The notes beneath the pieces are model-generated. The model ran no database searches, was not told the origin of the DNA, and saw only the letters and a program-made list of their open reading frames with translations. Position numbers and translations under genes: made by a program. Shown here one piece after another: positions 1 through 64,000 of a DNA stretch of 64,000 nt. How positions within the stretch are numbered: position 1 is the first letter of the stretch; each line of letters begins with the position of its first letter. Location of the stretch: NCBI RefSeq assembly GCF_048266785.1, contig NZ_JBLWYX010000009.1, forward strand, positions 52,325-116,324. The letters are read 5' to 3'. Source of the stretch: Marinobacter sp. (GTDB taxonomy: Bacteria > Pseudomonadota > Gammaproteobacteria > Pseudomonadales > Oleiphilaceae).

Positions 1-1214
1 CTCCGTGCTTTGGCAACTGCGCGACGCAGGTCGTGCCCCGCGACTGCCAGTTCGCCGCCGCTGGCAGGCAATAGCCCACAGAGCATACGGAATGTGGTGG
101 ATTTGCCGGCGCCGTTAGCTCCCAACAGGCCGAAAATTTCACCCCGGCGAACGCTGAAGCTGACATTATTTACCGCCATAAAATCACCAAAACGGCGTTG
201 CAGCTTATTTACCCGAATGACCTCATCCCCATCGCTGGCCTGTATATGCAGCTTTAGCGAGAGAGCTTCTTCAGACTCAGGCCGGCGGGTTTTCAACTGC
301 GCAATAAAAGCATCTTCAAAACGCGGTTCCACTGGGCCGATGTGAACACCTGCCTGCCCCGGCAAAAGTTCTTCCGGCGAGGGTGCCTGAGCGTTTGTCA
401 TTACCAGTCGCACTGCCTCGCCATCAATCAACGCATCCAGCACGCCGGGCGCCCGGCTCAATTGCTCCTGTAAGCGTCGGTGTTTCAATCCCTTGGCGGT
501 CACTTGAAAGGTACGTCCCGCTACTGCCTGGCTGAATTCTTTTGGTTCACCCTGCCCTAACAGCTTGCCCTCGTGAATCAACACGACTTCGTCACAGCGT
601 TCGGCTTCATCCAGATAGGCGGTACTCAGTAACACGCTCATGCCTGCCTCCTGCACCTGACGATACACAATCTGCCATAGCTCACGGCGCGACACCGGGT
701 CGACGCCGACGGTGGGCTCGTCCAGTAACAGCAATCGCGGCGAACGTACGAGTGTGCAGGCCAAACCCAGCTTTTGTTTCATTCCCCCGGAAAGGTGACC
801 TGCCAAACGCCGGGTGAATGGGCTCAGACCGGTCATCTGCATCAAGTCTGTGTAACGGGCCAGGCGCTCAGCCTTTGGGACACCTTGTAAGTCGGCGTAG
901 AGGTCAAGGTTTTCCTGCACACTGAGATCTTCATAGAGGCCGAAGCGTTGCGGCATATAACCGACGCTGGACTGAACCGACAGCGGCTCTGCGAGTGCAT
1001 CAATACCCAGCACCCGAATGCCACCCGTACCCGGTACTAACAGGCCTGCGGCAAGGCGCATGAGAGTCGTTTTCCCCGCGCCGTCCGGCCCCATCAAACC
1101 TGTTACCCGACCGGGTTTGATACTGAAACTCATATTCTCCAATGCCTGGACCTGCCGCCCACCGCTGGAGAAGGTTTTGCAGACGGATGAAAACGTGAGT
1201 GCGGCGGTACCCAC
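1..1214 (-). CDS. ABC transporter ATP-binding protein, tandem ABC domains (YbhF-like), truncated by the window edge
   Basis: Not in the ORF track; translated by hand from GTG at 1214. Contains GPDGAGKTT, LSGGMKQKL, LLLDEPT, then a second Walker A GANGAGKSTT near 100. Both domains are in the same frame. Follows the HlyD gene. Confidence 0.85.
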   Translation of the reverse strand, partial: MGTAALTFSSVCKTFSSGGRQVQALENMSFSIKPGRVTGLMGPDGAGKTTLMRLAAGLLVPGTGGIRVLGIDALAEPLSVQSSVGYMPQRFGLYEDLSVQENLDLYADLQGVPKAERLARYTDLMQMTGLSPFTRRLAGHLSGGMKQKLGLACTLVRSPRLLLLDEPTVGVDPVSRRELWQIVYRQVQEAGMSVLLSTAYLDEAERCDEVVLIHEGKLLGQGEPKEFSQAVAGRTFQVTAKGLKHRRLQEQLSRAPGVLDALIDGEAVRLVMTNAQAPSPEELLPGQAGVHIGPVEPRFEDAFIAQLKTRRPESEEALSLKLHIQASDGDEVIRVNKLQRRFGDFMAVNNVSFSVRRGEIFGLLGANGAGKSTTFRMLCGLLPASGGELAVAGHDLRRAVAKAR

Positions 1215-1216
1215 CG

Positions 1217-2248
1217 CTATGGCTCGCAGTGGTTAGCGGTAGCGTCAGGCATCGTCTGGTCGAGTTCAATCGTAACAGTTGCCGGCATCCCCAGGCGCAG
1301 CTCTTCTTGCGGGTTACAGGCATAGATCCTTACTGAGTAGACCAGCCGGGTACGCAGTTCCGGTGTCTGTACGCTCTTGGGCGTGAATTCGGCGCTGGGG
1401 GAAATATAGCCGACCCAACCTTCGTAGGTTTTGTCGGGATAGCTATCGGTGGAAATAAGTGCTTTTGCCCCTAAAGCCACCCGTCCCATCATCGGTTCTG
1501 GCAGATAAGCACGTACCCAAACCGGGTCTATGAAAGCCAGTGTCAGCACGGGCGTTTGTGGGAAGGCCATATCTCCAGGCTCAAGAATACGTTTGCGGAT
1601 GATACCGTCGGCAGGTGCATAGAGGTTGGAGTTTTCCAGTTGCTGCTGTGCCAACTCCAACCGTGCCTCAGTCGCAGCCAGTTGAGCGCGTGCTACGGCG
1701 ATGTCTTCTTTGCGGGGGCCTGCCTGCAACAATGCCAATGCCTGTTTTGATGCCTCCATCTGGGCCTTGGCTGCATCCGCCAGGGAATAGGCGTTCTCCA
1801 CATCTTCGGGCGAGGCCATCTTTTTCTCAAGTAAGCGCGCTATACGATTGTAACTGTCGCTGGTTGACTTTGCCGTCGCGCGGGTGGCATTAAACTCGGC
1901 CTGCCCCTTGCGAATTTCTTCCGGTCGACTCCCCGCCTCCAGTTTGGCCAGGGTGTGTTGTTGAGCGCGCAGAGCCGCTTCTGCCTCGGCTAATTGTGCG
2001 TCGAGTAATTCGGTGTGCAGACGGGCCAGAAGCTGCCCCTTGGTAACGCGATCCCCTTCCTGAACCCGGATCTCGAAAACGTGTTCACTGCTGTTGAACG
2101 CCAGTTGCGCCTCTCGGATGTCCACATTGCCGTAGAGATGCAACGTCGACTCATCACTCCCATCACGGTCGCGTTGCCACCAGAACATCGCGATGATGGC
2201 TATGAAAACCAGCGGCACGATCGCCGCAATGATTTTTTTCTTCTGCAT
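1217..2248 (-). CDS. HlyD family efflux membrane-fusion protein (YbhG-like)
   Basis: N-terminal TM anchor, LYGNVDIRE, coiled-coil hairpin, lipoyl-like APADGII, AEFTPKSVQTPELRTRLVY. Confidence 0.9.
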   Translation of the reverse strand: MQKKKIIAAIVPLVFIAIIAMFWWQRDRDGSDESTLHLYGNVDIREAQLAFNSSEHVFEIRVQEGDRVTKGQLLARLHTELLDAQLAEAEAALRAQQHTLAKLEAGSRPEEIRKGQAEFNATRATAKSTSDSYNRIARLLEKKMASPEDVENAYSLADAAKAQMEASKQALALLQAGPRKEDIAVARAQLAATEARLELAQQQLENSNLYAPADGIIRKRILEPGDMAFPQTPVLTLAFIDPVWVRAYLPEPMMGRVALGAKALISTDSYPDKTYEGWVGYISPSAEFTPKSVQTPELRTRLVYSVRIYACNPQEELRLGMPATVTIELDQTMPDATANHCEP

Positions 2249-2522
2249 CTTCGCTACCCATCACTGTTTCTGAGTCTGAACAGGCAGTATGTATTCTGTT
2301 GGCCTGGTGAGAAAGGGAATACCGCTTCCATGCACCTGTGCTGATCATCGATGCGGTGATTGCCTATCTCCACATACTAAATCCGCTGACACCAAACCAC
2401 CAGTTCGAAAGCTTGCAAGGCGCCGGTGCGCCTCCGGTTGAATAAGCGAGCTGAACAAGCATCTGGTTATGCGAGGTATCTCGGAACCTGGGAGATAAAA
2501 GAGGGAGTCTGAATTTTCGCCA

Positions 2523-3152
2523 CTAGCCCAGCGCAAGCCAAACGCCCACCAACATCATCAAGCTTCCGGAAATCCGGTTCGCCAGACGAACACTGCCGCC
2601 TTTTCTCAACGCACGACTCAGCGTTTTTCCGCCGTGGGCGTATATCTGCAGGCAGATAAACTCCAGCGTGAGAATAATAATGACCAGCGCGCCCAGTTGT
2701 GGCGCAATAGGCAGTGAGCTATCAATAAACGGCGGTAGCAGTACGACAAAAAACGCCCAGCCTTTGGGGTTGGCAATTGCCGTAATAAACCCCTGTGCCG
2801 CTAACTGCCAGTGCGATGCAGTATTGGGCGCCGCGTTTTCCTGGGGCATCGCCATTTTGCCTCGTGAACGCCACATTTGAACGCCTAACCAGATCAAGTA
2901 AGCCCCGCCGGCATACTTGAACAGTTCAAATGCCGCCGGGTAACGCAGCATAAACGTTGCGACACCTATTGCGGAGGCGGTTGCAACTATTGCAACGCCT
3001 ACCAACTCCCCCGCCATCATCCACATTGCCCGCCGCACGCCGATAGTGATACCCAGTGACAATGCCAGAGTCATACACATGCCGGGTGTGATCGAGACTA
3101 TAAAAAAGGTCGGGATAAAGGCTGATAACAACGACAGGTTCAAAAACGACAC
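2523..3152 (-). CDS. LysE/RhtB family translocator
   Basis: SITPGMCM N-terminal motif, GGAYLIWLG, QGFITAIANPKGW; about 6 TM segments. Confidence 0.9.
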   Translation of the reverse strand: MSFLNLSLLSAFIPTFFIVSITPGMCMTLALSLGITIGVRRAMWMMAGELVGVAIVATASAIGVATFMLRYPAAFELFKYAGGAYLIWLGVQMWRSRGKMAMPQENAAPNTASHWQLAAQGFITAIANPKGWAFFVVLLPPFIDSSLPIAPQLGALVIIILTLEFICLQIYAHGGKTLSRALRKGGSVRLANRISGSLMMLVGVWLALG

Positions 3153-3285
3153 ATCAGAGCACTCATAAATAAATTAGGACGGGTTCAGTAGAATCCATGG
3201 TAGTTCATCCATTCCTTCCATCCCAGCCAGTCCTGGACTATCTTACTCCCTGATCCGCATACGCTGTGACAGGAATCAAAAACCA

Positions 3286-4095
3286 ATGCTTTCAATATCA
3301 GCAAACGAACGCTACGTTTCGACCTCTGCCGGTGAGCTCTATGTAAAGAGCTGGACGCCTTCAGCAGATTCCAGTACTGAAACCACCGCGCCGATCGTGC
3401 TATTCCACGACTCGCTTGGAAGCGTGGAGCTTTGGCGGGGTTTTCCAGAACAACTGGCTCGCTCTCTCGGTCGACAGGTCATCGCCTATGACCGGCCCGG
3501 GTTCGGGCGCTCCTATCCCCGCACGGACATTCTGGAGGCGGACTTCATTATTAACGAAGCAACCGGACCCTTCACAGCCATACGCGGTGAACTTGGCATA
3601 GTAGATTTTATCGCCTTCGGGCATAGCGTAGGTGGCGCCATGGCAGCAGTGTGTGCCGCAACCTTCCCCGCTCACTGTGTTGCGCTGATTACAGAAGCGG
3701 CTCAGGCGTTCGTTGAAGATCTTACGGTTCGGGGTATCCGCGATGCAAAGCAGGTTTTCGCTCAAGACGGCCAGATAGATCGACTTAAAAAATACCACGG
3801 TGAAAAAGCGGACTGGGTTCTGCGCGCCTGGACGGGCACCTGGCTATCAGACAATTTTCAGCACTGGACCCTGAACGAAACACTATCCAGAGTGAGCTGC
3901 CCTGTTCTGGCCATTCATGGTGAGGACGACGAGTTTGGTTCCGCAGCGCATCCGGAACTTTATACATCACTTCCGGCTGGTCCTTGTGTTTTGGAGATGC
4001 TCAAAGAATGCGGGCATGTTCCGCACAGGGAAAAACCGGATGTTGTTGTGCGTCTGGTGAATGATTTTATTGAGGGGCACTTGAAGCCCTGTTAA
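3286..4095 (+). CDS. alpha/beta hydrolase (serine esterase, BPHL-like)
   Basis: GHSVGG nucleophile elbow, HGEDDEFG acid region, GHVPH catalytic His. Confidence 0.85.
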   Translation: MLSISANERYVSTSAGELYVKSWTPSADSSTETTAPIVLFHDSLGSVELWRGFPEQLARSLGRQVIAYDRPGFGRSYPRTDILEADFIINEATGPFTAIRGELGIVDFIAFGHSVGGAMAAVCAATFPAHCVALITEAAQAFVEDLTVRGIRDAKQVFAQDGQIDRLKKYHGEKADWVLRAWTGTWLSDNFQHWTLNETLSRVSCPVLAIHGEDDEFGSAAHPELYTSLPAGPCVLEMLKECGHVPHREKPDVVVRLVNDFIEGHLKPC

Positions 4096-4120
4096 TCAGG
4101 GCGCCAAGTGTCCCGGCTAA

Positions 4121-5392
4121 TCAGCCTCGAAGCTTGTTCAGTATCTCCTCAGCAATATCCACCCTCACCTTCCCCATTTTAACCAGATCTTTTGCTACGG
4201 TTTCAATCTCCGCGCCAATCGCACCTGCCATCACCGCAATGTTCTTGGCGTGCAATGCCATGTGGCCTTTCTGGATTCCGGTGGTCGCCAGGGCTTTTAG
4301 GGCGGAAAAATTCTGAGCCAGGCCAACGGCCGCAATGGTGCGAGCTAGTTGATCTGCACTTTTCACCGCCATAATATCCAGCGCAATGCGTGCGGTCGGG
4401 TGGGATTTGGTGGCGCCTCCTATAAGCCCTACCGGCATGGGCATTTCGATCATGCCGGTCAGGTTGCCATCCCGGTCGGCTTCCCAATGGGTCAAAGAGC
4501 GATAGCGACCGGTTTGTGCCGCGTACGCGTGCGCCCCGGCTTCGACAGCACGGGTGTCGTTACCTGTAGCCAGAACCACGGCGCTGACTCCGTTCATAAC
4601 ACCTTTGTTGTGTGTTGCTGCACGGTACGGGTCGATGTCTGCAAACTCATAAGCGGCAAGAATGCCGTCCCGGACCGACTCGCCGCCGATAGCATCGAGT
4701 GTCCAGGTTGCACGGGCTCTCGCTAGCCTGCGATCCGCGAGATTCGAGAGAATGCGCAGGTAAGTTCGCCCACCGGTCCATTTTGCAATCAGCGGCGCTA
4801 CGGCCTCTGCCATGGAGTTCACGGCATTAGCGCCCATGGCATCGCGAGTGTCGACGATGAGGTGGGTGATCACCATGGTGCCCGTGTGGCTGCCTTCCAG
4901 AACGCGCACTTCCACCTCACGAAATCCGCCCCCGTGCTTGAGCAGAACCGGATCGGTTTCGTCGCAAATCTGTTTGATGTCCGCTTTGTGCTCAAGAATC
5001 TGCAGGCGCGCAAACTCCGGGTTTGGCACATCAACCAATTGCACCTGGGCGATCATCAGCGAGCCCGACATGGAGGTGATAAAACCTCCGGAATTCCGGC
5101 ACTGGCGCGCAGCGTTGCAGACTGCGGCGACCACCGACGATTCCTCTGTGGCCATCGGAATCAATGTGTCCTGCTGATCCACCACCATGTTGGTGGCAAC
5201 ACCAATGGGAATATTCATGGTGCCAATGGCGTTCTCGATCATCGAATCTGCGATCTCGCCGGTCAGGTTGCCGGTGTTGCCCATGTGATTGGCAACATCC
5301 GGGTTGAGGCCGGCCATTTCGATGACTTTCTCCAGGCGCTTGGCCATGGAGAGGTTATGAAATCCGGAAATACGGGAACTTGGGGTAGACAT
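4121..5392 (-). CDS. mvaA: Class II hydroxymethylglutaryl-CoA reductase (degradative-type, NAD(H)-linked)
   Basis: ENAIG, PMATEESSVVAA, DAMGAN, THNKGVMNG, GNDTRAVEAG and IQKGHMALH motifs, with catalytic Glu/Lys/Asp/His positions recognisable. Confidence 0.92.
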   Translation of the reverse strand: MSTPSSRISGFHNLSMAKRLEKVIEMAGLNPDVANHMGNTGNLTGEIADSMIENAIGTMNIPIGVATNMVVDQQDTLIPMATEESSVVAAVCNAARQCRNSGGFITSMSGSLMIAQVQLVDVPNPEFARLQILEHKADIKQICDETDPVLLKHGGGFREVEVRVLEGSHTGTMVITHLIVDTRDAMGANAVNSMAEAVAPLIAKWTGGRTYLRILSNLADRRLARARATWTLDAIGGESVRDGILAAYEFADIDPYRAATHNKGVMNGVSAVVLATGNDTRAVEAGAHAYAAQTGRYRSLTHWEADRDGNLTGMIEMPMPVGLIGGATKSHPTARIALDIMAVKSADQLARTIAAVGLAQNFSALKALATTGIQKGHMALHAKNIAVMAGAIGAEIETVAKDLVKMGKVRVDIAEEILNKLRG

Positions 5393-5417
5393 GGAATCAA
5401 TCTCCGCGATTAAGGAA

Positions 5418-6740
5418 TCAGGAAACCAGACGCTGGGACAGCTGATTTGGCAGCCAGGTCACCAGGTCCGGGAACAACATGAACAGAATCAGTGCCATTA
5501 TCTGCAGTACGAGGAACGGCAGGATTGCGCGATACACGGTCTCCATTCCTATACCTGGCGGCAGTACGCCTTTGATGTAGAAAAGGGTGTAACCGAATGG
5601 CGGCGTTATGTACGCCATTTGTGCGGTAATCAGGAACAGCACACCAAACCACACCGGATCAAAGCCAAAGGCAGAGATGATTGGCATGAACACAGGTACA
5701 CACAGCAGAATGATGCCAATCTCATCCAGGAACAGGCCCAGCAGAACGAGAATGCCCATCATCGAAAGCAGCACCAGCCAGCGGTTAACCTCGAGGTTTT
5801 CGATAAACATCAACAGTGAATCGGCGCCACCGGTTCCGGTGAATATCGAGACAAAGATCTTGGCACCGATGGTGATCCACATAATCATCGTTGTTACGCG
5901 GAGCGTATCCATGGCCGCATCGCTGAGATTTGCAGTGGTGAACTGGCCCTGCAGCATTGCCGACAGCATAGCCCCCACTACCCCAACCGCTGCGGCTTCC
6001 GTCGGCGTGGCGATTCCGGCGTAGATGCTGCCCAGAACACTGAACACAATCAGAGTGGGCAAGAACAGAGATTTGAGTGACCCGAACATCTCGAGCCAGC
6101 CTATTTCGATGTTGTCCGGAGCAGGCGCAAGGCTGGGTTTAAGCATGGTGCGGATCACTACGTAACTCACGTAAAGACCGGATAACACCATGCCCGGCAC
6201 TATCCCGGCGGCAAACATTTTGCCTACGGATATCTGCGCCGTAGCGGCGTAGACGATGGTGATTATCGAAGGTGGAATCAGAATGCCCAGAGTGCCGCCG
6301 GCACAGATTACTCCCAGTGCCAGCTTCTCATCATAGCCACGACGCAGCATGGACGGTAGCGCAAGAATCCCCATGGCGGCGACTGCAGCCCCAACGATGC
6401 CGGTCATGGCGGCCATCACGGTGCAAATGGCTATAGTCCCGACTGCAAGGCCACCGGGCAGACGCCGGAACCAGAGCTCCATCGCTTTGTACAAGGCTTC
6501 GATAATTCCGGAACGCTGAAGAATGCTGGCCATCAGCACGTAGAGAGGAATTGCAAGCAACACATCAGACGTCATGACGTCGTAGGTCTGTAAAACCGTC
6601 AGCACCAGTGCGTCCAGCCCCCACAACAAAATGGTGAACAACACGGCAAGCGAGATCAGCACAAAGGCGAGGGGCATGCCACTCAACAACAGGAGCAGGA
6701 GCGAAAAAAACATGGCGGAGAAAACAAGTGTGGAGCTCAT
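5418..6740 (-). CDS. dctM: TRAP transporter large permease (DctM)
   Basis: 440 aa, highly hydrophobic; GGTLGILIPPS, ATPTEAAAVG, ITPPFG. Confidence 0.92.
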   Translation of the reverse strand: MSSTLVFSAMFFSLLLLLLSGMPLAFVLISLAVLFTILLWGLDALVLTVLQTYDVMTSDVLLAIPLYVLMASILQRSGIIEALYKAMELWFRRLPGGLAVGTIAICTVMAAMTGIVGAAVAAMGILALPSMLRRGYDEKLALGVICAGGTLGILIPPSIITIVYAATAQISVGKMFAAGIVPGMVLSGLYVSYVVIRTMLKPSLAPAPDNIEIGWLEMFGSLKSLFLPTLIVFSVLGSIYAGIATPTEAAAVGVVGAMLSAMLQGQFTTANLSDAAMDTLRVTTMIMWITIGAKIFVSIFTGTGGADSLLMFIENLEVNRWLVLLSMMGILVLLGLFLDEIGIILLCVPVFMPIISAFGFDPVWFGVLFLITAQMAYITPPFGYTLFYIKGVLPPGIGMETVYRAILPFLVLQIMALILFMLFPDLVTWLPNQLSQRLVS

Positions 6741-7252
6741 GCTCTTGCCTCTTCGCGACCGCCGATACGTTGAATTGCGGTAAGCAACTCAGCGATGGAC
6801 TGAAGCAGCAGCAGGCTGAATGCCACCGGTATTACAGTCTTCACAGGCCAGATAGCCGGGTTCCAGGATGAAAACGAGGTTTCGCCGGAATCGATGGAGT
6901 TTTGAGCGATTGGAATGCTCTGATAGATAAGAATGCAACTGATCAACACAATCACGGCGTAAATGCCTGTGTCTGCGATCGCTGCTATACGTGGTGACAA
7001 TTTGCTATACAGAATGTCGACGTTCACATGGCCGGCGGTATGCAAAAAATGGGGCCCAGCGAGTAGAAAGTAAGGGCCGAGCAGCAGAGTTGATAACTCC
7101 AGTGCCCAGATCGTTGGCGCATCAAAAAAATAACGAGCCACGACTTCATAGGAAATAACGGCGACCATTATGAAAACCAGCGAAGACGCGGCAATGGCCA
7201 GCCAACGGTTCACCTGCGTAACAGTTTGGCAGTAGCCGTCAAGAATCTGCAT
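6737..7252 (-). CDS. dctQ: TRAP transporter small permease (DctQ)
   Basis: 4 TM; YEVVARYFFDAPTIW and GHVNVDILY motifs; overlaps dctM start by 4 bp. Confidence 0.9.
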   Translation of the reverse strand: MQILDGYCQTVTQVNRWLAIAASSLVFIMVAVISYEVVARYFFDAPTIWALELSTLLLGPYFLLAGPHFLHTAGHVNVDILYSKLSPRIAAIADTGIYAVIVLISCILIYQSIPIAQNSIDSGETSFSSWNPAIWPVKTVIPVAFSLLLLQSIAELLTAIQRIGGREEARA

Positions 7253-7276
7253 AAGGAAGCCTCAAATGGAGGGAGC

Positions 7277-7301
7277 ATCAGCCCGGCTGATCCGGGCTGA
7301 T
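7277..7301. other. Intercistronic stem-loop between dctP and dctQ
   Basis: Perfect 10-bp inverted repeat ATCAGCCCGG-ctgat-CCGGGCTGAT; the position is typical of hairpins that stabilise SBP mRNA (function inferred). Confidence 0.6.
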
Positions 7302-7324
7302 CAAAGCACATCTGATCTGGAGCG

Positions 7325-8380
7325 CTACTTAATAAGGCCCAGTTCCTTCATGAAGTCGATCTGACTTTGCAGTACTTTGTTGGCGAGTTCATCATCGCCT
7401 GCTGCTTCCTTCCAGGCTTCCATGGCGGTTGGGCGGGCACTGGCTATCACAGCCGGGTCAAGATGGATTATTTCAGCACCCTGCTCCTGGAACTTTTTCA
7501 GTGCTATCGCATCCTGCGCAATAATGTGTTGCCGCAGCGAACCCGAGATTTCCCTCGCGGACACTTCAAGAGCCGCTTTGTAGGAGTCTGGCAGCTTGTC
7601 GTAGGCTCTCTGGTTTGCCACATAGCTGGTCGCGGTCGTGGGCTGATGGAAGCCAGGCACAATGACGTACTTGGCCACTTCTCCCAGGCCTGCTTCCAGG
7701 TTGGCAGTCAGATCACCCCGGTCTGCAAAATCGATCACGCCCTTTTCAAGCGCCTGGTATACCTCGGCAGTCGGGAGTGGCGTAACGGCAACACCAAATT
7801 TGCTCATCACTGTGCTGGCAAGTCCGACAAAACGGCCTTTCTTGCCTTTTACATCATCAGGCTTGTTTATCGGGAATTTTGAGTGGATCGGCTCTTGGCC
7901 ATAAACGGTGGGAGCAATGTAAAAGAGCCCTGCCTGGGCGTAAGCTTCCCTCGCAAATTCCAGACCGCCTTTTTCGTAAAACCAGGCTTCATACTGGTCC
8001 GACTCGGGAAAACCAAAAGGAATCGTGCTGGTGAAAGCAAATGTTGGGATAGCACCCGCTTTATACCCGTCGAAGGTCTTCATCATTTCAAAAGCACCGC
8101 CCCGAACCGCTTCAAACGCTTGTGCTGACGGAGCCAGCTGGCCGCCGCCGAACAAACGGATGGTGAACTTGCCATCGGTAAGTTGGGAAACTCGCTCCAC
8201 AAACTTCTTCTCGTATTCGTAGGGTGTTGTGCCAGCATCCCAGAGGGCCTGCATGCGCCAGTTTACGTTAGGCTGTTCTGCTGCCAGGGTAACGCCGGAA
8301 GCAAGCGCCGCCGCTACTATAACGCCGCTTATCGTGCGCCGGATGTAACCATGAGCCTTGGGTTTTATGTGCAGTTTCAT
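7325..8380 (-). CDS. dctP: TRAP substrate-binding protein (DctP, monocarboxylate/2-oxoacid-binding type)
   Basis: Probable start is ATG at 8380 after GGAGAG (the ORF track extends to 8482). Signal peptide, WRMQALW, GGGQLAP, KGKKGRF (conserved Arg), EVYQALEKGVID. Confidence 0.9.
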   Translation of the reverse strand: MKLHIKPKAHGYIRRTISGVIVAAALASGVTLAAEQPNVNWRMQALWDAGTTPYEYEKKFVERVSQLTDGKFTIRLFGGGQLAPSAQAFEAVRGGAFEMMKTFDGYKAGAIPTFAFTSTIPFGFPESDQYEAWFYEKGGLEFAREAYAQAGLFYIAPTVYGQEPIHSKFPINKPDDVKGKKGRFVGLASTVMSKFGVAVTPLPTAEVYQALEKGVIDFADRGDLTANLEAGLGEVAKYVIVPGFHQPTTATSYVANQRAYDKLPDSYKAALEVSAREISGSLRQHIIAQDAIALKKFQEQGAEIIHLDPAVIASARPTAMEAWKEAAGDDELANKVLQSQIDFMKELGLIK

Positions 8381-8512
8381 CTCGCTCTCCAATTTTGTTT
8401 TTATGTACTCATTGACGTTATTCGCCAAAAAATCCACCGCATTATTTTGTTTAGTGTTGCCTGTACAAACTAGGCCAGACAATTAGAATCAACAAGGGAC
8501 AGTTAGCCGATG

Positions 8513-8548
8513 TGTACCACGGACTGTACCAGTGTGATAGCTGGTACA
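8513..8548. promoter_or_regulatory. Putative MocR-type operator: two direct repeats plus one inverted repeat
   Basis: TGTACCA at 8513-8519 and 8525-8531, TGGTACA at 8542-8548, between the divergent dctP and mocR-like genes. Confidence 0.6.
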
Positions 8549-8568
8549 CTTTTAAGGTTGATATAAAA

Positions 8569-9945
8569 GTGAGCATTTCTCGCGGACAACAAATTGCAGA
8601 CAGCCTGATTCAGCAAATTGAGTCTGGCCGGTTACTTCCAGGTGCCCGTTTGCCTCCCATACGTGTAGCGGCCGAAGGTCATGGGGTTTCCAAGAATACC
8701 GTTACCGATGCCTACGACCGGTTGGTTGCAACCGGCTACATTCACCCTCGTCGCGGTTCCGGGTTCTATGTACAGTCGGCGAGCTTTGCCCCGTCCATTT
8801 CCCGTTCCGAACATGTGATCGAGGCAGTAGATGTGGTGTCTTTATTGCGGGAACAACTCAACCAGCACTACGAAGTGCGTGCCGGCGATGGGCGGCTGCC
8901 CGCCACCTGGATGGAAAGCTCCGAAATTGGCAGGTATCTGAAGCGCACTTCCAACGCCACCGATTATTCTGATGATTTTGAATATGGTCGGCCACAGGGC
9001 CTTGAGGTACTGCGGGAGGATGTGGCCCGGGCTTTGAACGACCGATCGATCAACACCAGCCCGGACCAGGTGTTGATGACCTTTGGCGCAAATCATGCTC
9101 TGGACCTGATTGTTCGGCATTTTGTGCAGGCGGGCGATACGGTTCTCGTCGAAACACCGGGCTACTACCCGATGTTCAGCAAACTGAAGCTCCAAAAAGC
9201 GAAAGTTGTGGGCGTAAACCGGCAATCGGACGGACCGGATCTGGACATGCTGGAAGAGAAAATCCGTGCCCACAGGCCCAAGTTGTTTTTCGTACAGCCA
9301 ATGGCCCATAACCCGACCGGGACGTCCATGTCGCTGCAAAAGATGCACCGGTTGCTTACTTTGGCAGAAAAGTACGACCTGGTGATCATCGAAGATGACC
9401 CTTTCGCTGACATTCTGCCGAAAGCGACACCACACCTTGCGTCACTGGACGCACTCAACCGGGTTATCTACGTGGGTACGTTTTCAAAAACCCTGTCAGC
9501 GAGCTTGCGTTGTGGCTATATCGCGGCGAGTCCGGAACTTATCGCGTCGCTGACAGATATCAAAATGCTGACGGTAGTAAGCAGTTCGGGTATTACCGAG
9601 CGACTGGTTCATGAAATGATTGTTCGCGGGCGTTATCGCCGACACTTGAAACGTCTCAGAGACAGGGTTGTCAATGCCAGTATTGACGCCGTATCTGCCC
9701 TGCACGGGATAGGGCTTGACCGGGTGGAAAGCCCTACCGGAGGCTATTACATCTGGTGCCCGCTGCCCGAGGGTGTCGATTCCATGGAACTGACCGTTCA
9801 GGCTGCGCGGCAAGGCATCTTCCTTGCGCCGAGCCGGCTATTCGAGCTGACCAGCAGCGCAGGAAACGAAGCGCTGCGGGTCAATATTGCCCACGCCAAT
9901 AATCATAAGTTCCTGAACTTCATGAAAGGCGCACTGGGTATTTAA
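8569..9945 (+). CDS. MocR/GabR family regulator (GntR wHTH plus PLP aminotransferase-like domain)
   Basis: PGARLPPIR, VSKNTVTDAYDRL and RRGSGFYV wHTH; HNPTG, IIEDD and TFSKTL (PLP Lys). Probable start is GTG at 8569, in frame with ORF 8512. Confidence 0.92.
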   Translation: MSISRGQQIADSLIQQIESGRLLPGARLPPIRVAAEGHGVSKNTVTDAYDRLVATGYIHPRRGSGFYVQSASFAPSISRSEHVIEAVDVVSLLREQLNQHYEVRAGDGRLPATWMESSEIGRYLKRTSNATDYSDDFEYGRPQGLEVLREDVARALNDRSINTSPDQVLMTFGANHALDLIVRHFVQAGDTVLVETPGYYPMFSKLKLQKAKVVGVNRQSDGPDLDMLEEKIRAHRPKLFFVQPMAHNPTGTSMSLQKMHRLLTLAEKYDLVIIEDDPFADILPKATPHLASLDALNRVIYVGTFSKTLSASLRCGYIAASPELIASLTDIKMLTVVSSSGITERLVHEMIVRGRYRRHLKRLRDRVVNASIDAVSALHGIGLDRVESPTGGYYIWCPLPEGVDSMELTVQAARQGIFLAPSRLFELTSSAGNEALRVNIAHANNHKFLNFMKGALGI

Positions 9946-9951
9946 TATGGA

Positions 9952-10569
9952 TCAGGTTGTTTCATTAGCCTTGATGATTTTGGCCTGATGTTCCTCAACC
10001 AGTTCTTCCAGGCTCATGTACTCGCACTCTTTAGTAGCGATAAAGCTGTCTGCGGAGTCAATCAATATGTTGTCATCCCTCATGAACCTGCGACCGAGTA
10101 GCACTGGGTAGGAAAAGTTGCCGCGATCTGTCAATGAGAACTGGGTTTTGTGGCTGGTGCCGGAAATGCAGAAATCCATGATCACTACGTAGCGTCTCTG
10201 TGATGGCGCACCTTTGCGCTTTATGAGGACAGTGCGCTCTACCGGCCGCTCAAGCTCAAGAATGATTTCTTCATGGTCAATGTCGCCTTCCGACGGTTGG
10301 TCCTTGTGATCCGCCAGCGGAATCTGGAACTTCACCCATTTCTGGTCATCCTTCTTGAATCCCTCCACGTTAACGGCGTGCAGAGATGAGGTTTTTGCGC
10401 CGGTGTCCAATCGCGCTTTAAGCCTCAGGCCCGTATCGTTCATCACAACCCACTCTACGAAGCCGAGCGTCTCGGGAACCGAGGCCTGGTTTTCTGGCGC
10501 TGTTTCTGCCAATGCTGCTGTTGGGAAAATGAGCGCCGTAGCCAGTGAAAAAGGGATCAGAAACTTCAT
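9952..10569 (-). CDS. Secreted retropepsin-like aspartic peptidase ('ATP-dependent zinc protease'/RimK-associated family)
   Basis: Signal peptide; KARLDTGAKTSSL, FSLTDR, YPVLLGRRF. Confidence 0.85.
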   Translation of the reverse strand: MKFLIPFSLATALIFPTAALAETAPENQASVPETLGFVEWVVMNDTGLRLKARLDTGAKTSSLHAVNVEGFKKDDQKWVKFQIPLADHKDQPSEGDIDHEEIILELERPVERTVLIKRKGAPSQRRYVVIMDFCISGTSHKTQFSLTDRGNFSYPVLLGRRFMRDDNILIDSADSFIATKECEYMSLEELVEEHQAKIIKANETT

Positions 10570-11141
10570 TCAATTCCTCCTGCAAATTCCTGTAAATCAG
10601 GGAAAAATGATAAAAAATGTGCTTCAAGCTCGGAACGCAATGGGCGTATTTCGTGAATAATTCCGGCAAACGAATTCTGGAACCGAATGCGCGCTGCGAC
10701 CCTGTCCAGCGCATAACCGATGTTGTTGAGATCGCGGTAGGATCCAAACCAATCGTGAGAAACCATGTGTCGTGTGGTTCTGCTCATATCAGGCGTCATT
10801 AATGCTTCGTTGTCCTGCAGCTCCGAATAGACCCTGGTGATAAACGTGCTTTGGTCGGCATCGGTAAATTCGGTCCAGTGCTGGAGAAGAAAATGGTCGT
10901 ACAAGACATCCAGCGCAACGCCCGCGAACTTACGGCGTTGGCCTGAGAATAGCCGTTTGCTGGCCAGAACATCCGGATGCTTGTCGGTGTAACTGTCTAC
11001 CGCCAGATGGTGGCGAACGCCCAGCCTTACGGAATATGGAAGTGCTGCGAGATCCACGCCACGGGTAAAATCGCCCAGAAGGCTACCGACTCGTGCCTCG
11101 GGCGAGTCAGGAGCAAGAAACAGATGGGCAAGATGATTCAA
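10566..11141 (-). CDS. acpH: Acyl carrier protein phosphodiesterase
   Basis: MNHLAHLFL, GSLLGDF, HLAVDSYTD, LDVLYDHFL; TTG start. Confidence 0.9.
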   Translation of the reverse strand: MNHLAHLFLAPDSPEARVGSLLGDFTRGVDLAALPYSVRLGVRHHLAVDSYTDKHPDVLASKRLFSGQRRKFAGVALDVLYDHFLLQHWTEFTDADQSTFITRVYSELQDNEALMTPDMSRTTRHMVSHDWFGSYRDLNNIGYALDRVAARIRFQNSFAGIIHEIRPLRSELEAHFLSFFPDLQEFAGGIE

Positions 11142-11355
11142 CGTAGAGTTCCCGGGTCGGTCAATTTGTTTGCTATGAGTTACTGAGATTGCATTAATCT
11201 GTATCGCTTTTCCACATTCAGAACCGTGATTACGCCTTTACTGACGGTGTTTTAATGCCTGTGTAATATAGCGGCAAGCCACTTGTAACCTTGCGGTTGG
11301 GGGTCCCCACAGGTATTCTGACGCCCTCTCTCGGTTCAGCTAGCTCGAGCATTCA

Positions 11356-12807
11356 TTGAGAAACCTTTATCCAGTTATCTTTATTGTAAGCATCATGTTT
11401 GTGCTGTTAAGCATATTCATGACGCTACCGATATTTCTCCTGCTTGGCTCGGAAGCGCCGAATACTGTGTCGTTTGTGGAGTCCGCTGCGATTGTTTTCG
11501 GCATTGGTGTGTTTGGTATTGTTTCCACCTACCGGAAACCCAGGGATTTGAAACCGCGCTACATGTTCGTGCTCACGGTGTCCTCCTGGTTCATTATCTC
11601 CCTGCTATCCGCACTTCCTTTTTACCTTAGCGACCATGGCATTTCTGCTGCGGATGCGTTTTTTGAGGGTGCGTCAGGCATAACAACCACAGGTGCGACG
11701 GTATTCAGTGGCCTGGATACCATGGACAGAGATTTACTCCTCTGGCGTTCTATACTGCAGTGGATCGGCGGGATCGGGATAATCGGTATGTTCGTAGCCG
11801 TGCTGCCGTTCCTGCGAGTTGGTGGTATGCGGCTATTCGCCACAGAATCATCGGAATGGACAGATAAAGCCCTCCCCAGAATGAAAACCCTGAGCCGCGG
11901 CCTGCTCGTTGTGTACGTGTTTTTCTCCGTCACAGCAGTAGTAACTTACTGGTTTTCGGGAATGACACTGTTTGATGCGTTCAATCACGGCTTGACCAGT
12001 ATCGCCACCGGCGGTTTCTCAACCTCTGATCAGAGCATGGGCAAGTTCAATGATCTGATCCTGGCGGAAGCTTCGTTTTTCATGATGATCGGCAGCTTGC
12101 CGTTCTTTCTCTTTGTACGCGAACTCCACGGCCAGCGTGGGGTGTTATTCAGAGACCAGCAAGTAAGACTGTTTTTAACCATCCTGCTTGTCATACCTGC
12201 GCTGCTCACGCTGTACCGCTGGGCTGTGTCCCCTGTGCCTTTTGACCCGGCCCATAACTACGTAGCCACCTTGTTTAATGTTACATCTGTTGTAACGACT
12301 ACTGGTTACGCCTCTGAGGATTATTCAGCCTGGGGGCCGTTGACGTTCGTGTTGTTTTTCTTCCTTATGTTTATCGGTGGGTGTTCCGGATCAACCTCCG
12401 GCGGCATGAAGATTTTCCGGTTCCAGTTGTCCCTGATCATACTTCGCGAGCAAATGATCCGGTTGCTGCACCCACGAGCCGTGTTAACCCGGAACTACAA
12501 TGGCCGTGCAGTCAGTGACGATATTATCGCGTCCATGATTGCTTATACCTTTATCTTCCTGCTCTGCCTGCTGTTAATTACTGTATCGCTTGCCGCCATG
12601 CAACTGGACTTCGTCACCTCTTTGTCCGGTGCGCTTACCGCGTTGACCAACGTTGGGCCAGGGTTGGGTGACATCATCGGGCCGGCTGGAAACTTCGGCC
12701 CCCTGCCCGACCCTGCCAAATGGATTCTGGCGGTGGGCATGTTGATGGGGCGTTTGGAGATTCTGAGCGTGGTGATCGTACTCTCTCCGGCATTCTGGCG
12801 CAGCTGA
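11356..12807 (+). CDS. trkH: Trk system potassium uptake membrane protein
   Basis: FEGASGITTTGAT, QWIGGIG, IATGGFS, TTTGY, GGCSGSTSGG, LTNVGPG, GRLE. Confidence 0.95.
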   Translation: MRNLYPVIFIVSIMFVLLSIFMTLPIFLLLGSEAPNTVSFVESAAIVFGIGVFGIVSTYRKPRDLKPRYMFVLTVSSWFIISLLSALPFYLSDHGISAADAFFEGASGITTTGATVFSGLDTMDRDLLLWRSILQWIGGIGIIGMFVAVLPFLRVGGMRLFATESSEWTDKALPRMKTLSRGLLVVYVFFSVTAVVTYWFSGMTLFDAFNHGLTSIATGGFSTSDQSMGKFNDLILAEASFFMMIGSLPFFLFVRELHGQRGVLFRDQQVRLFLTILLVIPALLTLYRWAVSPVPFDPAHNYVATLFNVTSVVTTTGYASEDYSAWGPLTFVLFFFLMFIGGCSGSTSGGMKIFRFQLSLIILREQMIRLLHPRAVLTRNYNGRAVSDDIIASMIAYTFIFLLCLLLITVSLAAMQLDFVTSLSGALTALTNVGPGLGDIIGPAGNFGPLPDPAKWILAVGMLMGRLEILSVVIVLSPAFWRS

Positions 12808-12823
12808 ACGCCGCAAATGCCCC

Positions 12824-14176
12824 CTATTGGCCGGCCTGAATAGAGGCGATGGAATCAACCACATGACGTGCTGCCGAATTGATCTTTGCGACGATTGATT
12901 TAACGCTGCTAACCTGCCCTTGCCCTTCTTTGGCCACATCAGCGACTTCTTCAATTCGCCAAAGCACCTCAGTCGACAGTTTAAGATTGTCGTGAATCAC
13001 CGTTTCGATCTCAGAGGTTGCTTCACCGGTACGGCTGGCAAGTTGTCGTACCTCATCAGCGACAACTGCGAAACCGCGTCCCTGTTCGCCAGCGCGGGCC
13101 GCCTCTATGGCAGCGTTCAGCGCGAGAAGATTCGTTTGTTTGGCGATACTGGTGATTGTTCCCACAATTCGCTCGATATTCTGGGATTGGTCGTTTAACT
13201 GCTCGATGACCTGTCGGGCATGTGTGACTCTTTCCCGGATCTCCTCCGATGTGGCCATTGACTTGGCGAGAGAAGCTTCGACTTCCTCAACGCTCCTTGC
13301 TGTTTCCTGAGCCGTTGAGTAGGCAACATCAGCTGCTTCAGTGGTGCGCTCGCTTTGTTTAATACGATGGGTGATATCGCTGGCGAACTTGATGATCTTG
13401 AGCGTTTTCCCGTGTTCATCAATAATCGGGTTATAGGATGCTTCTAGCCAGATAACGGTGCCATCGGCGGCTATGCGTTTGAACTGACCGGACTTGAAAT
13501 AGCCGTTCGCCAGATCTGACCAAAAGGTTGGATTGTCCGCATAGAATTCGCCCGGGCAAAGCATTTTGTGATGTTTACCTTTCAGGTCTTTAAGGCGATA
13601 GCCCACCGCGTCCAGGAAATTATCGTTGGCGGATAGAATGAAACCATCAGGACTGAATTCAATGACCGCCATGGATCGACTTATCGCATTAGACACGGCG
13701 TACTGGTCGGTAATGGTTTCATGCTCTTTGGTAACATCTGACGCAATTTTCAGAATTTTGAAAACCCGACCGTCAGCATCCTTGACGGGAAAATAGGTCG
13801 CTTCCAGCCAGATTTTGGATCCGTCTTTAGCAATTCTGGAGAAATGACCTCTATGGCTTTTGCCACCCCGGAGCTGGCTCCAGAAGTTGAGGTACTCATT
13901 ACTCTTGCGGTAACTGGCTTCGCAAAATAAGCGGTGATGCTTCCCCTCGATCTCAGAAGCATCGTAGCCGATGGTTTCAAGAAATCGACCGTTGGCTGCC
14001 AGAATTAGACCTTCAGGTGTAAACTCAATGACAGCGAGTGATTCATTGATAGCATTGAGTGTCGAGTTCAATTCTACGTTCTGCTTTCGGTACAGCTCGA
14101 CTTCTTGCTTGTACTTGCGAAAAATCATTACATATTTGCCTTGTGGACGTTGATGTTTTGGTGAAAAAACAGTCAC
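12824..14176 (-). CDS. Soluble double-PAS methyl-accepting chemotaxis protein (BdlA-like)
   Basis: Two PAS/PAC repeats (AVIEFxPxG, WLEAxY.P), no [33 protein letters not shown]; start possibly 14128. Confidence 0.9.
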
Positions 14177-14289
14177 TCGGCAAATATACGATCAGTGCAT
14201 ACCGTCGGATTCAGAAAAATAGTCAAAAAATGTTAAAAATTCTCTTTGGATCAATCTAAACTATCGAGCCTGGAGTCTTATCAGCGTGT

Positions 14290-14949
14290 TTACAGGGCGT
14301 GCTTTCGGATGAAACGCCCGATTTCCTGAACTTCTTCAAGGCACACGCTGTGCTCCATGGGGAACGTCATATAAGCCGGCTCGAAGCCCATTTCCTTTAA
14401 CGTCTCCACACTACGAACACCAAGCGCCTCCGGCACCATCGGATCAAACGTTCCGTGATAGATATTAATTGGGATGCCTGCGTTTGCTTTCGAAGGCTGC
14501 ACCGTTTTCGCAGTGGCGAAGTAGGTTGAAAGCGCCAGAATCCCGGCGAGCCGTTTCGGGTAGGTCAGGCCGATTTCAAAAGCAACCGCCCCACCCTGTG
14601 AGAACCCGGCAATAACGATGTTTTCGGAAGGAATGCCGCGTTCGATTTCCCGGTCAATCAGTTTTCCAATAGCGCGGGCAGAATCCATCAACTGCTCGGT
14701 GTCCACAATCCGGTCAATGTCCATCGCTTTGATGTCATACCAGGCTGGCATGGTCATACCGCCATTGATGGTAACCGGCAGGTTAGGGGCGTGCGGAAAT
14801 ATAAAGCGTACGGCAGCGTCGTCTGGTAAACCGAGCTCCGGAACGACAGGTTCAAAATCGTGCCCACTGGCCCCGAGACCGTGCAGCCAGATTACGGCGG
14901 CTGTCGGGTTGGCTCCTGTTTCCAGCTCAATGTATTTAAGATCCTGCAC
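14290..14949 (-). CDS. Carboxylesterase/phospholipase (YpfH-like)
   Basis: WLHGLGA, PAWYDI, GFSQGG, HGTFD, MEHSV. Confidence 0.9.
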   Translation of the reverse strand: MQDLKYIELETGANPTAAVIWLHGLGASGHDFEPVVPELGLPDDAAVRFIFPHAPNLPVTINGGMTMPAWYDIKAMDIDRIVDTEQLMDSARAIGKLIDREIERGIPSENIVIAGFSQGGAVAFEIGLTYPKRLAGILALSTYFATAKTVQPSKANAGIPINIYHGTFDPMVPEALGVRSVETLKEMGFEPAYMTFPMEHSVCLEEVQEIGRFIRKHAL

Positions 14950-14984
14950 GCGATACCTCTTTTTTGTGAAAATGATTGTCCGGA

Positions 14985-16193
14985 TTAATCCGGAGTGTTT
15001 TGCCTGGTGTTTGCATCCAGCGCGGTCTGAACCGGGTTGGCGTACATGTCCAATAGGTAGGGGCGAATAGCAGGATCGCCAGCCTCCAGCCTTTGTTCCA
15101 TTTCCAGGCGGGCGATCTGTATGTCTTCCGCTGACCAGTTTCCAGCAGTCACTACGGAGTCGCGGATCGCTTCAAGGCCGTTAACCTCCTGCGCAGAGTC
15201 GTGCGCAAAAAGGAGCCCCCGTTTTTCATAAGCTATGAGATTGGATGCGTGCAGGTGGTAATTGGCGTGCACTTCCCTGTCGATCCGCGTTGCAAGCTCT
15301 TTTGCGTTTTCGGGAGCATCGGTAATGGGGGCGCCGAAGTGCACATGCACATGGCCTTTGAAGCCCGTGAGGCCTTTCATTATCTGTTCAGTGTCTTCAC
15401 CTTCTGCTTTCTTGTAGCTGCCAGCACGGGCCTTGGTTTCCAGCTCACGGGCTTTGTCACCGTCGCACGGGTCGTACTCGTAGGATATGGAAACCGGAAC
15501 AATGCGGAGCTTGTTCATTGCTTCAGCAAAGCTAAGACCGCTTTTTTTGCAGCTCATGTAAAACATCTTGATGATCGCGGGATCGGTGAAATCCAGGCCA
15601 TCTTTGGCGCGCCCCTCACGCTGAGCGATCCAGATATTTTCATTTTTGGCAACGCTGTGATTGATAAAGCCCGAAAGCGTAATGTAGGCGTCACGCATCT
15701 CACGAGGGCTGGTCATGTTGCGACGAACAATAAAGCTCTTGTTCAGGCGCATCATTTCAGCAAACACCCGATTGGCAAGCAGGTTGTCGCCAATGGCTAT
15801 TCTTGTAGTGCGCAAGTTGTTTCGAAACAACAGGTAATTGACCACCATGGGATCAAATACAATGTCCCGGTGATTAGATATAAACAGGTAAGCGCCCTGC
15901 TTGCTGAGGTTTTCTACGCCGCTTGTTGTAACGCGCGTGGTGGTGCTTTCAATCAGATCACCAATGTACCCGGAGAGCCCGGCCTGCAGGTCGTCCACCT
16001 GTGTGAAGTGGCCAAAGTGGCCAGAAAGCCAGCGGCGGGTGTAAAAACGCAAGAGTGCTGGCGCCCAGCGTGCCAGTGTCGGCGACTTGAAGCGCCCCAC
16101 CATGTCCAGAAACTCCTGATCGTTGAGCAACCGTTGAATTGCGGGTCCGGTTTCTTCGTCCGAATAGGGACGGATGGTGTCAAATTCCTGCAT
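14985..16193 (-). CDS. Glycerolipid acyltransferase (PlsC/GPAT-like)
   Basis: FISNHRDIVFD, IAIGDNL, WIAQREGRAKDG, IVPVSISYEYDP. Confidence 0.85.
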   Translation of the reverse strand: MQEFDTIRPYSDEETGPAIQRLLNDQEFLDMVGRFKSPTLARWAPALLRFYTRRWLSGHFGHFTQVDDLQAGLSGYIGDLIESTTTRVTTSGVENLSKQGAYLFISNHRDIVFDPMVVNYLLFRNNLRTTRIAIGDNLLANRVFAEMMRLNKSFIVRRNMTSPREMRDAYITLSGFINHSVAKNENIWIAQREGRAKDGLDFTDPAIIKMFYMSCKKSGLSFAEAMNKLRIVPVSISYEYDPCDGDKARELETKARAGSYKKAEGEDTEQIMKGLTGFKGHVHVHFGAPITDAPENAKELATRIDREVHANYHLHASNLIAYEKRGLLFAHDSAQEVNGLEAIRDSVVTAGNWSAEDIQIARLEMEQRLEAGDPAIRPYLLDMYANPVQTALDANTRQNTPD

Positions 16194-16380
16194 GGATACC
16201 CTGTTCTTGTAAGTAACGAATATGATGAGCCACGAAGCGGTGGCCTAAAGGCGCAATATTGTATCGTTTCTTCCCCCGCTTTGCCTCCCAAAAGACAGCC
16301 TGTGCGGCCATTCCTTGCGTTGAATCTGGTATGATCCGCTACCAGATTTCACCTCAGCTTAGCGATTAACCGGTTAATCT

Positions 16381-18249
16381 ATGTATCCCGACCAGGACTT
16401 TGAACAACTTTCTGCTCACCGACCAACCACCTCAGGCAGAAGCCCCGAGCAGGTTTTGCATGAGGTGTTCGGGTATGAATCCTTTCGACCGCTGCAGGGG
16501 GAGATTATCCACGAGGTAGCCTCCGGCGGTGATGCGCTGGTGCTGATGCCCACTGGCGGCGGTAAATCGCTTTGCTATCAGGTTCCTGCGCTCGTTCGCT
16601 CGGGCACGGCCATCGTAATTTCCCCATTGATTGCACTGATGCAGGACCAGGTTGCGGCGCTCCGGGAGCTGGGTGTCCGCGCTGCGTTTCTGAACTCGAC
16701 CATGGATTTTGAGCAGGCCCGCGCGACCGAGTATGCCCTGAGTACAGGCGAACTCGACCTCTTGTATTGCGCGCCAGAGCGGTTGATTCAGCCTCGCACT
16801 CTCGAGCTGCTGCACGATGCTTCCATCTCGCTGTTTGCTATTGACGAGGCCCACTGTGTTTCCCAGTGGGGGCATGATTTCCGTTCAGATTATTTGCAAC
16901 TGGCAGTGCTGGCTAACGAATTCCCGTCGATTCCCCGAATTGCACTGACGGCCACTGCCGACGAGCGCACCCGCAAGGAGATCGCCGAAAGGCTTTCGCT
17001 CACAGAAGCACGGCACTTTATAAGTGGTTTTGACCGCCCGAATATTCAGTACCGTATTGCACCAAAGACCAATGCAAACAAACAGTTGTTAGACTTTATT
17101 AAAGCTGAGCACGAAGGCGACTGCGGCATCGTATATTGCCTGTCCCGCAACAAGGTTGATGCCACAGCAAAGATGCTGGCACAGAAAGGCTATACCGCAC
17201 TGCCCTATCACGCTGGGCTGCCGTCCAACGATCGCGCTCACAACCAGGAGCGTTTTCTTCGGCAAGACGGAGTGATTATAGTTGCGACTATTGCTTTTGG
17301 CATGGGCATTGATAAACCCGATGTGCGTTTTGTGGCGCATCTGGATCTGCCTAAAAGCCTGGAAGCCTATTACCAGGAAACCGGCCGTGCTGGCCGTGAC
17401 GGCAAACCTTCCACCGCGTGGATGGTTTATGGCCTGCAGGACGTCATCAAGCTGCGGCAGATGCTGGAGGCATCCCAGGGGAACGATCATTTCAAGCGGG
17501 TAGAACGGCAGAAGCTGGACGCCATGCTGGGCTTGTGCGAAGTGACAAAATGCCGCCGCCAGGTTCTGTTGAACTATTTCGGTGACGAGCTTGAGGTTCC
17601 CTGCGGTAACTGCGATACCTGTCTGAATCCGCCTGAAACCTGGGATGGCACGGTTGCCGTGCAAAAAGCACTGTCCTGTGTGTTTCGTACCGGCCAACGG
17701 TTTGGCGTCACTTACCTGATCGATGTTTTGCGGGGCTCGGAAAACGAGCGGGTTCGGCAATCGGGGCACCATCAGGTTTCGACCTATGGCATTGGGATAG
17801 AGCTCTCCGTTACCGAATGGAAGTCGGTATTCCGGCAACTGGTGGCAAATGGCTACCTGCGAGCAGACCCTGAAGGCTATGGTGCGTTGCAACTGACCGA
17901 GCAATGCAGGCCATTGCTGAAGGGCGAACATAAGGTTGAACTGCGAAAAGATCCGGTGGTTAAAAAATCAGCAGGCCGGTCGTCAGGTGGTCGAACCGGC
18001 AGTGCGGTCAAAGATCAGGTTACAGACCGCGTTGGTTGGGAGGCGTTGCGGGCTTGTCGTAAGGAGCTTGCAGACAAACAAGGGGTGCCGCCCTACGTAA
18101 TCTTCCACGACACCACTCTGTTCGATATGCTTGAACGCAAGCCGCAAACGCTCGATGAACTTGCTGGCGTAAGCGGCGTGGGCGCTGCCAAGTTGGAGAA
18201 ATACGGGGAGCTTTTCCTCGCTGCCATTGCCCGGCTGAATCAGGCATAA
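16381..18249 (+). CDS. recQ: ATP-dependent DNA helicase RecQ
   Basis: [35 protein letters not shown], Zn-binding CRR..CGNCDTC, winged helix and C-terminal HRDC (VPPYVIFHD). Confidence 0.97.
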
Positions 18250-18270
18250 GGGCCTGCCTTCTGTCATATT

Positions 18271-18828
18271 CTACACTGCAGGCTGAAAACCTTTCTTGCG
18301 AACCCGGTACTGCGCGATGGATGTCGCGACGTGGTTACCCTCCATGTCACGCAACTCCCCCTCCAAAGTGAACTTTGCCCGACCGGTGGCGTCGGCATCT
18401 ACGAGAATTGCAGCAACGTCTTCCGGTGACAGGGAGAACTCCACGGTGACATCGGAATTGGCGGGCTGCAGAAACTGAAGGGTCATTTCCTTCAGGATCG
18501 GCGTGTACGCCGGGCCCAGATCAAACAGTGCTAACACCCCTCCGGGAATTTCCGCCACGAGAAAATATGCACCTGCATACAGGCTGCCAAAATGATTCTT
18601 GTTGCCTTTGAGCCGAATGCGGGCGCGTACGTAGCCGGGACGAACTTCCTCAACGCTGAACCGGTTTCGGGGTGCGAACGGGATAGACAGCCCTATGATG
18701 CGGTTGACAGCCGCATAGCCGCCCATTTTTTTTAACCACTCCACCGGTTGTGCCAGTGTCGCCTTGGGGTCAGTGGATGAAACCCACTGCCCGGTTGCCC
18801 CGATAATGCGGTCAATTAACGCCATCAC
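18271..18828 (-). CDS. Hot-dog fold thioesterase-like protein (DUF4442/PaaI-like)
   Basis: NKNHFGSLYAGA, ILKEMTLQFLQPA. Confidence 0.75.
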   Translation of the reverse strand: MMALIDRIIGATGQWVSSTDPKATLAQPVEWLKKMGGYAAVNRIIGLSIPFAPRNRFSVEEVRPGYVRARIRLKGNKNHFGSLYAGAYFLVAEIPGGVLALFDLGPAYTPILKEMTLQFLQPANSDVTVEFSLSPEDVAAILVDADATGRAKFTLEGELRDMEGNHVATSIAQYRVRKKGFQPAV

Positions 18829-19027
18829 TCCGCTCCTGGATTTTCGTAGAGCCGGATCATTACAACGCCCGGCCCATATCGCAACACTCTCTTACAATAT
18901 TTTTGAAGGATTAACATTCATGGGATTCATTCTGATCTAAAGTAATAGGGTTTTCGAATGAACAGGCAGCAATGGTGCTTTGGAATAGAGAGCGATGACC
19001 ATGCAGTCATGCTGACAGGCTGCAAGA

Positions 19028-20074
19028 ATGGATTCGGAGAAGACAGACAAAAGGATTCGGAAATTGCGATATACCGACGGCTCATTAATGTGTTTCAACA
19101 CGAGTTTCAGGCCGTTGGCCTATCTGGGTTTTTTGCTCGTGTTTTTATCAGCGCCGCTATGGGGCCGCGTTGATGAGATAGATGATGCCAGCGATATCAT
19201 TGAAGTGCCCTCGATACCGCAAAATTCCTCTGCCTTTCCCGTTCCGATAAATCCCCCTTCCCAGGACTATGTGCTTTGGTACCGGAATTACGACAGTCCG
19301 CCAATTCACGCCTTGGTTAGCCTTGCGCTGGAGAAAACACCCGAGTATGGAGAATTTCGCATTCTTCGAAGCGGGGAACTCAGTCAGGGGCGTGCCCTAC
19401 GTGAGCTCGCGCGAAACAGCAATCGCATGGTGGATATCGCCAATGTGGCTACATCGGTAGAGCGCGAGACCTTTCTTACGTCGATACCGATTCCCGTGGA
19501 TGGCGGGTTACTCGGTTTTCGTGTGTGCGTTGTTACACCTGAAAGCCTTCCATTGTTTGCTGACATTCTTTCTCTTGAGGATCTTCGCGATAGCGGCGTG
19601 AGAATTGGTCAAGGTACGCACTGGCCCGACACGTTGGTTTTGAAAGAGAACCACATCCCGGTGATAACCCATTCACGTTATGAAATTCTGTTTGGAATGT
19701 TGAGGAACCATCGTTTCGACTGCTTCGCCAGGGGCGTGAGCGAGGTTGTGAATGACCTCGCGGTGGAGAACGACTCGGAGCTGGTGATAGAGCCAAGCCT
19801 GGTACTGGCTTATCCCATGCCTTCGTATCTGTTTGTGGGGCCTGATGATCATCTAACCGCCCATCGACTGCAACTGGGGATGGAGCGCGCCATCCGGGAT
19901 GGCAGTTTTGGTGCTTTTCTCCAACGGTATTACGGTGCTGCGGTTGAAGCTCTGGATCTGGATAAACGCACGGTGATCGTTCTGGAGAATCCTTTCCTGA
20001 CGGACGAGTCCGCCAGCCTCGGGCGCCAGACACTGAACAATCTGCGCAGGCGCCTTGAGTTACTTAATCGCTGA
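19028..20074 (+). CDS. Orphan periplasmic solute-binding protein (family 3-like)
   Basis: Signal/TM segment; SQGRAL, IPVDGGLLGFR, GQGTHWPD, RFDCFARG, YPMPSYLFV; start uncertain. Confidence 0.7.
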   Translation: MDSEKTDKRIRKLRYTDGSLMCFNTSFRPLAYLGFLLVFLSAPLWGRVDEIDDASDIIEVPSIPQNSSAFPVPINPPSQDYVLWYRNYDSPPIHALVSLALEKTPEYGEFRILRSGELSQGRALRELARNSNRMVDIANVATSVERETFLTSIPIPVDGGLLGFRVCVVTPESLPLFADILSLEDLRDSGVRIGQGTHWPDTLVLKENHIPVITHSRYEILFGMLRNHRFDCFARGVSEVVNDLAVENDSELVIEPSLVLAYPMPSYLFVGPDDHLTAHRLQLGMERAIRDGSFGAFLQRYYGAAVEALDLDKRTVIVLENPFLTDESASLGRQTLNNLRRRLELLNR

Positions 20075-20091
20075 TTATCAGCCCATAAAAA

Positions 20092-21978
20092 TCAGACCCG
20101 GAAGCGTGATACGTTGCCGTCGAGGGTTTGTCCGATCTGCTCGATTTGGCCGCTGTAAACATCGTTTTCACTTGCCGCAGCTGCAGCCTCCTGGCCCAGG
20201 TCAGCAATCCGGGTAATCGAGGAGTTCAGCTCTTCCGTAACCGACGTTTGCTCTTCCGATGCCGTGGCAATCTGGGATGTCATCTGGCTTATCGAAGTGA
20301 TTGCGTCCGCAATCCGATTCAGCGACTCCATCGCATCCTGTGCCTTCTCCATACTGACATTGGAGACAGCAGTGGACGCTTTCATAACGTCAACGGCATC
20401 TTTGGCGCCTTTTTGCAGGCGTTCAATCATGTTATTGATTTCTTCAGTGCTGCTTTGAGTGCGTTGGGCGAGGTTTCTCACCTCATCAGCAACAACCGCA
20501 AACCCCCGCCCGGCATCACCGGCTCGAGCTGCTTCAATCGCCGCATTCAGGGCCAGCAGGTTCGTCTGCTGGGCAATGCCCTGGATGACTTCGAGCACGG
20601 ACGTTATGGACGTAACATCTCTACCCAGTGTGTCGATTACCTCTGCAGCGGCACTGACTTCATGGGACAGTTTCTGGACGGCATCCCGCGATGCCGCAAC
20701 AGTTTCCAGAGAGGCGCGGCTGTCTTCATCGGCCGTATTCGCCGCGTCAGCTGTTTGCTGGGCGTTCTGGGCGATTTCGTTGGCGGCTGCGGACATTTCG
20801 TTAATGGCCGCAGCGACCATATCCACTTCCGCCTGCTGGCTATCAACACTGTTGCGGCTGGTTTTCGCCGTATTTCGAAGTGAAGTTACGTTTGTTGCCA
20901 GCTCTGTGCTGCCCTGCTGCACTTCAAGAACAACATCGTGAATCTTCTTCACAAACTGATTGAAGCTTGCCGCAAGCTCGCCAAACTCATCACGGGCACT
21001 GTCGTCAAGCCGTTGAGTCAGGTCCGCATCGTTTGAGCCGATATCTGCCATCGCAGCATTCAGGCGCCGAACCGGGACCATCAGAGCACGTATGCCCATA
21101 TGAAGAACAACAAGAGATACCAAAAGCCCGACAATCGCGATAATCAGGCCCGTCATGATTGCGCTGCGAACCGGGGCATTCAGCTTGTCTTCATTAACGA
21201 AGGTTCCCAGGTACCAGTCCACACCGCGAGCCTGACTGATGCGATGGAAACTGGCGCTCCAGGGAGTGTCATCTTTCTGGTAGGCATGCTCGCCCCCGTC
21301 CAGTTTCGGGGATTGGCCGAGCAGCGAGCTGATGTTTTTACCGATAAGATCCCGTTCCGGATGGTAAAGCACAGTGCCCTCGCGGTTGATAAGTGCGGCA
21401 TAGCCCGTGCCGGCCAGATTGATTACAGACAGCATGTCATCAATGGCTTTCAGCGTAATATCACCACCTGCAACACCCGTATTTTCGCCGCGTGCAATGG
21501 GCGCAAGTGTGGAAATGACGATCTCACCGGTGGCTGCATCAAGGTATGGCTCGGTAAATGATGAGCGCCCGAGCTCTATAGCTTTCTTGTACCATGGGCG
21601 CACTCGAGGATCGTAGTCTGATGGCAGAGAAGCCTCATCCGCTTCTGTTTTCATGAGCATGTAGCCATCGTTACGGCCGACATACACATCCTTGAAGTTA
21701 CCCCCGGTCGAAATTGCCCCGAGCAAGGTGCGGGCTTGCTGATCCCCCGTCACCGTTTCCAGTGCCTTGGCTGTGGCTTCGGTCATCTTTAGCCGAGTAT
21801 TGAGCCAATCGGCAATACTCGACGTATTCTGCTCCGCCGTGTTTTCAATCAAGGCATCGACATAGGTTTCAGTCGTGTTCTGCAACCTGAGATTGCCGGA
21901 AATGGTGAAGGCAGCCATCACCAGAACAAGCAGGATACTGAAGGTGACCAACAGCTTTTGACCAAAGTTTAGAGGCAC
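20092..21978 (-). CDS. Methyl-accepting chemotaxis protein, dCache sensor (PctA-like)
   Basis: Two [12 protein letters not shown] and FTEPYLDA amino-acid-type dCache motif, HAMP, MCP signalling domain. Confidence 0.93.
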
Positions 21979-22092
21979 AGTTTACTCCCGATGGTTGTTG
22001 CACTGGTTTTCGGCAGCTTGTGCGAACTCTTTAGTTCCTTCTGATAAACTTGGTCGTTAATTCCATTCCCCGCCGTACAGGAGCCCCGCTGA

Positions 22093-23613
22093 ATGGCCCA
22101 TGAAGAACTGCATCTCAATCTGCGCAACCTGACACTTGATGATTACGAGCAACTTCAGGTGTTAATGGATCGTGTTTATGACGATATTGGCGGCGCCTGG
22201 CCAAAGGACACCATCAAGGCACTGGTTGAACAGTTCCCGGATGGCCAGATTTGCATTGAGGACAAAGGCCAGCTCGTTGCCGTCGCGCTCACCGTGTCTG
22301 TTAAATATGAGCGATTCAGCAACCCTCATACTTATGACGATCTGATTAAACGGAACGAACAGATCAGGCATGACCCGAAAGGTGACTCCCTTTATGGGCT
22401 GGATGTATTCATTCACCCGGAGTACCGCGGCTACCGCCTTGGGCGGCGATTGTATGAAGCTCGCAAAGAGCTGTGCCGGTCCATAAACTTGCGCGCCATC
22501 CTTGCTGGTGGGCGCATACCTGGGTATTTCAAGTATTCAGATCAGTATTCACCTGCTGAATACATTGACCGGGTTGATCGCAGAGATATTTACGATCCGA
22601 TTCTGAGCTTCCAATTGTCGAACGACTTTCAGGTCACCCGACTGATGCACAAATACCTCCCGGAGGATGAAAAATCCCAGGGGTACGCCACCTTGCTGGA
22701 ATGGCGGAACATCCTCTATACCCCGCCCTCGTCGGTGCTGAACGAAAAGAAAACGCAGGTCCGGATGGGCGCAGTTCAGTGGCAGATGCGTGAATTCGGT
22801 TCCGTTGAAGAGGTGCTGGAACAGGTTGAGTACTTCGTGGATGCGCTGTCTGATTACAAGAGCGACTTCGCACTCTTCCCTGAGTTTTTTAATGCACCGT
22901 TGATGGGACTGACCGATCAGGTGGATCAGACCCGCGCTATTCGGTTCCTTGCAGGGTTTACCCAGCAATTCCGGGACAGAATGTCTGATATGGCGGTCAG
23001 CTATAACATCAACATCATCACTGGCTCCATGCCGCTGCTTGAGAACGACCGGGTTTATAATGTGTCTTATCTGTGCCACCGCGATGGCCGAGTGGACGAG
23101 CAACGCAAGATCCACATTACGCCCCACGAACGTCGTGACTGGGTTGTTGAAGGCGGGAACAAGTTTGAAGTCTTCGATACAGATTCCGGGCGCGTTGCGA
23201 TTCTCATCTGTTATGACATTGAGTTCCCTGAGCTGGGCCGAATTGCCGCAATTAATGAAGTTGACATTATTTGTGTGCCCTTCTGGACAGACACCAAAAA
23301 CGGCTATTTGCGGGTTCGTCATTGCGCCCAGGCCCGGGCCATTGAAAACGAATGTTATGTGGTGATCACCGGCAGTGTCGGGAACCTGCCAAAAGTGGAA
23401 AACCTTGACGTGCAATATGCGCAATCGTCGGTGTTCTCGCCATCTGATTTCGCTTTCCCTCACGACGCAGTAATGGCAGAGACAACGCCCAATACCGAGA
23501 TGATCATGTTCTCGGATATGGACCTGGAAAAGCTCACATTGGTAAGGAACGAAGGGTCAGTAACCAACCTTAAAGACCGAAGAATTGACATGTACGAAAT
23601 TATCACCCGTTAG
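22093..23613 (+). CDS. GNAT acetyltransferase fused to carbon-nitrogen hydrolase (nitrilase superfamily)
   Basis: N-terminal GNAT (VFIHPEYRGYRLG); C-terminal E-K-C triad (FPEFF, QRKIHITP, ICYDIEFP). Confidence 0.9.
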   Translation: MAHEELHLNLRNLTLDDYEQLQVLMDRVYDDIGGAWPKDTIKALVEQFPDGQICIEDKGQLVAVALTVSVKYERFSNPHTYDDLIKRNEQIRHDPKGDSLYGLDVFIHPEYRGYRLGRRLYEARKELCRSINLRAILAGGRIPGYFKYSDQYSPAEYIDRVDRRDIYDPILSFQLSNDFQVTRLMHKYLPEDEKSQGYATLLEWRNILYTPPSSVLNEKKTQVRMGAVQWQMREFGSVEEVLEQVEYFVDALSDYKSDFALFPEFFNAPLMGLTDQVDQTRAIRFLAGFTQQFRDRMSDMAVSYNINIITGSMPLLENDRVYNVSYLCHRDGRVDEQRKIHITPHERRDWVVEGGNKFEVFDTDSGRVAILICYDIEFPELGRIAAINEVDIICVPFWTDTKNGYLRVRHCAQARAIENECYVVITGSVGNLPKVENLDVQYAQSSVFSPSDFAFPHDAVMAETTPNTEMIMFSDMDLEKLTLVRNEGSVTNLKDRRIDMYEIITR

Positions 23614-23716
23614 GTGTTGAAGAACCGCCGTATGGCACTGATGGCGTTGCAAAACCTTTGGCCAGTGTCTATTGTTTAATCAATATCAAGTCAGCCTTTG
23701 CAGAGACTCAGTATTC

Positions 23717-24115
23717 ATGAAAGAAGCGTTGCCCGATCTTGTCGCCCGTTTCAGAATCCGGCAGGGCCTGTTCCGCAAGGAGCAGGTCGAGGCCGCGCTT
23801 TTTGAATTGGATGCTTACGGTTGCGTTATGAAGACGGACAAGATGTTCAATCCCGGCGATACCGTTGTGCTTGATCTGATTATGGACATGCCGTTTGATA
23901 ACATTCGTGCTGAAAATATTACAGGTTTAATTACCGAGCGTAGAAAGCACTGCAGCAACTTCTTCTATTCTATTGATTTTGTTGAGTTAAACTCTGATGG
24001 CGGCACGGCACTCGAAGAAAAGCTGCGCCGTATCAGAGAGGTACTTTCAAAAAAGCAGTCGTTGAAATCACGTCGTTCTTCAGGTTCCATGCCCGGCTTC
24101 CGGCAGATGGCCTGA
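23717..24115 (+). CDS. PilZ-like beta-barrel protein, degenerate
   Basis: ELDAYGC in the position of DxSxxG, PGDTVVLDL, YSIDF; probable start ATG 23717 (ORF track 23672). Confidence 0.5.
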   Translation: MKEALPDLVARFRIRQGLFRKEQVEAALFELDAYGCVMKTDKMFNPGDTVVLDLIMDMPFDNIRAENITGLITERRKHCSNFFYSIDFVELNSDGGTALEEKLRRIREVLSKKQSLKSRRSSGSMPGFRQMA

Positions 24116-24155
24116 TCACTATTTTCGTTCTACCTGCCTGCAAGGAGACAATCTC

Positions 24156-24797
24156 ATGGCGAAGAAAGCCAAGGCGAGTGTTGAAAAGATCGTAAAAAAA
24201 GTTAACAAGGAATTTGAGAAAACCTCATCCCAGATCGAAGGTCTGGTCAGCGATGCGATGAAGCAGCTCGATACACTGCAACATCAGGTTCAGGAGCCGA
24301 TTCGCAAACTTCTTAAAGAAGTTGATGAAGTGCGCGAGCGGGAAATGAAACGTTTTAATGACGAATTCGAGCGTCGTCTGGACGAGTTCCATGAACTGCA
24401 ATCCAACATTCTTGAACGTCTGGGCGTTGCTTCGAAAGAAGACATCCGCAAGGCTGAAAAAGAAAGTAAAAAAGACAGCAACAAAGTGAAAGCGGCTAAG
24501 GCAAGCACCCCTGCCAAGAAGCCTGCAGCGAAAAAACCAACGCCTAAAAAAGCGCCGGCCAAAAAGCCTGCTGCAAAAAAAGCACCCGCTGCCAAGACTC
24601 CAAAGCCCGTGGATAAAAGCGATCTCACGCTGGTTAAAGGCGTCGGACCGGCTACCGCCAAAAAGATGAAAGAAGCCGGAATCACGTCCATCGATCAGAT
24701 TGCCAACCCATCGGCGGCTGATCAGGAAAAGCTGAATGCTTTCTCGAATATCAAAGGATTTGATCAACTCAGTGCCGAAGCCAAGAAAATTAACTGA
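24156..24797 (+). CDS. Phasin/PhaF-like coiled coil, AKKP-repeat linker and C-terminal helix-hairpin-helix protein
   Basis: LGVASKEDI, repeats AKKPAAKK..., DLTLVKGVGPATAKKMKEAGI. Confidence 0.7.
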   Translation: MAKKAKASVEKIVKKVNKEFEKTSSQIEGLVSDAMKQLDTLQHQVQEPIRKLLKEVDEVREREMKRFNDEFERRLDEFHELQSNILERLGVASKEDIRKAEKESKKDSNKVKAAKASTPAKKPAAKKPTPKKAPAKKPAAKKAPAAKTPKPVDKSDLTLVKGVGPATAKKMKEAGITSIDQIANPSAADQEKLNAFSNIKGFDQLSAEAKKIN

Positions 24798-27073
24798 TGC
24801 GAACGCCTGACCAGCCTGTTTTACGGGACATTGTCCTGATTGGCGGCGGGCACAGCCACGTCGGGGTACTCAAACGGTTTGCAATGAAACCGGTGCCCGG
24901 CGTTCGGCTGACCCTCATTTGCCGCGATACCCACACGCCCTACTCCGGAATGCTGCCTGGCTACGTGGCAGGACACTACAGCTACGACGATGTGCACATC
25001 GATCTTAGCCGCCTGGCAGAGTATGCAGGTGCACGCTTTTACCGGGCCGAAGCCTATGGTATTGATCGCTCCAGCAAGCGGGTAATCTGTAAAGGCCGTC
25101 CGGATGTGCCTTACGACATACTGTCGATCAATATCGGTTCATCCCCCAGAGTGAATGAAGTGGACGGGGCGTCGCAGTACGCGGTGCCGGTCAAGCCAAT
25201 TACAGGTTTCAATAACCGCTGGCTCGCCCTTCTTTCACGCATTGAAAATCATGAAGGGCCGCTCACGATTGGTGTTGTGGGCGCGGGTGCTGGTGGTGTT
25301 GAGCTGACGCTGGCAATGCAGTACCGACTCAGAAACGAGTTGGAACAGCGCGGCCGGGATCCCGGCCAACTGCATTTCCACTTATTTGATGCTGCCAATG
25401 AAATTCTCCCCACTCACAATGAAAAAGTGCGCGAGATCTTTCGGAAGACCCTCTCCGAGCGTGGGGTAAAGCTACATCTCGGCTCACCAGTAGAAAAAGT
25501 CAGTGAAGGGTTTTTACGCACAGCCGCTGGCGAATCCTTGCAGACAGACGAAGTTCTCTGGGTAACCCGAGCCGGCGGCCCGGCATGGTTGGAGGAAACA
25601 GGGCTGGCACTGGATGACGGCCAGTTCCTCAGAGTGCGGGACACCCTGCAGGTTGAAAATGATGACAATATATTCGCGGCGGGCGATATTGCTAATGTAG
25701 TCAATCACCCCCGCGAAAAAGCCGGTGTGTTTGCGGTGCGCCAGGGCCCGCCTCTGGCAGATAACCTCAAACGCATGGCTTTGGGCCAAACGCCCAAAGA
25801 TTTCCACCCTCAGAAAAAGTGGCTGGCACTGATCAGCACCGGCGACAAATACGCTGTTGCCTCTCGCGGTGATATGCAATTTGATGGCGCCCTGGTGTGG
25901 CGCTGGAAGGACTGGATAGACCGTCGCTTCATGCAGAAATTTACAGACCTCCCGGCTATGGATGATGGGGGTGTGCTGCCCGATACTGCCGCAGCACAAA
26001 ATCCGGAGGAAGCGTCTCAGGCTATTTCTGCCGTTGCCATGCGTTGTGGTGGTTGCGGCGCAAAGGTTGGCAGTACGGTTCTTTCAAGGGCGTTGGGTGA
26101 GCTCCGGCCCATTGAGCGAGACGATATTCTTATTGGCCTGCACGCACCGGATGATGCCGCCGTTCTGCGGGTTCCACCCGGCAAAGCCGTAGTACATACC
26201 GTGGATTTCTTCCGCGCCTTTATTGATGACCCTTACACGTTTGGTCGCGTTGCTGCCAACCACGCCTTGGGTGACGTCTTTGCCATGGGCGCTGAAGCAC
26301 AAAGTGCGACCGCAGTGGCCACGGTACCATATGGCATTGAGTCCAAAGTGGAGGACGTGGTTTTCCAGATGATGTCGGGTGCAGTGGATGTATTAAATGA
26401 AGCCGGTTGTGCTTTAGTCGGTGGCCACACGGGTGAAGGCCGCGAGCTTGCCTTGGGTTTTGCGGTGAATGGCCTTATTGACCCCGATGAAGTGATGAGC
26501 AAAGGCGGTTTGCGGGCCGGTGATGTTCTGATCCTCACCAAACCCATTGGCACCGGAACTTTGTTTGCCGCTCACGCACGCCTGGCAGCCAAAGGCCGCT
26601 GGATTGATTCCGCCCTCGCTTCCATGGTGCAGTCGAATAAGAAAGCCGCAGATTGCCTGCGCAGTTTCGGCTCCAAAGCCTGTACGGATGTGACCGGTTT
26701 CGGCTTGCTGGGCCATCTGGTGGAAATGACGCGGCCGTCCGGTGTGGACGCCGAGTTGGATCTATCAGCAATCCCCATTCTGCCGGGTGCGGAAGAAACG
26801 GCCGCAGCAGGCATTCTCAGTTCCCTGCAACCGGCCAACATACGGCTGCGCCGGGGTATCCGGGATCAGGAAAAGTGGGTGAAGCACCCGCGCTACGCCC
26901 TGATCTTTGATCCACAGACTGCCGGCGGCTTGCTGGCGAGTGTCTCGGCCGATAAGGCGGAAAACTGTGTCCGGGAGCTCAAAGCCCTGGGTTATCCACA
27001 CACCGCAGTCATCGGGCGGGTTTTGCCCCAGGATGAAAGCGGGCCGATTGAGCCGATTACTCTAAGAGAATGA
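24797..27073 (+). CDS. selD: Selenide, water dikinase with N-terminal FAD-dependent (NDH-2-like) oxidoreductase domain
   Basis: N-terminal IGGGHSH, PYSGMLPG, FAAGD; C-terminal MRCGGCGAKVG, DDAA, LVGGHT, TKPIGTG, DVTGFGLLGHL, DPQTAGGLL. Confidence 0.95.
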   Translation: MRTPDQPVLRDIVLIGGGHSHVGVLKRFAMKPVPGVRLTLICRDTHTPYSGMLPGYVAGHYSYDDVHIDLSRLAEYAGARFYRAEAYGIDRSSKRVICKGRPDVPYDILSINIGSSPRVNEVDGASQYAVPVKPITGFNNRWLALLSRIENHEGPLTIGVVGAGAGGVELTLAMQYRLRNELEQRGRDPGQLHFHLFDAANEILPTHNEKVREIFRKTLSERGVKLHLGSPVEKVSEGFLRTAAGESLQTDEVLWVTRAGGPAWLEETGLALDDGQFLRVRDTLQVENDDNIFAAGDIANVVNHPREKAGVFAVRQGPPLADNLKRMALGQTPKDFHPQKKWLALISTGDKYAVASRGDMQFDGALVWRWKDWIDRRFMQKFTDLPAMDDGGVLPDTAAAQNPEEASQAISAVAMRCGGCGAKVGSTVLSRALGELRPIERDDILIGLHAPDDAAVLRVPPGKAVVHTVDFFRAFIDDPYTFGRVAANHALGDVFAMGAEAQSATAVATVPYGIESKVEDVVFQMMSGAVDVLNEAGCALVGGHTGEGRELALGFAVNGLIDPDEVMSKGGLRAGDVLILTKPIGTGTLFAAHARLAAKGRWIDSALASMVQSNKKAADCLRSFGSKACTDVTGFGLLGHLVEMTRPSGVDAELDLSAIPILPGAEETAAAGILSSLQPANIRLRRGIRDQEKWVKHPRYALIFDPQTAGGLLASVSADKAENCVRELKALGYPHTAVIGRVLPQDESGPIEPITLRE

Positions 27074-27075
27074 GC

Positions 27076-28065
27076 TTAAAGGGTGCTTCTCTCGGAGCTG
27101 CGCTGCACCGCAAGGGACAGCGCCTGCTCCAGGGATTCCCGCTCTTTTTCCGGCGTAAACAGGCTGGCAAGCTGAGCAACCTGTTTACGTAACGTCTCCA
27201 AAAACTCCGTATCACTTTCCGCACGCAAGAGTAGCTCGGCGAGTGCCTGGGTGTCCCCAACCGGGTAGTAGCCGGCGTAATCCTCACCAAGTAACCCGGT
27301 ATTCCCGGAAATATCCGAGGCAATAACCGGCAGGCCGGCACGACAGGCTTCCGAAACAACGTTCGCCCCACCCTCCATCACCGAGCTCATCACCAGCAAT
27401 TGGCTTTCAACCATCAACTGGTCTATCTGCCCTTTTTCCAGTTCGCCGAGCCATCTGAAACGGGGGTTCTCCTGCATTTCCTGTTTCGCGAGATTTTCCC
27501 AATATGCATCGTGGGGTTTGCCCGCACACGAGACGCGGATGCGAGATTTGGAGGGTAACAACCTGGACGCCAGAGCTGCCCGCAGCGAATCTTTTTCATC
27601 CCGTAGATGGCCGATGACGCAAACATCAAAACAAGATGAGTCAGAAACTGCTGTTCCAGCGGGGCCGTCAGACTGTTCAGCCGACTGAAAAAGCGTAACC
27701 AGTTTGTCCCGAACATGCTCTGGAATATCGCGGCCAACCTGTGCGTGCAAACCAATCAACGCATCGGCCGCCTGCATGGAATAGAGGGTTTGTTCAGGAT
27801 ATTCGTACTGGTGCCGGTAGATATCCGTTCCTGTGAGCGCCACAACCAAGGGCTTGCCGGGCCATGTGTCCCTGAATAGGCGAACGGCCTCATGGCTGCG
27901 CCACGCATGCAGAGCTATAAAAAGATCACAAGGCTCACCGTTATAGGCGGTCACAACAGAGACCTTATGCCCCGCCTGCTCCAGCAACGTTTGCCAACGC
28001 TCTGCGGTTGCCCGGTTGCCGGCTTTCGAGCCCGGGCCTGCCGGCGTGATCATGATGATATCCAT
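27076..28065 (-). CDS. senB: Selenosugar synthase SenB-type glycosyltransferase (TIGR04348-like)
   Basis: ITPAGPGSKAGNRATAERW, ALHAWRS, LTGTDIY, GHLRDEKD, SSVMEGGANVVSEA; adjacent to selD. Confidence 0.88.
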   Translation of the reverse strand: MDIIMITPAGPGSKAGNRATAERWQTLLEQAGHKVSVVTAYNGEPCDLFIALHAWRSHEAVRLFRDTWPGKPLVVALTGTDIYRHQYEYPEQTLYSMQAADALIGLHAQVGRDIPEHVRDKLVTLFQSAEQSDGPAGTAVSDSSCFDVCVIGHLRDEKDSLRAALASRLLPSKSRIRVSCAGKPHDAYWENLAKQEMQENPRFRWLGELEKGQIDQLMVESQLLVMSSVMEGGANVVSEACRAGLPVIASDISGNTGLLGEDYAGYYPVGDTQALAELLLRAESDTEFLETLRKQVAQLASLFTPEKERESLEQALSLAVQRSSERSTL

Positions 28066-28260
28066 AGCGCCCTTTGGTATAACGAGGCCCTTTCAGAGCC
28101 GGGACAGAATTTTGATAGACTTGCATGGAATTTCATGGGAATAGTGCCCGGATACTTGACCTATTTATACCCGTAATCCGTATAGCTGTTCAGGGTTGGG
28201 GGGAATCAGAGTATCCTGCACCTTTGCTTTATCAATCACATAACCGGTCGAGGATTTCAA

Positions 28261-29136
28261 ATGGCTTTGAATCTTATACGGAAGTTGATGGTTTCCAGCT
28301 TGTTCTGTTTCACCGCTGCTTCGGCAACGGCAGAGACGTTTGTGTTCACTGCGATCCCCGATGAAGATGAAACAAAACTCGTAGAGCGGTTTCGCGGTGT
28401 AGCGGCTTATCTCTCTGAGCAACTGGATGTGGATGTTCGCTACATTCCGGTCAAGTCTTACGCGGCGGCTGTTTCAGCGTTCCGTAACAACCAGGTTCAG
28501 TTGGCTTGGTTCGGTGGCCTTTCAGGCGTTCAGGCGCGCCGATTGGTGCCGGGCTCTGAAGCCATCGCCCAAGGTGTGGAAGACGAAGCATTTGAGACCT
28601 ACTTTATTGCCAATACCAATACGGGTATCGAGCCAGCCGACGAACTCTCCGGGCTGAAAGACCAGCTGCAGGGCAAAACCTTTACCTTTGGCTCCAAAGG
28701 TTCAACCTCTGGCCGGCTCATGCCGGAATTCTACGTTCGGGATACCTTTGGTGAGAAGCCAGAAGACTTCTTCTCGCGCGTTGGTTTCAGCGGCAATCAC
28801 ACCCGCACCCTTCGTCTGGTTGAAGCCGGCACCTACGAGGTAGGCGCACTCAACTTCCAGGTTTGGGAGAAAGAGCTGAGTGATGGAAACATTGATACCG
28901 ACGCAGTCCAGGTTATCTGGAAAACACCCGCCTACCCTGATTATCAGTGGACAATCCGTGGCGACGTGGACGAGCGCTTTGGTGAAGGCTTCAAACAGCG
29001 TGTTACCGAGGCACTGTTGAATCTTGATAACCCGGAGCTTCTGGAAAGCTTTCCGCGTTCGGGCTTTATTCCTGCCTCCAATGACGACTATGAGCCGATT
29101 CGTAAAACAGCCGAAGAGATTGGAATCCTCGATTAA
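28261..29136 (+). CDS. PhnD-like ABC substrate-binding protein, putative selenate/selenium oxyanion type
   Basis: Signal peptide; FVFTAIPDEDET, LAWFGGLSGVQAR, FGSKGSTSGRLMP; selD/senB context. Confidence 0.8.
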   Translation: MALNLIRKLMVSSLFCFTAASATAETFVFTAIPDEDETKLVERFRGVAAYLSEQLDVDVRYIPVKSYAAAVSAFRNNQVQLAWFGGLSGVQARRLVPGSEAIAQGVEDEAFETYFIANTNTGIEPADELSGLKDQLQGKTFTFGSKGSTSGRLMPEFYVRDTFGEKPEDFFSRVGFSGNHTRTLRLVEAGTYEVGALNFQVWEKELSDGNIDTDAVQVIWKTPAYPDYQWTIRGDVDERFGEGFKQRVTEALLNLDNPELLESFPRSGFIPASNDDYEPIRKTAEEIGILD

Positions 29137-29786
29137 TGTCAGGCTTCGATCTTTCCGGCCTTACGGCCTCATTCAGCGGCAAGCGGGTCATTGGCCCGCT
29201 GTCGCTGAACGTTAATCCGGGCGACAAGATTGCACTGGTTGGTAAAAGCGGTGCGGGTAAATCCACCCTTATACGGCTGATTCACGAACGGGTTGACCGG
29301 GATTCTTCCCTGATTCCTCAGGATCTGGGGTTGGTGAATGCCCTTTCCGTGTTTCATAACGTATTCATGGGGCAGTTGGACAAGCATTCAACCTGGTACA
29401 ACACCGTAACGCTTGCGCGCCCGTTCGCGAAAGACCGTGCCGAGGTACACACTCTGCTGCAGTCCCTCGGAATGACAGAAAAGCTATGGATTCCCACAGC
29501 CTCTCTTTCTGGCGGGCAACGCCAGCGTGTCGCCATTGCACGGGCCCTCTATCGGAACGCGCCGGTACTGCTTGCCGATGAGCCGGTTTCAGCTCTTGAT
29601 GGCCCCATGGCTAACTCGGTTATGACGGATCTTCGGGATCGCTTTTCAACCAGCATTATTGCTCTGCACGATGTGGACCTGGCGCTGAGTTATTGCACCA
29701 GAATCGTTGGCATACAGGACGGTCAGATTGCTCTGGATCAGCCCAGTGAAAATCTTGCAGCCTCAGACATTATGTCTCTTTACTAG
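29136..29786 (+). CDS. ABC ATP-binding protein (PhnC-like)
   Basis: GKSGAGKST, LSGGQRQRVAIARAL, LLADEP; TAATG overlap with the SBP gene. Confidence 0.9.
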   Translation: MSGFDLSGLTASFSGKRVIGPLSLNVNPGDKIALVGKSGAGKSTLIRLIHERVDRDSSLIPQDLGLVNALSVFHNVFMGQLDKHSTWYNTVTLARPFAKDRAEVHTLLQSLGMTEKLWIPTASLSGGQRQRVAIARALYRNAPVLLADEPVSALDGPMANSVMTDLRDRFSTSIIALHDVDLALSYCTRIVGIQDGQIALDQPSENLAASDIMSLY

Positions 29787-29803
29787 GTAACACGGCCCGT
29801 TTC

Positions 29804-31270
29804 ATGTTCTCTTCCCCAACGGTTCGTACCAGCCTTGTTTTCCTCGCCATTGCTTTGGTGGGTTTACTGTTCGCGGATATTGCCATTACCGCATCAAACC
29901 CATGGCGGGATCTGGGTAACTTTTTCCTTGGCATCGTAACACCCAACTTTTTCAGCACTGAAGGCCTGATGACCGCGCTGTTGAGAACAGTAGCGTTCGC
30001 CTTTGTGGGGGTTGCTCTTGGCAGCATCTGCGGGTTCCTGCTGGCGCTGGTTTATAAATCGTTACCCGTGCGAATTTTCTCCGCTTTTATTCGCGCCATT
30101 CACGAGCTCTTCTGGGCTCTGATCTTCCTGCAGTTTTTCGGATTTCATCCGCTGACAGGCGTGCTGGCCATCGCCATTCCTTACGCAGGCATCTTTGCCA
30201 AGGTTTATTCCGAGATTCTGGAAGAAGCCGATCCGGAACCGGGCCGTGTCCTGCCGCCTGGCACGGGGAATATCACGGCGTTTCTCTACACGCGTATCCC
30301 GGATTGTTGGGTGAAAATGCGCACCTATACGTCCTACAGGCTGGAGTGTGGCCTGCGTTCAAGTGCGATACTTGGTTTCGTTGGTCTGCCAACACTCGGT
30401 TTCTACCTCGAGGCGTCGTTTTCTCAAGGTCTGTATTCCGACGCCGGTGCCATGCTGATTCTGTTTTATGTGTTGATCGCCACCATGCCATTCTGGGTGC
30501 GGCCAAAGCTTCTGCCGGTGTACGTATTGGGAGCCCCCTTCTTTCTGGGCGAGGGCCTTCCGATTGTGTGGGGCAACGTAGAGCGCTTTTTCACCGAAGA
30601 CATTGTGCCCGCGCCGCTGCGGAACGGTGAAGGTCTGACGGGGCTTATGCCCTGGCTGAATGATCTGATGATCAACGAGGCCATGCCGGGAATCTGGAAC
30701 ACCATTGTGCTCACCCAGATTGCACTCGTGGCTACGGGGGTTCTCTCGTTGTTGGCGTTCCCTCTGATCTCCAACCACTTTGGTGGCCCTATGCGGCGCA
30801 ACGCAGGGCACGTCGCTCTGGTGATTGCCCGGTCTACGCCTGAATACATCTTGGCGTACATCCTGCTGCAGCTCTGGGGGCCATCAATGCTGCCTGCGGT
30901 TGTTGCACTGGCGCTGCATAATGGTGGGATTATCGGCCACCTGATTGGCCGACAAACCAATTCCATCAAGCTCCGGGCCGATGCAGCAACCGGGTTTAAC
31001 CGGTATAGCTGGGAGTTGGTGCCTCGTGTTTACCGCTCGTTTCTGGCGTTTCTGTTCTACCGCTGGGAAATCATCATGCGGGAAACAGCCATTCTGGGGA
31101 TTCTGGGCATCTACACGCTGGGGTTCTATGTCGACAGCGCCATACAGAACATCCGGTTTGATCGCGCCATGGTGTTGATCCTGGTAACCGCCCTGCTCAA
31201 CATTGGCGTCGATACGCTTGGTCGCTACATCCGTCGCAAGCTCGCTCTGCAAACCATGCCAACCTGCTGA
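29804..31270 (+). CDS. ABC permease, duplicated PhnE/PtxC-type domains
   Basis: RAIHELFWAL..YRLECGLRSSAILGFVG and RSTPEY..YRWEIIMRETAILGILG repeats. Confidence 0.88.
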   Translation: MFSSPTVRTSLVFLAIALVGLLFADIAITASNPWRDLGNFFLGIVTPNFFSTEGLMTALLRTVAFAFVGVALGSICGFLLALVYKSLPVRIFSAFIRAIHELFWALIFLQFFGFHPLTGVLAIAIPYAGIFAKVYSEILEEADPEPGRVLPPGTGNITAFLYTRIPDCWVKMRTYTSYRLECGLRSSAILGFVGLPTLGFYLEASFSQGLYSDAGAMLILFYVLIATMPFWVRPKLLPVYVLGAPFFLGEGLPIVWGNVERFFTEDIVPAPLRNGEGLTGLMPWLNDLMINEAMPGIWNTIVLTQIALVATGVLSLLAFPLISNHFGGPMRRNAGHVALVIARSTPEYILAYILLQLWGPSMLPAVVALALHNGGIIGHLIGRQTNSIKLRADAATGFNRYSWELVPRVYRSFLAFLFYRWEIIMRETAILGILGIYTLGFYVDSAIQNIRFDRAMVLILVTALLNIGVDTLGRYIRRKLALQTMPTC

Positions 31271-31294
31271 AACCCGTTCCCGGTGGCCTTGGTT

Positions 31295-32725
31295 TTAAAG
31301 AACCGGGCCGATGGTTGCGATAACGTTGTGCCATATTCTTTCGTGGTAGTGCCAGGCAAGAACCGTTGGCAAGGTGACCACTTCAGAGCGGCTGAGGTAA
31401 GTCTGCTGCCGTTCTTCAATTGCCAGGGTCGTGGCCTCGTCCTGCAGAAGGATGTTGTTTTCATAATTCAGATCAAAGCTGCGCAAATCGAGATTTGAAG
31501 ACCCGATCAGACTGATCTTTCCATCGATCGTGAGGGTTTTGGCATGAAGGAGTCCGCCCTTGAACTCATGGATGATGCAGCCTGCATCAAGTAGTCGGTG
31601 GTAATAACTGCGGCTGGCAGCGGCGACAATCAAGCTGTCATTTACCTTGGGAAATATCAACGAAACCGACACGCCCCGGTAGGCGGTTGCGCACAGTGCT
31701 TCCAGAACCGTTGCATCAGGCACGAAGTATGGTGTGGTTAGTGTCAGTCTGTCCTGGGCACAGGCGATCAGGTTGGCAAAGAGCTGTGGTGTGGCTCCGT
31801 GACGCTCGGTTGGCCCAACACCCATAACCTGTGCCGGGAATCCTCCATCGGTGGGCCCGCGAGATAACGCAATGCCATCCAGGGATTCATTGGTTGCCTG
31901 CATCCAGTCACTGGCAAACAGCAACTGGTTCTGAACCACCACCGGCCCCGTAAAGCGGAGCATGATGTCTACCCAGGGTGCGTATTTCGCTTTAACCAGA
32001 AATTCCGGATCAGCAGAATTTCGGCTGCCGCAATAGGTGACGCGTGAATCAATCACCGTGATCTTGCGGTGGTTACGAAGATCCAGCCGGCTGGTCAGAA
32101 TGGTGCGGATCGGGTGCTTCAGCGATAGAGCTACAGCAAGATGAACGCCTGCCTCTCTCATGCGCTGCCAGAGCGCGGAGTTAATCATCGCACGTGACCC
32201 CAGCCCATCCGCCATAGCGCGGCATGTAATGCCTCTGTGGGCTGCGCGGATCAGTGCTTCGGCGATGGCATGGCCGGTATTGTCATCAATCCATATGTAA
32301 TACAGCACGTGCACATGATCAATGGCGGCATCAATGTCGGCAACCATCCGGGTAAGGGTTTCGTTGCCGTCAGCCATCAATTCGGCGGCATTTCCCATGG
32401 ATGGATGAAAGCCATTAATCGAACCCGCATACCGGAATGCCGAGAGGTAAACCGGGTCGATCAGTTTCCCTGTGCTGGTCGCCTCGCCCATAAACCAGGA
32501 GGCTTTGGCTCTTATTTCTTCGAAGATTTCTTTGTGTCGCTTATCCGCACGGTTGCCAAGGTCTGTTTCGCCAAAGAGGAAATACATTGCACTACCGAAA
32601 TAGGGCAAAAGGTTAAGTATGACGAACCAAGCCAGTCTTCCCGGAGGCGAAAGGTCATCGCGCAGAAGAATCCGGATCGTGAATAAAAGGACCAGAAGTG
32701 TGTGGAGTAAAAGAATAACGCCCAT
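31295..32725 (-). CDS. cls: Cardiolipin synthase
   Basis: Two N-terminal TM; two HKD motifs (NHRKITVID, LHAKTLTID); probable start ATG 32725 after AAGGAAG. Confidence 0.93.
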   Translation of the reverse strand: MGVILLLHTLLVLLFTIRILLRDDLSPPGRLAWFVILNLLPYFGSAMYFLFGETDLGNRADKRHKEIFEEIRAKASWFMGEATSTGKLIDPVYLSAFRYAGSINGFHPSMGNAAELMADGNETLTRMVADIDAAIDHVHVLYYIWIDDNTGHAIAEALIRAAHRGITCRAMADGLGSRAMINSALWQRMREAGVHLAVALSLKHPIRTILTSRLDLRNHRKITVIDSRVTYCGSRNSADPEFLVKAKYAPWVDIMLRFTGPVVVQNQLLFASDWMQATNESLDGIALSRGPTDGGFPAQVMGVGPTERHGATPQLFANLIACAQDRLTLTTPYFVPDATVLEALCATAYRGVSVSLIFPKVNDSLIVAAASRSYYHRLLDAGCIIHEFKGGLLHAKTLTIDGKISLIGSSNLDLRSFDLNYENNILLQDEATTLAIEERQQTYLSRSEVVTLPTVLAWHYHERIWHNVIATIGPVL

Positions 32726-32760
32726 CAAGCTTCCTTTGAGGATACAAAACCCGAACAACT

Positions 32761-32820
32761 ATCAGACGTGCTATCCAGAATGCTCTCGAGGGTGCTATTG
32801 AGAGTACTATTGAGAGTGCT
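32761..32820. repeat. Five degenerate tandem 12-bp repeats upstream of cls
   Basis: ATCAGACGTGCT, ATCCAGAATGCT, CTCGAGGGTGCT, ATTGAGAGTACT, ATTGAGAGTGCT. Confidence 0.75.
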
Positions 32821-32824
32821 CTCA

Positions 32825-33130
32825 TCAATCTTCGCGACTTTGCTCCAGCACCCAATCAGTTCCAAGTTCAATCGCCTCTGCTCCATCCGGCGTGTCTGCA
32901 GAAACTCCAGCGACCCTCGGGCGTGTGAACCCGCCCTCTTCTGTGGTTGCCATGGACTCCACATCAACAGACAGAACCAGATATGTAATGCCGCCTGAAA
33001 TAACTCTGGCCCGGTGAGTAAGGCCAAAAACAAACCGGCAGTAGTCCAGCTTTAATTGAAGAAGATCCTGTTCCGCTTTTCGGATTTTTCGCAAAAGCAC
33101 TTTTTGTACACTTTCCCCGTAATCCATCAC
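32825..33130 (-). CDS. Hypothetical protein (101 aa)
   Basis: ORF with protein-like composition and an N-terminal coiled coil, filling an intergenic gap. Confidence 0.6.
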   Translation of the reverse strand: MMDYGESVQKVLLRKIRKAEQDLLQLKLDYCRFVFGLTHRARVISGGITYLVLSVDVESMATTEEGGFTRPRVAGVSADTPDGAEAIELGTDWVLEQSRED

Positions 33131-33185
33131 GATTTCTCTGAAGTTGGCTTCAAGTCCGGCAGGATTCTACACCTTCCCGCCAGCT

Positions 33186-33650
33186 TTAGTGATCCCTTGC
33201 CTGGAAGATAAGCTTCAGTGGGACCGTTTCTGAAAGTGGCTGTTGGCCTCGTTGAAAGTCCATGCGCCAGACCATCTCGGAGCCAGTTGTACAAAGCGGA
33301 GCAGCAAAATGCGCGGAATACCGGCCATCATCTTCCCGTCGAAGTGGTACCGGATACTCCCCCATATACATGGACTCACCGCGCAATACCGCCAGAAACC
33401 GCTCCGGTGTTTTAGGTGCGTGAACGCTTAGCAGGTATTCTGTGCCCTTCTCCCCGTTGACCATAACGTCCAGATCCACTTTCCAGAGCCCGGTTTCCGT
33501 TTGCCACTCACAGGGTCCTGCCAGAAGATCACAAACGGGATAGTCATTACCAGGCGCGTCGGAATCTGCGGTTTGCAGCCATTGTGAGCCCAAAAAAACC
33601 ACTGAAATCACCCCCACAATGATACCTGCAACCACTATTGCTCGTAACAT
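33186..33650 (-). CDS. Membrane-anchored periplasmic hypothetical protein
   Basis: N-terminal TM; CDLLAGPC, GESMYMG, PLCTT; probable start ATG 33650 (ORF track 33701). Confidence 0.7.
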   Translation of the reverse strand: MLRAIVVAGIIVGVISVVFLGSQWLQTADSDAPGNDYPVCDLLAGPCEWQTETGLWKVDLDVMVNGEKGTEYLLSVHAPKTPERFLAVLRGESMYMGEYPVPLRREDDGRYSAHFAAPLCTTGSEMVWRMDFQRGQQPLSETVPLKLIFQARDH

Positions 33651-33783
33651 ACCCACACCCAGTTGAAACCGATGAGGCATTATGGACACTATCGGCCTCA
33701 AGGCAAAATTTCTAAACCGGCGCCAGACATGAGAAAATGCTGCGCTTTCATATCCGACCCACTTTCAGGAACAGGATACACCC

Positions 33784-34716
33784 GTGCAACCGGATATTTC
33801 TGTCAAGAACCTCAACAAGGTTTACGAGGGCGGCTTCCAGGCCCTCAAAAATATCAACCTGGAAATAAACCGGGGCGAGATTTTTGCCCTGCTTGGCCCA
33901 AACGGGGCGGGCAAAACCACGATGATCAGTATCATTTGCGGCATCACCAACCTGTCTTCCGGTGAAGTCAGAGCGGCTGGCCACGATATCGTAAAAGATT
34001 ACCGCAAAGCCCGCGAAACCATTGGCTTGGTGCCGCAGGAACTCAATACCGATTCGTTCGAAACCGTCTGGAACGCCGTATCTTTCAGCCGCGGCCTGTT
34101 CGGTAAGGCACCCAATCCCGCACACATTGAAAAGGTGCTCAGGGATCTGTCTCTGTGGGACAAACGCAATAATCGCATCATGACCCTTTCGGGCGGTATG
34201 AAACGCCGACTGATGATCGCCAAGGCGCTCTCTCACGAACCCCGGATACTGTTCCTGGACGAGCCCACCGCGGGCGTCGACGTAGAGCTGCGCCGGGATA
34301 TGTGGGAGATGGTCCGTAAGCTACGGGAAGACGGCGTAACCATCATTCTTACAACCCATTACATCGAAGAAGCCGAAGAAATGGCGGATCGTATCGGGGT
34401 TATTCGCCAGGGCGAGATCATTCTGGTGGAAGATAAAGATCGGCTGATGAGCAAACTGGGCAAGAAAGAGCTTCGCCTGCAGCTGCAAAACAAACTCGAC
34501 AAAGTGCCCGGAGAGCTCATCCTGGAGCCCGTGGAACTTTCCGAAGATGGCTACGAGCTGATCTACACGTTCGATTCCCAGCAGGAACAGGCCGGCGTGG
34601 CCCGTTTGCTGCGCACCCTCGGGGATATTGGTATTGAATACCGTGATCTGCGCACCCGGGAGAGTTCCCTGGAAGAGATTTTTGTCGGCCTGGTGCATGA
34701 ACAAGCCGCGGGCTAA
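33784..34716 (+). CDS. ABC-2 type transporter ATP-binding protein (YadG-like)
   Basis: [26 protein letters not shown]. Confidence 0.92.
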
Positions 34717-34728
34717 CTGGAGAAACGC

Positions 34729-35490
34729 ATGAATTTTTACGGTGTAAAAGCCATCTACAATTTTGAAATGTCGCGCATGCGCCGCACTCTTATGCAAAGC
34801 GTGCTCTCGCCCGTTATCTCTACTTGCCTGTATTTTGTTGTCTTCGGATCGGCCATTGGCTCGCGCATGGGCAATATCGATAGCATCGAATACGCCGCGT
34901 ACATCATTCCCGGGCTGGTTATGCTTTCCCTGTTGATGCAAAGCATCTCCAACGCTTCATTTGGCATCTATATGCCGAAATTCTCCGGCACGATTTACGA
35001 AGTTTTGTCTGCTCCTGTGTCATACGTTGAGGTGGTGCTGGGCTATGTGGGCGCTGCGGCCACCAAGTCGGTGATACTGGGGCTAATCATCCTGGCCACT
35101 GCAAGACTGTTTGTGGATTACAGCGTTCTGCACCCGTTCTGGATGCTGTCCTTCCTGATACTGACCGCTGTAACCTTCAGCATGTTCGGGTTCATCATCG
35201 GAATATGGGCCGACGGCTTCGAAAAGCTTCAGATTGTGCCCATGATGATTGTGACCCCACTGACTTTTCTCGGCGGTACTTTCTATTCCATCGATATGCT
35301 CCCGGAAATCTGGCAAACCATCAGCCTTTTCAACCCGGTGGTGTACCTGATCAGTGGATTTCGCTGGGCATTTTATGGCGTTTCGGATGTGCATGTGGGA
35401 ATTAGCGTGGGTATGACCCTGCTGTTTCTACTCGCTTGCATGAGCGGTATCTGGTGGATATTCAAAACCGGCTACAGGCTGCGTACCTGA
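34729..35490 (+). CDS. ABC-2 type permease (YadH-like)
   Basis: [37 protein letters not shown]. Confidence 0.92.
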
Positions 35491-35987
35491 TGCGAGCCAG
35501 CTGCGCCCTACTCTGTCTTTCAGCCATGCTGGCAGGATGTTCTGCTGGCACTGGGGCCGAAGAGCCGGCAGCCGGATTGCCGATTGTCGCAGGGTGCTTC
35601 GTGACCGGATCCAGCGCAGTCAATGTCAGCCTTGAGCTCGCAAAGGCTCCGAAGGAAAGACAGAAAGGGTTGATGGGCAGAGAATTCCTCGCGGCCAATT
35701 CAGGCATGCTGTTTCAGTACCAGGAGCAGCAACGTCCGGATCATGGCTTCTGGATGTACCAGACACTCATCCCGCTTGATATTGCTTACCTGGATGAGAA
35801 CGGTGTAATCGGCAACATTCGCCAGATGAAGCCGTGTACATCATCCAATGGCGCCAGGTGCCCGAGCTATCCTGCGGGTGTTGAGTTTGTCTCTGCCGTG
35901 GAGATGAATGCCGGTTTTTTCGAGATGCACGGAATTGCTTCCGGAGACCGCCTCGATCCAGGGCAACAGAACTGTAAAGCCCGTTAG
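35490..35987 (+). CDS. DUF192 family lipoprotein
   Basis: LAGC lipobox; RQKGLMGR, GMLF, FWMYQTLIPLDIAY, AVEMNAG; probable start ATG 35490. Confidence 0.85.
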   Translation: MRASCALLCLSAMLAGCSAGTGAEEPAAGLPIVAGCFVTGSSAVNVSLELAKAPKERQKGLMGREFLAANSGMLFQYQEQQRPDHGFWMYQTLIPLDIAYLDENGVIGNIRQMKPCTSSNGARCPSYPAGVEFVSAVEMNAGFFEMHGIASGDRLDPGQQNCKAR

Positions 35988-36766
35988 CTGTCCTTCCATT
36001 CCGGTTGGCGCTTATCCAGAAACGCACAGATACCCTCCCGCGCATCGTCTGCTCGCAGGTTTTCTGCCATCACTTTGGCCGTGTATTCATAAGCGCCCGC
36101 CAGTGGCATCTCCAACTGCTTATAGAACGCGCCCTTACCGATCTTCAGCGTATGCCCGGATTTCTCAGCAATCGTGCGAGCCATTGTATAGACCGTTTCG
36201 TCCAGCAACGACTCATCAACGACCCTGTTTACCAAGCCAAGCTGCTCCGCACGAGCGGCGCTGATCATCTCACCGGTGAGCAACATTTCCATCGCATGCT
36301 TGCGAGACACATTACGGGACAGCGCTACCATAGGGGTTGAGCAAAACAGCCCGATATTTACGCCCGGCGTCGCGAAACGCGAAGAATCTGTTGCCACCGC
36401 AAGATCGCAGCTTGCCACCAACTGACACCCAGCCGCAGTTGCGACACCGGCTACCCTGGCAATCACCGGCTTTGGCAGATTCACAATCTGCTGCATTACC
36501 TCACTGCACCGGTTAAACAGTGCCAGTTGAAACTCATGGCTATCCAACTGATCACGGATCTCTTTGAGGTCGTGCCCCGCACAAAACACCTTGCCCGCTG
36601 CAGCAAGAACCACAACCCTCGTGGCGTCGTCCGTTACAATATCCGCCAGCGCCTCAGACAACGCATCAAGCATGGCCATGGAAAGACTGTTGCGCCGGTC
36701 GGGCTGATTCAGTGTGAGCGTGGTAATGCCGTTCTCGTCGGTATTTCGTGTTAGCAGGTCTGTCAT
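35984..36766 (-). CDS. Enoyl-CoA hydratase/isomerase family protein
   Basis: FCAGHDL, ATAAGCQLVASCDL, FATPGVNIGLFC. Confidence 0.92.
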   Translation of the reverse strand: MTDLLTRNTDENGITTLTLNQPDRRNSLSMAMLDALSEALADIVTDDATRVVVLAAAGKVFCAGHDLKEIRDQLDSHEFQLALFNRCSEVMQQIVNLPKPVIARVAGVATAAGCQLVASCDLAVATDSSRFATPGVNIGLFCSTPMVALSRNVSRKHAMEMLLTGEMISAARAEQLGLVNRVVDESLLDETVYTMARTIAEKSGHTLKIGKGAFYKQLEMPLAGAYEYTAKVMAENLRADDAREGICAFLDKRQPEWKDS

Positions 36767-36942
36767 GTTTAACTACCTCGTATCGCCGGAACTCGTGGGC
36801 GTCTGATAGCAATCAGTATCAGGCAGAACGCTTCGGTTGTCGAAGCGACTTTTGTAGAGAGGACAGAGTGACGGGTTGTTATACCCGGGCTGTGACCGTA
36901 GGCTCTGTACCAGAACCGACGAACTCAGAAGCAGGAGGAGCC

Positions 36943-37086
36943 ATGTTCAACTCCAATATATTAAAAGCCATCGTTGCTATCGCAATCATCGCAGGTGGGA
37001 TTTACGTGATCATGATCGATGAGCCTGCGGTACCGACTGGCGATATCAACAGAATTGAGCCGCGTCCAGCCCAGGATAGTCGTTGA
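36943..37086 (+). CDS. Small single-TM hypothetical protein (47 aa)
   Basis: Strong RBS GGAGGAG before ATG 36943; MFNSNILKAIVAIAIIAGGIYVIMIDEP... Confidence 0.6.
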   Translation: MFNSNILKAIVAIAIIAGGIYVIMIDEPAVPTGDINRIEPRPAQDSR

Positions 37087-37149
37087 GGAAGAAGGGCTGT
37101 GGCTGTGCTTGCTGCACGTTGAATGCGTTACAGCAGGCACAGGTGACTA

Positions 37150-37272
37150 TTATCTTGTACCTTTGAACATCCACGCAGGATTATCGCTACCACAGCCGCC
37201 ACACGCGCCGAGCGTGAGCGCAGAGAAGACAGTGAGAATTCCGATAGTGGCTTTCTTGATTTCCGTCAACAT
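37150..37272 (-). CDS. Small lipoprotein (40 aa), below the ORF-track cutoff
   Basis: Hand-translated MLTEIKKATIGILTVFSALTLGACGGCGSDNPAWMFKGTR*; RBS AAGAGG; LGAC lipobox. Confidence 0.5.
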   Translation of the reverse strand: MLTEIKKATIGILTVFSALTLGACGGCGSDNPAWMFKGTR

Positions 37273-37562
37273 TCGAATACCTCTTGGTAAAAGTCCTTTT
37301 TCAGCTTAGGTCATACCGTTGTAATCGCAATGACCAAGAAATCTGCCAATATTTCTGATTATTAGCCAGCGCCTTATGCTTTAGGTATACGTAATTGAAT
37401 TTAATTAGGTTTTTTGATTAAAAACTGAGACCGCATAGAAATTCTACCCAAGAAACGAGGATTCAGAGCCTATTCAAAAGCGGGGAGCAGGGCATTGGTT
37501 GATGACCTGTGTGTCAGGAAAGGCAGGATCGTCCGCCTGGAGGTATAACTTACTGACATATA

Positions 37563-37649
37563 TGGTGCTCCGGGCCGGAATCGAACCGGCACGACCGTGA
37601 GGTCGAGAGATTTTAAGTCTCTTGTGTCTACCAATTCCACCACCGGAGC
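37563..37649 (-). tRNA. tRNA-Leu (anticodon TAA)
   Basis: GCTCCGGTGGTGGAATTGGTAGACAC-AAGAGACTTAAAATCTCT-long variable arm-GGTTCGATTCC-GGAGCACCA; 87 nt with encoded CCA. Confidence 0.97.
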
Positions 37650-37674
37650 ATTCGGGGAGGTTTTGTGGGCCGGA

Positions 37675-37703
37675 ATTGTATAAGGCCATGGGCGATAACG
37701 CAA
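37675..37703 (-). promoter_or_regulatory. Sigma70 promoter of tRNA-Leu
   Basis: Minus strand TTGCGT-N17-TACAAT followed by a GC-rich discriminator. Confidence 0.75.
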
Positions 37704-37706
37704 TTC

Positions 37707-37741
37707 AAAACACCGTCAACTGGCGGTGCTGACGGCGTTTT
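37707..37741 (-). terminator. Intrinsic terminator after tsdA
   Basis: AAAACGCCGTCA-loop-TGACGGTGTTTT on the minus strand. Confidence 0.65.
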
Positions 37742-37745
37742 GGGT

Positions 37746-38705
37746 TTATTTGCTGGCAACTCCGGGGTTTTCGCCGTAGTTGTCGTGATCCCCCAATCGT
37801 TTGCCTTCTACTTCCTTGCCATAGAAGCCATCGTGGTTATGAAAGGTGTTGGCGGTGCTGTCCAGTGAGTCCTGATTGCGGCGGCGTGGGTCCTGAGGGC
37901 GCTCATGGCTGTTGACGAAGGCGGCCAGGTCCCAAGCATCCTGATTACTCAGGGAGTCGGGCTTGCCCAATGGCATATTGGCTTTGATAAATCCGGCAGC
38001 GGTATTTACGCGGTGCATACCTGCTCCCCAGTTGTAAGCTCCATCACCCCATAGAGGCGGGAAGACCACCTGCCCTGCCACCTCTTGGCCGCGGCCATCA
38101 TCACCATGGCACACAGCACATTGCTCGGTGTAGAGCTTGGCGCCGTGCTCCCGGTCATAACCGCCTTCCGGCTTTTCAAGTTTGGTGTAACCACGGCCAG
38201 GCAGGGCCTGGTTGATGGGCGCGCCCGTTGATAGCCAGTGGAAATAGGTTTCCATCGCCACCACGGTTTCATCACCGGCTTCTGGGGGAATGCCGTTCAT
38301 GGAGTAGGTAAAGCAACCCTGGAGGCGTTCACTCAGGGTATTGACCTTGTCATTTTTACCTCGGTACGCGGGATACATGCCAAAAGCTGCCCACATGGGG
38401 GCGGAGCTGGCTATACGGCCGGCGTCCAGGTGGCAGTTGACGCAGTTCTGGCCGTTAAACACGTTTTTGCCACGCAACTGCTGTGTATTTACGAACAGGT
38501 CTCGCCCCTTGCGTACCATGTCGCCGTACTGGTTGTCAGGTATATCCCGCTCTTGTGGCGGTTCAAAGGTGATCTGGCCTTCAGGTGCTGCAGGCAGCTG
38601 TTTCTGGTAGTCCACTTCAGGTTCTGCGGCGTGAACCAGTGTTGATACCATCAACACCGACAAGGAGCTCGCTGCAACCGACAAAAATGATTTGCACAAG
38701 TTCAT
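37746..38705 (-). CDS. tsdA: Thiosulfate dehydrogenase, diheme cytochrome c
   Basis: Signal peptide; CVNCH and CAVCH; heme-ligating Cys motif RLQGCFTYSMNG; PPLWG..NWGAGM. Confidence 0.88.
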   Translation of the reverse strand: MNLCKSFLSVAASSLSVLMVSTLVHAAEPEVDYQKQLPAAPEGQITFEPPQERDIPDNQYGDMVRKGRDLFVNTQQLRGKNVFNGQNCVNCHLDAGRIASSAPMWAAFGMYPAYRGKNDKVNTLSERLQGCFTYSMNGIPPEAGDETVVAMETYFHWLSTGAPINQALPGRGYTKLEKPEGGYDREHGAKLYTEQCAVCHGDDGRGQEVAGQVVFPPLWGDGAYNWGAGMHRVNTAAGFIKANMPLGKPDSLSNQDAWDLAAFVNSHERPQDPRRRNQDSLDSTANTFHNHDGFYGKEVEGKRLGDHDNYGENPGVASK

Positions 38706-39394
38706 TAACGATTCTCCTTTTCTTCGGCCTGCCCAGCCAGTTGCTCTGGCAGAGCTGCGTAGTATTCGGTGATGGCTGAGATCTGTTGTTCGCTGAGTCG
38801 GTCGGCGATTCCCTTCATCAAATGATTAGGGTCGTTATTGCGGGTGCCGTTACGCCAGGCAAGAATCTGGCTCTTCAGATAACTGGCATGTTGCCCTGCG
38901 AGGGCCGGAAACGAATTTCCCACGCCCATACCGTTGGGGCCGTGACACTGGTTGCAAGCCGGTATGAGATTATCCCAGTCACCCCGCAAGGCCAGCCACT
39001 CGCCTGGGTTGGCCGGGTCTGGCGCTTGATAAGCAACGGCGGAAACTGGTGACTGAAGGCTCTGGTAGTAGGCTGATACCGACTGGATATCGTCTTCTGT
39101 TAACGCTGTGGCAAAAGGTTGCATAATCGGGTTTTTACGTGTGCCTTTGGCGTAATCATGAAGTTGCTTGCTCAGATAATCGGCGTTAAGGCCAGCAATG
39201 TCCGGAAAGCCAGCCGCAGCATTGCCCTTGCCATCCGGTCCATGACAGGTAGTACAAGCCAGAGCGCCTGCCCCATTACCCTGTGTTGCAATGTTTTCAC
39301 CGCGTGCTGTATCTCCGGCGGCAACCGCTACACCTGTACTTAGCGCAACGGTGACTGCAAGCAGAGATAAAGCAGCTCTCGTCATTTTGGTCAT
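38705..39394 (-). CDS. tsdB: Diheme cytochrome c4-type electron acceptor
   Basis: CTTCH and CNQCH, signal peptide; TAATG coupling to tsdA; probable start ATG 39394 after GGAG. Confidence 0.82.
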   Translation of the reverse strand: MTKMTRAALSLLAVTVALSTGVAVAAGDTARGENIATQGNGAGALACTTCHGPDGKGNAAAGFPDIAGLNADYLSKQLHDYAKGTRKNPIMQPFATALTEDDIQSVSAYYQSLQSPVSAVAYQAPDPANPGEWLALRGDWDNLIPACNQCHGPNGMGVGNSFPALAGQHASYLKSQILAWRNGTRNNDPNHLMKGIADRLSEQQISAITEYYAALPEQLAGQAEEKENR

Positions 39395-39433
39395 TGGTGT
39401 GCTCCTGCCTTTGGCATATTCACGCTGAAGCAT

Positions 39434-40057
39434 TTAGCTGGGCTTCCGTGCGATCCCTTTGTAAATATAGCCGGCTATTTTCGGTGCGCTGGGCATGTAA
39501 AAATTTTCCAGTGCCGTTAGCTCAAATCCTGCATGTCGGATCAGGTCTGCGATACGGCGGTTCAGGTGGCAACCACCGGCGAGCTTTTTCCAGCCAGGTG
39601 TAATTCGGTGTTGCCATTTGCGGATGTTTTCATGGGGTGCTTCGCCGTGTTCCAGAAACAGAAGCTCCCCTCCGGGCTTCAGTACCCGCTTCATTTGCAG
39701 AAGCGCAGTGTTCCAGTCGGATATGGTGCACAGGGTGAAGGTAAGCAAAACGGTATCCACGCTGTTGTCATCCAGAGGGATTTGCTCGCCCGGCAGGCTC
39801 AGCCACTCTACGCGTATTGGCGAGCGCTTCAGGTTTGGTAACGCTTTGCGCCGCATCCCCTCAGAAGGCTCCAGCCCGTAGACGAACTCAACAGTGTCCG
39901 GATTGTAGAACTCCAGATTAATACCCGAGCCCATTCCCACCTCAAGCACGCGGCCTTTTGCCAATGGCACAAGTTGGCTGCGCAACTTCATAACCTGGCC
40001 CATTGAGCAGGCACGATCTATGATGTGTGGCAGGATTCGTTCTTCGTAAAAGCTCAT
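39434..40057 (-). CDS. mddH: Class I SAM-dependent methyltransferase, putative H2S/methanethiol S-methyltransferase (MddH/TMT1-like)
   Basis: GRVLEVGMGSGIN, DTVLLTFTLCTI, LFLEHG, GGCHLNR resemble the METTL7/TMT1-type family; context tsdBA and cydAB-cydDC. The methyltransferase call is secure; the mddH symbol is tentative. Probable start 40057. Confidence 0.6.
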   Translation of the reverse strand: MSFYEERILPHIIDRACSMGQVMKLRSQLVPLAKGRVLEVGMGSGINLEFYNPDTVEFVYGLEPSEGMRRKALPNLKRSPIRVEWLSLPGEQIPLDDNSVDTVLLTFTLCTISDWNTALLQMKRVLKPGGELLFLEHGEAPHENIRKWQHRITPGWKKLAGGCHLNRRIADLIRHAGFELTALENFYMPSAPKIAGYIYKGIARKPS

Positions 40058-40071
40058 GCTTTTCACCATAA

Positions 40072-40085
40072 TTGTTTTAAATCAA
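40072..40085. promoter_or_regulatory. Possible FNR/Anr box
   Basis: TTGTT-TTAA-ATCAA, one mismatch to TTGAT-N4-ATCAA, in the divergent methyltransferase/cydA intergenic region. Confidence 0.35.
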
Positions 40086-40241
40086 TGGGTGCGACAATCT
40101 GCCCTATCGGTTTTGCTACCATAACCAGTAGCATGTATTTTATCTGTCGGTAATAACAATATAACAATTAAAGCTAAGGCAGCGGCTGAACGGGTTTTCT
40201 TAGCTCGTTTATTGTGACGTTTACATTACCGGAGTGTTCCT

Positions 40242-41672
40242 ATGGAACTAGATCCTCTCATCCTATCGCGAATCCAGTTCGCGTTCGTCGTGTCATTTCA
40301 CGCCATTTTCCCGGTGTTTACCATCGGCCTCGCCTCCTATATTGCAGTACTTGAGGGGCTTTCGTTCAAAACGAAAAACCCGGTATGGATGAAGCTTTCT
40401 TCGTTCTGGACCAAGGTGTTCGCCGTAGTCTTTGGCATGGGCGTTGTCTCGGGTATTGTGATGTCGTTCCAGTTCGGCACCAACTGGAGTAACTTCGCCC
40501 AGGCTTCGGCTAACTTTCTCGGCCCGATGCTGAGCTATGAGGTAATTACGGCCTTCTTCCTCGAAGCAGCTTTCCTCGGCGTACTACTGTTCGGTCGGGA
40601 TCGTGTCCCTGCGGGTGTTCACCTGTTTGCGGCGGTTATGGTCGCGACCGGTACATTCATTTCTTCGTTCTGGATTCTTTCAGCAAACAGCTGGATGCAC
40701 ACACCTGCCGGCACTGAACTGCGGGATGGGGTGTTCTTCGTGACCTCCTGGAGCGAGGCAATCTTTAACCCGTCCTTCAAGTACCGTTTTACCCACATGG
40801 TTATGGCCTCGTTCCTTACCGGCGGCTTCGTCGTCGCTGGCGTTAGCGCCTGGTATTTGCTGAAAGGGCGTGAAGTAGAAGCCAACCGCAAGGCACTCTC
40901 GATGTGCCTGTGGTTACTCTTGTTTCTTGCCCCCACGCAGGCGGTCGTTGGTGATTTCCACGGGCTTAATACCCTTGAACACCAGCCCATGAAAGTGGCC
41001 GCAATGGAAGGCAACTGGGAAACGTCCCGGAATGTTCCTTTGCTGTTGTTCGCCATTCCTGACCAGGAAAACCAGACTAACCTTTTTGAAATTGGTATTC
41101 CGAGCGTCGCCAGTCTTATTCTGACGCACGACTGGAATGGAGAGGTGCCAGGCCTTGAGGAGGTTTCCATAGAAAATCAGCCACCTGTGGCCATTGTGTT
41201 CTGGTCGTTCCGGGTTATGGTCGGCCTCGGATTGCTGATGATCCTGTTCGCCGTTGTTGGTCTGGCACTGCGGGGTGGCGATCGTTTTTGGCGAACCCGC
41301 TGGTTCCTTCAGGGGATGCGTTTTATGAGCGTTGCGCCCTTCATTGCAGTGCTCGCGGGCTGGTTTGTGACCGAAACTGGTCGTGCGCCGTGGCTGGTGT
41401 ACGGCATGATGACCCAGGCGGAAGCGGTAACACCGTCGCTCACCGGCGGCATGGCACTGTTCACTCTGATTGGTTATGTGGTGGTTTACTCTATGGTGTT
41501 CTCAGCCGGCGTTTACTACCTGATGCGCGTGCTCTATGTAGGGCTTGAGGATGATTACGACGAAGCGCCGGAACAGGCCGAACGGCCGAAGCGGCCTCTT
41601 TCTGCCAGTCATGTGCCCTTTGAAGTGCGTGAAGGCTCAAAATCCAATCCAGCCAATCAGGGAGATCACTAA
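40242..41672 (+). CDS. cydA: Cytochrome bd ubiquinol oxidase subunit I (CioA-type)
   Basis: SRIQFAFVVSFHAIF, FQFGTNW, EVITAFFLEA, QPMKVAAMEG, GWFVTETGRAPW. Confidence 0.96.
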   Translation: MELDPLILSRIQFAFVVSFHAIFPVFTIGLASYIAVLEGLSFKTKNPVWMKLSSFWTKVFAVVFGMGVVSGIVMSFQFGTNWSNFAQASANFLGPMLSYEVITAFFLEAAFLGVLLFGRDRVPAGVHLFAAVMVATGTFISSFWILSANSWMHTPAGTELRDGVFFVTSWSEAIFNPSFKYRFTHMVMASFLTGGFVVAGVSAWYLLKGREVEANRKALSMCLWLLLFLAPTQAVVGDFHGLNTLEHQPMKVAAMEGNWETSRNVPLLLFAIPDQENQTNLFEIGIPSVASLILTHDWNGEVPGLEEVSIENQPPVAIVFWSFRVMVGLGLLMILFAVVGLALRGGDRFWRTRWFLQGMRFMSVAPFIAVLAGWFVTETGRAPWLVYGMMTQAEAVTPSLTGGMALFTLIGYVVVYSMVFSAGVYYLMRVLYVGLEDDYDEAPEQAERPKRPLSASHVPFEVREGSKSNPANQGDH

Positions 41673-41674
41673 TT

Positions 41675-42676
41675 ATGGAACACTTTGATCTTGTTTTGAT
41701 CTGGGCATTTATCATCGGTTTTGGCGTGATCATGTATGTCTTGATGGACGGCTTCGATCTGGGCGTGGGAATCCTGTTCCCTTTCGCTCCATCGGAGCAG
41801 GATCGGGATACGATGATGAACACTGTTGCACCCGTATGGGACGGCAATGAAACCTGGCTGGTGCTCGGCGGCGCAGGGCTTCTGGGAGCCTTCCCTTTGG
41901 TCTACAGCATTTTGCTGCCGGCCTTGTACATTGGCGTGTTCCTGATGCTGTCAGGCCTGATTTTCCGCGGCATTGCGTTCGAGTTCCGCTTTAAGGCGCG
42001 CAGCTCGCGTTATCTGTGGAACTGGGCTTTCGCCGGAGGCTCCACTCTTGCAGCGTTTGCACAGGGTGTGGTCGTGGGCACCTACATTCAGGGTTATGAG
42101 ACAGCTAATGGCGTGTTCACCGGCGGCGCTCTGGACTGGCTCACTCCCTTTACGGTGCTGACGGGTCTCGGGCTAATTGCGGGTTACGCTTTGCTGGGCT
42201 CTACCTGGCTGATCCTGAAGACTGAAGGCCGGCTACAGGAATGGGCTTACAAGATCACCTTGCCCCTGCTCACAGCAGTGCTGGTGGTCTTCGGTATTAT
42301 CAGCGTATGGACTCCGTTCATTGACGATATGGTGCGTGACCGCTGGTTCAGCAACCTGAGTGTAATCTGGGTGCTGCCAATACTGACTCTGCTGTGTGCT
42401 TTCCAGATTTTTCGGACTGTTCGCAAAAGGAAGGAAGGCATGCCTTTTGTAGCCACTATGGGGCTGTTTATAACCACCTATCTGGGGCTTATTGTCAGTC
42501 GCTGGCCATACCTGGTGCCGCCTGATTATACCGTGTGGGATGCCGCCTCGGCTTACAACTCGCAGATGTTCCTGCTGATAGGCCTGGTGATTGTGATTCC
42601 TTTTGTGCTGGCTTACACAGCCTGGACCTATTGGGTATTCCGGGGCAAGGTACGTGCTGGCGAAGGTTATCACTAA
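41675..42676 (+). CDS. cydB: Cytochrome bd oxidase subunit II (CioB-type)
   Basis: MDGFDLGVG, PVWDGNETWLV, FRGIAFEFR. Confidence 0.96.
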   Translation: MEHFDLVLIWAFIIGFGVIMYVLMDGFDLGVGILFPFAPSEQDRDTMMNTVAPVWDGNETWLVLGGAGLLGAFPLVYSILLPALYIGVFLMLSGLIFRGIAFEFRFKARSSRYLWNWAFAGGSTLAAFAQGVVVGTYIQGYETANGVFTGGALDWLTPFTVLTGLGLIAGYALLGSTWLILKTEGRLQEWAYKITLPLLTAVLVVFGIISVWTPFIDDMVRDRWFSNLSVIWVLPILTLLCAFQIFRTVRKRKEGMPFVATMGLFITTYLGLIVSRWPYLVPPDYTVWDAASAYNSQMFLLIGLVIVIPFVLAYTAWTYWVFRGKVRAGEGYH

Positions 42677-44392
42677 GTGACCGAAATGCAGGTCGAGAGC
42701 AGTGCTGTAAAGCGCTGGCTCTCGGGGCTTGCCAGCGGAAACCGGCGCTGGATTCAGGGCTCAGTTGCTGCCGGCACCGTCGCCGGCGTCGCTACCATCG
42801 TTCAGATGATATTTCTGGCCCGGATTGTTCATCTTGGTGTCATTGAGAAAGCGTCAGCCACAGTACTGGCGCCTCTTTTTGCCGGCCTTGTTCTGGCAAT
42901 CGTTTCTCGCGCAGTTGCCCAGGGCGTCCAGACCCACCTCGCGGCAAGATGCAGTGAACAGGTGCGTCGCACCGCACGCCGGCAGATTCACCGGCACTGG
43001 CGCAACAGCGGCCCCCTCTTACTGGGGCAAACGTCTGCTGGCAGTCTGGCGCGGGAGTGGATTGATCACGTTGATGCCCTGCACGGCTACTTTTCCCGCT
43101 TCCTTCCGCAGATGACGCTGTCTCTTATTGTGCCTTTGATGATTCTGGCGCTTGTGTTCTATCTGGACTGGCTCGCTGGAATTTTCCTGCTACTTTCGGC
43201 CCCGCTGATTCCCCTTTTTATGGCGCTTGTAGGAATGGGAGCTGAGAAGCTTAACCAGCAGCATTTCGAGATCATCAGCCGGCTGTCTGGCCAGTTCCTG
43301 GATAAGGTTCGAGGGCTGACCACGTTACAGTTGTTCGGGCAAACTGACAGCGCTGCAGACTTGATCCAACAGCGGTCAGATCACTACCGCAGGATTACGC
43401 TGAAAACGCTTCGTATTGCGTTTCTGTCATCGGCGGTTCTGGAGTTTTTCGCATCAGTGGCCATCGCCGTTATTGCCATTTATATCGGTTTTGGTCTTCT
43501 GGGGTATATTACCTATGGGCCATCCTCGGATCTCACGCTGTTTTCCGGCCTGTTGATTCTGCTGCTTGCGCCAGAGTTCTTTCAGCCGTTGCGCACGCTT
43601 TCCCAGTACTATCACGACCGCGCTGCTGCTCTTGGCGCTGGTGCAGAGATTCTCGCAAGGCTAGGTGATAAACCAGAACCCAATCCCTTGGCGGGCGGCA
43701 ACGAAGACACAATCGACTACAGGCCTTCAGTCAGCAATAAGGTTACGCGCCGCGAGGGGATTGAACTGAATTCTGTATCGCTTGCACTCCGCGCAGACCA
43801 CCCAATCCTCAGTGATGTCTCGCTGACCATCGGTAAAGGTGAGGTTATTGCTCTCACTGGCCCTTCGGGGAGTGGCAAGTCCACCCTCTTGCATCTTCTG
43901 GCGGGTTTTCTTACGCCGGATAACGGCGACATCGATCTATTTGGTAAACAGCCGGGATGCTTCGCCTTTGGCTGGCTTGGCCAGAGTGGTTTTCTCGTTC
44001 ACGGAACCTGGGCCGATAACCTTCGGCTCACCAGCCCGGATGTATCCGATGTGGCTATTGAAACCGCGCTGCGCAACGTCGGTCTTGGCCCTCTGCTGGA
44101 TAGCCGCAAGGAAGGTATTTTCAGCAAGGTTTCAGAGGATGGCCAGGGTCTTTCCGGAGGCCAGGCACGACGCCTGAGCCTGGCGAGAATTTTCGTGGCG
44201 GATTACGACATTATCCTTCTCGATGAACCCACGGCCGGGCTCGACTGCGACAGTGAGATCTTTGTGCTGGAGGCGCTGCACAAGCTGGCGCTGGCAGGCA
44301 AAACACTGATTTTCTCCACCCATCACCACGCGCTTTTGGCTTTGGCTAACCGGGTGCTTTTGGTCTCTGGCGGGGAGGTGACAGATGTCTGA
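42677..44392 (+). CDS. cydD: Thiol-reductant ABC exporter subunit CydD
   Basis: TLRIAFLSSAVLEFF, LLAPEFFQPLR, GPSGSGKST, LSGGQARR. Confidence 0.95.
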   Translation: MTEMQVESSAVKRWLSGLASGNRRWIQGSVAAGTVAGVATIVQMIFLARIVHLGVIEKASATVLAPLFAGLVLAIVSRAVAQGVQTHLAARCSEQVRRTARRQIHRHWRNSGPLLLGQTSAGSLAREWIDHVDALHGYFSRFLPQMTLSLIVPLMILALVFYLDWLAGIFLLLSAPLIPLFMALVGMGAEKLNQQHFEIISRLSGQFLDKVRGLTTLQLFGQTDSAADLIQQRSDHYRRITLKTLRIAFLSSAVLEFFASVAIAVIAIYIGFGLLGYITYGPSSDLTLFSGLLILLLAPEFFQPLRTLSQYYHDRAAALGAGAEILARLGDKPEPNPLAGGNEDTIDYRPSVSNKVTRREGIELNSVSLALRADHPILSDVSLTIGKGEVIALTGPSGSGKSTLLHLLAGFLTPDNGDIDLFGKQPGCFAFGWLGQSGFLVHGTWADNLRLTSPDVSDVAIETALRNVGLGPLLDSRKEGIFSKVSEDGQGLSGGQARRLSLARIFVADYDIILLDEPTAGLDCDSEIFVLEALHKLALAGKTLIFSTHHHALLALANRVLLVSGGEVTDV

Positions 44393-46001
44393 ACTAAAAC
44401 CCTGGCTAAAGTTGATCTATGCACGCCCTGGAAGGCTTTTTATCGGCGCCTTGCTGATGCTGGCCGCCCTGCTCTCGGGTCTGGGGCTGTTGGCGCTCTC
44501 TGGCTGGTTTATCACTGAAACGGCACTGGTTGGCCTTATGCTAGCGGCCAGCCTGCCAGCCACCATCAACTTGTATGTACCTGGCGGCGGCATACGGTTT
44601 TTTGCGGTTTCGCGTACGGTCTCCCGTTATCTGGAGCGGCTGTATAACCACGATACGGTGTTGAGGCTCTTAACCGATATTCGTGTTGCGCTGTTCCGCA
44701 AACTGGCCGCTGCCGGCCGCGGCCAAAGGCGCGAACTGACGGGCGCTCAGTGGCTGTCCCGGTTGACCAACGATGTTGATGCGCTGGATACACTGTACTT
44801 GCGCCTGATCGCTCCCGCTGCGCTTGCCGCATTTGTCACCCTGCTCATAATTGTTCTGGCAGCGGTACTTTTTGATAGTGTGATCGCGATCGGAATCGCG
44901 CTGATACTCGGAGTCGCATTTCTGTTGGCGACGCTGGCTGTCTACCTGCGTACCGCAAAGATTGCGTCGCGCCAGAGTGATCAGCAAGAATCTCTGCGTA
45001 CCGCAGTTATTGAACACCTGGAGGGCTTTGCTGAACTGACCGCCGCTGGCCGCACCGGCAAACACGGTGCATGGCTTCTGCGTCAGGCGCACCAGTCCTC
45101 ATCCGAGCAGGTAAAGGCAGATTCCCGCGTTGGCTGGCACCAGGCCGGTTCGAATTTGCTGATTAACCTGGCCGCAGTATTTGCGCTCTGGAGCGGCTTT
45201 GCGCTGTTTCGCTTGGGCGTGATTTCCGGGCCGGTCCTGGTTCTACTGCCTATCGCACTGCTTGGGCTCGCTGAAGTCTACGGCATGCTGCCGGAAGCTT
45301 TTGGTAGGCTGGGTGCTACGCAAGCTTCTGCCGCTCGCCTGAACCGGGATTGCAGGGAAGATGATTCCAAAGTTTCCGCAGGGAGCATTGACCTGCCTGA
45401 GGGCTCCGCCCTGGTGGCGAACGATCTAACGGTGAAATATCCTCAAAACGCGCCGCTTTTCACGCACTTTGATTTGCAGATAAAAACAGGCGAACGAGTG
45501 GGTATTCTGGGGCATTCCGGAAGTGGCAAATCGTCCCTGGCAGATGTTTTCTCAGGACTTTTGGCACCTTCAGGTGGGGCCTGCGCCAACATACCCTGCG
45601 CCTATCTCACACAGAAAACCGTGTTGTTTGAAGATACCTTGCGGGCCAATCTGTTATTGGGTTCGCCCGATGCAAGCGAAGCGGAACTTTGGCGGATTCT
45701 GGAAATGGTTGACCTGGCTGAACGGTTTCGTTCAGAGCTTGATCAACTCGATACCTGGCTGGGGAGTTCCGGTAGCCGGCTTTCCGGCGGCGAGGCACGA
45801 CGTGTTGCCCTTGCCCGGGTGCTTTTGAGCCCTGCCCCTCTGCTGCTTCTGGACGAACCGTTTACCGGGGTGGATAAGGTCACAAGAGAAAAGATTACCT
45901 GGCAAATTGATGCCTGGCTTGAAGGCAGAACAGTTATCAGCCTGGCACACGGTCCAGATGCCCTGCCGGGCACCGACCGCGTGATTCAGTTGGGGGTTTA
46001 A
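44385..46001 (+). CDS. cydC: Thiol-reductant ABC exporter subunit CydC
   Basis: LLALSGWFI, IRFFAVSRTVSRYLERLYNHD, LSGGEARR. Confidence 0.95.
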   Translation: MSELKPWLKLIYARPGRLFIGALLMLAALLSGLGLLALSGWFITETALVGLMLAASLPATINLYVPGGGIRFFAVSRTVSRYLERLYNHDTVLRLLTDIRVALFRKLAAAGRGQRRELTGAQWLSRLTNDVDALDTLYLRLIAPAALAAFVTLLIIVLAAVLFDSVIAIGIALILGVAFLLATLAVYLRTAKIASRQSDQQESLRTAVIEHLEGFAELTAAGRTGKHGAWLLRQAHQSSSEQVKADSRVGWHQAGSNLLINLAAVFALWSGFALFRLGVISGPVLVLLPIALLGLAEVYGMLPEAFGRLGATQASAARLNRDCREDDSKVSAGSIDLPEGSALVANDLTVKYPQNAPLFTHFDLQIKTGERVGILGHSGSGKSSLADVFSGLLAPSGGACANIPCAYLTQKTVLFEDTLRANLLLGSPDASEAELWRILEMVDLAERFRSELDQLDTWLGSSGSRLSGGEARRVALARVLLSPAPLLLLDEPFTGVDKVTREKITWQIDAWLEGRTVISLAHGPDALPGTDRVIQLGV

Positions 46002-46011
46002 AACGCCACCG

Positions 46012-47253
46012 TTAGCGGGTTTCAACCACCTCAAAAGTCAAACCTGCTTTGCTGGTCAGTCGCTCCAGCAATTTGTCCTTCAGCACTGACGCAGGAGTCC
46101 AGAAACCACCAGCTTGATCAGCCGGGATATCGAACGCCAGGCACATGCCGGCCTCGCCAAGCATCTTGCTGGTGGAACCGTAGCCCGGGTCCGCATCACC
46201 AGTCACTTTCGTGATCATGGTTTTTCCATCCTGGGTGCGCCCTACAAAGCGCAGATCGTAGAACCCGGCCTTCTGGGCTTCCGGGGTTGGGCCCTCACCT
46301 GGCTGGGGTACAAACTTCTCAACCAGCCAGCGCGAGGGTTTGATAGCAGATGCTGTGAAAAAACCTGCCAGCGCAGCGGTAATACCGTAAGCCGTCAGGC
46401 GCCCTTTGGTTCCACTGCCCGTCATCATGGCTTCGTCGTAGGTAAATTCCTTGCCGTAACGAGCACTTTGCATGGCGTTAGAACGGTGCACGACGCGGGT
46501 GTTGATGGCGCCCATTACAAACGGCGCCAGCCACACGTTAAATGTTTTGTCGAACTCTGCCCCCTTCAGGCTTGGCTGGCGCACCGTTGAACGGTGCTCC
46601 GGCGGGCAGATAGAGAACGGGTTGGCCAGCTCTTTGCGCAGTTTCGGATCTGCTGCGGCTTCTTTGGCTACATTCATCATTGAAGCAACGGTGCCGCCGG
46701 AAAGACCGCCTTTCGCGACTTTCACCCGCATGCGCACATCCAGGCAGGGCTCACCGAATGTTTTTTCAGCCTGTTGCTGCAGGAACCACACGCCCATATC
46801 CGACGGAATGGAGTCAAAGCCGCAACAATGCACAATTCTTGCTCCCGATTTTTTTGCCTGGTCCTCATAGCGATCCACCATGCGGCGAATCCACTGCACT
46901 TCTCCCGTCAGATCGCAGTAGTCGGTGCCTGTCTCTACGCAGGCTTTAACGAGAGGCTCGCCATACAAGGCGTAGGGCCCAACCGTAGAGATAACGACGC
47001 GAGTCTGCTCACACATTGCCTTCAGTGCATGGTCGTCAGTGGCATCTGCCAGAATGATCGGCAGTTCACCTGCATTGCTGCCCAAACCGGACTTCAGCTC
47101 GCCGAGCTTGGATTCAGAACGTCCGGCAATGGCCCACTTGACCTCACCTGCAACACCGTATGAATCGAACAAATAGTGCGTAAGTATCTGGCCAACGAAG
47201 CTGGTAGCTCCGAAGACAACCAGATCGTAGGTGGTGTCTGTTGGTTTAGTCAT
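46012..47253 (-). CDS. Saccharopine dehydrogenase-like oxidoreductase
   Basis: GATSFVG, STVGPYALYG, YCDLTGE, CGFDSIPSD, GDADPGYGST. Confidence 0.9.
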   Translation of the reverse strand: MTKPTDTTYDLVVFGATSFVGQILTHYLFDSYGVAGEVKWAIAGRSESKLGELKSGLGSNAGELPIILADATDDHALKAMCEQTRVVISTVGPYALYGEPLVKACVETGTDYCDLTGEVQWIRRMVDRYEDQAKKSGARIVHCCGFDSIPSDMGVWFLQQQAEKTFGEPCLDVRMRVKVAKGGLSGGTVASMMNVAKEAAADPKLRKELANPFSICPPEHRSTVRQPSLKGAEFDKTFNVWLAPFVMGAINTRVVHRSNAMQSARYGKEFTYDEAMMTGSGTKGRLTAYGITAALAGFFTASAIKPSRWLVEKFVPQPGEGPTPEAQKAGFYDLRFVGRTQDGKTMITKVTGDADPGYGSTSKMLGEAGMCLAFDIPADQAGGFWTPASVLKDKLLERLTSKAGLTFEVVETR

Positions 47254-47450
47254 TACCCGTCCTTCGGTCTGAGGAATGTCGATTTTGAATCAGCGCACGT
47301 TGAAGAGCGCAGATAAGTCGTAATGATCTGATCTTAACAGCTTTGCACCCGGGTTCTAACTTCACGCTGATAACCTGGTCGACGTCGTCACGGCCAATCG
47401 CACAGCCTGGTGTATCAGGCACACTGATAAACACCGATCCAAACCGCTTG

Positions 47451-48293
47451 TCAGTTCTTTCTGATGCGCCTGAGTATGACATCAACCGTAACGGTAAGTG
47501 ATTCAAGTTCTGCTGCATGGGCCAAGCCGTCTGCACTGGCGCGATAAAGATGCGGCGTCATGGCCAGCAGATCGGCGATGGAGCCCTTGTCGGGCAGCGC
47601 CAGGGTGTAGCGAATAACCGATGTATCGAGGTTCGTGAACCCTTCGGGCATCGCCTTCTGATCTGACCGTGGTGCCCGCAGTTCCGGATAAATGATTTCC
47701 CGCAGCTCACGAAGATGGTCTACCCCGGCATCCATCTGGACGATCTCCCCACCTGATTTCAGCACTCGTGCGAACTCCGGATATACCGGGAAGCCAAACA
47801 GGCACAGAATGCGATCCAGTGTTTCCGACAGCATCGGCAGGTTGGCGTTACTCCCGACAACCCAGGAGGAGCGCTTGTCCTGTTTAGCGGCTGATAATAC
47901 GGCCCATTTGGATATATCCAGCCCCATCAGGGCAAGATCTATTGTTTCCGATGCGCTGTGAGCGAGTTGGCGCATGTAATACCCCTCCCCGCACCCCGCA
48001 TCCAGGCAGTTTATGGAGGGTTCATTGAATTCTTCGTGGAACACTGCGCGGCTCATAGCGTCCGCCAGGGGTTGATAAAACCCCGAACTCAAAAAGCGCT
48101 GGCGCGCCGCCACCATTTCCTTGTTGTCGCCCGGATCTTTGGAGCGTTTATTTTGGACAGGCAGCAGATGAACGTAACCCTGGCGGGCAATGTCAAAACT
48201 GTGGCCGTTAGGGCAGCGCCAACTCCTGCCAGAGATCTGCAGCGCAGAACCGTCAAGTGGACAAGCAAAAGCTTCAAACGAACTGATGGTCAT
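47451..48293 (-). CDS. rlmA: 23S rRNA m1G745 methyltransferase-like (RlmA)
   Basis: Zn finger CPLD..CPNGHSFDIARQGYVHLL; LDAGCGEGYY; MTPH. Confidence 0.85.
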   Translation of the reverse strand: MTISSFEAFACPLDGSALQISGRSWRCPNGHSFDIARQGYVHLLPVQNKRSKDPGDNKEMVAARQRFLSSGFYQPLADAMSRAVFHEEFNEPSINCLDAGCGEGYYMRQLAHSASETIDLALMGLDISKWAVLSAAKQDKRSSWVVGSNANLPMLSETLDRILCLFGFPVYPEFARVLKSGGEIVQMDAGVDHLRELREIIYPELRAPRSDQKAMPEGFTNLDTSVIRYTLALPDKGSIADLLAMTPHLYRASADGLAHAAELESLTVTVDVILRRIRKN

Positions 48294-48351
48294 TGCAATA
48301 TATCCGGTAGAACAAAAGGCGTGCGGGTTTGCTTCAACAGTTTAAGTCTCT

Positions 48352-48389
48352 GCAACAAAAAAGACACCCGAAGGTGCCTTTTTTGTTGC
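48352..48389 (-). terminator. Intrinsic terminator after etfA (symmetrical, possibly bidirectional)
   Basis: GCAACAAAAAAGACACC-CGAA-GGTGCCTTTTTTGTTGC. Confidence 0.8.
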
Positions 48390-48400
48390 CTGACAGAAAG

Positions 48401-49342
48401 TTACAGAACTTTCTTCAGCTCTTCTTCAAGTTGCGGTACTGCTTCAAACAGATCCGCGACCAGGCCGTAATCGGCAACCTGGAAGATCGGCGCTTCTTCA
48501 TCCTTGTTGATCGCAACGATCACCTTGGAATCGGACATGCCGGCCAGGTGCTGAATGGCACCGGAGATACCTACCGCCACATACAGCTGCGGCGCAACAA
48601 TCTTACCGGTCTGGCCTACCTGCATGTCGTTGGGCACAAAACCTGCGTCAACAGCGGCACGGGATGCACCCATACCGGCACCCAGCAGATCAGCAATCTT
48701 TTCCAGCATCTTGAAGTTCTCGCCGTTCTGCATACCGCGACCACCGGAGATAACAATGCCGGCACTGGCCAGATCCGGGCGGTCAGACTTGGCTTTTTCC
48801 TCGCTGACAAACGAGGAGAGGCCAGCGTCTTTCACAACGTCCAGCTGCTCTACAGAAGCGGAACCACCTTCAGCGGCGACCGGGTCGAAACCTGTCGGGC
48901 GCACGGTGATTACCTTGATGCTGTCGCTGGCCTTAACCGTTGCGATGGCGTTACCGGCGTAGATCGGACGAACAAAGGTGTCTTCCGACTCAACGCGGAT
49001 AATGTCGGATACCTGGGCAACGTCCAGCAGCGCAGCAACGCGCGGCATGAAGTCCTTACCCGTAGTACCTGCAGATGAAAGGATGTGGCTGTAGCCTTTG
49101 CCCAGCTCAGCAACCAGCTCGCCCAGGTTCTCACCCAGGAAGTGGCCATAAACTGCGTTGTCAGCAACCAATACCTTTGCGACACCTTCGGCCTTGGCTG
49201 CTGCTTCTGCAACGGCACCACAGTTTTCACCGGCAACCAGCACATCAATATCGCCGCCGATGGCTTTGGCAGCCGCTACAACACTCAGGGTCGCCTGCTT
49301 CAGGCTGCTGTTGTCGTGTTCAGCAATTACAAGGATGCTCAT
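48401..49342 (-). CDS. etfA: Electron transfer flavoprotein alpha subunit
   Basis: RPIYAGNA, SGGRG, GASRAAVDAG, QVGQTGK, GISGAIQHLAGM. Confidence 0.97.
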   Translation of the reverse strand: MSILVIAEHDNSSLKQATLSVVAAAKAIGGDIDVLVAGENCGAVAEAAAKAEGVAKVLVADNAVYGHFLGENLGELVAELGKGYSHILSSAGTTGKDFMPRVAALLDVAQVSDIIRVESEDTFVRPIYAGNAIATVKASDSIKVITVRPTGFDPVAAEGGSASVEQLDVVKDAGLSSFVSEEKAKSDRPDLASAGIVISGGRGMQNGENFKMLEKIADLLGAGMGASRAAVDAGFVPNDMQVGQTGKIVAPQLYVAVGISGAIQHLAGMSDSKVIVAINKDEEAPIFQVADYGLVADLFEAVPQLEEELKKVL

Positions 49343-50091
49343 CAGATCACCTTCGCTTCATTCTTCAGTTTATCGACCAGCTCGGCAACATCAGCCACTT
49401 TCACACCTGCCTGGCGGGCAGCCGGTGCTTCAACTTTCAAAGTGGTCAGGCGCGGCTTGATTTCAACACCAAGGTCGGCCGGGCTCATAACATCAAGTGG
49501 CTTTTTCTTGGCTTTCATGATGTTCGGCAAAGACGCGTAGCGCGGCTCGTTCAAACGCAGGTCTGTGGTTACAACCGCTGGCAGGTTCAGGGAAACGGTC
49601 ATAAGACCACCGTCTACCTCACGGGTAACATTCACTTTTTCGCCATCAACAACAACTTCTGACGCGAAAGTGCCTTGGGCCATGCCGGTCAGTGCGGCCA
49701 ACATCTGGCCTGTCTGATTGTTATCAGAGTCGATGGACTGTTTGCCGAGAATGACGAGCTTTGGCTCTTCTTTCTCAACAACGGCCTTAAGTAACTTGGC
49801 CGCCTCAAGAGACTGAACTTCCTCATCGGCTTCAATGTGGATACCACGGTCAGCGCCCAGCGCCAGTGCAGTACGAATCTGCTCCTGACAGGCTTTGGGA
49901 CCAATGGAAACCACGACGATTTCGCTGGCAACACCCTTTTCTTTCAGGCGAACCGCTTCTTCAACAGCGATTTCGCAGAATGGGTTCATTGCCATTTTGA
50001 CGTTGGCAAGATCAACACCAGTGTTATCCGGCTTGACGCGTACCTTTACGTTGTAGTCGATTACTCGTTTTACAGCGACCAGAACCTTCAT
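49342..50091 (-). CDS. etfB: Electron transfer flavoprotein beta subunit
   Basis: [42 protein letters not shown]. Confidence 0.97.
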
Positions 50092-50397
50092 AGATTCCTC
50101 GTTCTTCTACGATGGGTTAATGACTCTCAATCAAAAACACTCCAAGACTGGCCCTGCATGGGCGGGTTACAGAGCATTCTCGATTGCTGCGTCTCGGCAA
50201 GATACCGGAATTATGGGTATTCAGACCGAACGTTACAAACAGCGGCCTCGCACTGGGGCCATCCGTCACGGCGCACTAATACTGAAGGCAAAGGCAAGGT
50301 GGGTCAATAGTCCAATTAGACGCCCAACGCATGGTTCCCGGGCCAATCAGCCTTTATTAAAGCACAAAACCACAATGCCAAAGCTGCGGCCAGATTT

Positions 50398-50415
50398 CAA
50401 ACAAACGTTTGTTTG
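50398..50415. promoter_or_regulatory. Perfect palindrome matching the PsrA-type operator
   Basis: CAAACAAACGTTTGTTTG between divergent etfB and ETF-QO; matches C/GAAAC-N2-4-GTTTG/C. Confidence 0.7.
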
Positions 50416-50547
50416 ATTACTTGAATACGCTATCCTTTGATTGTATAAAACTGGAGTATTCAGCTAAGGGTAGTCGTCTGAGGATACTTTTAACGGTATG
50501 ATGACACACCAGAAATTAAGCCTGCGGGCACATAATATCCATTAAAG

Positions 50548-52218
50548 ATGTTTGAGGAGACCAACGTGGAACGCGAATCGATGGAATTTGATGTTCTTAT
50601 CGTCGGCGGCGGCCCTGCTGGCTTGTCGGCAGCTTGCCGAGTTATGCAGTTGGCACAGGAAGCCGGCGAAGAACTGACCGTATGTGTTGTAGAGAAAGGA
50701 TCTGAAATCGGCGCTCACATACTGGCCGGTACTGTATTTGAGCCTACCGCCCTTAACGAACTTTTTCCGGACTGGAAAGAGAAAGGCGCACCGCTGAATA
50801 CGCCCGTTACCCGCGACGATATTTTCCTGCTGAAAAACCAGGAAAAAGCCACGAAGATTCCGAACGCCTTTGTGCCCAAGAACATGCACAACCACGGCAA
50901 CTATATTATCAGCCTCGGTAACCTTTGCCGCTGGCTTGCCGAGCAGGCTGAAGCGCTGGGCGTTGAAGTTTACCCAGGTTTTGCCGCAGCTGAGACCATC
51001 ATTGAAGATGGTCAGGTAAAAGGTATTCTTACCGGAGACATGGGTGTCGCTCGCGACGGCTCTGAAAAAGAAGGCTATATGCCGGGCATGGAGCTGCGTG
51101 CAAAGTACACGCTGTTCTCGGAAGGCTGTCGTGGGCACCTGGGTAAGCGCCTGATCAGTGAGTTCAAACTGGATGAAGGCAAAGACCCCCAGCACTACGG
51201 CATTGGTATCAAGGAACTGTGGGACATCGACCCGGCCAAGCATGAGCCAGGCCTGGTTGTTCACACGACCGGCTGGCCCCTGAATGAAAGTGGTTCCACT
51301 GGTGGTTCTTTCCTTTATCACCTTGAGAACGGCCAGGTTTATGTAGGCCTGATTTCAGATCTTTCCTACAGCAACCCACACTTGAACCCCTTCGAAGAAT
51401 TCCAGCGCCTGAAATTGCACCCGGAAATCCGTAAGTATCTGGAAGGAGGTAAGCGTGTTTCTTACGGCGCTCGTGCTCTGACCAAGGGTGGCTACAATGC
51501 TCTTCCAAAAATGAGCTTCCCGGGTGGTTTGCTGCTGGGTTGTGATGCGGGCACTCTGAACAGTTCCAAGATCAAAGGCTCACATACTGCGATGAAATCC
51601 GGTCTGCTAGGCGCAGAAGCCGTGTTTGAAGCTCTGAAAAGTGGCCAGTCTGGCGAGGAAATTACCAGCTTTGGTGATCGCTTCAAGGAAAGTTGGCTCT
51701 ACAAAGAGCTGTACGATGAGCGCAACTTTGGCCCAGGAATGCACAAGTTCGGCAACATCATCGGTGGTGCGATCGCGTACTTTGAGCAGAACATTCTGCA
51801 CAGAAGCCTGCCGTTTACTCTCCGTGATCTGACGCCAGACTACGCGACGATGAAGCCGGCATCTGAGTGCAAAAAGATTAATTATCCGAAGCCGGATAAC
51901 AAGCTGACCTTCGATCGCCTGACGTCGGTGTTTGTTTCCAACACCAACCACGCGGAAAATCAGCCGATTCATCTCAAGCTGACGGATCCCGATATTCCCA
52001 TCGACGTAAACCTGCCGAAATACGATGAGCCTGCTCAGCGTTATTGCCCTGCCGGGGTTTATGAGGTGGTTGAGAAGGATGACGGAAGCGGTAAGCAATT
52101 CCAGATCAACGCGCAGAACTGTGTTCACTGCAAGACGTGTGACATCAAGGATCCTTCCCAGAATATTACCTGGGTAACGCCGGAAGGTGGCGGTGGACCG
52201 AACTACCCCAACATGTAG
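50548..52218 (+). CDS. ETF-ubiquinone oxidoreductase
   Basis: GGGPAGL, EKGSEIGAH, KIKGSHTAMKSG, 4Fe-4S CPAGVYE..CVHCKTCDIKDP. Confidence 0.97.
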   Translation: MFEETNVERESMEFDVLIVGGGPAGLSAACRVMQLAQEAGEELTVCVVEKGSEIGAHILAGTVFEPTALNELFPDWKEKGAPLNTPVTRDDIFLLKNQEKATKIPNAFVPKNMHNHGNYIISLGNLCRWLAEQAEALGVEVYPGFAAAETIIEDGQVKGILTGDMGVARDGSEKEGYMPGMELRAKYTLFSEGCRGHLGKRLISEFKLDEGKDPQHYGIGIKELWDIDPAKHEPGLVVHTTGWPLNESGSTGGSFLYHLENGQVYVGLISDLSYSNPHLNPFEEFQRLKLHPEIRKYLEGGKRVSYGARALTKGGYNALPKMSFPGGLLLGCDAGTLNSSKIKGSHTAMKSGLLGAEAVFEALKSGQSGEEITSFGDRFKESWLYKELYDERNFGPGMHKFGNIIGGAIAYFEQNILHRSLPFTLRDLTPDYATMKPASECKKINYPKPDNKLTFDRLTSVFVSNTNHAENQPIHLKLTDPDIPIDVNLPKYDEPAQRYCPAGVYEVVEKDDGSGKQFQINAQNCVHCKTCDIKDPSQNITWVTPEGGGGPNYPNM

Positions 52219-52234
52219 TTTCGGAATCAGGATC

Positions 52235-52263
52235 AAAAACGGCCCCGTGTGGGCCGTTTTTTT
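52235..52263 (+). terminator. Intrinsic terminator after ETF-QO
   Basis: AAAAACGGCCC-cgtgt-GGGCCGTTTTTTT. Confidence 0.85.
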
Positions 52264-52286
52264 ATGTCGTTTATTCTATCAGTCAT

Positions 52287-52315
52287 AAAAAAACGACTCC
52301 CGTGGGAGCCGTTTT
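52287..52315 (-). terminator. Intrinsic terminator after slyD
   Basis: Minus strand AAAACGGCTCCC-ac-GGGAGTCGTTTTTTT. Confidence 0.8.
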
Positions 52316-52335
52316 CGATGACGCGTTAAAGCAAC

Positions 52336-52797
52336 TTAGTGAGCGTGGCCGTGCTCTTGCTCTTCATCGGTCGCGTCGCGAGCTTCGATAACCTCTACAT
52401 CAAAGTGCAGAGTTTCGCCCGCCAATGGGTGGTTCGCGTCGATGGTAACGGTTTCTTCGTTCACTTCAACAACACGAACAACCTGAGGGCCGCCCGGAGT
52501 TTGTGCCTGGAACTGCATACCCGGCTCAATGGTTTCTACACCTTCGAAGGCAGTACGCGGAACGGGCTGAACCAGTTCTTCGTTGACTTCACCGTAGCCT
52601 TCAGCCGGCTCTACAGAAACCTTAACCTGGTCGCCTGCGTTCTTTTCATTCAGTGCACTTTCCAGTCCACCGATGATGTTCTGTGAACCTTCCAGATAAG
52701 ACAACGGCTCACGACCTTCTCCGCGAGAGGAGTCCAGCTCTTCTCCCTGGTTGTTGGTGAGCGTGTAATGGATGGTAACAACGCGAGGTTGGGCCAT
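52336..52797 (-). CDS. slyD: FKBP-type peptidyl-prolyl isomerase SlyD (short His tail)
   Basis: VTIHYTL, VEPAEGYG, DANHPLAG, EQEHGHAH. Confidence 0.93.
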   Translation of the reverse strand: MAQPRVVTIHYTLTNNQGEELDSSRGEGREPLSYLEGSQNIIGGLESALNEKNAGDQVKVSVEPAEGYGEVNEELVQPVPRTAFEGVETIEPGMQFQAQTPGGPQVVRVVEVNEETVTIDANHPLAGETLHFDVEVIEARDATDEEQEHGHAH

Positions 52798-52997
52798 GTG
52801 ATCTCCTTGAGTGTCGCAATGACTGTTTGATTGATTAAGGGTAATCGAAAGTAATCATGAACAGCCAGACTGAACAGAGGGACTAACGACCACCGGGCCT
52901 CGTTTGAGAGCCAGGCTCGTAACAAGTATGAAAACACAGTTTAACAAGTGACATAATGTGTTTTCTACCGTCATTTCTGGGGGCACCCAAAAGCTTT

Positions 52998-53579
52998 TCA
53001 ACCGCCCTGCCCGATTTTGTAGAAATTTCCGTGGCTGTATACGCCCAGTACCGGCTCTCCGCCGATGGTTTGCTCCACAACATGCTCCGCCAGGTCGTAA
53101 TACGCGGCGGTCACCAGCCGGGCAACAACACCGTGGCGCACGCGAACTATGGGCCGGGGCTGCCCCGAGCCCTCATAGTTATCGACTTCCAGAGGGTGCT
53201 CATTGCCAACTTCCAGGGTTTCTCCCACGTTGGTGATCAGCTTTATGACCTGCTGCTCGCCGCTCCCTTCAACTGTAAGGGAGTGGGCCAGCAAAGGCGT
53301 GTCCTCGACCTGAATTCGCCATTTCTCTACCGGTGTTACCAGGTAATATTGCTCGTCGTCCTCACGGCGAAGAATGGTCGAGAACAGCTTTACGATAGCT
53401 TCGCGGCCCAGTGGTTTACCCTTGTGAATCCACTGCCCATCACGACTTATGCGCAGATCCATGTCTCCGGATAGTTCCGGATGCCACTTATCAAGCGGTG
53501 GCTGATCGAGGTTCTTTGCGGTTTTATTAACTTGCTCGACTAGATTTTCCGGGCTCTGGCTCATATCTATGCTCCGCAA
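52998..53579 (-). CDS. DUF1285 family protein
   Basis: PPLDKWHP, MDLRISRDGQWIHKG, LVTPVEKWRIQVEDTP. Confidence 0.88.
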   Translation of the reverse strand: MRSIDMSQSPENLVEQVNKTAKNLDQPPLDKWHPELSGDMDLRISRDGQWIHKGKPLGREAIVKLFSTILRREDDEQYYLVTPVEKWRIQVEDTPLLAHSLTVEGSGEQQVIKLITNVGETLEVGNEHPLEVDNYEGSGQPRPIVRVRHGVVARLVTAAYYDLAEHVVEQTIGGEPVLGVYSHGNFYKIGQGG

Positions 53580-53588
53580 ACCGGTAAT

Positions 53589-54485
53589 TTATAAACCACG
53601 TTGCCACTCAGGCCGCAGTGGCACTGCGCCCGGGCTTGTGATGGCAAGATTAACCTGGTCCAACAGCTTCTGTTTGTCGCGTCCCAGGTTTCCTTTCAGA
53701 ACAAGGTAATTCGAGGCGTGGTCACTCCTGAACACCGTTCGCTCCAGATTCAGGTGTTCCAGAAACGTTCGAATCTCCTCAAACAAACCTTGCTGCGAAA
53801 GAGACACAAAATCCTCTCCAAAGCCTTCGCGGAAACGCTCTTCGCCCTGCGGAAAGCTGACCACCAGCGTAGACAGATAGTCCGGCTGGGTTTCGTTGCA
53901 CAAGGTTGCAGTGTTGATGGCGTGTTGGCGAGAAAGTGTCTCACCGCCCAAGCCATTGAGCACCATAACGGAACTGGTTAGCCCGGCTTCCCGGATTTTC
54001 AGCAGTGCTGACCGAGTGGACTCCCAGGTTTCTCCTTTGTTAATGCGCCGCAACACCTCGTCGTCCCCGGATTCCATGCCCACGTAGAGAATCTTTAGCC
54101 CGGCTTCGCGCAGCTGTGCAAGCTCTTCTACGGTTTTTTTGACAAGATTTTTGGGGAGGCAGTAACTGGATACTCGCTGCAGATCCGGGAAGGCAGCGTT
54201 CAGCTCTCCCAGAATCTCCAGCAACCGCCGGGTTGGCAGCACCATGGCGTCACCATCCGCCAGAAAAACCCGTTTTACGCCGCTCAGGTTTTTGGCAGCA
54301 TTCTCAATATCCTGGCGAACATCTTCTGGCTTACGGGCCCGGAATTTTTTCTGAGGCTGTGTGTACATTTCGCAGAAGGTACATTTATTCCATGAACAAC
54401 CATTGGTAACCGGCAGGATCAGTGACTTCGCTTCACTGGGCGGTCGGAAAACCGGCTCGACATAATCAATAGGAAAGCTGTACAT
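53589..54485 (-). CDS. Radical SAM protein of unknown function
   Basis: CSWNKCTFC, FLADGDA, YVGMESG, FRSDHASNY. Confidence 0.9.
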   Translation of the reverse strand: MYSFPIDYVEPVFRPPSEAKSLILPVTNGCSWNKCTFCEMYTQPQKKFRARKPEDVRQDIENAAKNLSGVKRVFLADGDAMVLPTRRLLEILGELNAAFPDLQRVSSYCLPKNLVKKTVEELAQLREAGLKILYVGMESGDDEVLRRINKGETWESTRSALLKIREAGLTSSVMVLNGLGGETLSRQHAINTATLCNETQPDYLSTLVVSFPQGEERFREGFGEDFVSLSQQGLFEEIRTFLEHLNLERTVFRSDHASNYLVLKGNLGRDKQKLLDQVNLAITSPGAVPLRPEWQRGL

Positions 54486-54528
54486 AATCTGTACTCAATC
54501 AATAGAAGTGACCCTGATCATAAACTAA

Positions 54529-54978
54529 TCAGGGCAAAAACTGGGTTTTCAAGTCTGCGCAGCCTGGGCCAACCACGGGCATATCGAGAACCACCGCCTG
54601 CGCGGTCATAAAAGGAATACCGCGACGATGCCCGTCAACCAGCAGCGTTGCGAGGCTTCCGACCAAGGGCATATGGGAGACAAGCATGAGCGGTGAATGC
54701 TGATTTTCAAGGAGGGCGTCCAGACACAACCCGGGGTCGTCTTCCGGTGTAATGAATATCTTCTCTTCTACGGGGCAGTTCAGGATCTCGGAGACAATCG
54801 CCGCTGTTTGCCTTGCTCGAGTATAAGGACTGCTCCAGATTTGTACCGGCCGCCAGGGTGAGGCGGCAATTTGAGCCGCGCACTCCGCGACCTGGTGCCG
54901 ACCGGTTTCAGTGAGCATGCGCTCCTGATCAAGCGAGTGCCAACCAGCTTCTCCGTGGCGCATAATGAGCAGTTGCAC
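54529..54978 (-). CDS. sixA: Phosphohistidine phosphatase
   Basis: MRHGEA, SSPYTRARQT, VSHMP. Confidence 0.9.
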   Translation of the reverse strand: MQLLIMRHGEAGWHSLDQERMLTETGRHQVAECAAQIAASPWRPVQIWSSPYTRARQTAAIVSEILNCPVEEKIFITPEDDPGLCLDALLENQHSPLMLVSHMPLVGSLATLLVDGHRRGIPFMTAQAVVLDMPVVGPGCADLKTQFLP

Positions 54979-55003
54979 AGCTAACCTCCGGTGGTGATTC
55001 CCG

Positions 55004-56077
55004 TTACTCGGCGATTGTCCGTGGCAGAATGAACTCTACATCAGAGTTCTGCACAGACATCATAAGGCTGTTGATGACTGCGGTGATGGAAGCACCTTCG
55101 TAGAGGATTTCATAAAGGCCGCGGACCAGAGGCATATATATGCCGATAGACTCTGCTTTCTCTTTCACCAGCTCAAGAGTATAGATCCCCTCCGCCACCT
55201 GGCCCAATTCAGCGACCGCGTCATCCAGATTCTGGCCCTGCCCAACGGCATAGCCAATCCTGAAGTTACGGCTTTTTGAAGATGTGCAGGTAACGATCAG
55301 ATCCCCTACACCCGCCAGCCCCATAAAGGTCATGGGATTAGCGCCCAGGCTTACTGCGAACCGGCTCATTTCTGCCAACCCGCGCGTAATCAACATCGCC
55401 TTGGCGTTTTCGCCCATGCTCAGAGCCGAGGCAAGGCCGGCCACAATGGCATAGATGTTCTTGAGGGCCCCGGCAAGTTCCACTCCGTAAATGTCTACGT
55501 TGGCATAGACACGAAAGTACTGGCAGCTAACCAGATCCTGAACGGTTCGGCGCACGTCCGGATCCTTGGCCGCAATTACGGTTGCGGTCAGGTCACGGCT
55601 TACAATTTCACTCGCCAGGTTTGGACCACTTAACACGCCAATGCGGCAGCGGGGTATCTCTTCCTGGAGAATTTCACTCATAAGCTTGAAGCCGTGAGCC
55701 TCAATGCCCTTGGTCAGGCTAACAACAATCTGCCCGTCCCGGAATTTGCTGCTATTTTCACGAATAACCGCGCGGAAGGCCTTACTTGGAATGGCAACAA
55801 GTACGAGTTCGGCTTTATCTAAGGCGCTAGCGAAATCGGTGGTAGGCTGGATGTCGCCTTTAATCTCTACGCCAGGCATGTAACGGCTGTTTATGCGGGT
55901 TGTGCGGATTTCTTCAACCTGCGCGTCATCACGCATCCAGAAATGGACCCGGTGGCCGTTCTCCCCGAGTACTTTTGCCATGGCAGAACCGAAGCTGCCT
56001 CCGCCGAGAACCGCTACATCGTGTACCGGCTCTTTGGCCCCATTCGCAAAGGGCTCATTTTTTTCAGGCATAGTCAT
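55004..56077 (-). CDS. gpsA: NAD(P)H-dependent glycerol-3-phosphate dehydrogenase
   Basis: GGGSFG, LSGPNLA, GALKNIYAI, GVGDLIVTC, SRNFRIG, VAEG. Confidence 0.96.
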   Translation of the reverse strand: MTMPEKNEPFANGAKEPVHDVAVLGGGSFGSAMAKVLGENGHRVHFWMRDDAQVEEIRTTRINSRYMPGVEIKGDIQPTTDFASALDKAELVLVAIPSKAFRAVIRENSSKFRDGQIVVSLTKGIEAHGFKLMSEILQEEIPRCRIGVLSGPNLASEIVSRDLTATVIAAKDPDVRRTVQDLVSCQYFRVYANVDIYGVELAGALKNIYAIVAGLASALSMGENAKAMLITRGLAEMSRFAVSLGANPMTFMGLAGVGDLIVTCTSSKSRNFRIGYAVGQGQNLDDAVAELGQVAEGIYTLELVKEKAESIGIYMPLVRGLYEILYEGASITAVINSLMMSVQNSDVEFILPRTIAE

Positions 56078-56134
56078 TCCGTCTGTTTTGAATCAGCTCT
56101 GAATCAGCGGGCCCGGGATTATAAACGCGGCGTC

Positions 56135-56635
56135 TCAGCCGGGCTCTTCACATTCCAGCGCGCGCACCAGATTTTTGAACTCTTCCCGATTTTGTTTATT
56201 CAGCCCCATAAGCACTTTATGGGCGGCCAGAACTCTGTCGCGAACGTCTTGCTCACTAGCCCTCAGCACGGGTATTTCTTCGAGTTCTTCGATACGGGAG
56301 GCAGGCTCGCGGACAATAATGAAGATTTTGTCGAAGCCCATGGAGGTGACAATACGGGTAATGTCCGGGTTGGTCGTAATCAGCGTAGGCAAAAAGTTGC
56401 TTTGCTTCTGGGCCGCCATCGCGATTTTAGCGATGAGACCAAGAGTCGTGCTATCGATGATTTCGGTTTCTGTAAGATCAATCACCACGGTCTTGAATAG
56501 CGGATCCAAGGTGATGGAATCAACCAGATTATCCAGCGTACAGCAAAGGTTAAGCCGGATTTCTCCAATGAACTTCAGGACGTAAATGCCCTGTTTTTCA
56601 GCCTGCAGAATTTTATAACCAGCCATGTCTCTCAC
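56135..56635 (-). CDS. rssC: STAS-domain anti-anti-sigma protein (RssC-like)
   Basis: VLKFIGEIR, IDSTTLGLIAKI, SMGFDKIF. Confidence 0.8.
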   Translation of the reverse strand: MRDMAGYKILQAEKQGIYVLKFIGEIRLNLCCTLDNLVDSITLDPLFKTVVIDLTETEIIDSTTLGLIAKIAMAAQKQSNFLPTLITTNPDITRIVTSMGFDKIFIIVREPASRIEELEEIPVLRASEQDVRDRVLAAHKVLMGLNKQNREEFKNLVRALECEEPG

Positions 56636-56642
56636 ACTGCTA

Positions 56643-57863
56643 CTATTTCAACGACGTGTTGTCTGACACCAAAACCGTATCAGTAACCGTCACAATACCG
56701 ATGTCGTCCGGTAACTCTGTGATCTCGTCGAGGTTCAGAGCCTCGCTAAGAGATGCGACAGTGTGACGACCTCCAGATACGAGTTCAAGTAGTCTCTGCT
56801 CCTTTTCATCAAGACTCTTTTGTCGGATGACTTCAAGAATTCCATCTGAAAACAGAATCAGGTGAAAAGGTTTATCCAGCGGGACTTCGTACACTTCCCA
56901 CTTCGGTGATTCAAAAAGACCGACAGGAAGGCCGCTGCCCTTCAGAAATGCCGTCTCCCCATCTTCAAAGGAGAGAACTGGCATCGGGAAATGAGCACCC
57001 ACCGAATAAGTTAATTTACGCTCACTAAGGGAAATGATGCCAACAAATATTGTAACGTGTTTGCCCAGGCCGGTATCGAGCAACTCCGAGTTAATTCGCT
57101 CAAGAAATCTGTCGGGGTAGAGAATGTCGTCAGTGGATCCACGGCGAAGGTTGCGCTGCAACCGATTGCTGAGGTTTTTCAGGAGCACGGTCACAAACGC
57201 GGAACTGGCCCCATGCCCGGATACATCGGCAATATATACCAGCGTCTTGTCTTCAGTGAGTGGAAAATAATCGAGGAAGTCGCCGCTCAGGTATAAAGAG
57301 GGTTTAATCAGGTGATCCACATAAAGGCCGCCGGTAAACTGCTCCTTTTCCGGTAACATTCGCAACTGTACTTTGCGCCCTGCCCTCTGATCCGCGCGCA
57401 ACTCGGCGATTCCGTCTCTCAGATCACGATTGGCATCTTCCAGTTCCTGGCGGTAGAGCTGGTTCAAGCGCCCCAGCCGAACCCGGTCAAGGAGCTTGCG
57501 TATGACGTCGCCAATGGCTTTTTTGTCTCTACCGCAGGGTTTGAGCACAAAGTCAGAAGCCCCTGCGCGAAGCGCATCAACAACGTCTTTACTGGATTGG
57601 GTAACGGAACAGGCAACGATTGGAGTGAGTGACTCTGATTCTTCCAGACGGTCAGCAAGACCCTCGATTTCGGGGGGCGGGAGATCTGCAAAGATAACGT
57701 CGGGCATGTTATCGTCAATCATTTCGCCGGCAGACGCGAGATCGCGATAACCAGAGACGTAAAATCCTCTCGTTTCCAGGTAGCGCGCAAGGTCAGCGCG
57801 AGCCTTTTCGTCTGAGTCAATAATCAGTATGCGAATTAGTAGGCGCCTGTTGCGCGAGGTCAT
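56643..57863 (-). CDS. rssB: Response regulator with SpoIIE/PP2C domain (RssB-like)
   Basis: REC domain, coiled coil, PSLYLSGDFLDYF, IADVSGHGASSA, LFSDG, PDD. Confidence 0.85.
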   Translation of the reverse strand: MTSRNRRLLIRILIIDSDEKARADLARYLETRGFYVSGYRDLASAGEMIDDNMPDVIFADLPPPEIEGLADRLEESESLTPIVACSVTQSSKDVVDALRAGASDFVLKPCGRDKKAIGDVIRKLLDRVRLGRLNQLYRQELEDANRDLRDGIAELRADQRAGRKVQLRMLPEKEQFTGGLYVDHLIKPSLYLSGDFLDYFPLTEDKTLVYIADVSGHGASSAFVTVLLKNLSNRLQRNLRRGSTDDILYPDRFLERINSELLDTGLGKHVTIFVGIISLSERKLTYSVGAHFPMPVLSFEDGETAFLKGSGLPVGLFESPKWEVYEVPLDKPFHLILFSDGILEVIRQKSLDEKEQRLLELVSGGRHTVASLSEALNLDEITELPDDIGIVTVTDTVLVSDNTSLK

Positions 57864-57976
57864 GGCTACTGCCCTAAACTACCAGCGATAAACGAAAAAT
57901 GGGGTTTCAGAGCCTATTTTGGCACGCCCCCGTGATATAACAAGGCCAGTTTGGCGAAATCCGGAGATTCCTGCGA

Positions 57977-59467
57977 ATGAGACGAGCGGTAAATGACCTG
58001 TTAGGTGCTTATGACAAGCTGATCATGGATCCCGTTCATGGGGCCATTCCGCTATACCGCCATGAGGTTCAGGTTATCGACCACCCTTTGTTCCAGCGGC
58101 TGCGCAACATCTGCCAGAACGACATTCTTAGCCTTGTCTTCCCAGGCGCCACCCATTCCCGATTCCTGCACAGCATTGGTGTGATGCATGTGGGCACGCG
58201 CATGTTCCGTTCGATGATTGACGCCTATCTCAGGGAGCGTCAGCTCAGCGACCAGACGGATCTGAGCCTCAGCCAACTCGATGCCATCGATTATCTGGCC
58301 AAGACCATCCGCCTTGGCTGCCTGCTTCACGACAGCGGCCACTCCAGCTTCTCGCACCAGTTTACCCAGGCGCAGCGCATTCGCGATCTTATGTCGCGCT
58401 CTGGCCGGTTTGCAGATCTATGGGAAGGCGTGGACTATTCCGCTTACCACAACGCAGAACCCGAAGAACTCGAACATGAACATTATTCAGTCCGGGTTGC
58501 CCACGATGTGCTGTCGGCGGTCGACCTGGACAGCGCCGGGCTCTATGCCCAGGACGTTATCGGCATTATGGAGACAACCGAGGTTACGCCCAGCGACACC
58601 TTCTGCCGCCATGCCCGTACTTTCTGGGGGTTTATTGCGGGTAAGGATGCCGAGGCAGAATCACTGATCAGTGAGAATATTCCCCGGCTGGTACTGGACC
58701 TTCTGTCCTCAATAGTTTCCGGGGAAATTGATGCCGACCGCGCCGATTACATGCTGCGCGACGGATTTCACTCGTCTGTCACCATTGGCGGGTTCAACCT
58801 TGACCACCTGCTCAGCAACTTGCGCATCGGCTGGGATGAATCAGAGCCTTGGCTGGGGCTGGCAATCACGCAAAAAGGCCTGGGGGCGCTGGAGGATTTT
58901 GTTTACAGCCGCTATCAGATGTATCGCAAGGTTTATGCTCACAAAACGGCTCTGGGTTTCGACTGGCTGTTGCGTGAAGCCATCAACGAAGTTCTGGAAG
59001 ACCCGGAAAGCTTTGAATGGATCGACACCTGCCTGAGCAACATGCGTTATTTTGCGGAACTCACCGACAACTTCTTTTGGGAAGCCTTCCGGAAAGTTGC
59101 GCGCCAACGCCCGGAGAGCTTTTCCTTCTGCATTGTTAACCGGGTGAAACTGAATCACCTCGATACCCGCGAAGATTTGTCAGCTAGCGGCATTGCCAGC
59201 CACAGTGCCTGGCTGGCCGGGGCCATGAACTTCAATCCCGCCCATGTTGTTACCTGTTCCATGCGAGCTCGTTTCTCGAACATTCAGGACAACTTCAACG
59301 GTATCAAGGTGCTGATACGGGATCCGGTCAATCGTACGCGTTCACTGAAAAAGATCACCGACGTCAGTGCCTTCTTCAGCAAATTCAGCGACGGTACGAT
59401 TACGCATTTCTATACGCGCCCGGATATCACCAACGATCCAGGGCCAGGCATTAGCATTACCGGTTGA
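57977..59467 (+). CDS. HD-domain phosphohydrolase (SAMHD1/dNTP triphosphohydrolase-like)
   Basis: DPVHG, FQRLRNICQ, ATHSRFLHSIG, LLHDSGHSSFSH, EHEHYS, IDADRADYMLRD, RYQMYRKVYAH. Confidence 0.85.
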   Translation: MRRAVNDLLGAYDKLIMDPVHGAIPLYRHEVQVIDHPLFQRLRNICQNDILSLVFPGATHSRFLHSIGVMHVGTRMFRSMIDAYLRERQLSDQTDLSLSQLDAIDYLAKTIRLGCLLHDSGHSSFSHQFTQAQRIRDLMSRSGRFADLWEGVDYSAYHNAEPEELEHEHYSVRVAHDVLSAVDLDSAGLYAQDVIGIMETTEVTPSDTFCRHARTFWGFIAGKDAEAESLISENIPRLVLDLLSSIVSGEIDADRADYMLRDGFHSSVTIGGFNLDHLLSNLRIGWDESEPWLGLAITQKGLGALEDFVYSRYQMYRKVYAHKTALGFDWLLREAINEVLEDPESFEWIDTCLSNMRYFAELTDNFFWEAFRKVARQRPESFSFCIVNRVKLNHLDTREDLSASGIASHSAWLAGAMNFNPAHVVTCSMRARFSNIQDNFNGIKVLIRDPVNRTRSLKKITDVSAFFSKFSDGTITHFYTRPDITNDPGPGISITG

Positions 59468-60500
59468 GAGAGTTTGCTGAACGCGCAGTCACCAGGCTAC
59501 AGGCGCTATCGAAGGCGCCTTCAACACGGCCGCCGCTGAGCCAGTCTCCGGCAACACCAATTCGATGTTCTGGAAACCACAGGTGACCGGGGTTGGCGCC
59601 ACCCTCAGAGCGGGCATACAGCCAGCGGTGCGATAATGCTTCCGTAACCTCGACCTCTGTACCTGTGAGCTCCCTGAATGCAGCAATCAGCTCTGATTTC
59701 ACCCGGTCTGGCGAGGCGTCCACATTGCGCTCAGTCCACTCGGGATTCGCATGCAGAACCCACCATATACCCTTTTCAACCTGATCCGCGCTCGCGCGGC
59801 CCGGTTTGCTGGAGTTGTTTGCGACCCAGAAAAGCACTGGATTATCGCAGCGCATGCCCTCATGGCGGGGCCACGGGTTTTCGGTGAAATGCGCCGCCAC
59901 GGCCCAACACGGCAGCACTCGGCTTACCGCATCATCAAGCTGGGCTGCGGGTTCTGGCAGGTCGCTCTGGGCAAGTAGGTCTTGAGCCTGGGCGGGAGGG
60001 GTCGTGATAATGACCTCGTCAAATACGCCCACCTCGTCCTCATTACTGTTAGTCAGAACCCAACCTTTGTCAGTTCGGACCATGCTTTCAATACGTGTTT
60101 CCGCAATCACCGTGGCGTGGGCAGACAGCGCACGGGAAATTGCGGTCATTCTTGGCGTGCCCACATACCGGGGCTCATCCGGAAACCCCTGCCACTGGTT
60201 ATCTTTGCCTTGAAACCCGAACTGGCCATTCCAGGTGGCAAAGCTGCCGTCGCCCGCAAACTCTTTCAGGAATGGCAAGAAATCCGGATTGCGTGAAGTA
60301 AAGTATTGCGCCCCTATGTCCACGGACCCATCGACAATCCGTTTTGCGGCCAATCGACCACCTGGGCCCCGGCTTTTTTCAAACACAATGACATCGTGGC
60401 CCTCGTGCTTCAGTTTGATTGCGGCAGTCAGACCCGCAAGGCCTGAACCAACAATTGCTATGCGGCGTATATCAGTTGTATGAAATGTCTCATTAAGCAT
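59457..60500 (-). CDS. Renalase-like FAD-dependent oxidoreductase
   Basis: GSGLAG, EKSRGPGGRLA, DIGAQYF, HRWLYA, AGDW..GGRVEGA; probable start ATG 60500. Confidence 0.9.
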   Translation of the reverse strand: MLNETFHTTDIRRIAIVGSGLAGLTAAIKLKHEGHDVIVFEKSRGPGGRLAAKRIVDGSVDIGAQYFTSRNPDFLPFLKEFAGDGSFATWNGQFGFQGKDNQWQGFPDEPRYVGTPRMTAISRALSAHATVIAETRIESMVRTDKGWVLTNSNEDEVGVFDEVIITTPPAQAQDLLAQSDLPEPAAQLDDAVSRVLPCWAVAAHFTENPWPRHEGMRCDNPVLFWVANNSSKPGRASADQVEKGIWWVLHANPEWTERNVDASPDRVKSELIAAFRELTGTEVEVTEALSHRWLYARSEGGANPGHLWFPEHRIGVAGDWLSGGRVEGAFDSACSLVTARSANSLNR

Positions 60501-60509
60501 GGCTATGGT

Positions 60510-60537
60510 GCATCCAAGTACTGTGGTATGAGCGTAC
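60510..60537 (+). promoter_or_regulatory. Possible sigmaE (ChrR-regulated type) promoter
   Basis: GCATC-N18-CGTAC versus the recalled consensus TGATC-N18-CGTA; the -35 has two mismatches. Confidence 0.3.
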
Positions 60538-60629
60538 AAACTGTCAAGCAACAAGGCCCGGCTTCTTTTAAAACCTAGCCGAAGACCGCGCCCTTCACGT
60601 TCAATTCAGAGAAAAAGGGCAATGAGGGT

Positions 60630-61586
60630 ATGACCCGAGTGCATAACGTGTTTATTAATATCTTGAGGTGGTTCGATTCGGATGCCGGTTCGGATCACAT
60701 TGACGCGACCTCCCGTTCGTTCAATTTTGTGCGTGTCATACCGTTTCTGGTGCTTCATTTAACTTGCCTGCTGGCATTTTACACCGGCGTAAGTGCGTTT
60801 GCGGCTGGTTTCGCCCTCGTCTTCTTCGTGGTTCGGATGTTTGCCATTACCGGATTCTACCATCGGTACTTTGCACACAAGACCTTCAAAACGAGCCGTC
60901 CGGCCCGGTTTGTGTTCGCACTGCTCGGCGCCAGCGCCGCTCAGCGTGGCCCACTTTGGTGGGCTGCGCATCACAGGCATCATCATCAGCATTCTGATAG
61001 GGAGCAAGATCTGCATTCACCTCATCAGGGGGGCTTCTGGTGGTCCCACATGGGATGGTTTACCTGCGACGCCGGATTCGTAACCGATGAGCGTCGCATT
61101 CGCGACTGGCTCAAGTTTCCTGAACTCAAGCTTATCAACCGGTTTGATGCACTGATTCCGGCAGCTGCGGCCATTGTGATTTACGGCCTGGGTGAAGCGC
61201 TGGCTGCCTGGGCACCGGGGCTTGGCACCAACGGTTTACAAATGCTGATATGGGGCTTTTTTGTTTCCACTGTGGTGCTGTTTCATGCCACCGTTTCGAT
61301 AAATTCGCTATCGCACGTCTGGGGTAAGCGTCGTTTTGAAACCTCAGACGACAGCCGAAACAACTTTTGGCTTGCCCTCCTGACCCTTGGTGAAGGATGG
61401 CACAACAACCATCATCGCTGGCCCCAGTCTGTAAGGCAGGGTTTTCGCTGGTATGAGATAGATGTGACCTGGTACGGGCTCTGGGTGCTGTCGAAACTGG
61501 GCATCATCTGGGATTTAAACCCGATACCCGAGCATATTCAGGAAGAAACCCGCCAACTTGACCAAATGAGGAGGGCGCAGAAATGA
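60630..61586 (+). CDS. Acyl-CoA (delta-9 type) fatty acid desaturase
   Basis: His boxes HRYFAH, HRHHH, HNNHH. Confidence 0.93.
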   Translation: MTRVHNVFINILRWFDSDAGSDHIDATSRSFNFVRVIPFLVLHLTCLLAFYTGVSAFAAGFALVFFVVRMFAITGFYHRYFAHKTFKTSRPARFVFALLGASAAQRGPLWWAAHHRHHHQHSDREQDLHSPHQGGFWWSHMGWFTCDAGFVTDERRIRDWLKFPELKLINRFDALIPAAAAIVIYGLGEALAAWAPGLGTNGLQMLIWGFFVSTVVLFHATVSINSLSHVWGKRRFETSDDSRNNFWLALLTLGEGWHNNHHRWPQSVRQGFRWYEIDVTWYGLWVLSKLGIIWDLNPIPEHIQEETRQLDQMRRAQK

Positions 61587-62050
61587 AACCTGCCCCGACT
61601 ATCGAAGTAGGACATCCGAATTCGATCGTGCCTGCAACACTGGCGCAATTCAGGGTTCTATTTAACCAGCTTGATAAAGGCAACCTGAACAAGCTTCCGG
61701 CAGTTTACAGTGAGGACATCCATTTTCAGGACCCCTTTGGTTCTGTGGAAGGTCTCGACGCTTTGACCCGCTATTTTGCTGGCGCTTACGAAAACGTTAT
61801 TTCCTGCCACTTCGCTTTTGAAGATTCCGTTGTTCAGGACTGTTCTGCGAGCATCCCCTGGATAATGCATTTGCGCCACAAGCGCATTCGCGGGGGGAGC
61901 GAGATACAGGTAGCCGGCATCAGCCATCTGACAGTCCGGGACGGCAAAATTTGCTATCACCGGGATTATTTTGATGCCGGCGAACTGCTGTATGAAAATT
62001 TGCCGGTTGTTGGCGGTGTTATTCGCTGGGTTAAGGGTTACGCAGGATGA
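61583..62050 (+). CDS. NTF2/SnoaL-like protein
   Basis: YSEDIHFQDPF, ICYHRDYFDAGELLYE; ATGA overlap. Confidence 0.88.
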   Translation: MKPAPTIEVGHPNSIVPATLAQFRVLFNQLDKGNLNKLPAVYSEDIHFQDPFGSVEGLDALTRYFAGAYENVISCHFAFEDSVVQDCSASIPWIMHLRHKRIRGGSEIQVAGISHLTVRDGKICYHRDYFDAGELLYENLPVVGGVIRWVKGYAG

Positions 62051-62847
62051 ACGATCGCCTCGATACCGTATCCAATATCTGGATTACCGGTGCCAGTTCC
62101 GGCATTGGTGAATCTGTCACCCGCGCGCTGATTCGTGGTGGCCACCGACTGGTGGTTACCGGGCGCCGGCCCGAGCCGCTGGAGAAGCTAAAGGCTCTCG
62201 CACCGGAGCGCGTTACGCCCGCCGTCGCGGACACAACGAGCAAGGACAACCTGCAATCAATTGCGGCAACGCTGGAATCCCATGGTGACCTGAATATGGC
62301 CATCCTCAACGCCGGCACCTGCGAATACCTCGATATTGCGGATTACAGCAGCGATATGATCGAGAAGAACATACAAACCAATGTAATTGGCACTGCACGT
62401 TGCGTTGAAATCGCCTTGCCTGCGTTGCGCCGCACCCGCTCCAAAGGGTTACCCGCCGCGCTGGTGATTGTGGGTTCGTCTGCCTGGTGGTTCCCGTTCG
62501 CCCGGGCCGAGGGCTACGGTGCGTCGAAAGCCGCACTGGCCTATTTTGCCCAAAGCTTGCGAGCGGATCTGGCTGTCGAAGGCATTGATGTGGTTCTGGT
62601 TTCTCCGGGCTTTGTTAAAACGCCCCTGACCGACCGCAACGATTTTCCGATGCCGTTTCTGGTGACCGCCGAAGATGCCGCCGAGCGGATCGTCAGCGGT
62701 CTTGCCAAAGGCCATAACGAAATAGCCTTTCCGAAACGCTTCACCTGGGTTCTGAAATGTCTGGGCGCCCTGCCGCAGCCTCTGATTGATCGAATGGCCG
62801 CCTCGATGGCGCGCAAAAGCTCCAGCGAACAGGAAACCAAGGAATGA
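62047..62847 (+). CDS. Short-chain dehydrogenase/reductase
   Basis: ITGASSGIG, LNAG, YGASK, PGFVKTPLTDRNDFPMPF. Confidence 0.92.
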   Translation: MNDRLDTVSNIWITGASSGIGESVTRALIRGGHRLVVTGRRPEPLEKLKALAPERVTPAVADTTSKDNLQSIAATLESHGDLNMAILNAGTCEYLDIADYSSDMIEKNIQTNVIGTARCVEIALPALRRTRSKGLPAALVIVGSSAWWFPFARAEGYGASKAALAYFAQSLRADLAVEGIDVVLVSPGFVKTPLTDRNDFPMPFLVTAEDAAERIVSGLAKGHNEIAFPKRFTWVLKCLGALPQPLIDRMAASMARKSSSEQETKE

Positions 62848-64000
62848 CCAACGAACGTCAACGTGTTGCTGTTATCGGAGCGGGTGTCTCCGGCCTTACG
62901 GCAGCATGGCTTCTCGCTGAAAAGCACGATGTACAACTCTTTGAAGCCGGCGATTACGCCGGTGGCCATACCAACACCGAGTACGTGGAATCCGGCGGGC
63001 GTATCTGGCCGGTAAACACCGGCTTTATCGTATTCAACGACTGGACATATCCACACTTCATGCGCCTCATGGACCGCCTGGGTGTGCCCTCAGAAGTCAG
63101 CGATATGAGCTTCAGCGTGGATAGCAACACCACGGGCCTCCAGTACAACGGAACCAGCCTGAATACGCTGTTCGCCCAACGCAAAAACCTGCTTAACCTG
63201 TCGTTCCTCAATATGGTTCGGGAGATTTTGAGGTTCAATAAAGAAACCCGAGCGGACTTGGCGGCCGGCACTATTCGACGCACGGAAACCCTTGGCGAGT
63301 ACCTGAACCGCAACGGTTATTCCCGGTATTTCCGAAACAACTACATTGTCCCCATGGGCGCGGCTATATGGTCGGCGCCGGAAATTGTACTTGAACAGTT
63401 TCCGATACGTTTTTTCCTCCAGTTCTTCAATAACCACGGCATGCTGTCGGTAGACGATCGCCCAACCTGGCGCGTTATTTCCGATGGTTCCGCGCAGTAC
63501 GTCAAGGCCATGATGGAGCGGCTCGGGGATCGCATCCATTTGAACTCGCCCGTGCAAGCCGTAAGCCGGGGTGAAAGCAGCGTTACAGTGACTGCTGAAG
63601 GCCAATCACATGAGTTCGATCAGGTTATATTTGGCTGCCACAGTGACCAGGCCTTAGCGATGCTCACCGATCCCAGCGACCAGGAACGCGACATTCTGGG
63701 TGCCATCCCCTATCAGAAAAACGATGTGGTACTGCACACAGACAGCAGCGTGCTGCCAGACAACCGCCGAGCCTGGGCCGCTTGGAACTATTTTATTCCG
63801 AAACACAGCACCGAGCCGGTTTCTGTTACCTACAACATGAACATACTGCAGAATTTCCACAACGCACCGGAAATTTTCTGTGTAACCCTGAATCGAAGTC
63901 ATGACATTGCTCCGGACAAGGTAATCAAGCGATTCAACTACTCTCACCCGGTGTTTACCCTGGAGGCAGTCCAGGCTCAGGAACGTTACATAGAAATTGG
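62844..64000 (+). CDS. FAD-dependent oxidoreductase (amine oxidase family, UfaD-like), truncated by the window edge
   Basis: Not in the ORF track; hand-translated from ATG 62844: MTNERQRVAVIGAGVSGLTAAWLL..GGHTNT..VNTGFIVFNDWTYP; later CHSDQAL and YSHPVF. Confidence 0.88.
   Translation, partial: MTNERQRVAVIGAGVSGLTAAWLLAEKHDVQLFEAGDYAGGHTNTEYVESGGRIWPVNTGFIVFNDWTYPHFMRLMDRLGVPSEVSDMSFSVDSNTTGLQYNGTSLNTLFAQRKNLLNLSFLNMVREILRFNKETRADLAAGTIRRTETLGEYLNRNGYSRYFRNNYIVPMGAAIWSAPEIVLEQFPIRFFLQFFNNHGMLSVDDRPTWRVISDGSAQYVKAMMERLGDRIHLNSPVQAVSRGESSVTVTAEGQSHEFDQVIFGCHSDQALAMLTDPSDQERDILGAIPYQKNDVVLHTDSSVLPDNRRAWAAWNYFIPKHSTEPVSVTYNMNILQNFHNAPEIFCVTLNRSHDIAPDKVIKRFNYSHPVFTLEAVQAQERYIEI

Follow-up and report, generated by a model that had tools for sequence, protein, structure and literature searches.

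A gene divergent from cydABDC in Marinobacter is an orthologue of mddH and very probably encodes an H2S and methanethiol S-methyltransferase

Introduction

What does the small class I methyltransferase encoded between cytochrome bd genes and a pair of cytochrome c genes in this Marinobacter genome methylate? A preliminary description of the window (the whole stretch of DNA analysed here, 64,000 nucleotides long) had proposed, from four short motifs and from the sulfur genes on its flanks, an MddH-type enzyme that makes dimethyl sulfide (DMS) from H2S and methanethiol (MeSH). MddH is a cytosolic, SAM-dependent S-methyltransferase of H2S and MeSH (Zhang et al. 2024, Nat Microbiol; PMC11445057), first found in Halomonas alimentaria EF61 (WP_013333065.1) (PMC11445057). 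The enzyme is regarded as a substantial source of DMS in the sea that does not depend on DMSP; DMS is a climate-active gas. We asked how closely the window's protein is related to MddH enzymes of demonstrated activity, which other functions could be assigned to it, and what its neighbours add.

The open reading frame and its conserved residues

The open reading frame is real, and it holds all four motifs where the preliminary description had placed them. Its features are as follows.

39434..40057, minus strand: mddH, 207 aa, by orthology a cytosolic class I SAM-dependent H2S/methanethiol S-methyltransferase
39917..39949, minus strand: VLEVGMGSGIN, residues 37-47, SAM-binding motif I (E39, G41-x-G43-x-G45)
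39869..39871, minus strand: Glu63 (in GLEPS), the acidic residue that ends strand 2 and should bind the ribose of SAM
39722..39736, minus strand: TLCTI, residues 108-112, with the family-invariant Cys110
39644..39658, minus strand: FLEHG, residues 134-138, with E136-H137-G138 retained in 95-99% of rows of the family alignment
39557..39577, minus strand: GGCHLNR, residues 161-167 (G162, C163, R167), within a probable substrate lid

The stop codon occupies 39434-39436 of the minus strand (ORF list). The longest frame on that strand starts at an ATG at 40069 and gives 211 aa down to 39434, four residues more than the start at 40057, which appears to be the more likely one; homologues and NCBI-derived records (P0150) use this second ATG, giving the 207-aa form with the N-terminus MSFYEE. 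The product has a predicted mass of 23.5 kDa and is encoded by a single-copy gene. Like members of the family, it is a compact soluble protein in the range of about 205-210 aa, with neither signal peptide nor membrane helices: the maximum Kyte-Doolittle hydropathy over any 19-residue window is 1.19, and therefore no membrane helix is expected. Pfam assigns it generic class I methyltransferase domains (Methyltransf_11, Methyltransf_25 and Methyltransf_23).

Conservation was evaluated across 107 aligned members of the family, almost all of which represent clusters at 50% identity. At least 95% of the rows keep P10, R26, G35, E39, G41, G43, G45, Y51 and D101, and likewise C110, R124, L126, G130, E136, H137, G138, Q149, G162, C163 and G201. 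More specifically, C110 is retained in 99% of rows, G162 in 95%, C163 in 97% and R167 in 93%, while the column of Glu63 is divided between E (44%) and D (55%). The four motifs first quoted thus coincide, in these 107 rows, with the most constrained positions of the family and are not chance matches. GxGxG is the SAM motif of both MddH and TMT1, and Glu63 of MddH replaces Asp98 of TMT1A (PMC11445057). For C110, H137 and C163, it is conservation that points to functional roles.

The AlphaFold2 model (pLDDT 78, pTM 0.79) is a single alpha/beta domain of the Rossmann type with the class I methyltransferase fold. Two segments have low confidence, residues 1-16 and 148-163; since the second, which contains the GGCH lid, has a pLDDT below 50, the geometry of the lid is not modelled reliably. 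No entry for MddH or TMT1 was found in the PDB by sequence search.

Relationship to ratified MddH enzymes

Eighty loci were retrieved from species-representative genomes. Nearly all belong to Marinobacter, and M. litoralis Sw-45 (L066) as well as Halopseudomonas (Pseudomonas) pelagia CL-AP6 (L014) are among the genomes represented. The proteins of these Marinobacter-type loci are 73-97% identical to that of the window (tblastn E values of 1e-105 to 1e-139), the nearest genomes being a Marinobacter MAG (L001, 97%) and M. maritimus CK47 (95%). By exact-sequence look-up, the L066 and L014 frames correspond to WP_114333749.1 and WP_022964284.1, both of which appear among the ratified MddH proteins in the supplement of PMC12904073. 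The window's protein aligns without gaps to both of them, with 161 of 203 residues identical to the M. litoralis enzyme, MlMddH (79%, E 3e-127), and 177 of 207 identical to the H. pelagia enzyme (86%, E 2e-138).

The family criterion is an identity above 45% and an E value of at most 1e-50 to H. alimentaria EF61 MddH (PMC11445057). As MlMddH is 60.3% identical to the EF61 protein (PMC11445057), the window's protein is expected to lie above 45% as well; identity to two ratified members is the stricter test. Ten candidate genes for proteins above that identity to the founder were cloned, and every one of them conferred activity on E. coli (PMC11445057). Both sequence features of the family, G41-M-G43-S-G45 and E63 (207-aa numbering), are present. 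A FastTree phylogeny was built from 185 rows, of which 79 were Marinobacter-type sequences and 103 were representatives of the family; the others were a homologue from a Halomonas plasmid and, as outgroup, UbiE and BioC of this genome. The window's protein, L066 and L014 fall in a single clade, which comprises 79 rows, has support 99 and lies apart from the 103 other representatives, UbiE and BioC.

The window's gene is thus an orthologue of two active enzymes, carries all family-invariant residues and occupies the same locus as the M. litoralis gene. We consider it highly likely, on this orthology, that its product is MddH and would convert H2S to MeSH and MeSH to DMS. The MddH-type assignment, first proposed before any alignment had been run, is borne out by the relationship to ratified enzymes within one clade.

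The cyd genes and the divergent control region

Upstream, mddH faces the genes of a cytochrome bd-type oxidase across a short intergenic region.

40242..46001, plus strand: cydA, cydB, cydD and cydC, cytochrome bd-type oxidase and thiol-exporting ABC transporter, divergent from mddH
40058..40241, between the divergent genes: mddH/cydA intergenic region, with a conserved block and an FNR/CRP-like box
40072-40085: FNR/CRP-like box TTGTTTTAAATCAA, at -28 to -15 of the mddH ATG, with one mismatch to TTGAT-N4-ATCAA

CydB, CydD and CydC score above their NCBIfam cut-offs and CydA below the E. coli-type cut-offs. Adjacency of mddH and cyd was found in 74 of the 80 Marinobacter-type loci, M. litoralis included, whose mddH has been reported to adjoin cydABCD (PMC11445057). 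In an order-wide sample, the adjacency was present in all 13 genomes of the window's family and in none of the 16 outside it. Because it is confined to one family, the adjacency is weak evidence of functional coupling and may simply be inherited.

A box with one mismatch occurs in 52 of 79 sequences, exactly at -28 of the mddH ATG in 45 of them and at -27, -29 or -43 in the others. In the window, cydA follows about 155 bp downstream of the box. The conservation profile shows this putative box embedded in a conserved block, TTGTCGCACCC-box-TTATGGTGA, which may also be the mddH promoter. A promoter and terminator scan of the locus returned nothing exceeding the shuffled expectation.

The tsdBA cassette downstream

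On the other side, mddH is followed on the same strand by two cytochrome c genes and a tRNA gene.

38705..39433, minus strand: tsdB-like dihaem cytochrome c, matching the TsdB half of 5lo9, a TsdBA fusion (E 1.5e-41)
37746..38705, minus strand: tsdA-like thiosulfate dehydrogenase, matching the TsdA half of 5lo9 (E 2.3e-83; Pfam SoxA-TsdA_cyt-c)
37563..37649, minus strand: tRNA-Leu(taa) (ARAGORN)

The structure 5lo9 is the Marichromatium TsdBA fusion, and by these matches tsdB and tsdA correspond to its two halves. The tsdA product also matches TsdA of A. vinosum (4wq7 and others, about 1e-47), and the cysteine of its QGCF motif aligns with the same motif in 5lo9. The true start of tsdB is likely M14 at 39394, which would leave a gap of 39 bp after the mddH stop codon; the signal-peptide-like N-terminus of the product starts at MTKMTRAALSLL. 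The homology identifies both as true genes of thiosulfate dehydrogenase.

The gene directly after mddH in most Marinobacter is that of tRNA-Leu(taa) (blastn of the window against L001, L011, L020 and L066). In the closest relative, L001, which is without tsdBA, homology to the window extends precisely as far as the mddH stop codon and is found again from 28 bp beyond tsdA, shortly before tRNA-Leu(taa). The tsdB-tsdA cassette of 1.7 kb thus fills window positions 37718-39433, exactly between the mddH stop codon and the tRNA gene. Genes for tsdBA stand at the mddH site in only four of the 80 loci, in three of which they are 38-48% identical (L003-L005). These comparisons identify tsdBA as a lineage-specific cassette gained or lost at this site. 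No anomaly of base composition was found over tsdBA, and composition gives no hint of the origin of the cassette. The argument drawn earlier from the flanking sulfur genes is therefore weak: the thiosulfate dehydrogenase genes are genuine, but tsdBA in so few loci and a cyd adjacency confined to one family leave it little weight for the substrate.

Alternative readings

The cassette invites the reading that mddH is the first gene of a sulfur-oxidation operon, mddH-tsdB-tsdA, and that its function is tied to thiosulfate metabolism and not to stand-alone thiol detoxification. The gap between mddH and tsdB is 0 to 39 bp, no terminator-like site was found between them on the minus strand, the start of tsdA overlaps the tsdB stop codon by one base, and M. 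maritimus CK47 carries the same arrangement. Co-transcription of mddH with tsdBA is plausible because of the short gap and the lack of a terminator-like site. Against the functional tie stand the rarity of tsdBA at this site and its absence from L001, the different compartments of cytosolic MddH and periplasmic TsdAB, which have no substrate in common, and the characterised M. litoralis mddH, which has no adjoining tsdBA. We regard this reading as rather improbable. It is similarly doubtful that, in a M. maritimus-like lineage, the mddH-tsdBA unit has a conserved control region, FNR-like box included, in common with the sulfide-tolerant cytochrome bd and the CydDC thiol exporter. If the genes were co-regulated in this way, the locus would be an island against sulfide and thiol stress, linking the methylation of sulfide in the cytoplasm to thiosulfate oxidation in the periplasm and to respiration that resists sulfide. 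The synteny found here weakens the idea of a wider sulfide-handling island.

Two further readings concern the enzyme itself. Some database names would make it a quinone (UbiE/MenG) or phospholipid (PmtA) methyltransferase, and this has hardly any likelihood left. Homologues are labelled 'UbiE' or 'phospholipid methyltransferase', Pfam gives a weak Ubie_methyltran match of 45.8 bits, and Foldseek, which otherwise returned generic class I methyltransferases, places bacterial PmtA (8ys9) as the nearest solved structure with a TM score of 0.69-0.70. That structure is only 19-21% identical, a likeness at the level of the fold. The protein scores 44.5 bits against the UbiE/MenG model TIGR01934 (cut-off 158) and 40.7 bits against the PmtA model NF045882 (cut-off 390); a true UbiE of its own, with 444 bits (cut-off 378), is encoded elsewhere in the genome, beside ubiJ; and a Vibrio UbiE used as control had no Mdd activity (PMC11445057). 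With scores below both model cut-offs and a separate UbiE in the genome, a UbiE or PmtA identity is effectively refuted. A separate true BioC is also encoded. Clustering with quinone or phospholipid methyltransferases, which the preliminary description had named as speaking against its proposal, was not seen: the protein groups with MddH and falls far below the UbiE and PmtA cut-offs. It is quite unlikely that the window's protein, though of the MddH family, has a real physiological substrate other than H2S and MeSH, such as hydrogen selenide, methaneselenol or a short alkyl thiol, with DMS as a side activity. Purified MlMddH shows some turnover of ethanethiol and 1-propanethiol and none of GSH, Cys, CoA or CoM (PMC11445057); its Km is 0.22-0.23 mM for H2S and MeSH (PMC11445057), its kcat 0.16 per s for H2S and 0.08 per s for MeSH (PMC11445057), and both the low turnover and the weak knockout phenotype would fit another substrate. 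Deletion of mddH in Halomonas, on the other hand, abolished all MeSH-dependent DMS production (PMC11445057), MeSH raised transcription of the gene 2.5-fold (PMC11445057), and selenium substrates are absent from the assays in the papers considered.

Proposed mechanism and methanethiol metabolism

In the MddH reading, which we prefer, a methyl group of SAM would be transferred to HS- to give MeSH and a second one to CH3S- to give DMS, with release of S-adenosylhomocysteine. Other short alkyl thiols would likely be methylated too, and no metal cofactor should be needed, MlMddH being metal-independent (PMC11445057). The loop formed by E39 and G41-x-G43-x-G45 would hold SAM together with Glu63, while C110, E136-H137-G138 and G162-C163/R167 probably shape a small thiol pocket beneath a flexible lid. 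In the cell, the enzyme would most likely dispose of methanethiol and sulfide, both toxic, in the form of DMS, which is volatile and harmless. We infer the activity of the window's protein, the roles of its individual residues and its physiological role from these relationships.

The physiological substrate and role are less certain, because the published kinetics are slow, the Km lies far above seawater concentrations and the phenotype of the Halomonas knockout is mild (PMC11445057). The published physiology suggests a modest part in methanethiol detoxification (PMC11445057).

A profile search of the genome for an internal source of MeSH found no dedicated methionine gamma-lyase above the TIGR01328 cut-off. 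The same genome contains a match of 378 bits to SBP56, the Pfam family of the methanethiol oxidase MtoX, at G000:C2:40345-41256 (L117). This match covers model positions 153-453 only, in an open frame of 316 aa, so the gene may be truncated or mis-started; its product may compete with MddH for methanethiol.

Distribution and annotation

Of 401 genomes sampled across the order, 162 contain homologues with an E value of at most 1e-30, among them 12 of 12 from the window's family and 12 of 12 Spongiibacteraceae. The homologues of the latter (Spongiibacter, Zhongshania and Litorivivens) show 60-68% identity.

Homologues also occur on plasmids. A tblastn search against plasmids identified an MddH-family gene, WP_035557867.1, with 47% identity, on a 314-kb plasmid of Halomonas sp. 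KO116 (NZ_CP011053.1; region L084 1288-6627). Genes encoding a sulfurtransferase of the TIGR01244 family, a hydrolase with the MBL fold and two small membrane proteins lie about 2-4.7 kb upstream of it; together they suggest that the neighbourhood handles sulfide. Megaplasmids of the pSymA type in Sinorhizobium meliloti (matches H6-H40) carry full-length homologues of about 46% identity, many of these rows having no annotated gene beneath them.

Neither the window's protein nor purified MlMddH reaches the cut-off of any model in NCBIfam release 20.0. Automated annotation cannot name MddH because this release contains no MddH model, and source databases label such proteins "class I SAM-dependent methyltransferase", "UbiE" or "phospholipid methyltransferase"; the earlier remark that annotation hides the function was justified. 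[quoted passage not shown] The MddH family, its type enzyme from Marinobacter and the adjacency to cydABCD were all described in 2024 (PMC11445057); by its sequence, the window's mddH is a straightforward and unremarkable Marinobacter orthologue that opens no new biological question.

Comparison with known systems

The closest characterised counterpart is MlMddH, from the same genus, with 206 against 207 aa, the same gapless identity of 79% given above, all family-invariant residues and a gene likewise divergent from cydABDC. The two proteins differ by 42 substitutions, none of them at an invariant position, and the M. litoralis locus differs in having no tsdBA downstream. The H. pelagia CL-AP6 enzyme, 86% identical over all 207 residues, has demonstrated activity in E. 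coli (PMC11445057). Unlike the window's gene, it is encoded in a 753-bp patch of Marinobacter-like DNA without cyd neighbours. This patch (L014 6882-7634) has 96-97% DNA identity to Marinobacter (L013 and L019; 97% to a Marinobacter MAG) and non-homologous flanks, and it looks like a recent gene-sized transfer from that genus. The founding enzyme of H. alimentaria EF61 belongs to the same family by transitivity through MlMddH and has both GxGxG and Glu63, but its gene lies in a metal-resistance neighbourhood and not beside cyd (PMC11445057).

Human TMT1A and TMT1B (METTL7A/B) carry out the same chemistry, the SAM-dependent S-methylation of H2S and alkyl thiols. As described in PMC11445057, they share 31-34% identity and similar predicted folds with MddH, which lacks the extended N-terminal helix of TMT1 and has Glu where TMT1A has Asp98 (PMC11445057). 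Compared with TMT1 through that published account, MddH is best described as a distant relative that works like TMT1, not as a member of it. MddA catalyses the same reaction and has the same proposed detoxifying role, but is an unrelated integral membrane protein. MddM1 and MddM2 of Actinomycetota share with MddH the reaction, the proposed detoxifying role and the fold, and form distinct actinobacterial clades.
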